In this document: piece by piece, positions 1-48,283 of the stretch
Layout: each line of letters begins with the position of its first letter
Numbering within the stretch: position 1 is the first letter of the stretch
Source: a bacterium
GTDB lineage: Bacteria; CG2-30-53-67
DNA length: 48,283 nt
Assembly: GCA_024277725.1 (NCBI GenBank)
Contig: JAJRUP010000013.1
Location: 1 to 48,283 of the forward strand
Direction of reading: 5' to 3'
Notes under the pieces: model-generated
The model's database searches: none
Seen by the model: the letters and a program-made list of their open reading frames with translations, nothing else
What the model was told of the DNA's origin: nothing
Position numbers and translations under genes: made by a program

Positions 1-142
1 GAAGTCATCAACAGGCCGAGGGCGGGTAAGCCCCGGCCTGGGGTGGGGGTGGAACCATTTGAATTTACTTCAAATGGCGGGGGAGGATTCTCCTCCCCCG
101 CCTCGTAAAAAGGCGTTCTTCGACTTTTTACGAGGTCATCAT
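1..142. repeat. Cluster of palindromes including the end(s) of a CTCGTAAAAAG...CTTTTTACGAG REP/MITE-like element
   Basis: Four adjacent hairpins: 12-40, 55-77, perfect 12-bp stem 76-102, and CCTCGTAAAAAG/CTTTTTACGAGG at 101-135. Related termini occur at 28506-28733 and 33761-33923. Confidence 0.65.
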
Positions 143-473
143 TTTTGAAGAGCAAAAGATGTGCCAAGGATCGTCTCGTCTTGCAGACGACGGCATCGGA
201 AGATGTAACACCTTGATTTTCTGCAGGATTCATGAGTATTCCTCCCGCTTGTATTCGGGGTGGGAAATGACCGGGAAAAGTGTCCGGTTTTCATACAGCC
301 CGTGCGAAAGGGAGATGCGAAATGACCCGATCTTATTGAAAACATGAAAGATCAGGCTTTGATCTCAAAATCGGTCACTGTCCGGATTCCGGTCATCCCG
401 AACAAAGAAGGGAGAATAACAAAAACCCTTTGAAAATCAGTGGATTGAAATATTTTCTCCAGGAAATCCCAAA

Positions 474-489
474 TGGCATAACCGTTGCA
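474..489 (+). promoter_or_regulatory. sigma54 (-24/-12) promoter upstream of the multiheme cytochrome gene
   Basis: TGGCATAACCGTTGCA fits TGGCA-N6-TTGCA with exact GG-N10-GC spacing. IHF-like site AATCAGTGGATTG lies just upstream at 435-447. Confidence 0.75.
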
Positions 490-536
490 TTCAGCCGATA
501 TGTGACCGGTATTTTTCTGCAACCTGATCGTTGAAA

Positions 537-1718
537 ATGGAGGCGATTGTGCTTTCCGTAGCCCGGCTTTCGATATTCTTTTTCCTCGTCTTCCTCTTCC
601 GGGCGGAAAAGTGTAGTGGAGAAGATATGCCTTCCGGGGATCCGGCTTATCAATATGTCTTTATTCCGGCCGAGATCTGCGCCGAATGTCATCCGAAGAT
701 CTATGCCATGTGGAAAGAATCGATGCATGCCCATTCCGTGGATGATCCGATCTTTGAGACCTCTTATGCACTGGCCTATCTCGCCGCCGGTGAAAAGGCG
801 AAGAAACTCTGTTTGAGGTGCCATGCCCCGACGACCCTGCAGACCCGTGATTATGAGAAGCGTTTGCCGATTACTGCCGAAGGAGTCACCTGCGACTTCT
901 GTCATTCCGTGCGCAGTGTGGATCTTGGGGACCCTGAGGATCCTTTTTTTATGAATCTGGAGATGCTCAAAGGAACCGACTGGCGGCGGGGGCGTTCCTT
1001 TCATGACCGCCGGATTCCCGATTCTCTCCGGCAATCCGAATTCTGTGCCGCCTGCCATGAGTATACCGCCGAAAACGGAGTAACCCTCCTTGGGACTTAT
1101 TCGGAGTGGAAGGCGGGTCCCTTATCCCGGAACAATACCCCATGCCAGGGATGTCACATGGCATCCGTAAAAGGCGCTCCCCGGGATCACCGGATGGTCC
1201 GACTCGGCAAAGGAATTGCCGCGGATATGACCTCCGGTGGGGCGGTGAATCTCCGGGAGTCGCCGGGAGATCTGCAGGTTCGGGTGGAACAAGTGGATCG
1301 CGACGGCGGCAACTTGACCGTCCGGGTCGGGATCCGTAATGCCGGAAGCGGACATCGTATCCCGACAGGGATACCCTCCCGGAGCCTGACACTGATCTGT
1401 GAGGTTCAATCGATCGCCCAGGGCGGCATCCTGACCCGGTCGAAGGTCTTTCGCAAACACCTGGTGGATGATGAAAGCGGGGAAGAGTTTGCCGATGATG
1501 CCGGGCTCTTTTTAAAACCGGCACGGATTCTTGATGATAACCGGCTGTTGCCGGGCGAAAGCCGGACGGCGGAGTTCAAGTTCCTTGTCGCACCCGAGGA
1601 GGAACTGCTGGTCAAGGCCTATGTCAATTATCTTTACCAACCGGTCCTGCTGCAGAAAACCGAGATGGTCATCCACGGGAGCGGGGACGAGAAAAGAGTC
1701 GGTGCCGTACGGAATTAA
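537..1718 (+). CDS. Periplasmic multiheme cytochrome c (5 CxxCH; cytochrome c554/c552-like) with C-terminal beta-rich domain
   Basis: CAECH, CLRCH, CDFCH, CAACH, CQGCH motifs; hydrophobic N-terminal signal; W..SMHA motif; GHxIPTG motif. Start 537 ATG or 531 TTG. Confidence 0.9.
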   Translation: MEAIVLSVARLSIFFFLVFLFRAEKCSGEDMPSGDPAYQYVFIPAEICAECHPKIYAMWKESMHAHSVDDPIFETSYALAYLAAGEKAKKLCLRCHAPTTLQTRDYEKRLPITAEGVTCDFCHSVRSVDLGDPEDPFFMNLEMLKGTDWRRGRSFHDRRIPDSLRQSEFCAACHEYTAENGVTLLGTYSEWKAGPLSRNNTPCQGCHMASVKGAPRDHRMVRLGKGIAADMTSGGAVNLRESPGDLQVRVEQVDRDGGNLTVRVGIRNAGSGHRIPTGIPSRSLTLICEVQSIAQGGILTRSKVFRKHLVDDESGEEFADDAGLFLKPARILDDNRLLPGESRTAEFKFLVAPEEELLVKAYVNYLYQPVLLQKTEMVIHGSGDEKRVGAVRN

Positions 1719-1738
1719 CCGGACAGGAGGGAATCGCC

Positions 1739-2044
1739 ATGGAAAATGTCCCACGTAAATCCGCACTCTTCGTGCAAATCGCAATGGTTTTCTGTTTTAA
1801 TCTCTTTATCCTGAGTTTTTTCGGGTGGTTTTTCTACCTGATCTACAGTGCGCATCAACTCAACGAATCGACCGGACCGGGCAGCGGGATTGCCTTTGTC
1901 GCAATCCCGATTGTAGCCATTCTTCTCTGGGTTGTGAATTATACCTCCTGTGGTTTGCTGACCGATGAGACCGCCCGAATTTTCGGGCGTGGCAGTGGTC
2001 GAGAACAGGAGGAGAGCGGGCATCCGGTGGAGTTTTCCGGTTAA
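1739..2044 (+). CDS. Small hypothetical membrane protein (2 predicted TM helices)
   Basis: Strong SD (AGGAGG) before ATG; two hydrophobic segments; 20 bp after the cytochrome stop. Confidence 0.65.
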   Translation: MENVPRKSALFVQIAMVFCFNLFILSFFGWFFYLIYSAHQLNESTGPGSGIAFVAIPIVAILLWVVNYTSCGLLTDETARIFGRGSGREQEESGHPVEFSG

Positions 2045-2174
2045 AAGAGGGACACGATGATGCCCCCGGTCCTGTACCCGGCAGAGGGGCGAACCCGAAA
2101 AAAATATCCTCCCCGCACCCTTGGGGAGATTCCGGATGATGTAACGTCCCGTCATGGACGGACAGGAGGAGATT

Positions 2175-2651
2175 ATGGCGACGGCAGATGAACTTTTGGG
2201 GAACAAGCTCTTTCGGGATATTTCAGCACTGAACCTGGAGAAGGTCCTGTTGATTGCAGAGGAGGTGACTTTTGCGCCCGGTACACGGATCTTCCGCGAA
2301 GGGGAGCAAGCGGGCGCCCTTTACGTGATCCTTGAGGGGATCCTGGATCTTACTTTCCAATTCAAGATCGGTGAGGTGGAAAGTGAACTGACCCTTGACT
2401 CGAAAGGAAAAGGGGAATCGGTGGGTTGGTCGGCGCTGGTCCCGCCGCACCGGTATACCCTGACGGGGGTCTGCCGGAAATCGGTAAAGGCTCTTTCCAT
2501 GGACGGCGATTATCTCCTCAATATTTGCCGGGATGACCGGAACTTCGGATTTCTCCTCATGCGGAACATCGCCGGAATCGTGGGAACACGGATGAAACAG
2601 CTTCAGACGATGTTTATTCAGGAAGTCCAGCGAGGAATCAATATGCCCTGA
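2175..2651 (+). CDS. Stand-alone cyclic-nucleotide-binding (Crp-like sensor) domain protein, no HTH
   Basis: IFREGEQAGALYVILEG and GESVGWSALVPPHRYT motifs; AGGAGG SD before ATG 2175; ends without a DNA-binding domain. Confidence 0.85.
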   Translation: MATADELLGNKLFRDISALNLEKVLLIAEEVTFAPGTRIFREGEQAGALYVILEGILDLTFQFKIGEVESELTLDSKGKGESVGWSALVPPHRYTLTGVCRKSVKALSMDGDYLLNICRDDRNFGFLLMRNIAGIVGTRMKQLQTMFIQEVQRGINMP

Positions 2652-2875
2652 ATCATGCGTCATTTTTTTCTTTCCTTTTTGTTTTCTTTCTGGTAAGTTA
2701 ATCGCCTCATAGTATCTTTTGCATCTTCGATTCACCTTGGCCGACAAGGGACTGAGTCCATGGAGGCGGTCATGGGGGGATCGAACGTCAAAGGGGGGTA
2801 CCGCAGGCCGTCATGGCCGGGGGAAATCTTAACCGTAGGCGAACGATGAACGTTCGACCTAAAGGAGGAGAGTGT

Positions 2876-3379
2876 ATGGGTACAAAGATGACAATCATTG
2901 CAACAAAAGGGACGCTTGATTGGGCCTATCCGCCTTTTATCCTCGGTTCTACTGCCGCATCACTCGATTTTGATGTGACCATTTTCTTCACCTTTTACGG
3001 ACTCACTCTGCTGAAAAAAGAGATTACGGCGCAAGTCAGTCCTCTCGGAAATCCGGCCATGCCGATGAAGATGCCCATGGGGCCCAAGTGGTTCCGGAAT
3101 ATCAACTGGAACATCCCCAATATTATCCAGGCCAATATCCCCGGCTATGAAACCGTTGCCACGGCGCTCATGAAAAAGACGATCGCCAATGTCGGTGTTG
3201 CCTCCATTGAGGAACTGAGAAGCCTCTGTCTGGATGCCGGTGTAAAAATGATGGCCTGTCAGATGACGGTCGATCTTTTCGGTTTTGAACAAAGCGAGTT
3301 TATCGACGGTATCAAGTTTGTCGGCGCGGCTTCCTATCTTGATGTTGCGAGTGAATCGCAGATCAATCTCTTTACGTAA
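2876..3379 (+). CDS. dsrE2: DsrE2-type (DsrE/DsrF/DrsH family) sulfur carrier protein
   Basis: IIATKGTLDWAYPPFIL, FFTFYGL and ACQMTVDLF motifs; two Cys spaced 10 residues apart; AAGGAGG SD. Confidence 0.85.
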   Translation: MGTKMTIIATKGTLDWAYPPFILGSTAASLDFDVTIFFTFYGLTLLKKEITAQVSPLGNPAMPMKMPMGPKWFRNINWNIPNIIQANIPGYETVATALMKKTIANVGVASIEELRSLCLDAGVKMMACQMTVDLFGFEQSEFIDGIKFVGAASYLDVASESQINLFT

Positions 3380-3475
3380 GTCTTTATTTGCGCTCCGCTT
3401 GACACAATCCTGTGGCCCTGGTATTCGGGTAGAAAGGACTTCTGCCCGTTACCGGGGTATTTTTTTGAGGTGGCG

Positions 3476-3727
3476 ATGCCGAAATTTCTCACCTTTCATC
3501 ATGAACCGGGGAAAAGCTGGGAGAAACTGGAAGAGGCCTACACGCGCCTGGCCAAAGAAACCACGGCCGTCTGGATCCGGACTTACTATGATCCGGGAGA
3601 AGGGCATCGAATCTGTGAGTGGGATGCACCGAGTGATGAGACCCTGGTGGTGATCTTCAAACGGATGGGGATCTCTTTTGAAAAGATCGTTTCCGTGGAA
3701 GAGGTTCTGCCGAGTCGATGGCGGTAA
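3476..3727 (+). CDS. DUF4242 / SCO4226-like small ferredoxin-fold protein
   Basis: MPKFL...WIRTYYD...ICEWDAPSDE...ISFEKIVSVEEV pattern; GAGGTG SD. Confidence 0.75.
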   Translation: MPKFLTFHHEPGKSWEKLEEAYTRLAKETTAVWIRTYYDPGEGHRICEWDAPSDETLVVIFKRMGISFEKIVSVEEVLPSRWR

Positions 3728-3737
3728 ATATACAATC

Positions 3738-3818
3738 TGTTCAAGCAGTTTAAACCGTTCAACCGGCTCAAACCGTTTAGAGCGCTTGAACTGCTTAAAC
3801 AGTTTGAACGTTTTAAAC
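3738..3818. repeat. Degenerate 9-bp tandem repeat (about 9 units, consensus NGTTTAAAC), self-complementary
   Basis: Units tgttcaagc agtttaaac cgttcaacc ggctcaaac cgtttagag cgcttgaac tgcttaaac agtttgaac gttttaaac lie between convergent genes. Confidence 0.8.
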
Positions 3819-5417
3819 GACGATTGCCACACCGCCCCTGCGGTGGTCTCCGGCCCCCGCCATCCTGTCTGAACCCGGCATCCGGGTTACGGCATGGACC
3901 CCTCCGAAGAAGAGATTGGTTTCTTTCCAGCGAATCCGTTTTGCAGGATCGCAGAGGTGGGCGGCAATCTGCGCCTCGATCCCCGGCTCCTGGTTCAGCA
4001 CTCCCTGCTCCCAGTGAATCCGCGGGGCATTTACGACCTCCCGGATCTCCATCTTAAAATCGATCAGGTTGACAATCGACTGGACGATGGCGGAACGGAT
4101 CCGGTTGCTTCCGCCGCTTCCGAGGACCGCCACCGGGTCCGCACCCTGCAGGATGATGGTGGGGGCCATCATGGACGATACCCGTCGGCCCGGTGCGTGT
4201 TGATGAAACCCGCCGGGGTTCAGGTCTTCTTCTCCGAGCATGTTGTTCAGCATGATGCCGGTGTCGGGGAGAAAGATCCCCGATCCCTCACCGTTCGATG
4301 CCGTCATGGAAGCGGCGTTCCCGAATGGATCCAGAATGCTGATGTGGGTGGTGCTGGAACTGCCGCCGGAAAGATCCATTTCCTCCGGGTGGGGGCTTTC
4401 TCCCTTCAACAGGCGGTGGAGCTGCCGCCTGTATTTTGCGATCCTTTTCGGCAAGAGAAACTCCGGAAACTCCTCCGGCCGATCTTCCGGAAGCCTCTGC
4501 CAGGATTCCCGGACGGCATTGGTGATCTGCATGGCACCGATGAGGGCATTGAGAACGGAGGCACACTGCCGGGCGTCTGCTGAAAGATTGATGTCCTCGA
4601 GGAGCTTCAGGCAGAGTGCGATCAAGGCACCTCCTGTCGAGGGCGGTGGATTGGTGAGGATCCTGTAACCCCGGTATTCAAATACCAGAGGGGAGCGGAT
4701 CCTGACCTGATAGGACCGGAGGTCTTCTCCGGTGAGGAGAAAGCCGTCATCGGAGCATGCCGTCAGTAGTTTTTCCGCAAGCGCACCTTCATAAAAAAGG
4801 GTAGGGCCCTCACGGGAAAGGGCCTCCAGTGTATCTGCAAAGTCCGGGAGGATCAGAAGGTCCCCCTCCTGCAACAATTTCCCACGGGGTGCAAAATAGC
4901 TTTTTCCCGGGTGGGTGAGCGTGAGAATCGGTTCGAGGAGAGCGATAAAATAGGCCTGGTGCAGGTTGATCACAATCCCTTGACGTGCGAGTTGTATCGC
5001 CGGTTGCAGCACATCTTCCAGGGGGAGGATGCCGTAGCGACGATGGGCTTCAAAGAGGCCGGCGATGCTGCCCGGGACGGCAACCGAAGCGGGACCGACG
5101 TGAAATTCCTGATGGGTTGTGCCGAAATTGACATTGACGGGAAAAAAATCTTTTTTCGTGGGACGATGGGGATTGCCGAGGCCGGGCATGTTGACGAAGA
5201 AGTCGAAGAGGCGTGCCTCATGACGTTCCCTGAAATAGAGGTTCAAAAAACCGCCGCCGCCTGCTGAGGTCAATGTCAGTTCCGCCAGGAAAGAGGTAAA
5301 GGCGGCGGCGACAACGGCGTCGACGGCATTTCCCCCTTGTCGCAGGATTTCGGCTCCGGTCTGTGCCGTCGCTTCGTGGCCGGCGGCAATGACTCCTTTG
5401 GCATGATGCCCCTTCAA
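3813..5417 (-). CDS. ggt: Gamma-glutamyltransferase family Ntn-hydrolase, cytoplasmic (no signal peptide)
   Basis: GGNAVDA, SAGGGGF, TTHISILD (nucleophile Thr), GIMLNNML, SSMMAP and APRIH motifs. Confidence 0.92.
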   Translation of the reverse strand: MKGHHAKGVIAAGHEATAQTGAEILRQGGNAVDAVVAAAFTSFLAELTLTSAGGGGFLNLYFRERHEARLFDFFVNMPGLGNPHRPTKKDFFPVNVNFGTTHQEFHVGPASVAVPGSIAGLFEAHRRYGILPLEDVLQPAIQLARQGIVINLHQAYFIALLEPILTLTHPGKSYFAPRGKLLQEGDLLILPDFADTLEALSREGPTLFYEGALAEKLLTACSDDGFLLTGEDLRSYQVRIRSPLVFEYRGYRILTNPPPSTGGALIALCLKLLEDINLSADARQCASVLNALIGAMQITNAVRESWQRLPEDRPEEFPEFLLPKRIAKYRRQLHRLLKGESPHPEEMDLSGGSSSTTHISILDPFGNAASMTASNGEGSGIFLPDTGIMLNNMLGEEDLNPGGFHQHAPGRRVSSMMAPTIILQGADPVAVLGSGGSNRIRSAIVQSIVNLIDFKMEIREVVNAPRIHWEQGVLNQEPGIEAQIAAHLCDPAKRIRWKETNLFFGGVHAVTRMPGSDRMAGAGDHRRGGVAIVV

Positions 5418-6625
5418 AGACCGTTTTCCTCCAGATCGTGGGTTTGGAGCAGCCGGATGACGGCCCAGCAGAGTACTTTCACCGCTTCCGGGATGGCCGC
5501 CTCATCCACGTCGAAAAGATTGCTGTGCAGGTAATGACGGGTATCCTTGGCGGGGTTCCCCGTGCCGATCCGGAAGTACGTTCCGGGAACTTTTTCAATA
5601 TAGGAAGAGAAGTCTTCGCCGCCGAGGGAGGGCTCCTGGAGGGAGACGACCCGGTCGTCGCCGAGGATCTCCACAGCGCTTTGCTCCAGGATGCGGGTGA
5701 TGACGGGATGATTGTTCAGCGGCGGAGAGCCCCGGTCGATATTCAGGCGGTAGCGTCCTCCCATCCCCTCCGTAATGCCCCGGACCTTTTTTTCGATCTG
5801 TTCCATGATCAGGTCCCGGGTTTTGTTGAAGGTTGCCCGGATTGTTCCGCGCAACTCCACGTGATCACAGATGACGTTTTCGGCGGATCCTCCCCGGATC
5901 ATCCCGATCGAAACCACCGCCGGATGGACCGGGTCGATCCGGCTGCTCACGATCAGGTGCAGGGCATGGATGACCATGGCGGCGATCGAGATGGCATCGA
6001 CGGCGAGATGCGGTTTGGCGGCGTGGCCGGTTTTTCCATAAATATGAATCGAGAAGAGATCCGCCGAGGCCATCATTACCCCCTCCTTGAGTCCGATAAC
6101 ACCTGTGGGAAGAAGAGGGAAGCTGTGAAAACCGAGCATCACGGAGACGGGGGGATTCTCCAGGACACCGGCCCGGATCATCCGGTCGGCCCCCAGGACC
6201 CGCTCTTCGCAGGGTTGAAAGATGAACTTGACATTCCCCTTCAGTTTGTCGCGATACTGCGAAAGGACTTGGGCCGCACCGATGAGAGTGGCCATATGAA
6301 GGTCATGGCCGCAGGCATGCATGACGCCGGGGACCTTGGAACAATAGGAGGTCTCTTTCATGTCCTGGATCGGCAGGGCATCCATGTCGGCCCGGATCCC
6401 GATGGTGCGTCCAGGTCCGACACCGCGCAAAAGCGCCGTAACACCGGTCATGGCAATGCCGGCTTCCACCTCAAGGTTCATCTCACAAAGGCGGTCGCGA
6501 AGCAGCGCAGCCGTCCGGACCTCTTTGTTCCCAAGTTCGGGATGCTGATGAAAGTGTCTTCGAAGTGCGACCAGTTCCTCCTGGATGGCATGGACCTTTT
6601 CTTTGATGTCTTCGACGTCGATCAT
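5414..6625 (-). CDS. M20D family amidohydrolase (HipO/AbgB-like)
   Basis: HQHPELG, RADMDALP, MHACGHD, FQPCEE, GHAAKPH and GEDF motifs. Confidence 0.93.
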   Translation of the reverse strand: MIDVEDIKEKVHAIQEELVALRRHFHQHPELGNKEVRTAALLRDRLCEMNLEVEAGIAMTGVTALLRGVGPGRTIGIRADMDALPIQDMKETSYCSKVPGVMHACGHDLHMATLIGAAQVLSQYRDKLKGNVKFIFQPCEERVLGADRMIRAGVLENPPVSVMLGFHSFPLLPTGVIGLKEGVMMASADLFSIHIYGKTGHAAKPHLAVDAISIAAMVIHALHLIVSSRIDPVHPAVVSIGMIRGGSAENVICDHVELRGTIRATFNKTRDLIMEQIEKKVRGITEGMGGRYRLNIDRGSPPLNNHPVITRILEQSAVEILGDDRVVSLQEPSLGGEDFSSYIEKVPGTYFRIGTGNPAKDTRHYLHSNLFDVDEAAIPEAVKVLCWAVIRLLQTHDLEENGL

Positions 6626-7734
6626 GGCTTCATTTTCTCCATCAGGTCATCGACGACCGCAAGGAGGCTGCCGGTTTTTTCAAAGACCCGGAGTTGATGA
6701 TGGGCGCTGGTTCCCTGTGAGAAAATCCGGTCGACCTGTTCCAGATAGGGGAGAGTCCCCAGTGTGCCGGCTGTGTCGTTCAGACGGGTCAGGAGGTTTT
6801 TCACGGCCCGGCGGATGGGGATTGTCCGGTGGGTCGTATAATCGATAAAATAGCCGTCGAGACCGTGTCGTGCCGCCTGCCACCGGTTTTCCTCCACCAG
6901 CTGGCGCAGTGGAATCCCGGGGAGTTCCTTCCGGTCGTAGAGCCTGCAGAGCCAGACGACGAGGGTCTGGATCAACGCCGTCAGGATCAGCATGTCCTCC
7001 ACCGTTGAGGGAGAGTCACAAACACGCACCTCAACCGTGCCGAAGGTCGGATGGGGTCGTGCCTCCCACCAGATCTCCCGGGTGCTCTCGATCGTCCGGG
7101 TGGAAATGAGAATTTCTACGAGTTTCTCAAATTCCACCCAGTTTTTGATCCGGGGCGGCAGACCCGCCGTTGGAAGGACTTCAAAGATGTTGATCCGGGA
7201 AGAGTACAAACCGGTGTTGTATCCGCACCAGAAGGGGGAACTGGTCGAAAGGGCCAACAGATGGGGCAGATACCCTCGCAGGATGTTGAGAGTTGCCGTT
7301 GTCTTGTCTCCGTCGCTGATCCCGATGTGCACATGAAAGCCGCAGATGTTCAGGCGCCGTCCCAAAATCTGGAACTCTTTTTGCAAACGCTGGTACCGTG
7401 GGTCGGGCGTGACAATCTGATTCTTCCAGGAGGAAGAAGGATGCGTGGAGGCGCACAGGAGGCCCAGCCCCTGTTCTTCTGCGATCTTGTGGGTCAGGGC
7501 AAACAATTCCCGGAGATTGTCCTCAACCTCTTTCGGGTTGTGACAGATGCGGGTGTTGACCTCCAGGGTGGATTGAGTAAACTCCGGTTTGATCCGTTCA
7601 TGGAGGGACGGAGGAACCCGCTCAAGGATATCGAAAATTCTTGAGGCAAGATGGCGTGTCTTTCGATCCACAATCTGCATTTCCACTTCAACGCCGATGG
7701 TGGGTCCCTCTGAGCCGTTGAATGGAAGGGCCAT
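6622..7734 (-). CDS. ybdK: YbdK-family carboxylate-amine ligase (glutamate--cysteine ligase 2)
   Basis: TIGVEVEMQIVD, STHP, CGFHVHIG, ALSTSSPFW and WWEARPHPTFGTVEVRVCD motifs; ATG 7734 with AAGGTG SD. Confidence 0.9.
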   Translation of the reverse strand: MALPFNGSEGPTIGVEVEMQIVDRKTRHLASRIFDILERVPPSLHERIKPEFTQSTLEVNTRICHNPKEVEDNLRELFALTHKIAEEQGLGLLCASTHPSSSWKNQIVTPDPRYQRLQKEFQILGRRLNICGFHVHIGISDGDKTTATLNILRGYLPHLLALSTSSPFWCGYNTGLYSSRINIFEVLPTAGLPPRIKNWVEFEKLVEILISTRTIESTREIWWEARPHPTFGTVEVRVCDSPSTVEDMLILTALIQTLVVWLCRLYDRKELPGIPLRQLVEENRWQAARHGLDGYFIDYTTHRTIPIRRAVKNLLTRLNDTAGTLGTLPYLEQVDRIFSQGTSAHHQLRVFEKTGSLLAVVDDLMEKMKP

Positions 7735-7904
7735 TTGCACCTTTTGGATTGACGAGAATCCCCTTCGGGGATGCGCATGCTTCCAATGAAGTCCCGCAAC
7801 GATTTTCTTTTATACTATCGAATGTTCCGGCGGAATTCAAGCGGAGTCTTTGTCCCGGAATGAGAAGCAGGCGGGGTTGTTTTTCATATCGGTATGATTC
7901 ACCG

Positions 7905-7932
7905 TTGACATTCGGTATTCGAACTGTATATA
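7905..7932 (+). promoter_or_regulatory. Putative sigma70 promoter for the serA-like gene
   Basis: TTGACA at 7905-7910, 16-bp spacer, TATATA; SD AAGGAG before ATG 7964. Confidence 0.4.
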
Positions 7933-7963
7933 TGAGGAAGAAAACAATCGGAAAGGAGTTGCG

Positions 7964-9562
7964 ATGAAAATTCTGGTAGCTGCAGCCCTCGATCCGGCAG
8001 GTCTCGCCTTGCTGAAGGGTGTGGCACACGTCGAGGTTTTACCGTCTCCGGAGTGTACAACGGAAAAATTACGGCGGAAGATTGTGGAGGTCGAGGCACT
8101 GATCGCCGGCACCCGGACCCCCGTGAGCCGTGAAGTGATTGCGGCAGGAGATCGGCTTCGGGTGATCGGCCTGTTAGGGGTCGGCCGCCCGGCTCTCGAC
8201 GTGGAGGCCGCCACACGGAAAGGGGTGCTGGTTCTCCATGCACCGGGCAGTGTGACCGTCTCTGTTGCGGAGCATGCACTGGCATTGATCTTTGCGCTGG
8301 CCCGGAAGACGACGATGGCCGATGCGATCATGAAAAAGGGGAGTTGGGACCGGCAACCGTTGAAGGGACGGGAACTCCGGAAGAAGGTACTCGGGGTGAT
8401 CGGCTTCGGGGCCGTCGGTTCTCTGGTGGCGGCACGCGCCGCCGGACTGGAAATGGAGGTGGTCGTCTGCGATCCCTATCTGGCTGCCGACACGATCCGG
8501 CGGCAGGGGTTCCGGCCGGTTTTGCTGCCGGAGTTGCTGGAGTCCGCTGATGTGATCACGCTCCATGTCCCGCTCAATGTCGAAACGAGAGGGTTGAGCG
8601 GAAAGGAGGCGCTCTCCCGGATGAAGCGCGGAGTATTGCTGGTGAACTGTTCCGCCTCGGAGGTTGTCGATGAAACCGCCCTCTACGATCTTCTGATCAA
8701 GGGGCAGGTGCAAGGTTTTGCGCTTGATCTTCACCGGAAGGAACCATTGGAAGAGCATCCGCTCTATCTTTCCGACCGGGTGATTTGCACTCCCGAACTT
8801 TCCGCCTATACGGAAGAAGCCCTCAGCGGCGGATCGATGGAGATATCGAACTCCGTTATCGATTACCTGAAACGGGGGATCATTTCCCACGCCGTTAACC
8901 TGCCCGGCGGAGAACGGACAGGCGCTCCGGGGGATGTCCTCTGGCTTGACCTGGGCGAAGCGCTGGGACAGTTCGTCAGTCAGCTCCACCCCTACGGAAT
9001 CCAGGAGGTGATCGTTGAATGCGCCGGGGAAGATGGACTGCCGGGTATCTCTGCGTTGACCCAGGCAATCCTGGCGGGACTTTTGCATCCCGTCGTCGGG
9101 GACCGGGTCAATCGTGTCAATGCCCGAAGCCTTGCCGAAGAAAGAGGAATCCGGATTTCCGAAATGCGGAAAAGTACCAGCCCGAATTACCGGAAACTGG
9201 TGACGGTAAGGGTGAAAACCGATCCGGAGGAAGGAGAAGTCTCCGGCACCCTCTTGGATGATCGTATTCCCCGGATTGTCCGGATCGACGGATTCGATCT
9301 GGAGGCCGTACCCGACGGGGATTTTCTCGTCATCTTCAACCGGGACCGGCCCGGTGTGATCGCCGATGTCGGGGAAGCGCTGGGTCGGCACGGAATCAAT
9401 ATCGCCCAGATGTACAACGGCCGGGATGCGGTGGGCGGAAAGGCGATTACCCTGCTGTGTGTGGATGCAACGGTTTCCGGGGAGACGCTTAATGAGATCC
9501 GGGCATTTCCGAATATTCTGACGGCGTTGCATGTGAATCTGCAGGGCGCCGTCTCCCGGTAA
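7964..9562 (+). CDS. Type I D-3-phosphoglycerate dehydrogenase homologue (ASB + ACT domains), probably catalytically inactive
   Basis: Full SerA architecture (AEH, GxELxxKxLGVIGFG, TLHVP, ACT NRDRPGVI), but NCARG is NCSAS and TPH is TPE. Confidence 0.85.
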   Translation: MKILVAAALDPAGLALLKGVAHVEVLPSPECTTEKLRRKIVEVEALIAGTRTPVSREVIAAGDRLRVIGLLGVGRPALDVEAATRKGVLVLHAPGSVTVSVAEHALALIFALARKTTMADAIMKKGSWDRQPLKGRELRKKVLGVIGFGAVGSLVAARAAGLEMEVVVCDPYLAADTIRRQGFRPVLLPELLESADVITLHVPLNVETRGLSGKEALSRMKRGVLLVNCSASEVVDETALYDLLIKGQVQGFALDLHRKEPLEEHPLYLSDRVICTPELSAYTEEALSGGSMEISNSVIDYLKRGIISHAVNLPGGERTGAPGDVLWLDLGEALGQFVSQLHPYGIQEVIVECAGEDGLPGISALTQAILAGLLHPVVGDRVNRVNARSLAEERGIRISEMRKSTSPNYRKLVTVRVKTDPEEGEVSGTLLDDRIPRIVRIDGFDLEAVPDGDFLVIFNRDRPGVIADVGEALGRHGINIAQMYNGRDAVGGKAITLLCVDATVSGETLNEIRAFPNILTALHVNLQGAVSR

Positions 9563-11822
9563 AGCCTCGGAGAAATTGCAGGACCTCCCGGTGGACGGCG
9601 GAACCCTTCTCCAGGATGATGACATGCCGGTCCGTATCCACCATGACCAGCTTCTTTTCCTGTGATGCGATCCCTTCGTAGATCATCTTCGCGCTGACGG
9701 AATCGACCGTCGGGTCCTCTTTTCCCTGGATGATCAAGGCAGGGCAATAGACTTCCGGCAGTACTTCTTCCGTCCTCTCCATGGTATGCTGGAATTCCTT
9801 GAGGGCGCTGATCGGAATATTCTGGTAGTTGATCTCCGGATTTTCCGGATCGCCCCGTGTGAAACGCTTGATACCGTCGAGGTAGGGCAGGACACTGACT
9901 AACTGATTGATTCGGTGGACGAGACCGGCGAAGAAGATGTTCTTGTCGCGGATCTTCAGCGGCGTAGAGATCGTAACGAGACCGTCTACTACGTTTCCCT
10001 TTTCTTCCGCCAGCATGAGCGCCAGATTCCCTCCCATGGAAAAGCCGATAACCACGACCTTCTCACAGACCTTGCGCAGGACATCCCACCCCCGAAGGGT
10101 GGAACGGTACCATTGGCTCAGGGTTCGAAAATCAAGATCACAGGGGGAAGTCCCGTGTCCTTTCAGGCGGACGCCGTAAACCCCGAAGCCCTGTGACGAG
10201 AGAAATTCACCGAGGGGACGTATCTCGGCAGGGGATGCCGTAAATCCGTGGATCAACAGGATCCCGACATCCTGCGAGCTGTGATCGGCGGGGGGGAAGA
10301 AGAAAGGGGCGCCGGAGAAGGTTTTCGTTTCCTGCCGGTTGATCTCGTCATATTTCGCCGCACAGAAGATGTCTCGGTCTCTTTCGTAACTGCGCAGGTC
10401 ATCGTCATAGAGCATTGCCGCACAGGATCGGGGTTGGTTGAGCTTGTCGAAATGGGTCAGCACCTCCCGGATGGCTTTCCGAATGGCCGGGATGGGCCGC
10501 ACTTCGTTATAGCGAACCTTCAGGAAGTTTTTGATCCGGATTTCATCAAAATCGTATTCTTCCCCCAGGGCCGGGAGAAAGAAGTAACGGTCTTCCCGGA
10601 TCCGGATCAGGCCGACGGCGGCCGCCTGCAGAAGGATGTCCCGGATGTCCCGATTGTTGTGGGAGAGCAGGGAGTCGTAGCGATCCGGGTTCAACAGACT
10701 GCGGTGCAGAAAAACCTGTTCCGATTTCTGGACCTTCTTGATCGTCATATAGAGCGCCTGGTCGAAGAAGTCCCGGGAGACTTCCCGCTGCTTGTAATGT
10801 TGGAGCAGCTCAAAGATCAGTTCCGCACAAAGGTGCCCGATGTTCACGGTAATAAGGGAATAGATCGATTGCATGTAATCGACCATGATCCGTTCGGAAA
10901 GGATCTCCGATCGGATCATCTCCATCCGTGTCAGCAGTCGGGAGGAGGCACTCTTGAGAATACGTCTTTTCTCAACAAAGTACCGTGTGCGCAGCAACGA
11001 GACATCGGTTCGTTTGAAGTAGTCCGGGATCTCGATCGGCTTTCCCAGGCGGATGTCCATATCCGTATCCTTGAAAAGGATATTCCCCTCGATGATCAGT
11101 TCCTCTTCCATCCGTTCATTGGTGATCTTTCCGAGGCGTTCCGCCACCTTGATCAGAAAGTTTTCATCGCCCCGCAGAGGGTAGAAGGTGATATTGGCCG
11201 GTACGATCCGAACGGGTTCGGAGGCGATCTCCAGTGCCCGGTCGATATCCTCGGCATGGAGCATGGCTGCGATCTCGTTCATCTTCTGATCGTTTTTCCG
11301 TTCATAGGCCAGACGGAAGAGATCCCGGATCTGTTGGGCATAGAGGGCGATCACGGCGGCGCCGGTATGGGGTTTTCGGTATTTCCCTTTTTCACGGGAA
11401 TAGATGCGAAAGCGTCCTTTCGGCCCCAGAACCCGGCGGTTCTTGATCATCGCCCCTTCCGGGAAGATCACCGCCTTGTATCCCCGGTTGATCTCGCAGG
11501 CCATGAAATGGATGACATTCTCCAGGTCGGTCGGGATGGCACCGATCCCTGCCAGGTAATGTCCGAAGGCACCATCGTTGAAAAGTTCCGGTGCCGCCAG
11601 TGAGCGGCACATGATCCCCGTGTGGTCATAGATCAGATATTGGGGGATAAAGGTCTCGAAACGGGCGAAGTGATTGAAGAGGAAGATATCCCCTTGCCGG
11701 AACTGATCTTCCAGATTGTGAAGCTTGATATTGACCTTCAGGAACCGGCGCAGGATGTCGAGAACCAGCCGCGTCTTCTTGTAACTCTTTTCATTGATGA
11801 TGAGGTCTTTCTCCGACACCAT
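9489..11822 (-). CDS. Glycerolipid acyltransferase (PlsB/PlsC-like) fused to C-terminal alpha/beta-hydrolase (carboxylesterase/monoacylglycerol lipase-like)
   Basis: N-terminal FNHFARFE and IFPEG blocks; C-terminal LIHGFTASP, GFSMGG nucleophile elbow, DPTV and RHVI. Confidence 0.8.
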   Translation of the reverse strand: MVSEKDLIINEKSYKKTRLVLDILRRFLKVNIKLHNLEDQFRQGDIFLFNHFARFETFIPQYLIYDHTGIMCRSLAAPELFNDGAFGHYLAGIGAIPTDLENVIHFMACEINRGYKAVIFPEGAMIKNRRVLGPKGRFRIYSREKGKYRKPHTGAAVIALYAQQIRDLFRLAYERKNDQKMNEIAAMLHAEDIDRALEIASEPVRIVPANITFYPLRGDENFLIKVAERLGKITNERMEEELIIEGNILFKDTDMDIRLGKPIEIPDYFKRTDVSLLRTRYFVEKRRILKSASSRLLTRMEMIRSEILSERIMVDYMQSIYSLITVNIGHLCAELIFELLQHYKQREVSRDFFDQALYMTIKKVQKSEQVFLHRSLLNPDRYDSLLSHNNRDIRDILLQAAAVGLIRIREDRYFFLPALGEEYDFDEIRIKNFLKVRYNEVRPIPAIRKAIREVLTHFDKLNQPRSCAAMLYDDDLRSYERDRDIFCAAKYDEINRQETKTFSGAPFFFPPADHSSQDVGILLIHGFTASPAEIRPLGEFLSSQGFGVYGVRLKGHGTSPCDLDFRTLSQWYRSTLRGWDVLRKVCEKVVVIGFSMGGNLALMLAEEKGNVVDGLVTISTPLKIRDKNIFFAGLVHRINQLVSVLPYLDGIKRFTRGDPENPEINYQNIPISALKEFQHTMERTEEVLPEVYCPALIIQGKEDPTVDSVSAKMIYEGIASQEKKLVMVDTDRHVIILEKGSAVHREVLQFLRGFTGRRRPADSHATPSEYSEMPGSH

Positions 11823-12008
11823 GCAACGGCTCCTCTTGCGGGAATCCTAAGTTACTGGAATTATTATAATTTTACCATTTATTTTCAGAAACAGCAAGGC
11901 AGGGAAAACGGATTCTATCATTTATATTGCAGGAGGTCTGTGAAATGTTTTCCTTGTAACCCCCTTTCTCCAAAGATATAATAGGGTTGAATTTTTCAGG
12001 GAGTTGAT

Positions 12009-12980
12009 TTGGCGGAAAAGCGTGCACAGACCCTTCTGAGTGTCGACCCGGCCAATATGCCTCTTCTTTACGGGCGCAATGATGAGAATCTTGACCTGAT
12101 CGAGAAGCTTTTCAAGATCCGGATTTCCGCCCGGGGCAAAAAGATGGAGCTTCGCGGAGAGACGGAAAGGGTGGACCAGGCCCGGAATGCCCTGGAGGAA
12201 TTGAACCGTTCCCTTTCCAACGGGACGATCCAGGCCGAAGATATGGGGTTTGCCATTCGCGCCCTGGCCGACCATGGCAAAGTAGTGCTGACGGAACTGC
12301 TCAGCGGGGGGATTCGTGTTCCCTCCCGCAAGAAGGTGATCCTCCCCAAGACCCCGGCCCAGCGCAGGTATATTGATGCAATCCGGCGTTACGACGTGGT
12401 CCTCGGGATCGGACCGGCGGGGACCGGCAAGACCTACCTGGCGATGGCCATGGCCGTTTCCGCTTTGTCCAACCAGGAGGTGGGGCGGATTATCCTGACC
12501 CGTCCGGCGGTGGAGGCGGGTGAACACCTTGGCTTTCTTCCCGGCGATCTTTATCAGAAAATCCATCCCTATCTGCGTCCCCTCTATGATGCGTTGTACG
12601 ATATGATGGATCCCGACCGGGCGAACCGGCTGATCGAGCGGGGAACAATCGAAATTGCACCGTTGGCGTATATGCGCGGCCGTACTCTGAATGACTCCTT
12701 CATTATCCTCGATGAGGGACAGAACACGACCCGGGAGCAGATGAAGATGTTTCTGACTCGTCTCGGATTCAATTCCCGGGTTGTGTTGACGGGGGATATT
12801 ACCCAGGTCGATCTTCCGAAGGAAAAGCGTTCCGGTCTGATCCATGCCAAGGAGATCCTGGATGGAATTACGGGAATCCGGATCTCGCTTTTTTCGAATA
12901 AAGATGTGATCCGTCACAAACTGGTGCAGGACATCATCCGGGCCTATGAGAAAGATGAAAAAGTGACGGAAGAGAAATGA
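12009..12980 (+). CDS. phoH: PhoH-like ATPase (KH + PhoH; YbeZ type)
   Basis: [32 protein letters not shown] and DEGQN motifs. Confidence 0.95.
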
Positions 12981-15500
12981 GTGCCGCCGATGATCAACGG
13001 TAAGGAAAGTCGCAAAAAGAGCAAAACCCTCTCCGATCGGATCCGGCTCCGGTGGGAAACGTTCCGTAAATTTTTGCAGAACGGTTTCCGGATTGAGGGG
13101 GTTCCCTTTTACCAAGCCCCCCGGTTTCTGAAGGCGCTCCTGATTTGCAGCGTCGTGGTTGCCCTCAGTTTTCTCCTCCTGCCCGATATCGAGTTTGTTT
13201 CCTCCCGGTATCAGATCGGCTCCATCAGTCCGAAAAACATCAAGGCACCGCAGGACCTGGATGTTCCGGATCTGAAAGCGACCGAAGAGAAACGCCGACA
13301 GGTCATGGAAGACACCTTGTCGGTTTATGATTTTGATCTGGTCATCGTAACGCGATTGGGTAAGGAAATCCAGGACGCTTTCACGCTGATGAATCGCTAT
13401 TACGTGGGAAAACGTCTCCGGGCTGAAAACCAGGGGCTGGAGAAGGAGGTGGTCCGGGAACGACAGGGCACTCCCCCGGCCGAAGGAGAAGAACCGCCGC
13501 GTACGGAGAAGGAATTGCTGGAAGAGGGACATCGGAAGTTTGAGGAGATCCTGCAAATCAAGCTGCCCAAAAAGACGATGCAGGTCCTCGACCGGGAAGA
13601 GTTCTCTTCCGACCTTGCCGCGGCGGTCAATCTCCTGGTGAAGATGGTGATGAACCGCGGTGTGGTCAGCAGTCCCGATCTGCTCCTCAAAGAGGCGGAT
13701 AAAGGGATCGTGATTAAGGGGATCGGTGAGGACTTCGAGAAAAAGATCTCCGATATCAACGTCTTCCTGGACTTGAAATCGGCCCGCAAAAGTATTGCCG
13801 AATATTCCGATCCTTTTTTCGCGTCCCTTCCCCGCGATACGGCAAAGGCCGTCAGAGAGGTCGCCTCTCTTCTGATCGTTCCCAACCTGACCTTTAACAA
13901 GAACGAAACGGAACTGCGCAAGGCCCGGGAACGGGATGCCGTCAAGACGGTCTACTTCAAGATCCAGAAGGGGGAGATGATCGTCCGGGAAGGGGAGCGG
14001 ATTACGGAACACCATATGGTGAAACTCAATGCGCTCAATGCGACGCAAAAAGAGAGCAATCTAGTTCAGACCTTCTTCGGGCTTGTCTTCTTTAACGCCA
14101 TCCTTCTCGGAATCTTCCTGATCTATATCAACCGTTTCAAACAGCCGATCTCGCAGGACCTGCAGAAACTGACTCTCCTCGGCCTGATTATTGTCGGTTC
14201 CCTGGGGTTGATCAAGGCCTTTTACTGGGTTGCGCAGATTGTGATGGCGAACCTGGAATTCGTGGAACCCTCATCCATCCTTCTCGGGATTCCCTTCGCC
14301 TTCTGCGGCATGATGATCGGTGTCCTCTTCGAAATCCGGATCTTCATCTTTCCGATCCTCATGATCAGTATTCTCTCGGGAATGATGATCCATGAAGACC
14401 TTTCTTTTACTCTCTACGCCTTGGTCGGCAATGTGATTGCCGCATTGACGGTGCAGAACTGCCGACGGCGGAGCGCTCTGCTGCGGGGCGGAATGATCGT
14501 GGGGGGGACGAACATTCTGACGGCATTGTCGATCTCTATTCTCCACAACGATTTGAGTTTGGCCCGGGGGGTGGATGATGCCGTCTTTGCCTTTTTCGGC
14601 GGTCTCCTCGTTTCCGTCCTGGTCTCCTGGCTTGTCCCGCTGCTGGAAAGTCTCTTCAAGATCACAACGGATATCCGTCTGCTGGAACTTTCCGACACCA
14701 ATCAGCGCGTTCTCAAGGATCTCCTCGTCCATGCACCGGGGACTTATCAGCATTCTCTGATGGTCGGGAACCTGGCCGAGGAGGCGGCCGAAGCGGTGGG
14801 AGCGAATCCGCTCCTGACCCGGGTCAGTTCGCTCTACCATGATATCGGCAAGATTCAAAAGGCGGAGTATTTCGTGGAGAACCAGATCAATCTGGAAAAC
14901 CGTCACGACAAATTAACGCCGAGCATGAGTGCCCTGATCCTGATCTCTCACATCAAGGATGGTGTGGAACTGGCAAGGGAGAACAAGCTCCCGCCGGCGA
15001 TCCTCGATATCATTCGTCAGCATCACGGAACGAGTCTGATTACCTTTTTCTTTCAAAAGGCCAAGGACCGGGAGAATCCTTCCATCCATGCCGTCAAGGA
15101 GGAGGACTTCCGTTATCCCGGTCCCAAACCGCAGACGAAGGAGGCGGCGATCGTCATGATTACCGATGCCGTCGAGGCGGCCTCCCGGGTCCTTGCCGGT
15201 CCCAATCCGTCCCGGATTGAGGGGATGGTGAACAAGATCCTGGAGCGGATCTACATTGACGGTCAGCTCGATGAATGCGACCTGACCCTGAAGGATCTCC
15301 GGAAGATCAAACGGAGCCTGCTGCCGATCCTGACGAGCATCCATCATCACAGGATCGATTATCCTTCCGTAAAGTTGACGGACGAAAATGGGGGAAGCCG
15401 CAAGGATGAAAATCCAGCTCAATCGGCAGGGGTCGATGCCAAAGGATCCCGGGGAACTGGCGACATCGGTCTTGAAAAAAGTCTTCGAAATCGTCCGTAA
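12981..15500 (+). CDS. pgpH: 7TM-HD phosphohydrolase, cyclic-di-AMP phosphodiesterase PgpH type
   Basis: Extracytoplasmic domain, multiple TM helices, APGTYQHS, YHDIGK, QHHGT, FRYPGPKPQTKEAAI and HHRIDYP motifs. Confidence 0.88.
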   Translation: MPPMINGKESRKKSKTLSDRIRLRWETFRKFLQNGFRIEGVPFYQAPRFLKALLICSVVVALSFLLLPDIEFVSSRYQIGSISPKNIKAPQDLDVPDLKATEEKRRQVMEDTLSVYDFDLVIVTRLGKEIQDAFTLMNRYYVGKRLRAENQGLEKEVVRERQGTPPAEGEEPPRTEKELLEEGHRKFEEILQIKLPKKTMQVLDREEFSSDLAAAVNLLVKMVMNRGVVSSPDLLLKEADKGIVIKGIGEDFEKKISDINVFLDLKSARKSIAEYSDPFFASLPRDTAKAVREVASLLIVPNLTFNKNETELRKARERDAVKTVYFKIQKGEMIVREGERITEHHMVKLNALNATQKESNLVQTFFGLVFFNAILLGIFLIYINRFKQPISQDLQKLTLLGLIIVGSLGLIKAFYWVAQIVMANLEFVEPSSILLGIPFAFCGMMIGVLFEIRIFIFPILMISILSGMMIHEDLSFTLYALVGNVIAALTVQNCRRRSALLRGGMIVGGTNILTALSISILHNDLSLARGVDDAVFAFFGGLLVSVLVSWLVPLLESLFKITTDIRLLELSDTNQRVLKDLLVHAPGTYQHSLMVGNLAEEAAEAVGANPLLTRVSSLYHDIGKIQKAEYFVENQINLENRHDKLTPSMSALILISHIKDGVELARENKLPPAILDIIRQHHGTSLITFFFQKAKDRENPSIHAVKEEDFRYPGPKPQTKEAAIVMITDAVEAASRVLAGPNPSRIEGMVNKILERIYIDGQLDECDLTLKDLRKIKRSLLPILTSIHHHRIDYPSVKLTDENGGSRKDENPAQSAGVDAKGSRGTGDIGLEKSLRNRP

Positions 15501-15858
15501 AGACGGCGAGGTCAGCCTCCTGCTGGTCGATGACCCGACGATCCGAAAACTCAACCGGGAATACCGTGGCCTGGATCGCCCCACCGATGTACTCTCCTTT
15601 GCCTTGAACGAGGGAGATTCCCCCGATCCTTCACCGGAGATGTGGGGGGATATCGTGATCTCCGTTGAGTGTGCCCTCCGTCAGGCGGAAACGTACGGTC
15701 ACTCCTTTGAGATGGAGATGGCCCGTTTGCTGATTCATGGCGCTCTGCATCTCCTTGGATACGACCACGAGATTTCTGAAAGCGAAGACAAGCGGATGCG
15801 GATGCGGGAGGCCGGAATCCTTCAGGTGTTGCAGGAGGAAGGATTGATCCGGCCATGA
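15406..15858 (+). CDS. ybeY: rRNA maturation endoribonuclease YbeY
   Basis: LNREYRGLDRPTDVLSF and IHGALHLLGYDH motifs. Confidence 0.95.
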   Translation: MKIQLNRQGSMPKDPGELATSVLKKVFEIVRKDGEVSLLLVDDPTIRKLNREYRGLDRPTDVLSFALNEGDSPDPSPEMWGDIVISVECALRQAETYGHSFEMEMARLLIHGALHLLGYDHEISESEDKRMRMREAGILQVLQEEGLIRP

Positions 15859-15894
15859 GGAATGATGATATGAGAAAGGATGCGATCAAGAGAA

Positions 15895-17205
15895 ATGGCA
15901 TTTTTTAAACGAAAGAAAAAAGACCAGCGAATTGATGAAATCACGGCATGGGCGGAGTCCTACCGGGAGGGGCGGAACAAAGAGGAAGAGGACCTTCTTC
16001 AGGCACCTGCTCCAACGGAAGCAGTGAACGCCGAGGAAGAAAGGGAGGCTGCAGAAACCCTTGGAGGAACTCCCTTAACCGTCGATCTCCTGGAAGAAAT
16101 TGATACCGACCCCCTCCGGGAGGTTGAAGAAGTCCTGCCGCAGGGAGAAGAGGAGCCGTTTCAGCAGGAAAGGGTCGAACCGGAGGAGTCCGACGGGAGG
16201 ATCGAGGTCCTCGGAACGGTGGAGGAGAGGACCGGGGAAGTTCGACCCGTTGAGGAGGAGGCGGAACCGGAAGTCGAGGAGACGTCCGCCGCAATCTCTT
16301 TCTTCCAACGATTGCGTGCGGGGCTTTCCCGTACACGGGAGGGGTTGATCGGCCGGATCGACCGGCTCTTTTCGGTAGGCAAAAAAATCGATGCCGAGAC
16401 CCTGGAAGAGTTGGAAGAGATCCTCGTCGAATCCGATATCGGCGTCGGGAATGCCCTGGCCCTGATCGAGAAGATCCGGGAACGGATCGGGAGGAAGGAG
16501 CTGAAGGATGCACAGGTTATCAAGGAGTGCATCCGGGAGGACCTGGCTGCCGTGCTCGCCGGAAACGACTATGCCCTGAACCGTCCGGAGAACGATCCTT
16601 ATGTGATCATGGTGGTTGGCGTGAACGGGGCCGGCAAGACGACAACCATCGGCAAACTCGCCCATCGATACACCCGGGCGGGGGAAGGCGTGTTGTTGGC
16701 CGCCGGGGATACCTTCCGGGCGGCAGCAACGGAGCAGCTGGAGATCTGGGGGGAGCGGGTCGGTGCGGAAGTGATTCGTCATCAGAGCGGCGCCGATCCC
16801 TCGGCCGTGGTCTTCGATGCCCTCAAGGCGGCCGCATCCCGTCAGGTTCCCGTCGTCATTGCCGATACGGCAGGCAGACTGCACACCCAGGTCAACCTGA
16901 TGGAAGAGTTGAAGAAGATGAAGCGGGTCATGGGCAAAGTGGTACCCGGTGCTCCGCACGAAGTACTCCTGGTTCTCGATGCCACTACCGGACAGAACGC
17001 CCTGTCGCAGGCCCGGATCTTCCATGAGACCGTCGGAGTGACCGGGATTGTGTTGACCAAGCTTGACGGAACGGCAAAGGGGGGGATCGTCACGGCCATT
17101 ACGGCGGAACTCGGTATCCCCGTCAAGCTGATCGGGATCGGCGAAGGAATGGAGGATCTGCGGGACTTCCATCCCGAAGAGTTCGTCAGTGCATTGTTCG
17201 AATAA
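15895..17205 (+). CDS. ftsY: Signal recognition particle receptor FtsY with acidic N-terminal region
   Basis: GVNGAGKTTT, DTFRAAA, DTAGR and TKLDGTAKGG motifs. Confidence 0.96.
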   Translation: MAFFKRKKKDQRIDEITAWAESYREGRNKEEEDLLQAPAPTEAVNAEEEREAAETLGGTPLTVDLLEEIDTDPLREVEEVLPQGEEEPFQQERVEPEESDGRIEVLGTVEERTGEVRPVEEEAEPEVEETSAAISFFQRLRAGLSRTREGLIGRIDRLFSVGKKIDAETLEELEEILVESDIGVGNALALIEKIRERIGRKELKDAQVIKECIREDLAAVLAGNDYALNRPENDPYVIMVVGVNGAGKTTTIGKLAHRYTRAGEGVLLAAGDTFRAAATEQLEIWGERVGAEVIRHQSGADPSAVVFDALKAAASRQVPVVIADTAGRLHTQVNLMEELKKMKRVMGKVVPGAPHEVLLVLDATTGQNALSQARIFHETVGVTGIVLTKLDGTAKGGIVTAITAELGIPVKLIGIGEGMEDLRDFHPEEFVSALFE

Positions 17206-17230
17206 TCGGGAAGTGAATCGTTCTGCGATG

Positions 17231-17384
17231 CTATTGTCATATCAACCATGGATTGACGGGAACCTTTCCCCCTCACCTCAGTCCTCTCCCCAAGGGGAGA
17301 GGAAGTATTCCTTCTCCCTGCGGGGAGAAGGTTAGGATGAGGGGGACGATCCCAACCGACAGTATAAAGTTGACAGGGCGATAG
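17231..17384. repeat. Nested palindromic REP-like element (CCCTCACC..CCTCTCCC..GGGAGAGG core) within 16-bp imperfect inverted repeats
   Basis: Core 17267-17346 has two hairpins and an outer IR. Flanks CTATTGTCATATCAAC and GTTGACAGGGCGATAG are complementary at 12/16 positions. Confidence 0.65.
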
Positions 17385-17497
17385 GCTTCGTGAAGGGGTT
17401 GCTCTCCCCCTTCGGAGGAGTTGGGAAATACTCTATAAAACGGATCTTTCATTCCTGTCGATCCTGTTCATCCTGTCGAACAGGTTTGATCTTTGTT

Positions 17498-17595
17498 TTT
17501 AATCTCTTTTAGGGTCTAATTCCCCGCAGCTTGCTGCGAGTGATGTGCCGAATAGAGAAGTTGATACCCCGCTGCTTGCGGCGGGGTAGTTCATT
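17498..17595 (-). mobile_element. Non-autonomous IS200/IS605-end-like palindromic element, copy 1
   Basis: Reverse complement matches 48068-48166 with 1 substitution and 1 indel; two hairpins CCCCGC(C/A)GCAAGC(A/T)GCGGGG. Confidence 0.8.
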
Positions 17596-17705
17596 TTTCT
17601 ATCTTTTCTCTTTTGCCTTCTCTCTTTCCATTTCCTTAGTTTTGCTTTTCTCTGTGTTCTCTGCGAGCTCTGTGGTGATTGCTTTTGTTTTTATCTTCTT
17701 CCGGT

Positions 17706-19094
17706 TCATCCGTTGGACCAATCGACCGGGAATATCTTCCCCGGATTCAGAATCCCCTGTGGGTCGAGGGCCTCTTTGACCTTCTGCATGGCGGAAAGAA
17801 GGGGAGGGGCGATCTCCATCCCGATGAATCTTGATTTGACCATGCCGATACCGTGCTCCGCCGAGATCGTTCCTTCCAGGCGCAGCACCTCCCGAAAGAT
17901 CTCCACCACGCAGGCCTCCGCTTCCTCCTTCCGGGAGGCCTCGGTCAGGATGTTGACGTGGAGGTTCCCGTCGCCTGCATGGCCGAAGGTCAGGATCCGC
18001 ATCTTCCTTTCCCGTGCCAGTGCCTGCAGGTAATCAAGAATCTCCGGAACCCGGCTGCGCGGTACGGCGATATCCTCATTGACCTTGGTCAAGCCCATGC
18101 GGTTGATCGCCTGTGAGATGGATCGGCGGGCCTTCCAGAGACGTTCTCCCTCGGTGCGGTCCGCGGCCGACAGGATGTGGACGGCCCCCTCTTCACGGCA
18201 GATCCCTTCAATCCGTGCGATCCCCCGGTCGGTCTCCTCCGGTCCTCCGTCGACCTCAATCAGCAGGTAGGCCGCTCCATGGGCGGGCAGGTCCAGACGG
18301 AACTGCTTTTCCACCGCTTCCACACAGCTTCCATCCATGAATTCCAGGGTGCTCGGAATGATCCGGGCGGCAATCGTCCGGGCGACGGTCCGGCCGGCAT
18401 CCCGGTGGTTCGCAAAGACGGCCAGGGCCGTGCGGCACGTTTCCGGTTTGGGGATCAATCGCAACGTGATTTCCGTCACCACCGCGAGGGTCCCCTCGGA
18501 CCCGACGAGGAGACGTGTCATGTCATAGCCTACGACCCCCTTCACGGTCTTGACACCGGGACGGATGATTTCGCCGGAAGGAAGCACCGCTTCCAGTCCC
18601 AGTACGTAATCGCGTGTGACACCGTACTTGAGGGAGCGAAGTCCACCGGCGCCGGTCGCCACGTTGCCTCCGAGTGTGGAAAATGCCATGCTCCCCGGAT
18701 CGGGCGGATAGAAAAGGTCCATTATCTCTACGGACTTCTGAAAGACCCCGTTGACGACACCCGGCTCGACCACGGCATAAAGGTCTTCCGGAACGATCTT
18801 TTTGATCCGGTTCATGCGGGTCATCACCAAAGAGACTCCGCCTTGCACCGGCACCGAACCCCCGGCGAAACCCGAACCGGCCCCCCGGGGATAGAGGGGA
18901 ATCCCCTCACGGTTGCAGATCGACAGGATCCTGGAAACTTCCTCGGTACATTCAGGATAGAGGATGATCTGCGGTTTGTATTGTACCTGTGTGGCGTCGT
19001 AGGCATGGCTGATGCGGCCCTCGGGAGAAGTGTCCACATCTTCCTCGCCGACGATTTTGCTAAACTCTTTAATGAGATCCGGGCCGATTGTCAT
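17706..19094 (-). CDS. glcD: FAD-linked oxidase/dehydrogenase, GlcD/D-lactate dehydrogenase family
   Basis: PRGAGSGFAGG, YPPDPGS, GSEGTLA, GHAGDGNLH, SAEHGIG and LNPGKIF motifs. Confidence 0.9.
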   Translation of the reverse strand: MTIGPDLIKEFSKIVGEEDVDTSPEGRISHAYDATQVQYKPQIILYPECTEEVSRILSICNREGIPLYPRGAGSGFAGGSVPVQGGVSLVMTRMNRIKKIVPEDLYAVVEPGVVNGVFQKSVEIMDLFYPPDPGSMAFSTLGGNVATGAGGLRSLKYGVTRDYVLGLEAVLPSGEIIRPGVKTVKGVVGYDMTRLLVGSEGTLAVVTEITLRLIPKPETCRTALAVFANHRDAGRTVARTIAARIIPSTLEFMDGSCVEAVEKQFRLDLPAHGAAYLLIEVDGGPEETDRGIARIEGICREEGAVHILSAADRTEGERLWKARRSISQAINRMGLTKVNEDIAVPRSRVPEILDYLQALARERKMRILTFGHAGDGNLHVNILTEASRKEEAEACVVEIFREVLRLEGTISAEHGIGMVKSRFIGMEIAPPLLSAMQKVKEALDPQGILNPGKIFPVDWSNG

Positions 19095-19396
19095 GGTCGG
19101 TTCCTTTGCAGGGTGTTTTTTTAGTTTGAAGACTTTGTGTGCTCACTCAATGGAGAGATCTTAACGCAAATGGGAGGCAACTTGCAAACGGGAAGGTACT
19201 TTATGAGAAATGTCACGAACAAGAACTCTTGCCTGTACCTGGAGGATCTTGGGGGGCAATTCTTTATTGTTGACAAAGGGGATTGTGCTGTGACCTCGTG
19301 GGTCGTGGGAATGAGCAAAGTTCATTAAGATGGTGCATTTGTCAATATCAAGGATTTGATCCTCCGGGGAGCTTTTTCCGTACGTGAGGCTGCCTT

Positions 19397-22300
19397 TTAT
19401 GCGGTCATTTGTGCTTCGTGTCCGTCGTTAAAGCGGACCGAGACCATCTTGGAGACTCCCGGTTCCTGCATGGTAATGCCGTAAAGGGCGTCTGCCTGTT
19501 CCATGGTGTTTTTGTTGTGCGTGATGACGATAAACTGAGTCTTCTCGCTCATCTGTCTGAGCATCTCCGTGTATCGGTTGACGTTCGCATCGTCGAGAGG
19601 CGCATCCACCTCGTCCAGCAGGCAGAAGGGACTCGGTTTGACGAGAAATCCCGCAAAGATCAGGGCCACGGCGGTCAGTGCTTTTTCCCCGCCGGAGAGG
19701 AGTGACAGTTGTTGCAGTTTTTTGCCGGGAGGTTGCGCGATAATCTCGATTCCGGCATCCAGGACGTCCTCTCCTTCATCCAGCTTCAGTTCCGCCTGAC
19801 CTCCCTGGAAGAGGGTTGTGAAAACCTTCTTGAACTTCTCGTTGATGGCATCGAAGGCCTCCTGAAAACGTTGTCTGGAGGTACGGTTGATTTTCCGTAT
19901 GGCGGCCATCAGGCTGTTGACCGACTCCTGCAGGTCTGCCTCTTGTTCCGTCAGGAAGTCGAAACGTTCCTGCAAGGCATTGTATTCTTCGATGGCGGTG
20001 ATGTTGACTGCACCCATCTGGTTGATCTTCCTGTTCAGTTCCTCTAACCGTTCTTCGGCAACCGGTCGGTCGAGTTCCATGTCCAGATAGGAGGGAAAGA
20101 TCGCTGTCAGGTCGACCTGATATCTTTCCTGAATTCTTGCGAGGAGCTGTTCCATCTTCATTGATTGTTCGGTCCGCCGCACGTCGAGGCTATGGAGTTC
20201 CCGGTTGAGCGTTTCCGTTCGTAGGCGCAACTCCTTGAAGGCCTCCTGTTCTTTATGTAACTCGTTGCGTCTCTTTTCGAAGAAATCCTGCTCACGAACG
20301 AGACGGGTGCGGGCTTCCTCCCGGGTGTCGAGAAGGTCGTGGATCCTCGATGCGGCGGCGGTTTTTTCTTCCTCCACCTGGACGATTCGCCTTTGTGCCT
20401 CTTCAATTTCCCGACGGCGGGCGGTGATCAGGTTGTGGAGGTTTTCAAGATTCCGTCGGTTGTTTTCCGCATGGGAATGAAGAGAGGCGCTTTTTTCCCT
20501 GTCCGCGGCGATCCGGACGCGTGCTTCCGTGATGTTTTTTCTCTGCTCTTCGATGCCGGTCCGCAACTCCCCGATTTCCTGCAGGAGGGCTGTTGTGGAG
20601 GATTCCAGCAAGAGCTGTTTTTCCTGCAGATCTCCCAGCTCGCCCCGAAGGACGGTGAGATGCTCTTCCGTGGTCGCAATCTCCAGAGCCCGGGTTTCAT
20701 CCTCCCGCGCAAGACTCTCAATCTTCCGGTCGAGATATTCCACTTCATGTTGGAGGGAGGAGACCTCTTTCTCCTCTTCCCGGCTTGCCCGCTCCATGGC
20801 TTCCAGTGCCGTGAGCTGTTCTCCCTTTTGCTGCCGGATATCGGCGATCTCCTGCTGTAGCCGGTCCCGTTCTTCCACGGTCTGTTGCAGCCGGTTTTTC
20901 AGGGACTCCAGGGAATGGGTGAGTTCTCGAATCTCCCGTTTTCTGCGGATAAAACCGCCACCTTTCTGCCGGGAGATCCCCCCTTCGATCGCACCGGATG
21001 GATCGAGGACCTCCCCATTCAGGGTCACCAGGGTGCGGCGAAATCCGTTTGTACGGAAGAGGGAGACCGCCTGCTCCAGATCCTCCATAACGACAACGCT
21101 TCCTAAAAGATACTCCGCGACACCCCGGTATTCCGGCGCAAAACGGACCAGTTGAAGGGCTTCACCGATAACCCCCGTTCCTTCACGAACGACAAAGGGA
21201 GTGCGATCCTTGAGCTTCGGTTGCAGGGGAATAAAGGAACCCCGTCCGATCTGATGTTCCTTCAGGTGGGCGACGGAGCGGAGGGCATCGTCCAGATCGT
21301 CGATAATCAGGCTCTGATAACGGTTGCTGATGGCCGCTTCAATGGCGGTTTCCACCTGCGGGTCGGTCTCGAAGATATCGGCCACAAAGGAGTGAAAGCG
21401 GGGAAGATCCGGGTTTTGCTCCGGTGTGTGATCTCTGACGAGCGTCCGGATGCCGTCATCATAACCTTCCAGATTTTCCTGGAGTTCCTGAAGGGTTTCC
21501 AGACGGGAGCTTTCCTGGCCGATCTGTTCCCGGAGTTGGGAAACTTTTTCCATGACAACCGTCAGGGCCTCCTGTTTCTGTTCAAGGTGTTGCAGGACGG
21601 CATTGTAGCCGGCACGTGCGGAATCTACGCGGTCTTTGTGGGCACGGAGGGCTTCCTCCTTCTCCGCAAGGCGTTGACGATTCCCGGTGAGGAGCCCCAT
21701 CTGCTCAGTCCGGTTCCGGTCATAACCGCTGTGTTCTTCAATCAGAGTTTCCTGTCGCTGCAAGAGGTTCTCGATCCGGTTCTTCAGAACGCCGATCTGC
21801 TGTTTCAGGTCAAAGAGACGGTTCTTCTCCACTTCCAGGGTCTGTTCCTTTTCATCACGCACGGCCCGTCGGGCATCACAGGCGTTTACCTTTTCCCGGA
21901 GGGCTTCTTCCTCTGCTTCGTTGCGTGCCGAAAGGGCGCGTCGTTCCTCCTCCAGCCGGGCGATATTTTCTTCAATTTCGACGATCTCCTCTTTTAGCCG
22001 GCGGATCTCTTTTTCGGCCCCTTCGCCGACGGAGTGGAGGTGTGCGATGTTCCCGTTTAAAACTTCGATGCGGTTCTCTTCACCGGTGATGTTCGACTCG
22101 ATCTCCCGGACTTCCTCCTGCAGGAGGCCTAATGCCTTTTCCCGGTCGAGCACGTCCAGTTCCAGGTCCTCGATCTGTGTCTCTTTGGCGGCGGAAAGGG
22201 TGAGTAACTCGGTTTCTTCTTTCTTGTTTTTTGCAAACTGCCCTTCCAGCTTATCCCATGCCTCCCGCAAGGAGGAATAGTCGCGGGAGGAGAGATGAAG

Positions 22301-22987
22301 TTCCACCTCCCGGATCTCCTCTTTGTATTTTTTGTACCGTTCGGCCTTCCGGGCTTGACGGTTCAGGGAATTTCTCTGACGGGTAACCTCTGCGATGATA
22401 TCCCGGACACGGGAAAGGTTGTCCTGTGTCCGTTCCAGCTTACGGAGGGCTTCATCCTTGCGGGCCTTGTATTTGGAGATGCCGGCGGCCTCTTCGAAAA
22501 GGTACCGCCGTTCTTTGGGTTTTGCATTCAGGATGGAGGAGATGTTTTCTTGTCCGATAATCGAATAGGCCTTGGCTCCCATACCGGTATCCATAAAAAG
22601 TTCCCGGATATCGCTCAACCGACAGGGGATCCGGTTGATCAGGTATTCGCTTTCACCGGAACGGTAATAGCGCCGTGTAATTTGTACCTCTTCAAAAGCG
22701 GAGAAGTCATTCGTTCCGCTGGGATCGAGGTCCGTCACCACAAGATTCACTTCGGCCATCCCCATGGGGACCCGTGAACGGGTGCCGCTGAAGATGATGT
22801 CCTCCATCTTCTCACCACGGATCTGTTTGGCGCTCTGTTCGCCCAACACCCACCGGACGGCATCGGAAATATTACTTTTTCCACACCCGTTGGGGCCGAC
22901 AATGGCGGTGATCCCCCGTTGGAAATTGACTTTCGTTCTTTCCGCAAAGGATTTGAAACCCGTAACCTCGATGCTTTTAAATCGCAT
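19397..22987 (-). CDS. smc: Chromosome segregation protein SMC
   Basis: GFKSFA, GPNGCGKSN, coiled coils, hinge, LSGGEKAL and LDEVDAPLD motifs; true start MRFKSI at 22987 with GGGAG SD. Confidence 0.97.
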   Translation of the reverse strand: MRFKSIEVTGFKSFAERTKVNFQRGITAIVGPNGCGKSNISDAVRWVLGEQSAKQIRGEKMEDIIFSGTRSRVPMGMAEVNLVVTDLDPSGTNDFSAFEEVQITRRYYRSGESEYLINRIPCRLSDIRELFMDTGMGAKAYSIIGQENISSILNAKPKERRYLFEEAAGISKYKARKDEALRKLERTQDNLSRVRDIIAEVTRQRNSLNRQARKAERYKKYKEEIREVELHLSSRDYSSLREAWDKLEGQFAKNKKEETELLTLSAAKETQIEDLELDVLDREKALGLLQEEVREIESNITGEENRIEVLNGNIAHLHSVGEGAEKEIRRLKEEIVEIEENIARLEEERRALSARNEAEEEALREKVNACDARRAVRDEKEQTLEVEKNRLFDLKQQIGVLKNRIENLLQRQETLIEEHSGYDRNRTEQMGLLTGNRQRLAEKEEALRAHKDRVDSARAGYNAVLQHLEQKQEALTVVMEKVSQLREQIGQESSRLETLQELQENLEGYDDGIRTLVRDHTPEQNPDLPRFHSFVADIFETDPQVETAIEAAISNRYQSLIIDDLDDALRSVAHLKEHQIGRGSFIPLQPKLKDRTPFVVREGTGVIGEALQLVRFAPEYRGVAEYLLGSVVVMEDLEQAVSLFRTNGFRRTLVTLNGEVLDPSGAIEGGISRQKGGGFIRRKREIRELTHSLESLKNRLQQTVEERDRLQQEIADIRQQKGEQLTALEAMERASREEEKEVSSLQHEVEYLDRKIESLAREDETRALEIATTEEHLTVLRGELGDLQEKQLLLESSTTALLQEIGELRTGIEEQRKNITEARVRIAADREKSASLHSHAENNRRNLENLHNLITARRREIEEAQRRIVQVEEEKTAAASRIHDLLDTREEARTRLVREQDFFEKRRNELHKEQEAFKELRLRTETLNRELHSLDVRRTEQSMKMEQLLARIQERYQVDLTAIFPSYLDMELDRPVAEERLEELNRKINQMGAVNITAIEEYNALQERFDFLTEQEADLQESVNSLMAAIRKINRTSRQRFQEAFDAINEKFKKVFTTLFQGGQAELKLDEGEDVLDAGIEIIAQPPGKKLQQLSLLSGGEKALTAVALIFAGFLVKPSPFCLLDEVDAPLDDANVNRYTEMLRQMSEKTQFIVITHNKNTMEQADALYGITMQEPGVSKMVSVRFNDGHEAQMTA

Positions 22988-23211
22988 GACCGGTCTCCCT
23001 TTTTGTAAATTTGCGTGGAGGTATAGCATAAAGCCGATGTAATGTAAAGAGAAAAATACAACAAAATGATCCCCATGGCACGAATACCACAATATCTTGT
23101 GTGATTTGTTCTGCTTATGAACGTCATTGTTTTGAAATAAATATTTTGACATATTCGGAAAAGGATGAAATAATGATTTTAGATACTTGAGGATAACGGG
23201 AGGAGGAAAAG

Positions 23212-23667
23212 ATGGCCCATTTCGCTGACGGATACACACTGGAAGATATTCTTTTGATCACCTCCTTGCAACAAAAAACCGGTGAGCTGACACTGGAGAC
23301 GGATCGTGGTAAGGGGACTCTGCGGTTTCTCAACGGCAATATCGTCGATTCCGATTCGCCGAGTTCGACGGCCATTGGTGATCTTCTGGTTTTGAAAGGG
23401 ATGGTCACACAGCAGGATGTTGAGAACTCTCTGCAAAAGCAGCGGAGCAATCCCAAAAGCGGGAAGTTAGGGAAGATCTTTGTGGAAGAGGGCCGGGTCG
23501 ATAATTACTGTATCCAGACCATGGTCAAGGAACAGATTTTTTCCGCGATCCAGGATTTCAGTACTTGGAAGAATGTCTGTTTTACCTTCCAGGAGAAGGA
23601 GGTCGTCGCTTCCGATGATATCCACGTCAGCCTGACCGACATCATTGACCGGATGGCCGTCGATTAG
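23212..23667 (+). CDS. DUF4388 domain protein
   Basis: LEDILLITSLQQKTGELTL...GTLRFLNGNIV, IGDLLV..G, LGKIFVEEG and W..CFTF pattern; GGAGG SD. Confidence 0.8.
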   Translation: MAHFADGYTLEDILLITSLQQKTGELTLETDRGKGTLRFLNGNIVDSDSPSSTAIGDLLVLKGMVTQQDVENSLQKQRSNPKSGKLGKIFVEEGRVDNYCIQTMVKEQIFSAIQDFSTWKNVCFTFQEKEVVASDDIHVSLTDIIDRMAVD

Positions 23668-23694
23668 CGTTCATCCGTTTTTCGGCTCGAACCG

Positions 23695-23728
23695 ACCTGC
23701 CCGGGAAAGTTTCCGGGCAGGTTTTTTT
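23695..23728 (+). terminator. Rho-independent terminator
   Basis: ACCTGCCCGG/CCGGGCAGGT stem followed by a T-run. Confidence 0.8.
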
Positions 23729-23892
23729 GTCCTGGTCCGGTTTCCCTGCCACGGGGACGTGGAAAAAAAAGATTGTCAAAACTATGATTTTGCGTTATCT
23801 AAGTAGAAAATCGCCGGCTCCCCGGCATCCCATTCCTTTTTGTCGAAGAATGGACGCCGGATATTATGATGTTATTATGGAGGTGTTATACG

Positions 23893-25419
23893 ATGGGTAG
23901 GCAAAAAACTGCAACTTTTCTCTTTGCCGTTGTCATGTCGTTTCTGTGCGGATTGTTGATGTCCGCCTATCTGGGGTGGACCCCGTCTGTTAACGCAGCC
24001 TTTGATTTTTTCAAGCCCCGTGAAGTGGCCCCTCCACAGAAAGAGGCTGCCAGGGAATCCCAAACCTCCCATCCTCTTCCGATCCGTTCGGCGGGGACCG
24101 TCTCTTTCGTCGACCTGGTCAAGAAGGAAAAGCCCGCCGTGGTGAATATCAGCACTACGCAAGTGGTGAAACAGAAGGGGTTTAATCACCCCCGCATGGA
24201 TCGGGGACAAAACCCCCTGGATGAATTTTTCGGGGATGATTTCTTCCGGAGATTTTTCGGGGATCAACCCCCCCGTGAATTCAAATCGAAAAGCCTCGGT
24301 TCCGGTTTCATTATCGACAAGGCGGGATATATCCTGACCAACAATCATGTCATCGAGAACGCCACGGAGATTACAGTCAAACTCTCCAATGAAAAGGAAT
24401 TCAAAGCGGAACTGGTCGGGCGCGACCCCAAAACGGATATCGCCGTCATCAAGATTGAAGATACCCAGGACCTCCCGGTGGTCAATATCGGGAATTCCGA
24501 CAAGCTTGAGGTGGGGGAATGGGTTGTGGCAATCGGCAATCCCTTCGGCCTGGAACAGACCGTAACGGCCGGCATCGTCAGCGCAAAGGGGCGGGTCATC
24601 GGATCCGGTCCTTACGATAACTTCATTCAGACCGATGCCTCGATCAATCCCGGAAACAGCGGGGGGCCTCTCTTTAACGTTCACGGGGAGGTGATCGGGA
24701 TCAACACGGCCATTGTTGCAAGCGGTCAGGGGATCGGTTTTGCCATCCCCATCAATGTGGCCATGGATATCCTGCCGCAATTGAAGGAGAAAGGGAGTGT
24801 CACCCGGGGGTGGCTGGGAGTGATGGTTCAGCACATTACCCCCGATATTGCGGAAAGCATGAATCTGAAGAATATCGACGGTGCCCTCGTTGCGGAAGTT
24901 GTCAAAGGCGGACCGGCGGGAAAAGCCGGTTTGAAACGGGGGGATGTCATCATCCGGTTCGACGGGAAGAAGATCGGCAAGATGCGGGATCTTCCTTCAA
25001 TGGTCGCCTACACACCGGTCGGCAAGGAAGTGAAGTTGGTTCTGCTGCGCAGGGGAAAGGAAAAGACCTTCGTCGTGAAGATCGGGGAACTGAAAGAGGA
25101 TAAGATTGTCCGGCAGGAGGAGGAAGCCGTCGGTGATCTGGGTATCAAGGTCCAGGGGATTACGCCGGAACTGGCCGACTATTTTGATCTGCAAACGGAT
25201 GAAGGGGTCGTCGTCGTCAGTGTGGAGCGATACAGTCCGGGAGCCGAGGCCGGGATCCGGCGGGGAGATATCATCCAGGAGGTGAATCAAAAACCGGTCC
25301 GCACGCTTCAGGACTATCGGCAGGCACTGAGCATGAAAAAACAAGGAGAGCCCTCACTCTTCTGGGTCAAACGGGGATCAAACACACTCTACTTTGCCGT
25401 GCGAAGTGAGAAGAAATAG
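23893..25419 (+). CDS. degP: DegP/DegQ (HtrA) periplasmic serine protease with two PDZ domains
   Basis: LGSGFII, TNNHV, QTDASINPGNSGGPL and RGWLGV motifs; signal peptide; GGAGGTG SD. Confidence 0.93.
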   Translation: MGRQKTATFLFAVVMSFLCGLLMSAYLGWTPSVNAAFDFFKPREVAPPQKEAARESQTSHPLPIRSAGTVSFVDLVKKEKPAVVNISTTQVVKQKGFNHPRMDRGQNPLDEFFGDDFFRRFFGDQPPREFKSKSLGSGFIIDKAGYILTNNHVIENATEITVKLSNEKEFKAELVGRDPKTDIAVIKIEDTQDLPVVNIGNSDKLEVGEWVVAIGNPFGLEQTVTAGIVSAKGRVIGSGPYDNFIQTDASINPGNSGGPLFNVHGEVIGINTAIVASGQGIGFAIPINVAMDILPQLKEKGSVTRGWLGVMVQHITPDIAESMNLKNIDGALVAEVVKGGPAGKAGLKRGDVIIRFDGKKIGKMRDLPSMVAYTPVGKEVKLVLLRRGKEKTFVVKIGELKEDKIVRQEEEAVGDLGIKVQGITPELADYFDLQTDEGVVVVSVERYSPGAEAGIRRGDIIQEVNQKPVRTLQDYRQALSMKKQGEPSLFWVKRGSNTLYFAVRSEKK

Positions 25420-25446
25420 CACCACACTGTTTGTACACAGGATCAT

Positions 25447-25821
25447 TCAATAACCCGGCACCCAGACATTTTCCCAGTAGCCGTTGTCCACGTAGTCCTG
25501 TACATAGTGTCCTTCGATAAACCTGCCGTAGCCGTCATAATGTCCGGGTACCCAGAATCGCCTCCAGCGCTGTTGCGGGATCCATCGCTTCTCATAATGT
25601 CCCGGGGACGGGGCGACTGAGGTATAACCTGCGGCAGGCCGGCAGGTCGGTTGCCCGTAGGCGGGCGGGGTGCTGATCAGGCGGTTCAATAAAAGCATCG
25701 ATGCCGCACCGATCGCCACGCCCTGCCAGCGATGTCGACTTCGGTCTCCCGCCGTGGCCGGGGAGACGAACATGACGCCGACCAGAAGGACGGACATGAA
25801 AAATGCCGTTGTTCTTTTCAT
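25447..25821 (-). CDS. Small secreted protein with glycine-zipper-like segment and aromatic W/Y-V-P-G-H/Y repeats (YXWGXW-like)
   Basis: AAGGAGG SD; signal peptide MKRTTAFF...PATA; repeats PGHY, WVPGHY, IEGHY, WVPGY. Confidence 0.75.
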   Translation of the reverse strand: MKRTTAFFMSVLLVGVMFVSPATAGDRSRHRWQGVAIGAASMLLLNRLISTPPAYGQPTCRPAAGYTSVAPSPGHYEKRWIPQQRWRRFWVPGHYDGYGRFIEGHYVQDYVDNGYWENVWVPGY

Positions 25822-25990
25822 CTTTTCCTCCTTTCCTGGCTGAAAAGGTTGTCCGGTTTCTCCGGGACCCATTGTCTCTTTCAATGAGTTATACGGGAGA
25901 ACCGATTCCTTTATTCATTTTCCGTGGACAGACGCTGCATTTTTGAGTATAAAAGTACTGTCTGACGTAATTTGAAGGACAGATGCCGTA

Positions 25991-26530
25991 ATGAAAACCG
26001 GATGGATCATTCTTGTGGCTTTTTGCATCTGCTTCCAGACCGGTGGGGTAAGGGAGACGGAAGGTGCTGCCATGACATTTGAGATGACCTGTTCGGCCTT
26101 TCAACAGGAAGAACGGATTCCCGTGCAGTACACCTGTGATGGGGAAAACGTTTCTCCGGCGCTGACATGGAATTCTCCACCGGTGGGGACGGCCTCCTTT
26201 GTACTGGTTTGCGATGATCCTGATGCCCCGGCGGGGACCTGGACCCACTGGCTGGTCTATAACATCCCGGCCGGAAGCAGGGGACTTGCGGAAGCCGTCC
26301 CGAAAAAGGAAAGTCTTGCCGACGGTACCCTCCAGGGGATCAACGATTTTAAACGAACCGGTTATGGCGGTCCGTGTCCGCCGGGGGGAACCCACCGTTA
26401 TTATTTCAAATTGTACGCCTTAGACTGCAAATTGGATCTGCCGCCCGGTGCAATCCGAAAGTCGCTGCTTCACGCGATGGAAGGGCATATCCTCGGAAAG
26501 GCGGTGCTGATGGGACGTTATAAACGCTGA
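25991..26530 (+). CDS. YbhB/YbcL family PEBP (Raf kinase inhibitor-like) protein
   Basis: YTCDGENVSP, DPDAP, THW, YGGPCPP and HRYYFKLYALD motifs. Confidence 0.93.
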   Translation: MKTGWIILVAFCICFQTGGVRETEGAAMTFEMTCSAFQQEERIPVQYTCDGENVSPALTWNSPPVGTASFVLVCDDPDAPAGTWTHWLVYNIPAGSRGLAEAVPKKESLADGTLQGINDFKRTGYGGPCPPGGTHRYYFKLYALDCKLDLPPGAIRKSLLHAMEGHILGKAVLMGRYKR

Positions 26531-26547
26531 CGACAAGGATCATCAAG

Positions 26548-27084
26548 ATGGCTTCTACACGAACGAAAATTATTGTTCCTCTCCTTTTTATTGCGGGGCT
26601 CGCGCTGGTTTACATGGTGCAGGAAAACTCCCGGCATGGTGAGAGGGTCCCCGTGGTTGCGGGGACAAAAGCGCCGGATTTTACAGTCCGCGATCTTCAG
26701 GGAAAGGAAGTCATCCTGTCCGATTTTCGCGGCAGACTGGTTTTTCTGAACTTCTGGGCGACCTGGTGCCCTCCCTGCCGGGAGGAGATGCCTTCCATGG
26801 AACGCCTCTACCGGTTCATGAAGGGCAAACCCTTAACTCTTCTGGCCGTCAGTGTTGATACCAATGCCGCAACAGTGGAACGTTTCCGGCGGGCACGGGG
26901 ATATACCTTTCCCATATTGATCGACGAAGGCCAGAAGGCAGCCACGCTTTACCAGACGACGGGGGTTCCTGAGACCTTCATCATCAGCCCGGAAGGCACC
27001 ATTCTCTATAAGATTGTCGGGCCGGAGGACTGGGCGACGGAAAAAAGCCTGACCTTTCTTTCTCAGCTCCTGCCCAAGTTGTAG
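26548..27084 (+). CDS. TlpA/ResA-family thiol-disulfide oxidoreductase
   Basis: N-terminal anchor; LNFWATWCPPCREEMP and GVPETF motifs. Confidence 0.92.
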   Translation: MASTRTKIIVPLLFIAGLALVYMVQENSRHGERVPVVAGTKAPDFTVRDLQGKEVILSDFRGRLVFLNFWATWCPPCREEMPSMERLYRFMKGKPLTLLAVSVDTNAATVERFRRARGYTFPILIDEGQKAATLYQTTGVPETFIISPEGTILYKIVGPEDWATEKSLTFLSQLLPKL

Positions 27085-27180
27085 TCGTTTTGCGGACGTT
27101 TCCACCGTTTTCCTGTTGTCGAACACGATACAGTAATGCACAACCTGCCGTTTTGTTTGGGAAAACGGGTCTATTTCTCC

Positions 27181-27209
27181 TTGACAGGGAAATGGGCCTA
27201 TGCTAAGTT
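27181..27209 (+). promoter_or_regulatory. Putative sigma70 promoter for the ihf-like gene
   Basis: TTGACA-17-TAAGTT with TG extension. Confidence 0.55.
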
Positions 27210-27303
27210 ATTATTAATAAAAAGAAATCAGGCCAATATGCCGAATACCCAAATGTGCATGGGGAACCTTTGGGGTTTCATTTGACAGGGCAAGGAGGAC
27301 AAG

Positions 27304-27582
27304 ATGACAAAGGCAGAGCTGGTTGAGACCGTCGTAGAAAACATCAACGGCTTGACCAAAAAGCAGACGGAAGTCATTGTCAATACGATCTTTGAGAGCA
27401 TTAAAGATGCTCTGGCCCGGGGAGACAAGGTCGAATTGAGGGGATTCGGCAGTTTTAAGATCCGGCAGAGGCAGTCCCGTGAGGGAAGAAATCCGAAGAC
27501 CGGTGAAATGGTGGCGGTGCCGGCGAAGCGCGTTCCTTTCTTTAAGGCCGGAAAAGAACTGAAGATTCGTGTCGATAATTGA
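27304..27582 (+). CDS. ihfB: Integration host factor beta / HU family DNA-binding protein
   Basis: [25 protein letters not shown] and PFFKAGKELK motifs. Confidence 0.85.
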   Translation: MTKAELVETVVENINGLTKKQTEVIVNTIFESIKDALARGDKVELRGFGSFKIRQRQSREGRNPKTGEMVAVPAKRVPFFKAGKELKIRVDN

Positions 27583-27616
27583 GAAAAATCCTTCTCCTCT
27601 TTCTTGGCGGAATCAG

Positions 27617-27645
27617 AACCCGGTCGATTGTTGACCGGGTTTTTT
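27617..27645 (+). terminator. Rho-independent terminator
   Basis: AACCCGGTC/GACCGGGTT stem followed by a T-run. Confidence 0.8.
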
Positions 27646-27794
27646 CGTCGATTGTTTTTATGATAATATTCTATAATTCTGCTTTTTTCTTGACTCAATA
27701 TATTTTTAATGATATTTAGATATTCAAATAAGCTTCTACCATTTGTCTTCGTCGGAGTAAAGAAATCTTGAACATGACTATAGGGAGGTAGATT

Positions 27795-28124
27795 GTGGGA
27801 TCCGATAAAATAATCACATTGACTGATCAGAACTTTGAAAATGAGGTAAAAGCATCCCAAATCCCCATACTGGTCGACTTCTGGGCTGAATGGTGTGCAC
27901 CATGCAGAATGGTTGCTCCCGTTCTGGACGAACTTGCCGAGGAGTTTGACGGAAAGGTAAAGATCGGAAAGCTGAATGTTGACCAAAACCGGTCGGTAGC
28001 CGCCCAGTACGGGGTCATGTCCATTCCGACGCTGATCCTCTTCAAGAATGGCGAGTTGGTGGAGCAGATGGTCGGTGCACAACCGAAAGAGAATCTGCAA
28101 AAAGTGATACAATCCGCTTTGTAG
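27795..28124 (+). CDS. trxA: Thioredoxin
   Basis: [11 protein letters not shown] and SIPTL motifs; GGAGGT SD with GTG start. Confidence 0.95.
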
Positions 28125-28151
28125 ACCTGTTGAACCCAACCGAGGAAAACT

Positions 28152-28460
28152 ATGGACTTTGAGAATGCGGCTGAGCTCTTGAAGATAATGGGGCATCCGA
28201 CACGGTTGCGTATCCTGATGCATCTGAAGAGCGAGAACAAATGTGTAAAGAATATCTGGGAGAGTCTGGCACTTCCGCAGGCGAATGTCTCGCAGCATTT
28301 GATCCTGATGAAGAACAAGGGAATCCTTGATTCGGAACGCAAAGGCTCACAAATCTGTTATTTTCTGAACAATGAAAATGTCTTGAGTATTCTCAATTTC
28401 CTCGAAGCCTCGACTGAGGAAGTAAAACCGGTCGCCGACAACGGTCTCAAATCTCTCTGA
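28152..28460 (+). CDS. ArsR/SmtB family transcriptional regulator
   Basis: LKIMGHPTRLRIL, SQHL and RKGSQICY motifs. Confidence 0.9.
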   Translation: MDFENAAELLKIMGHPTRLRILMHLKSENKCVKNIWESLALPQANVSQHLILMKNKGILDSERKGSQICYFLNNENVLSILNFLEASTEEVKPVADNGLKSL

Positions 28461-28505
28461 GGCCGCCTTTTCCTGCCGGAAAGATTCCTTTCGCAACCTC
28501 CATCC

Positions 28506-28733
28506 TTGACGGCTTTGAAAAAGTCCGTTTGCAGGTTATGCCTGCGGCGTGCCCCGCTTTTCATGAATTCCCGCCGCCTTCGGCGTCTTATAGATGAATA
28601 ACCCCTGGGATGGTCAGGTTTCGAGTTCGCAGCTCGCGTAACGGTGAGTATGCCTCATTCCTCAAAATCTTCGCGCGAAGCCGCCGGAGTTTCTTGCCGT
28701 GTCGTTGAACCCTCACTTTTTTCGAGTCCATAA
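28506..28733. mobile_element. MITE/REP-like element with imperfect terminal IRs (TTGACGGCTTTGAAAAAGT ... ACTTTTTTCGAGTCCATAA)
   Basis: Its first ~55 bp align with the reverse complement of 33870-33923; termini are related to 101-142. Confidence 0.65.
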
Positions 28734-28895
28734 CGCTTCGGACCTTCCCGGCGCATCCTTTCACTATTGTCCGTATAAGACGGGTATGTTATATTGCCAC
28801 GGAATTTTTCTCTTTTCTGAAGCCTTCTCCTTCTCCCATGCCGTGCAGGGGGGATCTTCCGAAGGTGTGCTGCATTGACCTGAAACAGAGGGAAC

Positions 28896-30470
28896 ATGGG
28901 AAAAAACCGGGAGATTGCAAAGGCCGCCGGGGTCATCGGCGGCGCCACCTTCTTAAGCAGGATCCTGGGGTACCTGCGGGATGTCATCGTGGCCAATCTC
29001 TTCGGTGCCGGTCTGGCAACGGATGCCTTCATCGTCGCCAACCGGATCCCCAACTACCTGCGCAGGCTCTTCGGTGAAGGGACATTGAATGCCTCGCTGG
29101 TCCCGGTATTTTCGGAATATCTGAACCGGCGGTCACACGATGAAGCCTGGGAACTGGCCAACGTGGTCATGAGTTCCATCTCCGCGCTTCTGACCCTGCT
29201 GACCCTCCTCGGAATCTTTTTCGCCCCCTTTGTGGTCCGGGTTCTGGCTCCCGGTTTTTCCGACAATCCCGAACAGTTTGCACTGACCGTTCTGTTGACA
29301 CGGGTGACCTTTCCCTTTGCCGTCTTCATCGGTCTTTCCGCCGCGGTGATGGGGATTTTAAATACCCTGAAGCATTTCGGCGCGCCCGCCCTGGCTCCGG
29401 CCATCCTGAATATCATGATGATTCTCTGTGCCCTTTTTCTGTCGCCCCATCTGTCCGTGCCGATCCTGAGCCTGTCGATCGGTGTCCTCCTGGGGGGGCT
29501 CTTCCAGTTCCTGGTGCAGGTCCCTTTTCTCCGGCGGAAAGGATTCCGTTTCCGCTTCCGTTTTTCACTGCGACACAGCGGATTCCGGCGTGTCGTCCGG
29601 CTGATGGTCCCCGGCGTTATCGGCCAGAGCGTTTTGCAGATCAATATTTTCATTGGGAATATCCTGGCTTCCTTTCTGCCCACGGGGAGCATCTCTTTCC
29701 TTTTTTTCGCCGACCGACTGGTGCAGTTTCCCCTGGGGGTTTTCGGCATCTCCGCCGCCACGGCCATACTCCCCACACTGTCCCAGCATGCCGCCGAAGA
29801 AAACCTTCCGGGGATGGTGGAAGCTCTTGCACGCACCATGCGGCTGGTCCTTTTTCTTATGGTTCCCTCCCTGGTCGGTCTGGCCGTTCTGAGTGTACCC
29901 ATCGTCAGTGCCCTTTTCCAGCGGGGGAATTTCGGTTATCCTGCGACCCTGGCCACGGCGCAGGCCCTCCTGTTCTACTCTTTAGGACTCTGGGCCTTTG
30001 CCGAAGTCCGCGTAGTCGCCCAGATCTACTATGCCATGCAGGACACCTGGACCCCGATGAAGATCGGCGCTATCGCGGTGCTGGCCAATATCGTGCTGAG
30101 TCTGCTGTTCATGGGACCTCTGAAACACGGCGGTCTGGCGCTGGCCAACTCGCTCTCCTCGATGCTGAACGTTGCCGCACTGGTCTGGATCCTCCGCAGG
30201 CGGGTCGGCCCGATCGGTGGGACGGCCTTTTTACGCCTCCTGTTGAAAATCCTTCCTGCATCCGCCGTCCTGGGGCTCTGTGCCCATTACGGTGCGGGAA
30301 CCGAGCTTTGGAAACTTCATGGACATACAATGGCAAAATTTTATAAACTGGGTTGGGGAATCTTTCTCGGCGGCGGTGCCTATACCGTAATGTGCCTGCT
30401 GCTCCGTGTTCAGGAGGTCTGGATCGTCCGGGACTGGCTCTTCAGACATTTCGCGGGATCACATCGTTGA
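28896..30470 (+). CDS. murJ: Lipid II flippase MurJ (MviN)
   Basis: SRILGYLRD, RRLFGEG, ADRLVQFPLGVFG and LFQRGNF motifs. Confidence 0.96.
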   Translation: MGKNREIAKAAGVIGGATFLSRILGYLRDVIVANLFGAGLATDAFIVANRIPNYLRRLFGEGTLNASLVPVFSEYLNRRSHDEAWELANVVMSSISALLTLLTLLGIFFAPFVVRVLAPGFSDNPEQFALTVLLTRVTFPFAVFIGLSAAVMGILNTLKHFGAPALAPAILNIMMILCALFLSPHLSVPILSLSIGVLLGGLFQFLVQVPFLRRKGFRFRFRFSLRHSGFRRVVRLMVPGVIGQSVLQINIFIGNILASFLPTGSISFLFFADRLVQFPLGVFGISAATAILPTLSQHAAEENLPGMVEALARTMRLVLFLMVPSLVGLAVLSVPIVSALFQRGNFGYPATLATAQALLFYSLGLWAFAEVRVVAQIYYAMQDTWTPMKIGAIAVLANIVLSLLFMGPLKHGGLALANSLSSMLNVAALVWILRRRVGPIGGTAFLRLLLKILPASAVLGLCAHYGAGTELWKLHGHTMAKFYKLGWGIFLGGGAYTVMCLLLRVQEVWIVRDWLFRHFAGSHR

Positions 30471-30492
30471 GGCCCTTTCGAACTGTGGTGGA

Positions 30493-31716
30493 ATGATGTC
30501 GAAAAAGAAAAAACCGGTTTCCCGAAAAGGGGGGCGAAAAAAGAACCGTTCTCTCTGGATTACGATCGGTGCCGTACTGTTTTTTCTCATCGCCGCCGTC
30601 TCCATCCTGCTCTATTTTGAAGTTCACCGTGAACGGATCGAAAAGTGGGTCGCAGGCGCCAAAGACCATTCCCGCGAGAGGATCTCTTCGGTTGCGCTCG
30701 ACGTTGTGATGCATCGAGTCGACCGGTATCTGGACAATCTTTTGAAAGAGCACCATGTTTCCCGGAAGAATGTCCGGGTTCATCGAAGTCGCAAAAAAGG
30801 TCCGGAAGGAACATTCCTCTACAAGCGTATTGAAGTCGATCTCCGCCGGAAAGAAACGGCTCTTCTTTTCCGGGAGAAACTGCAACAATATGTCCGAAAG
30901 TTTCCCCAGGCCCTCTTCCTGATACGGCGGGAGATTACGGGGAAGAAGGAACGGATAACCCTGAGCCTGCGTGTGGGGGACACGATTGTCCGACGTATTA
31001 TACTGGTCCCCCTGGAATCGGCGGAAAGAACTGCGAGGGAATCTTCAGGGCCGCGGGTCGCGATTATTGTGGACGATATCGGTGGAGATCTTGCCCCCCT
31101 GAAGACCCTAATCGATCTCGATGTGCCGATCACCTTTTCCGTTCTGCCGGATCTGAGTCATTCCGCTCAGGCCGTCCGGATGATTACCGATCACCATCGG
31201 GATTTGATGCTTCACCTGCCGATGGAGCCCCTCGATTATCCGAAACACCAACCCGGAGAGGAGGCCCTTTTCGTGAGAATGGGGGAAAAGGAGATCCGGG
31301 AGCGCGTCCGGAAATTACTGGATCAGTATCCGGAAATCATCGGTGTAAACAATCATATGGGATCGCGCTTCACCCAGGACCGTGACCGGATGGGGGTTGT
31401 CCTGGAGGAAATCGAAAGACGAAACCTTTTTTTTGTAGACAGCCTGACGTCAGGTGATTCCGTTGCCTACAGGGAGGCAAAGCGGTTGGGCGTTCCGACG
31501 GCAAAGCGGAACATTTTTCTGGATCATGTTGTCCGTTCCGATGCCGTGGAAAAACAGATTGGGCGTTTGATCGAACTGGCAAAGAAAAAGGGCTACGCCA
31601 TCGCCATCTGTCATCCACATCCGGTTACCCTGGAGGCACTCCACAACGCCCTGGGGCGATTTCGTGCCGCGGGGATCGAGATCGTACCCGTTTCGGAGTT
31701 GATCGATCGGTCGTAA
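30493..31716 (+). CDS. Divergent polysaccharide deacetylase family protein (YibQ-like) with N-terminal membrane anchor
   Basis: AIIVDDIG, MLHLPMEP, GVNNHMGS, FFVDS and AICHP motifs. Confidence 0.88.
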   Translation: MMSKKKKPVSRKGGRKKNRSLWITIGAVLFFLIAAVSILLYFEVHRERIEKWVAGAKDHSRERISSVALDVVMHRVDRYLDNLLKEHHVSRKNVRVHRSRKKGPEGTFLYKRIEVDLRRKETALLFREKLQQYVRKFPQALFLIRREITGKKERITLSLRVGDTIVRRIILVPLESAERTARESSGPRVAIIVDDIGGDLAPLKTLIDLDVPITFSVLPDLSHSAQAVRMITDHHRDLMLHLPMEPLDYPKHQPGEEALFVRMGEKEIRERVRKLLDQYPEIIGVNNHMGSRFTQDRDRMGVVLEEIERRNLFFVDSLTSGDSVAYREAKRLGVPTAKRNIFLDHVVRSDAVEKQIGRLIELAKKKGYAIAICHPHPVTLEALHNALGRFRAAGIEIVPVSELIDRS

Positions 31717-31732
31717 TTCGGTAGGTTATATC

Positions 31733-32806
31733 ATGCTTTGCTTGGGGATTGAAACTTCCTGTGATGAGACATCGGCCTCGGTCGTTGAAAACGGACGAAG
31801 GATCCGTTCCAACATCATCTCTTCACAGATAGAGATTCACAGCAAATACGGAGGGGTTGTTCCGGAACTGGCATCGAGGCGCCACGTCGAGCAGGTGAGT
31901 ACGGTGGTGGATGCCGCTCTTCGGGAAGCCGGGGTCTCCCTAAAGGAGATCGATCTGATCGGGGCGACGTGCGGCCCCGGTCTCATCGGCGCTTTGCTGG
32001 TGGGCCTCTCCTACGCCAAGGCATTGGCTTTCGCCGGCAGGATTCCCTTTGTCGGGGTCCATCATGTCGAGGGGCATATCCATGCCGTGACGCTGGAGGA
32101 AGAGGTTCCTTATCCCTACCTTTGTCTGGTGGTTTCCGGCGGGCACACGGAGCTGATCCATGTGCGCAGGTTCGGGGAGTACAGGATATTGGGGAAAACC
32201 CGGGATGATGCCGCCGGGGAGGCCTATGACAAAGTCGCCAAGATGATGGGGCTGGGATATCCCGGCGGACCCGTACTCGATCGTCTTGCGGCGGACGGCA
32301 ATTCCCGGTTTACCCGTTTTCCCCGTTCCATGCTGGCCGATGAATCCCTCGATTTCAGTTTCAGTGGACTGAAAACGGCGGTACTGAATTTTCTCTTGCG
32401 GAACGGCTGGGGCCCGGAAGGGGAGGGGGCCGAAGGGTTGCAGGAACATTTAAGTGATATTGCCGCCTCCTTTCAGGAGGCTGTTATTGAAGTCCTGATG
32501 GCAAAAACGATGAAGGCTCTTCATCAGGAAGGTCTGCAACGTGTCGCCCTTGCGGGTGGTGTTGCAGCCAACAGGATGCTCCGGAGACGTCTGGCCGAGG
32601 CCGCCGAGGCGGAAGGATTTACCTGTTTTCTGCCGTCCTCTGTACTCTGTACGGACAACGCCGCGATGATTGCCGCTGTTGCTTCCGGTTATTCTGCAAT
32701 GGGAATGGAGGATGATCTGACCTTGAATGCCGTTGCCGGACTCCCTCTGGGGCATCGCTTCGCCCGGGAGGCGGTACAGGAAAAGGGAGGTTCTACCGGA
32801 CCATGA
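31733..32806 (+). CDS. tsaD: tRNA N6-adenosine threonylcarbamoyltransferase TsaD
   Basis: LGIETSCDET, GGVVPELASR, HHVEGH, VSGGHT and CTDNAAMIA motifs. Confidence 0.97.
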   Translation: MLCLGIETSCDETSASVVENGRRIRSNIISSQIEIHSKYGGVVPELASRRHVEQVSTVVDAALREAGVSLKEIDLIGATCGPGLIGALLVGLSYAKALAFAGRIPFVGVHHVEGHIHAVTLEEEVPYPYLCLVVSGGHTELIHVRRFGEYRILGKTRDDAAGEAYDKVAKMMGLGYPGGPVLDRLAADGNSRFTRFPRSMLADESLDFSFSGLKTAVLNFLLRNGWGPEGEGAEGLQEHLSDIAASFQEAVIEVLMAKTMKALHQEGLQRVALAGGVAANRMLRRRLAEAAEAEGFTCFLPSSVLCTDNAAMIAAVASGYSAMGMEDDLTLNAVAGLPLGHRFAREAVQEKGGSTGP

Positions 32807-33834
32807 AGATCGGTTCGTTAAACATCGGGATGGGGCTCATTATGGCGCCGATGGCCGGGGTCACAGGCTTCCCTTTTCGCAGGATCACACATCGTCTCGG
32901 CGCGGATCTGGTTTGTACCGAAATGATCTCTGCGGCGGCTTTGTCGCGAAGTCCGAAAATCTGTGAACCCTATCTGCCGCATCCGATGGATGCCCGACCG
33001 ATTTCCGCCCAGATCTTCGGCGCCCATCCCGGGGAAATGGCAAAGGCCGCGGCATTCCTGTCGGAAAGGGATGTCGATCTGATCGATATCAACATGGGAT
33101 GTCCCGTGAAAAAAGTGATCCGCTCCGGTTCCGGGGCCGCCCTGCTCCGGGACATCCATCACGCCGCCTGTGTGGTACGTAGTGTGGTGCGTGCGACGCC
33201 GCTGCCGGTGACCCTTAAGTACCGTTCCGGTTGGGACAGCGAAACCCTATGCGCCGTGGAAATGGCACGCATGGCGGAATCGGAGGGAGTAGCCGCTGTG
33301 ATCCTCCATCCCCGCACGAAAACCCAGGGGTTCGGCGGTCGGTCGGCATGGGAACATATCGAAAAGGTCAAGGCTGCGGTAACGATTCCGGTGATCGGAA
33401 ACGGTGATATCAAGACACCGGAGGATGCCGCCGAAATGTTCCGACGGACCGGGTGCGACGGTATCATGATCGGTCGTGCGGCACTGGGGGATCCCTGGAT
33501 CTTTGACCGGATCCGCACCTATCTTCTCACCGGAGATGTGCCCCCCCGTCCGTCTCCGGCAGAGATCCATGCGGTTCTGCGGGACCAACTCACCTGTGAA
33601 GTCGAACTTTCCGGTGAAGCCCGGGCCGTCTTTAAAATGCGGAAATTTGCATCCTGGTATTCCCGGGGACTGCCGGCGTCAACGGCCTTCCGGGACCGGA
33701 TAAATCATGTCCTGACTTATGAGGATTTCCTCGGGGAGATGGAATCCTTTTTCTTGAAGATTAATGAACCCGTAAAAAGCCCGGCTTTCAACGGCAAAAC
33801 AGGAAGCTGCCATCGCTCCGCTTGCGAATCCTGA
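32803..33834 (+). CDS. dusB: tRNA-dihydrouridine synthase DusB (NifR3 type)
   Basis: APMAG, DINMGCPV, GSGAALL, IGNGDI and MIGRA motifs. Confidence 0.94.
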   Translation: MKIGSLNIGMGLIMAPMAGVTGFPFRRITHRLGADLVCTEMISAAALSRSPKICEPYLPHPMDARPISAQIFGAHPGEMAKAAAFLSERDVDLIDINMGCPVKKVIRSGSGAALLRDIHHAACVVRSVVRATPLPVTLKYRSGWDSETLCAVEMARMAESEGVAAVILHPRTKTQGFGGRSAWEHIEKVKAAVTIPVIGNGDIKTPEDAAEMFRRTGCDGIMIGRAALGDPWIFDRIRTYLLTGDVPPRPSPAEIHAVLRDQLTCEVELSGEARAVFKMRKFASWYSRGLPASTAFRDRINHVLTYEDFLGEMESFFLKINEPVKSPAFNGKTGSCHRSACES

Positions 33835-33923
33835 TGTGATTGCCGCCAAAGGCGGCAAAGATCATCTCAAGCGGGGCACGCTGCAGGCGTAACCGGCAGA
33901 TGGATTTCTTGCGAGGGCGTCAA
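33761..33923. mobile_element. MITE/REP-like element overlapping the dusB 3' end
   Basis: Termini TTAATGAACCCGTAAAAAGC and ATTTCTTGCGAGGGCGTCAA; homologous to the 28506 element. Confidence 0.65.
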
Positions 33924-33989
33924 GATCGGCGAAAGGGATTCGGTACCGTCCGTATGAGTTCTGCAAGAAAACCGACAGAGGACCGTTCC

Positions 33990-35084
33990 ATGGATGACGT
34001 GCGGGAATATTACGAAAATATCCTTGCCGGATTGGTCGACGGGATCGTTGTGGTGGACCCGAAAGAGCGGATTATGACCTTCAGTTCTTCCGCCGAACAG
34101 ATGACCGGTTTCAAAGCACGGACGGTACAGCAACAGCCCCTCCGGAACGTCTTTGCAGACGAGAAAAAACTCCATCGTCTGGTCGAAAAAACCCTGGCCA
34201 CGGGAAGAGGACATACCGATTCGAGTTTCTCCTTCAAGGCCTGCCGGTGGGAACACCGCGATCTCGGGTTGACCACCTCCCCCCTCCTTGACCGGGACGG
34301 GAATCCATCCGGTGTGGTGATCGTCTTTCGGGATCTTACACGCATGAAATCACTGGAGGAGCGGGTCCGTCAGGGAGAGCGGCTTGCCTCCCTCGGGGTT
34401 CTGGCCGCCGGGATGGCCCATGAGATCAAAAATCCGCTGGGAGGGATCCGAGGCGCCACGCAATTGCTTCGTGAGGAACTGTCACCGGAATCCTCCTGTT
34501 ACGAATACACGGATGTCATGATTCGGGAGGTCGACCGGCTGAACAAGATTGTCGAAGGCCTCCTCGATTTCGCACGTCCCGTACCGCTCCATCTGCGGGC
34601 CATGAACGTCCATCAGGTGCTGGACCATGTGGCGGAACTGGTGGAACTGGAGTATACGGGGAAGGCGATGGGGATCGTCCGAAAGTACGACCCGAGTCTG
34701 CCGGAAATTTTGGGCGATCCCGATCAGTTGACACAGGTTTTCCTCAACCTTTTCCGGAACGGAATGGATGCGATGGGCGGTGCGGGAGAATTGACGCTGA
34801 CCACACGGATTCTTCCCGGTTATCAGGTGTTAAGCGGCGATCCCGTCAAACGCCGGATGATCTCCGTTGAAGTGGAAGACCGCGGCTGCGGCATTTCCCC
34901 GGAAGAACTGAAAAAGATCTTTCTTCCCTTTTATACCGGGAAACCGGACGGTGTGGGGCTGGGGTTGGCATTGTGTCATCGGATTATCGAAGAACATGGC
35001 GGCAAGATCGATGTCGTCAGCCGTCCGCAGGCAGGGACCTGTGTTCGTACATCGCTGCCGGTGGTTGCCGGTACGGAGCCGTAA
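33990..35084 (+). CDS. ntrB: PAS-domain sensor histidine kinase, NtrB-like
   Basis: PAS domain; AHEIKNPL, QVFLNLFRNG, DRGCGI and GVGLGL motifs; dusB-ntrB-ntrC synteny. Confidence 0.8.
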   Translation: MDDVREYYENILAGLVDGIVVVDPKERIMTFSSSAEQMTGFKARTVQQQPLRNVFADEKKLHRLVEKTLATGRGHTDSSFSFKACRWEHRDLGLTTSPLLDRDGNPSGVVIVFRDLTRMKSLEERVRQGERLASLGVLAAGMAHEIKNPLGGIRGATQLLREELSPESSCYEYTDVMIREVDRLNKIVEGLLDFARPVPLHLRAMNVHQVLDHVAELVELEYTGKAMGIVRKYDPSLPEILGDPDQLTQVFLNLFRNGMDAMGGAGELTLTTRILPGYQVLSGDPVKRRMISVEVEDRGCGISPEELKKIFLPFYTGKPDGVGLGLALCHRIIEEHGGKIDVVSRPQAGTCVRTSLPVVAGTEP

Positions 35085-35127
35085 TCTCCCTGTTTTTTCG
35101 AAACGGGGAAGTCCTGTTGAGGGTGAT

Positions 35128-36579
35128 ATGATCGACAAAAAAATCATGGTCATCGATGATGACGAGAGCATGCGCTGGGTCATCGGGAAAGCGCTCGAAA
35201 AGGAACAGTACGAAGTCCTGACGCTTGACTCCGCCGAGGCCGCAATGACGCGTCTGGAAACGGAGTCCTGGCCCTTGCTGATCCTCGATATCCGCATGCC
35301 CGGGATGAGCGGTCTGGAATTTCTGCAACAACTCCATGCATCGAAATGTCCCGCACAGGTCATCGTCATGACCGCACAGGCCACCATGAATAATGCCGTC
35401 GATGCGATGAAGTGGGGGGCCTTCGATTATCTTACCAAACCCTTCGATATGGAGACGCTCAAGGTTATTGTTGCCAAGGCCTTTCATGTTCTGGAACTGA
35501 ACGATGAAGTCGAAACATTGAAGGAAGAGATCAGGGACAAATTCGAGGCCGATACGGTCGTCGGCGAAAGTGCCGCCATGCAGGAGATTTTCAAGACCAT
35601 CGGCCGGGTTGCTGCGCGGGATGTGACGGTCCTCCTGACCGGAGAGAGCGGGACCGGCAAGGAGGTCCTGGCCCGGGCGATCCATTACCACAGCCCGCGA
35701 TTCGGAAAGTCCTTTGTGGCCGTTAATCTTGCTGCAATTCCCGATGACCTGATGGAATCGGAACTGTTCGGCCATGGAAAGGGGGCCTTCACCGGGGCGA
35801 TCTCCCGGAAGATCGGAAAATTTGAACAGGCCAACGGGGGTACCCTTTTCCTGGATGAAATCGGTGACCTGAAGATGAACCTGCAAACCAAGCTCCTTCG
35901 CGCCCTTCAGGAAAAGGAGATCGAGCGGGTTGGAGGGACGGGACCGATCCCGGTGGATGTGCGCATCCTGGCGGCGACCCATTGCGATCTCCAGGAGAAG
36001 GTCAAGGAGGGGCTTTTCCGGGACGATCTGTTTTTTCGCCTCAATGTGGTACCGATCCGGATCCCACCGCTCCGGGAACGGAAAGAGGATATCCCGCTGC
36101 TGTTGAAATTTTTCCTGGAAAAGGCCCGTCATGAACTGGGTACGGAGGTGACCGGCTATACGGAGGCAACGCTGGACTGCCTGCTGCAATACTTCTGGCC
36201 GGGAAACGTTCGGGAACTGGAAAACCTCGTCAAACGTGCGGTGGTGATGTCTCGGGGGCCGAATCTGACGTCGGAATATATCTGCAGCATCCTGCAGGAC
36301 GGCACAAAGAAAGAGGAGGCCGGGAAAAACAATTTCGATCTTCTCCTGCGCAACAACCTCTCCGACTTTGTTCAGAGAATGGTCCTGGCCGATGCCCGGG
36401 ATATCCGTAAGCTCGTTCTCGACCGGATCGAGGCCCCCCTGATTGAAATGGTCATGAAGGAGGTCGGTGGGAACCAGATCAAAGCCGCCCGTCTTCTCGG
36501 GATCAACCGGAATACCCTGCGAAAAAAAATCCGGGAATATCACATCGATCCCAAGTCTTTCCGGACGGTACCGAAATGA
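35128..36579 (+). CDS. ntrC: Sigma54-dependent response regulator, NtrC-like
   Basis: Receiver domain; GESGTGKE, GAFTGA, WPGNVREL motifs; Fis-type HTH NQIKAARLLGINRNTLRKK. Confidence 0.85.
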   Translation: MIDKKIMVIDDDESMRWVIGKALEKEQYEVLTLDSAEAAMTRLETESWPLLILDIRMPGMSGLEFLQQLHASKCPAQVIVMTAQATMNNAVDAMKWGAFDYLTKPFDMETLKVIVAKAFHVLELNDEVETLKEEIRDKFEADTVVGESAAMQEIFKTIGRVAARDVTVLLTGESGTGKEVLARAIHYHSPRFGKSFVAVNLAAIPDDLMESELFGHGKGAFTGAISRKIGKFEQANGGTLFLDEIGDLKMNLQTKLLRALQEKEIERVGGTGPIPVDVRILAATHCDLQEKVKEGLFRDDLFFRLNVVPIRIPPLRERKEDIPLLLKFFLEKARHELGTEVTGYTEATLDCLLQYFWPGNVRELENLVKRAVVMSRGPNLTSEYICSILQDGTKKEEAGKNNFDLLLRNNLSDFVQRMVLADARDIRKLVLDRIEAPLIEMVMKEVGGNQIKAARLLGINRNTLRKKIREYHIDPKSFRTVPK

Positions 36580-36630
36580 GGCAGAACTCCGGAAGCCCAA
36601 AAAAATAAAGGGTTGAAGGCACTTTTCTCC

Positions 36631-36659
36631 TTGACAACTTCGGAATCCGTTGCTATTTT
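36631..36659 (+). promoter_or_regulatory. Putative sigma70 promoter for hup
   Basis: TTGACA-17-TATTTT with TG extension. Confidence 0.55.
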
Positions 36660-36730
36660 GTTTTTCATCTATCTCACATACAGTCAACCATTTCCCAATA
36701 ACATAAACATCTTTCAGAGGAGGACGTTTG

Positions 36731-37000
36731 ATGACTAAAGCAAAGTTGATCGAAACGATGGCTTCAGATGCGAAGATCAGCAAGGCCTCTGCCGGAAAGG
36801 CATTGGACTCCATGATTAAATGCGTCACCAAGTCCCTCAAGAAAGGGGACAAGGTCACCCTGGTCGGTTTTGGAAGTTTCTCCGTTGTCAAACGAAAAGC
36901 CCGGACGGGTCGTAACCCCAAGACCGGCGAAACGATCAAGATCAAGGCCAAAAAGGTGCCGAAGTTTACTCCGGGAAAAGGCCTCCGCTCCGCTCTCTAA
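36731..37000 (+). CDS. hup: DNA-binding protein HU
   Basis: [21 protein letters not shown] and PKFTPGK motifs. Confidence 0.92.
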
Positions 37001-37091
37001 AAGAGGCGGAAAAGCTAAAAATCTATACCGTTGGGACCTGAATCAAAGAGATGGGATGCTTCGAAGGGTCGCAATGCCGTTGATTGCGTCG

Positions 37092-37128
37092 AATGAGGCG
37101 ATGGAAATTTTCCATTGCCTCATTTTTT
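37092..37128 (+). terminator. Rho-independent terminator after hup
   Basis: AATGAGGCGATGGAA/TTCCATTGCCTCATT stem followed by a T-run. Confidence 0.75.
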
Positions 37129-37183
37129 GTCTTGACATTATCTTGCTAAATCCATTAAATTTATACAGAAAATTTGTGGATAA

Positions 37184-37260
37184 AGGCGGTTAGCTCAGTT
37201 GGTTAGAGCGCCACGTTGACATCGTGGAGGTCGCTGGTTCAACTCCAGTACCGCCTACCA
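37184..37260 (+). tRNA. tRNA-Val (GAC)
   Basis: Acceptor AGGCGGT/ACCGCCT, D-arm TAGCTCAGTTGGTTAGAGC, anticodon arm CCACG-TTGACAT-CGTGG, T-loop TTCAACT, encoded CCA. Confidence 0.97.
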
Positions 37261-37314
37261 TGTTTGGATTGTAATTCTGGGGAACATTTGTGAAATAAGC
37301 AGAATCGGCTGCAG

Positions 37315-37353
37315 GGGCATCACAGCAGTTTTCATGGATGTGATGCCCTTTTT
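37315..37353 (+). terminator. Terminator-like hairpin between tRNA-Val and thrS
   Basis: GGGCATCACA/TGTGATGCCC 10-bp stem followed by TTTTT. Confidence 0.6.
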
Positions 37354-37375
37354 GTTTTTGAAAGCATCTTGTATC

Positions 37376-39325
37376 ATGGCGGGTGAAAAGATCAAAATTC
37401 AACTTGCGAAAGGTCCTGCCGGAGAGTTTGATACGGGAACGGATATCGCGACGGTATTAAAAACCCTGGCTCCGGACGACCGGAACCGTCCCGTCTGCGC
37501 AAAATGGAATGGAAAGTCTGTGGACCTCAGTTTTTCCATTACCCAACCTGCAGAAGTGGAAGGCATTCCCCTCGATTCTCCGGAAGGAGAGGATATCCTC
37601 CGTCATACGGCGGCCCATATTATGGCCCAAGCCGTGAAAGAACTCTTTCCCGGCACCCAGGTGGCTATCGGCCCGACCATCGAGAACGGGTTCTATTACG
37701 ATTTCGATACCGAACGTCCCCTGACACCGGAGGATCTGGACAAGATCACCCAACGGATCAAGGAAATCATCAAGAGGGATCTTCCCGTCGTTCGGAGCGA
37801 AATGCCCCGGGAGGAGGCCTTGGCCCTCTTTGCCGGGCGTCAGGAAAATTACAAGGTGGAACTGATCAACGACCTGGCGGATGAAGCGACCGTTTCACTC
37901 TACACCCAGGGGGATTATGTCGATCTCTGCCGGGGGCCGCATCTTCCGAAAACCTCCCTGCTGCGTCATTTCAAACTCCTCAGTGTCGCCGGGGCCTATT
38001 GGCGGGGCGACGAAAAAAAACCGATGCTCCAGCGAATCTACGGAACGGCTTTCGCCCGGAAGGAAGATCTCAAGAAGTACCTGCACATGCTTGAAGAGGC
38101 CAAGAAACGGGATCACCGGAAACTGGGCCGGCAGCTGGAACTTTTTGAGATCAATGATACGGCCGGCGGAGGATTGATCCTCTATCATCCCAAAGGGGCA
38201 CTGCTCCGCTGGATCCTGGAAGATTTCGAAAAACAGGAGCACCTCAGGCGAGGCTACCAACCGGTCATCGGTCCCCAGATCCTGAAAAGTGATACCTGGC
38301 GCATCTCGGGTCATTACGATTATTACAAGGAAAACATGTATTTCACCGAGATTGAAGGGAAGGAATACGGCATCAAGCCGATGAACTGTCCGGCGCACAT
38401 GATGATCTATCAGTCCAAGACCCGCAGTTACCGTGATCTCCCGATCCGCTTCTTTGAACTGGGCACGGTACACCGGCATGAAAAAACCGGTGTCCTTCAC
38501 GGTCTCCTCCGGGTCCGTGGATTTACCCAGGATGACGCCCATATCTTCTGTCTTCCGGAACAACTGACCGACGAAATTATCGGGGTCATCGATTTTATCA
38601 AGGATGTCATGAATGTCTTCGGGTTTGAGTATACCCTGGAGATCAGTACCCGTCCCGAGAAATCGATCGGATCCGATGAAGACTGGGAGCGGGCGACAAA
38701 GGCGCTGCAGGATGCGCTCCTTCGCCATGACCTTTCCTACGAGATCAATGAAGGCGACGGCGCTTTTTACGGTCCGAAGATTGATGTCAAGATACGGGAT
38801 GCCATTGGACGGAGCTGGCAATGTGCAACCATCCAGTGTGATTTCACCCTGCCGGAACGTTTCCAATTGACTTATGTCGGTTCCGACGGTTCCGAGCATC
38901 GACCGGTCATGCTCCACCGGGTAATTTTCGGTTCCCTGGAACGATTCATGGCGGTGCTCATTGAACATTATGCGGGAAAATTCCCCCTGTGGCTGGCCCC
39001 GACACAGGTGGTCATCATCAATATTACGGACCGGCAACTTGCCTACGCCGGGAAGCTGAAGGAACGGTTTGATGCCGCGGGGATCCGGACGGAACTGGAT
39101 GGGCGGCAAGAAAAGATGGGGTACAAAATCCGGGAAGCGCAGATGAAGAAGATCCCCTACATGGTGATCGTCGGTGACCGGGAGATGGAATCGTCCCGGA
39201 TTTCCCTGCGTTCCCGGGATCGCGGAGATCTCGGAACCCGTGAAGTTGAAGAGACCCTGCAGATGATCCGTACTGAAATCGATGAAAGACGTGACGGAAC
39301 GGAAACGGACGAAATTGGTACATAA
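37376..39325 (+). CDS. thrS: Threonine--tRNA ligase
   Basis: RHTAAHIMAQA, DLCRGPH, RDHRKLG, KPMNCP and GAFYGPK motifs; start position uncertain. Confidence 0.97.
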   Translation: MAGEKIKIQLAKGPAGEFDTGTDIATVLKTLAPDDRNRPVCAKWNGKSVDLSFSITQPAEVEGIPLDSPEGEDILRHTAAHIMAQAVKELFPGTQVAIGPTIENGFYYDFDTERPLTPEDLDKITQRIKEIIKRDLPVVRSEMPREEALALFAGRQENYKVELINDLADEATVSLYTQGDYVDLCRGPHLPKTSLLRHFKLLSVAGAYWRGDEKKPMLQRIYGTAFARKEDLKKYLHMLEEAKKRDHRKLGRQLELFEINDTAGGGLILYHPKGALLRWILEDFEKQEHLRRGYQPVIGPQILKSDTWRISGHYDYYKENMYFTEIEGKEYGIKPMNCPAHMMIYQSKTRSYRDLPIRFFELGTVHRHEKTGVLHGLLRVRGFTQDDAHIFCLPEQLTDEIIGVIDFIKDVMNVFGFEYTLEISTRPEKSIGSDEDWERATKALQDALLRHDLSYEINEGDGAFYGPKIDVKIRDAIGRSWQCATIQCDFTLPERFQLTYVGSDGSEHRPVMLHRVIFGSLERFMAVLIEHYAGKFPLWLAPTQVVIINITDRQLAYAGKLKERFDAAGIRTELDGRQEKMGYKIREAQMKKIPYMVIVGDREMESSRISLRSRDRGDLGTREVEETLQMIRTEIDERRDGTETDEIGT

Positions 39326-39373
39326 CATCCGCCGGTGTGGGTGTCCCGGCACAATCTGATGGGAGGTGGTTCT

Positions 39374-39994
39374 ATACAACGAAGAGGCCCTCGAGGCAAA
39401 CAGCAGCGGAAGGAACGGATCAATGACGAGATCCGTGTCCCCGAAGTCCGGGTAGTGGATGAAGATGGAACACAACTCGGGATCCTGTCAACGCAGGAAG
39501 CTCTCCGGATTACAGAGGACAAAGGACTGGATCTGGTGGAAGTTGCGCCCATGGCCAAACCACCGGTCTGCCGCATCATGGATTACGGGAAGTTCCAGTA
39601 TCAGAAAAGCAAGAAGGCCAATCTCGCCCGGAAGAAGCAGCAGATCATCCATGTCAAAGAGGTGAAACTGAGGCCCAACACGGAGGAACATGATTTCGCC
39701 TTCAAGCTGCAGCATGCCGAACGATTTCTCAAGGATGGAAACAAGGCCAAGATCACCGTTCGCTTTCGCGGCAGGGAAATGATGTATGCCGATCGGAGCA
39801 AGGAAATGCTGGTGGATTTTGCCAACCGGCTTTCCGAAATCAGCGTCATTGAACTGATGCCGAAACGGGAAGGCCGGACGGTTGTCATGATCCTGGCGCC
39901 CAAGGCAGCGGCTGTTGGCTCCGGGAAAAAGAAACCGCCTGTTGCCTCCAACAAGAAACCGGCTCAGGAGAATCCGCCTGCGGCCGATTCATAA
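39374..39994 (+). CDS. infC: Translation initiation factor IF-3, probable AUA start
   Basis: [23 protein letters not shown] and FRGRE motifs; GGAGGTG SD 5 nt before an in-frame ATA. Confidence 0.93.
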
Positions 39995-40020
39995 TTTTCT
40001 TTCTAAAGGAGTGCCCGAAA

Positions 40021-40218
40021 ATGCCGAAGATCAAGACACACCGCGGAGCGGCAAAGCGTTTCAAAAAAACCGCTTCCGGGAAGATAAAACGGAGCAAGGC
40101 CTATGCCAGCAATATCTTGACGACAAAATCGCGGAAACGGAAACGGGGACTGCGGAAGTCCACGACGGCCGACAGTACCAATCTCAAAACGATCCGAAAG
40201 CTCATTCCCTACGTGTGA
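40021..40218 (+). CDS. rpmI: 50S ribosomal protein L35
   Basis: [17 protein letters not shown] motif. Confidence 0.97.
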
Positions 40219-40279
40219 GCACCCGTTCCGCCACGTTGCCGTGAATCAATTGTAAAGTACGTACCAGGAGGAAACAGTC

Positions 40280-40645
40280 ATGCCGAGAGTCAAAGGGGGT
40301 AATCGACGTCTTACCCGCAGGAAGAGGATTTTAAAGCAGGCAAAGGGGTTCTATGGAGCCCGTAAAAACCTGTTTCGTACCGCCATCGAAGCGGTGGATC
40401 GATCGATGCAGGAGGCCTACATCGGGCGGAAACTCCGGAAACGGGATTTCCGGTCTCTCTGGATTATCCGGATCAATGCTGCCGCCCGGGAGCAGGGGAT
40501 TTCCTACAGCCGCTTAATCCAGGGACTGAAAAATGCACAGGTTGGAATCAACCGTAAGATGATGGCCGAACTGGCCGTTCACCATCCTCAGGATTTTGCC
40601 CAACTGGCGGAGATTGCCAAGAACAACCTTGCACCCCAGTCCTGA
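40280..40645 (+). CDS. rplT: 50S ribosomal protein L20
   Basis: MPRVK, KRDFRSLWIIRINAA motifs. Confidence 0.97.
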   Translation: MPRVKGGNRRLTRRKRILKQAKGFYGARKNLFRTAIEAVDRSMQEAYIGRKLRKRDFRSLWIIRINAAAREQGISYSRLIQGLKNAQVGINRKMMAELAVHHPQDFAQLAEIAKNNLAPQS

Positions 40646-40840
40646 TACTTCTGTTTTCATTGGCTCTATAGCAGCAAGACATCCTGCGAAGGATACACCC
40701 TGTACTGCAGGGTGTTCGATGCACCGTGTACCCCGCGCATTCCGGTTCTTGCCGTCATTGACGGCAGTCACCAACAGGTTATTTTCCGAATTCTGAAGAT
40801 CGGTGAGGGGGGGTGCAGGCTGCATGACGGACAAGGCGAT

Positions 40841-41866
40841 ATGTCTGAACTAATTGAAAAACTGAAAACCATCGAGTCCGATACGGAGAAACGGCTCCTG
40901 CAGGCGTCCACCCTGGCGGAGGTTCAGGATTGTAAGGTCCGCATCCTGGGAAAGAAGGGGGAATTGACGAAACTCCTTGCCGGGATGAAGGATCTGTCTC
41001 CTGCCGAGCGCCCTGTCGTCGGGAAGGTTGTCAACGAGGTCAAGCAGAGACTGAACCGCTCTTTTGAGCGACGCAGTGGGGAGATCGAACATCAGGAACG
41101 GGAACAGCGTCTTCGTGAGGAACGCCTTGACATTACCCTCCCCGGACGTCCCCGACATCGCGGCGCTCTCCACCCGATTACCCGGACCTTTCAAAAAATC
41201 GAAACCATTTTTACGGGTCTCGGCTTTCAGGTGGCCGAAGGACCGGAGATTGAAGAAGATTTCTACAATTTTGAAGCCCTGAATATTCCCAAGGACCATC
41301 CGGCACGGGACATGCAAGATACCTTTTATATCGCCGAGGAGGTTCTTCTGCGGACCCACACTTCCCCTGTCCAGGTCCGAACCATGAAAAAACAGTCCCC
41401 GCCGGTCCGGATCATCGCCCCCGGAAAGGTCTACCGCTGTGATGCCGATGTTTCTCATACTCCGATGTTTCACCAGGTGGAAGGACTGTTGGTGGACCGC
41501 GGGATCCGTTTCGGTGATCTCAAGGGGATTCTGGAGATCTTCCTTCACCGGATGTTCGGGGAAGATGTGGGGATCCGTTTTCGGCCGAGTTTTTTCCCCT
41601 TCACGGAACCTTCCGCCGAAGTCGATATTGCCTGCGTGATTTGCAACGGGAAGGGATGTCGCGTTTGCAAGCATTCCGGATGGCTGGAAATCCTCGGTGC
41701 AGGGATGGTCGACCCCGAGGTCTTCCGAAGCGTTGGTTACGATCCGGAAGAGGTTTCGGGATTTGCCTTCGGCATGGGGGTGGAGCGGATCGCGATGCTG
41801 TGTTACCGGATCGACGATATCCGGCTCTTTTTTGAAAACGATCTGCATTTCCTGTCACAATTCTAA
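40841..41866 (+). CDS. pheS: Phenylalanine--tRNA ligase alpha subunit
   Basis: HPARDMQDTF, LRTHTSPVQ, FPFTEPS and GFAFGMGVER motifs. Confidence 0.97.
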   Translation: MSELIEKLKTIESDTEKRLLQASTLAEVQDCKVRILGKKGELTKLLAGMKDLSPAERPVVGKVVNEVKQRLNRSFERRSGEIEHQEREQRLREERLDITLPGRPRHRGALHPITRTFQKIETIFTGLGFQVAEGPEIEEDFYNFEALNIPKDHPARDMQDTFYIAEEVLLRTHTSPVQVRTMKKQSPPVRIIAPGKVYRCDADVSHTPMFHQVEGLLVDRGIRFGDLKGILEIFLHRMFGEDVGIRFRPSFFPFTEPSAEVDIACVICNGKGCRVCKHSGWLEILGAGMVDPEVFRSVGYDPEEVSGFAFGMGVERIAMLCYRIDDIRLFFENDLHFLSQF

Positions 41867-41932
41867 ATGGTCCTGTTCAGAAATAGTGCGACGCACTTCA
41901 ATGCCACCGTATTTGCGAATCGGGCCACATAA
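41864..41932. repeat. Small inverted-repeat element between pheS and pheT, TAA-flanked
   Basis: TGGTCCTGTTCAGAAATA and TATTTGCGAATCGGGCCA form an imperfect IR; TAAATGGTCCTGTTCA recurs at 48163-48178. Confidence 0.5.
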
Positions 41933-41968
41933 GATGAACAAGCGACAAATTAAAGATGAGAACTTCCG

Positions 41969-44374
41969 ATGCTGATCAGTCTCAACTGGTTAAAAGATTT
42001 CATCGCCCTTGAAGGGTCCGCCGGGGAGCTTGCCGAACGCCTGACCATGGCCGGTCTGGAGGTGGAATCGGTGCAGTCTCTGTCGGAAGGATTCGAGCAC
42101 TTGGTGGTCGGCCGGATCCTTCAGAAAGCCCCCCATCCCGACTCCGATCATTTGACCCTTTGCCGGGTCGACGTGGGGAAAAAAGAGCTCCGGATCATCT
42201 GCGGCGCTCCCAATCATGAGCAGGGCGACAAGGTGATCGTCGCCCTGCCGGGTGCCCGTCTACCCAACGGCATGGAAATCGTCCCCACAACGATCCGTGG
42301 GATAGAGTCCTTCGGTATGATCTGCTCCGAAAAAGAGATGGGCCTCTCCGATGATTCCACCGGTGTGATGATACTTCCGGAAGATGTCGTCGTAGGAACT
42401 CCGGCGGCGGACGTTCTGGGACGTAACGATACCGTCCTCGAAATCGATTTGACGCCGAACCGTCCGGATTGCCTCAGTCATTTCGGTGTGGCTCGGGAGA
42501 TTGCTGCCTTAACGGGTTTCCCCCTGACCCCTCCCACGGTGAAGATCGTGGAAGAGGGGCCAAAGATCGCGACGCGGACCTCCGTCCAGGTTCATGAACC
42601 GGACCTCTGTCCCCGTTATACCTGTCGCGTGATCGAGAACGTCTCCATCGGCCCCTCACCGCTCTGGATGCAGGAAAGGCTGCGTGCGGTGGGGCTCCGG
42701 TCGATCAACAATGTTGTGGATGTCACCAACTATGTTCTCATGGAACAGGGGCATCCCCTCCATGCCTTTGACTATGATCTTCTCAGTGGAAACCGGATCG
42801 AGGTCCGTCGGGCGGAAAAGGGGGAAAAGACACGCACCCTGGACGATGTGGAACGAACCCTCGACTCCGGAATGCTGGTGATCTGCGATGCGGAAAAACC
42901 GGTCGCTATTGCCGGTGTCATGGGGTGCGGCAACAGCGAGGTCAACGACGGGACCCGGCGGATCCTCCTGGAAGCCGCCTGTTTCCAGCCGACCTCGATC
43001 CGAAGGACGGCAAAAAGACTGGGACTGCATTCGGAATCGTCCCACCGTTTTGAGCGGGGGACGGACATTGAAGGGTTGGTAACGGCCCTGGATCGCGCCG
43101 CCTCCTTGATCCAGTCTCTGGCCGGAGGCACGGTTGCGAAGGGACGGATCGATGTCTACCCGGTGCGCCCTCCAAAAAGGGTGATTCCCCTGCGTGTCGC
43201 AAAGGTGAAAGAACTGCTCGGGATTTCGCTTTCTCCGGAAGAGACCGGTCGGATTCTGGGAAGCCTTCAGCTGCCCCTGGAGTACAGTGATAAGGAAACC
43301 CTTCAGGTCGGCATCCCGACCTTCCGGGTTGATCTGGAACGTGAAATCGATCTCATCGAAGAAATCGCCCGGATTTATGGTTACAACCGTATTCCGAGTA
43401 CCCGTCTGACGGCAACACTTGAGCCGGGAGGAACGACCCGGAGTCGGCAATTGACGATGCAGGTGCGCCAGGCCCTGGTGGCGGAAGGATTTTTCGAGAC
43501 AATTCACTACAGTTTTCACAATCCCGACGACCTTGATCTGCTCGGATTGGAGGTGGACGACCCCCTGCACGATCCGATCGCGATTCAGAATCCCCTGAGC
43601 CGGGATCAAAGCGTCATGCGGACCACACTTCTCCCCGGCCTGCTTCACAATCTGCAGCAGAACCTGAAGCGTTTCCGGTCCGATGTACGCCTCTTTGAAG
43701 TGGGGCGTGTTTTTCAAAAAACCACGGATCGTCCTGCCCTGGAAAGGGACCGGTTGGCCGGCGTGGTTTCCGGACTGGAAGTCCTGCCGGGATGGGACCG
43801 GGCACCGCGAGAGGTCGATTTCTTTGACGTCAAGACCATCCTTGAAAGCCTCATGAGCGGGATCGGCATTCCGTCCCTGCGGTGGGTTGCACTGGAAACG
43901 CTCCCTTACCTCCATCCCGGGAAAAGTGCATGGCTCAGGAAGGATGGTACGTCTCTCGGTTTTCTGGGGGAACTGCATCCGGAAGTCATGAAACGCTTTG
44001 ATCTGCCGCAGCGGGCCCTCTATTTTGAACTCGATCTTGAGGCGACTTTTCAGGCGGCTTCGGAAGCGGTCCTCTACCGTCCGGCGATTCGATTCCCTGC
44101 CGTGGAACGGGATATCGCGCTGATTGTCGACGATGACCTTCCGGCCGGGGCGGTCGATTCAATGATCCGGGAGGTTGCACCGGACCTCATTCGTGATGTC
44201 CGTCTTTTTGACCTCTACCGGGGAAAGCCGATCCCCGCCGGCAAGAAAAGCCTTGCCTTTTCCATTCGCTTTCAGGCCGAAGACCGGACCTTGACGGACA
44301 AGGAGATCAACGGTATCCGTGACAAGATCGTGGAGCAATTAAAGGAAAGATTCGGTGCTGCCCTGCGTGATTAG
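41969..44374 (+). CDS. pheT: Phenylalanine--tRNA ligase beta subunit
   Basis: [30 protein letters not shown] and [11 protein letters not shown] motifs. Confidence 0.97.
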
Positions 44375-44437
44375 ATTCGACAGGCGCATCAGATTTTGAA
44401 GTCCCCCGTTACGAATAAAACTGCTTAGAGGGTAGAC

Positions 44438-45511
44438 ATGGTCCCGACGGTTGAATGGAAAGATGGAAAGGTTCGGCTCATCGATCAGACCCGATTGCCC
44501 CGGGAAGTCGTCTATATCGATTATACGGATTACCGGGACGTGACCGGAGCGATTCGGGATCTCGTGGTCCGGGGAGCGCCTGCCATCGGAGTGACCGCTG
44601 CCCTGGGGGTTGCCCTGGGGGCTCAGGAGATCGAAGCAGACCGGCATGAAGAATTTCTCGCCCGTTTACAGCCGATCTGTGATCACTTGGCGTCGGCGAG
44701 ACCCACGGCGGTCAATCTCTTCTGGGCAATCGAAAGGATGCGTAAATTTGCCGCAGCGCAGAACAAACTCTCTCTGAAAGACTTGAAGAAGGCCCTCATT
44801 GAAGAAGCGGTCCGGATGGGGGAGGAGGACATTGCCGTCAATCGCGCCATGGGCGCCTTCGGTGCGGAATTCGTCGGGGATCCTGCAACGATCCTGACAC
44901 ACTGCAATGCCGGGTCGCTCGCCACGGTCGGTTACGGCACGGCCTTGGGGGTGATCTATGCCGCCCGGGAGCAGGGGAAACAGGTCCGGGTCTTTGCGGA
45001 CGAAACGCGCCCCATACTCCAGGGAGCCCGCCTGACCGCCTGGGAACTGATGGAAGAAGGGGTCGACGTCACTCTCATTACCGATAATATGGCCGGCCAT
45101 TTCATGAAGCAGGGGATGATCGACCTGGTGGTGGTCGGAACGGACCGGACCGTGGCCAACGGCGATGTGGCCAATAAGATCGGGACCTATTCCGTGGCTG
45201 TTCTCGCCAAGGAACATGGTATTCCCTTCTATGTGGCTGCCCCGACCTCCACGATCGACTTTTCCATTCCCACGGGCGACGGGATCCCCATCGAAGAGCG
45301 GGATCCTCGTGAGGTGACCTGTATCTGTAATCAGTTAGAGATCGCACCGGAGGGGGTCAAGGTGAAAAGCCCGGCCTTTGATGTCACCCCGGCACGCTAT
45401 ATCACGGCCATCATCACGGAAAAAGGGGCTTTCCGGCCCGCTGATCTGCACAAACTGAACGATCCGGAAGCCGATCCGGAAAGTTTCCGGCTTCATCCGG
45501 CCGGTGCATAG
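44438..45511 (+). CDS. mtnA: Methylthioribose-1-phosphate isomerase
   Basis: [30 protein letters not shown] and ANKIGTY motifs. Confidence 0.95.
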
Positions 45512-45552
45512 GAGGACCCAGGAAGGGGAGGGGATCTCTCCATTCGCTTTTT

Positions 45553-46077
45553 CTATCGTTGCTGTTTCCGGATCACCGTCACCCAGAGTTTCCGCCTGCC
45601 CCATTCCGTGGCGTCCTGGTGAGACCTGAAAAACACATCAATGTGATCCCCCTGGATCGCCCGCCCCTTATCGTGGACCACTCCCCATCCGTATCCGGGA
45701 ACATGCATCCGTGTGCCGTAGGGATAGCGGCGGATATCGGCAGCGATGATCCCTTTCTTCGCACGCGTCCCATCTGCCGTAATCCCCACTTTTTTCCGTT
45801 TTCCCTTGCTGGGACCGCTTGCGTAGACCGGTGGACCGATACAGCATTGCCGCCTCCACTCACAGCATTTCCGGCAGGCGCAATAGGCCGTGACGGTCAT
45901 GAGGATCCGTTCCTTTTCTTTCCCCCAGCCGGGGGGAAGAAGGCAACAGGCCAGGGTTTGGGTGAGGAAGAAAAGGAGGAGTAAAAGAGAGAAAAGAAAA
46001 ACCGCCCTCCTCGCGGGAGGGCGGTTCCGAAGTATCGGAGGATTGTAAACCGATCCGTGATGGGCCACTTCAGACAA
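45553..46077 (-). CDS. 3D domain-containing (MltA-like) exported protein
   Basis: MTVTAYC, TADG, IAAD..YPYGT and HDKGRAIQGDHIDVFF motifs; hydrophobic N-terminal segment; start position uncertain. Confidence 0.85.
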   Translation of the reverse strand: MSEVAHHGSVYNPPILRNRPPARRAVFLFSLLLLLFFLTQTLACCLLPPGWGKEKERILMTVTAYCACRKCCEWRRQCCIGPPVYASGPSKGKRKKVGITADGTRAKKGIIAADIRRYPYGTRMHVPGYGWGVVHDKGRAIQGDHIDVFFRSHQDATEWGRRKLWVTVIRKQQR

Positions 46078-47053
46078 AAAGTTTCCGGATCAGGGATGTG
46101 CGATTCTTGACCCCGACCTTGTCGAAGATATGTTTCAGATGTACCTTGACCGTATGTTCACTGATGAACATCCTCTCCCCGATTTCCATATTGCTGAACC
46201 CTTGAAAGATCAGAGTCACCAGCTCTTTTTCCCGCTTGGAAAGTCCGTGACGGATCGCAAAAGTATCGGGGTCGAAGGGGAGGTTCTTCAGGGGGACCTG
46301 GGTCATAACCAGGGTATAGTCATTCCCCCGGGGATCCTTCGGATCTCTTTCCAGCGACATGATCAGCATCTGTAGTGTATGTCCGTCGGGAAGGGTCCAC
46401 TCCGTCTCCGTCCGGTTGGATCGTTTTCGTCGCCGTGCCACCAAGGTCGTCGCATAGAGGTTCTTCAACAGCTTGATGACCGAGGGATGCAGACCATAGG
46501 GCGGTTTCGTCCGCGTCCGCGTGCCGGTACTGTAGCGGGAAAAGATCGCCTGGGCACCGGGATTCATGTAGATCGGTGTGCCTTCCGCGTCAAAGAGGAT
46601 CATGGCCGGCGGCGCTTCATTGCAGGCCTGTTCGAAAACCCGCCGTTCTTCCTTCATCCGGCGGAAAGCATCATCGTAGGCCATCTTGTCCCGGATCGAG
46701 GCCCGTACCCAGGCCAGCAGTTCCGCTTCCTGAATCGGACGGGTGAGATACTTGTCCGCTCCTCCGTTCAGCCCCGAGACGATGTCGTCGGTTGAGGTCC
46801 GCTCGGCGGTAAAAAGGATCACCGGGATATGGGCCGTCTTCGGGTTCTTTTTGATCCGTTTGCACAGTTCAATTCCGTTCACCTCGGGCATGTTCACGTC
46901 CAGAATCACAAGATCTATATTGTTCCTTTTCAGGATTTTATTCGTCTCTTTCGGGTTCTGCGTTGCATGTACGTAATACCCATTCAGTTCCAGGATGGTT
47001 TTGGAAAGGAGTAAATTATCCTGAATGTCATCAACTACCAAGATTTCGTTCAT
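46070..47053 (-). CDS. Response regulator REC-PAS-LuxR HTH
   Basis: ILVVDD and LDVNMP motifs; central PAS-like region; LSKREKE...GFSNMEIGERMFISEHTVKVHLKHIFDK. Confidence 0.88.
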   Translation of the reverse strand: MNEILVVDDIQDNLLLSKTILELNGYYVHATQNPKETNKILKRNNIDLVILDVNMPEVNGIELCKRIKKNPKTAHIPVILFTAERTSTDDIVSGLNGGADKYLTRPIQEAELLAWVRASIRDKMAYDDAFRRMKEERRVFEQACNEAPPAMILFDAEGTPIYMNPGAQAIFSRYSTGTRTRTKPPYGLHPSVIKLLKNLYATTLVARRRKRSNRTETEWTLPDGHTLQMLIMSLERDPKDPRGNDYTLVMTQVPLKNLPFDPDTFAIRHGLSKREKELVTLIFQGFSNMEIGERMFISEHTVKVHLKHIFDKVGVKNRTSLIRKLFV

Positions 47054-47847
47054 TGTTCTTCCTCACAAAAGTCTAGAGTAAATTCAATGCAGCCTTTTTT
47101 CCGGGAAACACCCAGTTTCCCTTTCATTAATCTCATGTAAAAATCGGCCAGGTGCAAAGCAAACTTCGTTTTTCCGGGAACCCTGCTGCTGGAGTTCCAA
47201 ACCAGTAATTCCCGGGGATCCATGATTCCCCGGCCGAGAAATTGAATAGCAATCCGGAAATCCTGTGAGGATGGTGCCTCACCCGTATTCCGGATCTTCC
47301 CCAGGGACACACGAATCTCCCGGGGCTGAAAGAGCTCCTCCCCTTCGTGAATGATCTGCATAAAGATCGTGTGCAACTTCTGCTCGTCGCCTCTGATTCG
47401 ATAAGAGCCTTTCGCTGCCCGATAGATCAGGGGAGGGGCCTCCGCCGGCCGGCCTTCCCGTATCCGTTCCATTGTAGACGTCAACAGAACATTAAGTGCC
47501 AGCGATGCCGGTCGGAGCTTTTGCTCGTGGCGAATCACTTTCGTGTAGTCGATCAGTTGATCAAGCGTCGAGAGAAGGAGGTTCCCTCTTTTCAGAATAA
47601 TTCTGAGTTGCTTCTGCTGCTCCTCATTCAGTTTGCCGATCCGCTTGCTCAGCAGGATCTCTGTGAATCCGAGGATCGTGTTCAACGGAGAACGGAGGTC
47701 ATGAGAAAGGGCGGAGATAATTGCATCCGTTTCCGGAAGCTCTTCCCAGTCAAACCGCATGGAGGACCCACTCTTCCGAAAAGAGACTTCGTAGATATTC
47801 TCCGCTAAACCACATGCCGTTTTCAGCTCCTGCTTACTCCTTGACAA
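47050..47847 (-). CDS. HisKA-domain protein with degenerate HATPase domain (phosphotransferase/pseudokinase)
   Basis: Intact H-box LSHDLRSPLNTILGF; N, G1 and G2 boxes degenerate; overlaps the RR start by ATGA. Confidence 0.75.
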   Translation of the reverse strand: MSRSKQELKTACGLAENIYEVSFRKSGSSMRFDWEELPETDAIISALSHDLRSPLNTILGFTEILLSKRIGKLNEEQQKQLRIILKRGNLLLSTLDQLIDYTKVIRHEQKLRPASLALNVLLTSTMERIREGRPAEAPPLIYRAAKGSYRIRGDEQKLHTIFMQIIHEGEELFQPREIRVSLGKIRNTGEAPSSQDFRIAIQFLGRGIMDPRELLVWNSSSRVPGKTKFALHLADFYMRLMKGKLGVSRKKGCIEFTLDFCEEEQ

Positions 47848-48067
47848 ACCTGCCGCTCAATCTACCAGGAGATTCTGCTCACGCAGGGTAGACCCCCTCC
47901 TGGACAATATTACAATTATAGCACTTTTCTTTGATTCCCACAATGGAAGAAGTTAGTTATTTCGGGGCGAAAATTGCTACAATTTAACACTTTAGATAAA
48001 CCTTTAAGAAACAACGTGGTAACATACAACACTTCAAGTTAAATGTAAAGCTTTATTTTGCTTTTTT

Positions 48068-48166
48068 AATGAACTACCCCGCCGCAAGCAGCGGGGTATC
48101 AACTTCTCTATTTCGGTACATCACTCGCAGCAAGCTGCGGGGAATTAGACCCTAAAAGAGATTAAA
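48068..48166 (+). mobile_element. Non-autonomous IS200/IS605-end-like palindromic element, copy 2
   Basis: AATGAACTACCCCGCCGCAAGCAGCGGGGTATC...GCAGCAAGCTGCGGGGAATTAGACCCTAAAAGAGATTAAA; near-identical inverted copy at 17498-17595. Confidence 0.8.
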
Positions 48167-48283
48167 TGGTCCTGTTCATTGATACAGTAATACACCGAGA
48201 GAACCTGCTGATGTGGGAGGATCTCCTCTCTGTGTATATGATGCACAGGCTCTTTGAGAATACGCGTAGGTAAGGATCATTCC

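Follow-up and report, generated by a model that had tools for sequence, protein, structure and literature searches.

Type-I phosphoglycerate dehydrogenases (PGDHs) are tetramers built through contacts of the NAD domain and of the ACT and ASB domains. Regulation of active paralogues by pseudoenzymes is, to our knowledge, amply described for eukaryotes but has received little attention in the core metabolism of bacteria. In the sections of PMC6303947 that bear on the matter, Arg, Glu and His are given as the catalytic triad of the D-2-hydroxyacid dehydrogenases (2HADHs), and the exceptions named there are X4, in which the His has become Trp and the Glu is lost, and SERA of type IIIK, in which the His has become Lys; the same sections describe ANGUSTIFOLIA as a protein lacking catalytic residues. 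Dead paralogues which regulate active ones via hetero-oligomers are known from the AdoMetDC prozyme (PMC5201418) and from the deoxyhypusine synthase heterotetramer (PMC3663545).

The window, a stretch of 48,283 nucleotides (contig JAJRUP010000013.1, assembly GCA_024277725.1), carries a SerA-like gene in which the active site of such an enzyme has been dismantled. The features of this gene are as follows.

7897..7912, forward strand: intergenic block ATTCACCGTTGACATT, identical across 3 same-genus genomes
7954..7958, forward strand: Shine-Dalgarno sequence AGGAG, 5 nt upstream of the ATG
7964..9562, forward strand: SerA-like coding sequence, 532 aa, type-I PGDH paralogue with a dismantled active site (ORF list, Pfam, alignment)
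8108..8113, forward strand: codons 49-50, Gly-Thr against canonical Arg-Ser of VRS (R 100% and S 100% of 103)
8171..8194, forward strand: codons 70-77, LLGVGRPA against canonical RAGxGxDN (R70 99%, A71 100%, N77 99%)
8279..8794, forward strand: NAD-binding domain, 2-Hacid_dh_C, residues 106-277 (Pfam, clade alignment)
8654..8656, forward strand: codon 231, GCC, Ala replacing the catalytic Arg (clade A 14, T 2, E 1; canonical R 99%)
8795..8797, forward strand: codon 278, GAA, Glu replacing the catalytic His (clade N 8, D 5, E 2, A 1, G 1; canonical H 100%)
8942..9286, forward strand: ASB or PGDH intervening domain, residues 327-441 (Pfam)
9326..9511, forward strand: ACT domain, residues 455-516 (Pfam), where the clade is best conserved

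A preliminary description of this DNA, made from its letters, had reported an intact frame of 532 residues, a strong Shine-Dalgarno sequence and all four type-I PGDH domains, and this was borne out: the frame opens with an ATG, AGGAG precedes it, and Pfam places 2-Hacid_dh at residues 3-312 in addition to 2-Hacid_dh_C, PGDH_inter and ACT at the positions listed. The longer AAGGAG is invariant across the 3 same-genus genomes, and ATTCACCGTTGACATT includes a -35-like hexamer, TTGACA (7905-7910), about 55 nt ahead of the start, which may mark the promoter of the gene. A consensus scan for promoters and terminators around the gene gave nothing above shuffled sequences and did not call the TTGACA block a promoter, and Rfam, run over the whole window, matched a single tRNA and nothing else. 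One metatranscriptome run yielded no contig covering the stretch. By overall similarity the protein passes as an ordinary enzyme, scoring 494.8 bits against the PGDH equivalog TIGR01327 (curated cut-off 454), being named 'phosphoglycerate dehydrogenase' in the source databases and retrieving ordinary PGDH clusters only in the ESM Atlas. Its AF2 model (pLDDT 88.5, pTM 0.78) finds the M. tuberculosis PGDH structures 3dc2, 3ddn and 1ygy as top Foldseek matches (E about 1e-47), with the catalytic unit superposing at a TM of 0.91-0.93 and an rmsd of 2.0-2.3 A. A weak match to TIGR00719 raised the candidate of an L-serine dehydratase beta-subunit, which was dropped, no sda_alpha being present in the genome.

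The residues lost were located by a residue-by-residue alignment with M. tuberculosis PGDH (1ygy/3ddn; E 4.7e-79), which confirmed the losses proposed in the preliminary description. Thus the catalytic His is Glu278 and the Arg of NCARG is Ala231, and the VRS and GRAGVGVDN motifs are replaced as claimed: from the M. tuberculosis enzyme to the SerA-like protein, LLVRSATTV becomes LIAGTRTPV, ARAGVGLDNVD becomes GLLGVGRPALD, NAARGG becomes NCSASE and TPHLGAS becomes TPELSAY. The GN motif of canonical enzymes is likewise replaced, by S96-V97, as is Q287. The substrate motifs thus read G49-T50, L70, P76-A77 and S96-V97 at positions conserved in at least 88% of 103 canonical homologues, and in at least 95% apart from D76 (88%, the remainder Glu). 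The Arg-Ser of VRS, the Arg of GRAG, and the DN and GN positions, all of which we take to be phosphate- and substrate-binding, are therefore not those of the enzyme in this protein, and the residues that would hold 3-phosphoglycerate have been exchanged mostly for conserved hydrophobic or small ones. Of the triad it keeps E260, with A231 and E278 standing in place of Arg and His. Identical codons 231 and 278, with zero indels, are seen in contigs that come from the public runs of two studies.

These losses are not peculiar to the present copy. When 17 members of the SerA-like clade (52-85% identity) were compared with the 103 canonical homologues, both the Arg and the His were found to be lost in 17/17, as the preliminary description had proposed to check, whereas the canonical set retains them at 99-100%. 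Altogether, some 16 positions, each at least 90% conserved in the canonical set, are jointly replaced in all members of the clade, which, judged from the alignment, is far beyond chance. Type-I PGDHs with other variants of the active site were seen as well. The members of the clade form a monophyletic group (SH-aLRT 100) with a long stem branch, which was found in a single family only, of a lineage that has not been cultured; in the tree the group does not stand next to the canonical SerA of that family, a placement on a long branch for which the tree tool issued a long-branch warning. Former catalytic positions vary within the clade, with N, D, E, A or G at 278, Glu at 260 in 7 members only, and G, E, D or T at 49, and so constraint has been lost precisely there. 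Accordingly, the claim that the Glu of the EP motif is kept stood for this protein (E260), but not as a trait of the clade, the same Glu being present in 100% of canonical enzymes. With Arg and His gone, the Glu unconstrained and the residues that hold 3-phosphoglycerate replaced, canonical oxidation of this substrate is not expected, and the protein is almost certainly, to judge by its sequence, incapable of the PGDH reaction.

Other positions have become fixed. Replacements in the cleft are conserved (L70 and L256 in 15/17, S96 and V97 in 16/17, S230 in 17/17, A231 in 14/17), H265, Y268, L269 and S270 are new near-invariant residues, and, as counted by hand from the alignment blocks, 14 of the 17 members have His at 257 and 13 of the 17 have Arg at 75. 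The conserved cleft replacements, with H265, Y268, L269 and S270, could mean a new pocket or chemistry and not an empty cleft.

The remainder of the protein has been retained and in part re-specified. GFGAVG, AEH, TLHVP and the ACT motif NRDRPGVI...INIA are present, as had been described. The glycines of GxxGxGxxG (G144/G147/G149/G152) and D170, whose roles in NAD(H) binding and specificity are treated in section 8 of PMC6303947, are invariant, and H201, P203, T208 and D255 are also common to the clade and the canonical enzymes, as are N459, D461 and N479 of the ACT domain. In contrast to the claim that only catalytic and substrate residues had changed, which proved inexact, the clade also gained conserved residues in the ASB domain (W327, H342, P343, P360, R402, R410, G424, D432) and in the ACT domain (F458, R460, A467 where canonical enzymes have G in 98%, D468, Y484, N485, D488, T496). 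Identities of the substrate lobe, NAD, ASB and ACT domains are 0.49, 0.58, 0.54 and 0.68 for clade pairs less than 65% identical, and 0.54, 0.57, 0.44 and 0.41 for canonical pairs at 45-65%, a comparison only roughly matched, the clade being one family and the canonical sample many phyla. On these identities constraint has shifted: within the clade the ACT domain is conserved best and the substrate lobe worst, and canonical enzymes show the opposite trend.

This distribution of constraint bears on whether the gene might encode a neo-functionalised enzyme, which would use the 2HADH scaffold and the NAD pocket for another chemistry, probably on a less polar substrate, with its catalytic residues relocated. 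Such an enzyme would agree with cleft replacements that are conserved and show no drift, with a NAD motif kept in full, and with the position of H265, Y268, L269 and S270 near the former active-site loops, and H257 and R75 might be called upon as well; moreover, the part of PMC6303947 on type IIIK reports an active PGDH whose catalytic residue is not His. However, the triad positions vary within the clade, no substituting Lys, His or Arg is invariant, neither H257 nor R75, and the move of constraint from the substrate lobe to ACT and ASB runs contrary to the one expected with a new catalytic site, so that we regard this explanation as unlikely, though still to be reckoned with.

The SerA-like gene is under purifying selection. 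Within the genus its dN/dS takes values of 0.149, 0.188 and 0.174; for genomes G006-G008 it is 0.124, and none of the four domains exceeds 0.27, compared with 0.04-0.14 for neighbouring genes and 0.046-0.075 for canonical SerA. The preliminary description had asked whether the ratio lies below 1, and named a neutrally evolving copy with orthologues keeping His and Arg as the outcome that would speak against it; that outcome is absent, with values of 0.12-0.19 and the losses shared throughout the clade. A decaying gene, an incipient pseudogene evolving neutrally, might be read from a dN roughly threefold that of canonical SerA and from orthologue G008/P0016, which has lost about 23-27 residues in frame where the ASB and ACT domains meet, but the frame is intact at 7/7 full loci and full length in 6/7, 96 columns are invariant across the clade, and a near-identical strain (X1 contig) differs in 19 codons, of which 14 are synonymous and 5 change the amino acid, and shows no indels; decay is hardly credible. 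Two marks of a pseudoenzyme, a loss of catalytic residues conserved among orthologues and purifying selection on the coding sequence, were thus found.

A second serA had been proposed as a check, and its outcome was divided. Canonical SerA, with the motifs VIRSATKI, GRAGAGLDNVD, NCARGG and TPHLGAS, is present in 5/5 other genomes carrying the SerA-like copy, both same-genus genomes included; the paralogue of genome G002 scores 685.3 bits against TIGR01327. Nothing in the canonical SerA points to impairment: its motifs are complete and its dN/dS is about 0.05. The assembly to which the window belongs, estimated from marker genes to be 99.4% complete, gave no other TIGR01327 or strong 2-Hacid_dh_C match. 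This single match, scoring above the equivalog cut-off, would suit the view that the SerA-like protein is the real and only SerA of the organism, with an unorthodox active site. Nevertheless, the gene order in the sister genome G002 is aminotransferase, serA, purA, and in the window's genome (G000) contig C124 breaks off within the aminotransferase gene (residues 28-233 of 422, 90% identity), while purA was not found there and control genes were found in 14/14 cases; because of this break and the missing purA, the canonical serA is expected in an assembly gap beyond the end of C124. The apparent status of only serA in the genome was therefore rejected as evidence. The checks made by computation agreed with the preliminary description, and neither of the outcomes that it had named as speaking against it arose. 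With both phosphate-binding Arg as well as the catalytic Arg and His absent, we consider it very improbable that this is the organism's SerA, and the sister genomes and the contig break suggest that canonical SerA coexists with the SerA-like protein in the window's organism too.

The genes flanking the SerA-like gene are the following.

3813..7740, reverse strand: divergent operon GCS2-M20-GGT, arranged alike at 7/7 loci examined
6622-7740, reverse strand: GCS2/YbdK-type carboxylate-amine ligase of the divergent operon
5414-6625, reverse strand: M20 amidohydrolase of the divergent operon
3813-5417, reverse strand: gamma-glutamyltransferase of the divergent operon
9489..11822, reverse strand: convergent acyltransferase and alpha/beta-hydrolase protein, 777 aa, with a 74-nt 3' overlap with the 3' end of the SerA-like gene

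The SerA-like gene is divergent from GCS2-M20-GGT at each of the 7 loci whose flanking sequence suffices, in copies as little as 52% identical, and is not adjacent to serA. In family f1, GCS2 and the SerA-like gene occur together in 6 genomes and neither was found in the 2 genomes of genus g3. Both observations would fit a non-catalytic sensor that serves these gamma-glutamyl/cysteine genes and not SerA. The adjacency is unspecific, however, since synteny across the family extends over all 15-20 kb here, with cytochrome, DsrE and PhoH among the genes included, and the sister family f2 has GCS2-M20 without a SerA-like gene; furthermore, the SerA-like gene lies on the opposite strand, apparently with its own promoter, and Pfam finds no DNA-binding domain in its product. 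Absence of the SerA-like gene from genomes G003, G004 and G007 is unusable as evidence: in G003 both flanking genes are at contig ends, with no SerA-like C-terminal fragment in the last 224 nt, and in G007 the contig stops at the flank of the locus, so that the absences in these two coincide with contig ends. A role tied to the GCS2 operon is accordingly held to be improbable.

We therefore favour, with reasonable confidence, the view that the gene encodes a catalytically dead type-I PGDH paralogue, a pseudo-dehydrogenase which is probably a non-catalytic sensor or regulatory subunit. Such a protein would bind NAD(H) at the retained Rossmann pocket and a small molecule at an ACT domain with a new set of residues around the ligand motifs, and would signal through oligomerisation. 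Given that PGDH tetramers form through NAD-domain and ACT/ASB contacts, canonical SerA would be the most natural partner, with the SerA-like protein as its regulatory subunit in the manner of a prozyme; alternatively, the protein would form a homotetramer and act as a sensor. The hetero-oligomer step, taken alone and argued by analogy, is possible but somewhat doubtful, and we propose only tentatively a bacterial prozyme in which mixed tetramers with SerA would gain, from the NAD(H) pocket and the re-specified ACT domain, a second allosteric input. Redox state could provide this second input to serine biosynthesis, as could some metabolite that is not serine.

If the prozyme is true, the PGDH family would have its first described pseudoenzyme subunit, and central amino-acid metabolism one of its rare bacterial cases; as a regulatory subunit or a metabolite or redox sensor, the protein would bring a new kind of control to the point where the route to serine leaves glycolysis. 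The finding has limited reach, the gene having been found in only a single family, of a lineage not yet cultured, and the clade offers a clean, testable example, with two paralogues, four domains, a retained cofactor site and a re-specified ACT site. It is also a concrete case of misannotation by score alone. A literature search found no description of a comparable form of SerA.

Among known systems, the nearest is the type-I PGDH of M. tuberculosis (PDB 1ygy, 3dc2, 3ddn), with which the protein shares substrate lobe, NAD lobe, ASB and ACT at 35-36% identity, a full-length structural match, the NAD motif and the Asp and Asn of the ACT domain. Unlike it, the SerA-like protein is without the catalytic Arg and His, two phosphate-binding Arg, DN, GN and Q287, and in its clade the Glu is not conserved, Gly467 of the ACT loop has become Ala and the conservation of the domains is inverted. 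Plant ANGUSTIFOLIA, a CtBP homologue, and animal CtBP, in the sections of PMC6303947 that treat them, have the 2HADH fold and act by binding and not by metabolism, as proposed here; they differ in being eukaryotic, of another 2HADH subfamily and without ASB and ACT, and CtBP keeps its catalytic triad. For X4 and IIIK, those passages of PMC6303947 report no loss of the catalytic Arg, whereas the SerA-like clade loses it along with the substrate-binding residues. IIIK is moreover an active enzyme, and neither X4 nor IIIK has the ASB and ACT module found here. The mechanism proposed is the same as that of the trypanosomatid prozymes, dead paralogues kept by selection (PMC5201418, PMC3663545); these are eukaryotic and of other enzyme families, and in the present case the hetero-oligomer would have to form with a canonical SerA that itself looks unimpaired.

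The SerA-like gene opens with an ATG preceded by AGGAG at 5 nt, and its product scores 494.8 bits on the PGDH equivalog TIGR01327 of NCBIfam (cut-off 454). Among solved structures, M. tuberculosis PGDH (1ygy/3ddn, E 4.7e-79) comes closest, and in the alignment with it LLVRSATTV is replaced by LIAGTRTPV, ARAGVGLDNVD by GLLGVGRPALD, NAARGG by NCSASE and TPHLGAS by TPELSAY, with Ala231 encoded by GCC (8654-8656) and Glu278 by GAA (8795-8797). The residue substitutions listed in the preliminary description were borne out in every detail by this alignment and by codons 231 and 278.

Features of the window and domains of the SerA-like protein
531-1718: multihaem cytochrome c, 395 aa
2813-3379: DsrE/DsrF-like protein, 87-94% identical across genera, most conserved gene of the block
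3813-7740, minus strand: operon of YbdK/GCS2 carboxylate-amine ligase, M20 amidohydrolase and gamma-glutamyltransferase (GGT)
7964-9562, plus strand: SerA-like coding sequence, 532 aa, intact
SerA-like protein: 2-Hacid_dh (Pfam)
Residues 106-277: 2-Hacid_dh_C (Pfam, E 1.4e-47)
Residues 327-441: PGDH_inter, the ASB domain (Pfam, E 1.4e-28)
Residues 455-516: ACT (Pfam)
12009-12980: PhoH
37184-37257: tRNA gene

When 5.8 billion clustered proteins were searched with the SerA-like protein as query, 16 further proteins of 52-85% identity were found and, after a sharp drop, ordinary PGDHs at no more than 45%. The resulting clade of 17 sequences was compared column by column with the 103 other listed hits (canonical).

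Positions at which the clade departs from canonical sequences
49: canonical R 100%; clade G 12, E 3, D 1, T 1
50: canonical S 100%; clade replaced
70: canonical R 99%; clade L 15, W 1, I 1
71: canonical A 100%; clade replaced
77: canonical N 99%; clade at least 6 different residues
96 and 97: canonical G 95% and N 99%; clade S and V (V in 16)
231: canonical R 99%; clade A 14, T 2, E 1
232-233: canonical G 100%; clade replaced
260: canonical E 100%; clade E in 7/17 only
278: canonical H 100%; clade N 8, D 5, E 2, A 1, G 1
280, 287 and 290: canonical G 98%, Q 100% and V 100%; clade replaced

The loss of Arg at 231 and of His at 278, first noted in the window alone, extends to 17/17 sequences. 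The triad positions are not merely changed but free to vary, and this variation within the clade argues that constraint there has been lost. The main rival explanation, namely that the clade represents a new enzyme, we regard as unlikely; several replacements in the former cleft are themselves conserved in the clade, and the new residues H265, Y268, L269 and S270 likewise speak in its favor. Sixty-nine positions hold one residue that is at least 90% conserved in clade and canonical sequences alike, and common to both are the pyrophosphate motif G144/G147/G149/G152, the residues D170, H201, P203, T208 and D255 and, in ACT, N459, D461, P463, G464, N479 and I480. Section 8 of PMC6303947 associates an Asp of the D170 type with NADH preference and the Gly motif with the pyrophosphate, and also gives the role of an Asp-Val pair in 2HADHs. 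The scaffold is predicted to be intact: an AlphaFold2 model from a 26-sequence alignment reached a mean pLDDT of 88.5 and a pTM of 0.78, Foldseek placed M. tuberculosis PGDH (3dc2, 3ddn, 1ygy) at the top of its PDB matches with E about 1e-47, and the catalytic unit superposed on maize, human and Pyrococcus PGDH with TM 0.91-0.93 and rmsd 2.0-2.3 A.

Constraint is distributed differently over the domains of the two groups. Between 73 clade pairs less than 65% identical and 4710 canonical pairs at 45-65%, identities were 0.49 vs 0.54 in the substrate lobe, 0.58 vs 0.57 in the NAD lobe, 0.54 vs 0.44 in ASB and 0.68 vs 0.41 in ACT, that is, the catalytic lobes are best and the regulatory domains worst conserved in canonical proteins and the order is reversed in the clade. 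Clade-specific conserved residues surround the two ACT ligand motifs (F458, R460, A467, D468, Q482, Y484, N485, D488; position 467 is Ala in the clade vs Gly in 98% of canonical sequences) and occur in ASB (W327, H342, P343, P360, R402, R410, G424, D432), suggesting that ACT and ASB may form a re-specified ligand or interface module. The orthologue of one other genome of the family, G008 (C63:8415-9929, P0016, 504 aa), lacks ~23-27 residues, in frame, where ASB meets ACT, and with them the first ACT strand; this may reflect damage to the gene in that species or an error of assembly.

Despite evolving faster than SerA, the SerA-like gene is clearly under purifying selection. Its dN/dS (Nei-Gojobori; dS 0.5-0.8, below saturation) was 0.149, 0.188 and 0.174 for the same-genus pairs G000-G001, G000-G002 and G001-G002, where G000 is the genome of the window, and 0.124 for G006-G008, two other genomes of the family, so that the ratio below 1 anticipated for orthologues was found throughout; each of the four domains remained at or below 0.27. 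In the same genomes, values were 0.08-0.09 for GCS2, 0.07-0.12 for M20, 0.14 for GGT, 0.09-0.12 for the 777-aa acyltransferase/alpha-beta-hydrolase, 0.04-0.09 for PhoH and 0.046-0.075 for canonical SerA. Between G001 and G002, dN was 0.137 vs 0.040 and amino-acid identity 78% vs 93% for SerA-like and SerA, respectively, and the paralogue is therefore ~3x faster in dN. The gene is also present, free of indels, on contigs of public runs belonging to two studies; one of these contigs, X1, covers 7600-9700 with 24 differences, none at codons 231 or 278, and within the coding sequence 14 of the 19 differing codons are synonymous. The SerA-like gene overlaps the 777-aa gene (minus strand) tail to tail over 74 nt (9489-9562), an arrangement also seen in G001 (83 nt), G002 (65 nt) and G005 (9 nt) and absent from G006, G008 and the metagenome locus L070. 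A dS of 0.31-0.37 in the ACT segment vs 0.55-0.83 in the rest of the gene fits double coding, and the overlap probably lowers dS at the extreme C-terminus; the best-conserved ACT stretch (455-500) lies outside it.

A second, canonical serA had been suggested as a check. Among 14 species of the phylum (9 genomes of the family and 5 of its sister family), the degenerate gene (at least 54% identity) is found in 6/9 genomes of the family (G000, G001, G002, G005, G006, G008), and a second copy of 523-525 aa, at 36-39% identity, accompanies it in 5/5 carriers apart from G000. The G002 copy has the motifs VIRSATKI, GRAGAGLDNVD, NCARGG and TPHLGAS, scores 685.3 bits on TIGR01327 and is flanked by a class-V-type aminotransferase gene and purA (L040, 3761-8066). 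In the G000 assembly (2.92 Mb, 252 contigs, 99.4% complete by markers), the SerA-like gene is the sole TIGR01327 match and the sole strong 2-Hacid_dh_C match (164.9 bits; next 35.6). The idea that it is the only serA of this genome was rejected: the aminotransferase counterpart (90% identity) is cut at residue 233/422 by the end of contig C124 (12666-13283), and purA was not found in G000 by protein or TIGR00184 search, controls of the latter matching in 14/14 genomes. Since near-universal purA is missing together with serA exactly past this end, the absence is attributed to a gap in the assembly rather than to loss of the genes. A single contig break here costs a MAG rated 99.4% complete no fewer than two core genes. 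The other three genomes of the family, in which the degenerate copy was not found, carry little or no information on its absence: both genes flanking the expected site sit at the ends of contigs in G003, the contig of G007 stops at the flank, and G004 is without the gene and its neighbors.

At 7/7 loci with enough flank (window, G001, G002, G005, G006, G008 and L070), the SerA-like gene is divergent from the GCS2-M20-GGT operon and convergent with the 777-aa gene. The operon, which suggests the making and turnover of a gamma-glutamyl compound and whose M20 member does not reach the cut-offs for CpsA and DoeB2, the named families, is kept across the family, and in the sister family GCS2-M20 occurs without a SerA-like gene; given region-wide synteny in the family, proximity argues only weakly for a functional connection. 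No Rfam element was found near the gene, and the three same-genus genomes share an identical upstream spacer block with TTGACA (7905-7910). The intergenic block AATGTTCCGGCGGAATTCAAG (7821-7841) hardly varies among these genomes; within it lies a short inverted repeat, TTCCG-G-CGGAA, and the block could serve the divergent genes as an operator or promoter.

The clade was found in a single uncultured family only. A scan guided by motifs and covering one genome for each of 185,579 species, which may omit records of the window's genome or near relatives, found 4 full-length members, all titled as uncultured Nitrospirae/Nitrospirota MAGs; 2 short matches were ACT-only and were discarded. A metagenome scan added the full locus L070 (52% identity), a second match being unrelated and partial, and a clade profile run against 1.84 billion 50%-identity representatives gave a single match at 912 bits, the next at 553 and then a smooth fall. 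In a 53-row tree (IQ-TREE quick search, LG+C20), for which the tool warns of long-branch effects, the 17 sequences form one group (SH-aLRT 100; stem 0.71 + 0.27 changes per site) for which the canonical SerAs of the same family are not the sister group. The branching order of genome-derived SerA-like proteins does not conflict with that of canonical SerAs, which fits vertical inheritance since the ancestor of the family. Among 149 other top type-I PGDH representatives, a quick alignment of single representatives yielded 8 full-length proteins with 1-3 of five key residues changed (P0126, P0179, P0181, P0195, P0200, P0228, P0234, P0263), for instance I, S, H or G in place of R231 and R in place of H278; P0260, the ninth row flagged, holds just an N-terminal fragment. 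The eight share 31-44% identity among themselves and 32-38% with the clade, and the type-I scaffold seems to have given rise to active-site variants on several occasions.

As far as computation goes, we conclude from the conserved losses and dN/dS that the SerA-like protein is probably a SerA paralogue that is catalytically dead and maintained by selection, with NAD(H) binding kept and ACT/ASB altered, in support of the non-catalytic, selected paralogue proposed earlier, and the clade would thereby be a pseudoenzyme within the PGDH family. Since type-I PGDHs are described as tetramers in section 22 of PMC6303947, and dead paralogues in other systems as regulating active partners within mixed oligomers in PMC5201418 and PMC3663545, co-assembly is our leading, if tentative, mechanism, in which the SerA-like protein would join canonical SerA in mixed oligomers; a homomeric NAD(H)/metabolite sensor ranks after it. 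Full-text searches of the literature open without subscription turned up no account of a catalytically dead type-I PGDH. According to PMC6303947, nearly all 2HADHs keep the Arg/Glu/His triad, the three exceptions listed there being SERA type IIIK, active with Lys in place of the catalytic His, subfamily X4, in which this His is Trp, and plant AN, which is without the catalytic residues.
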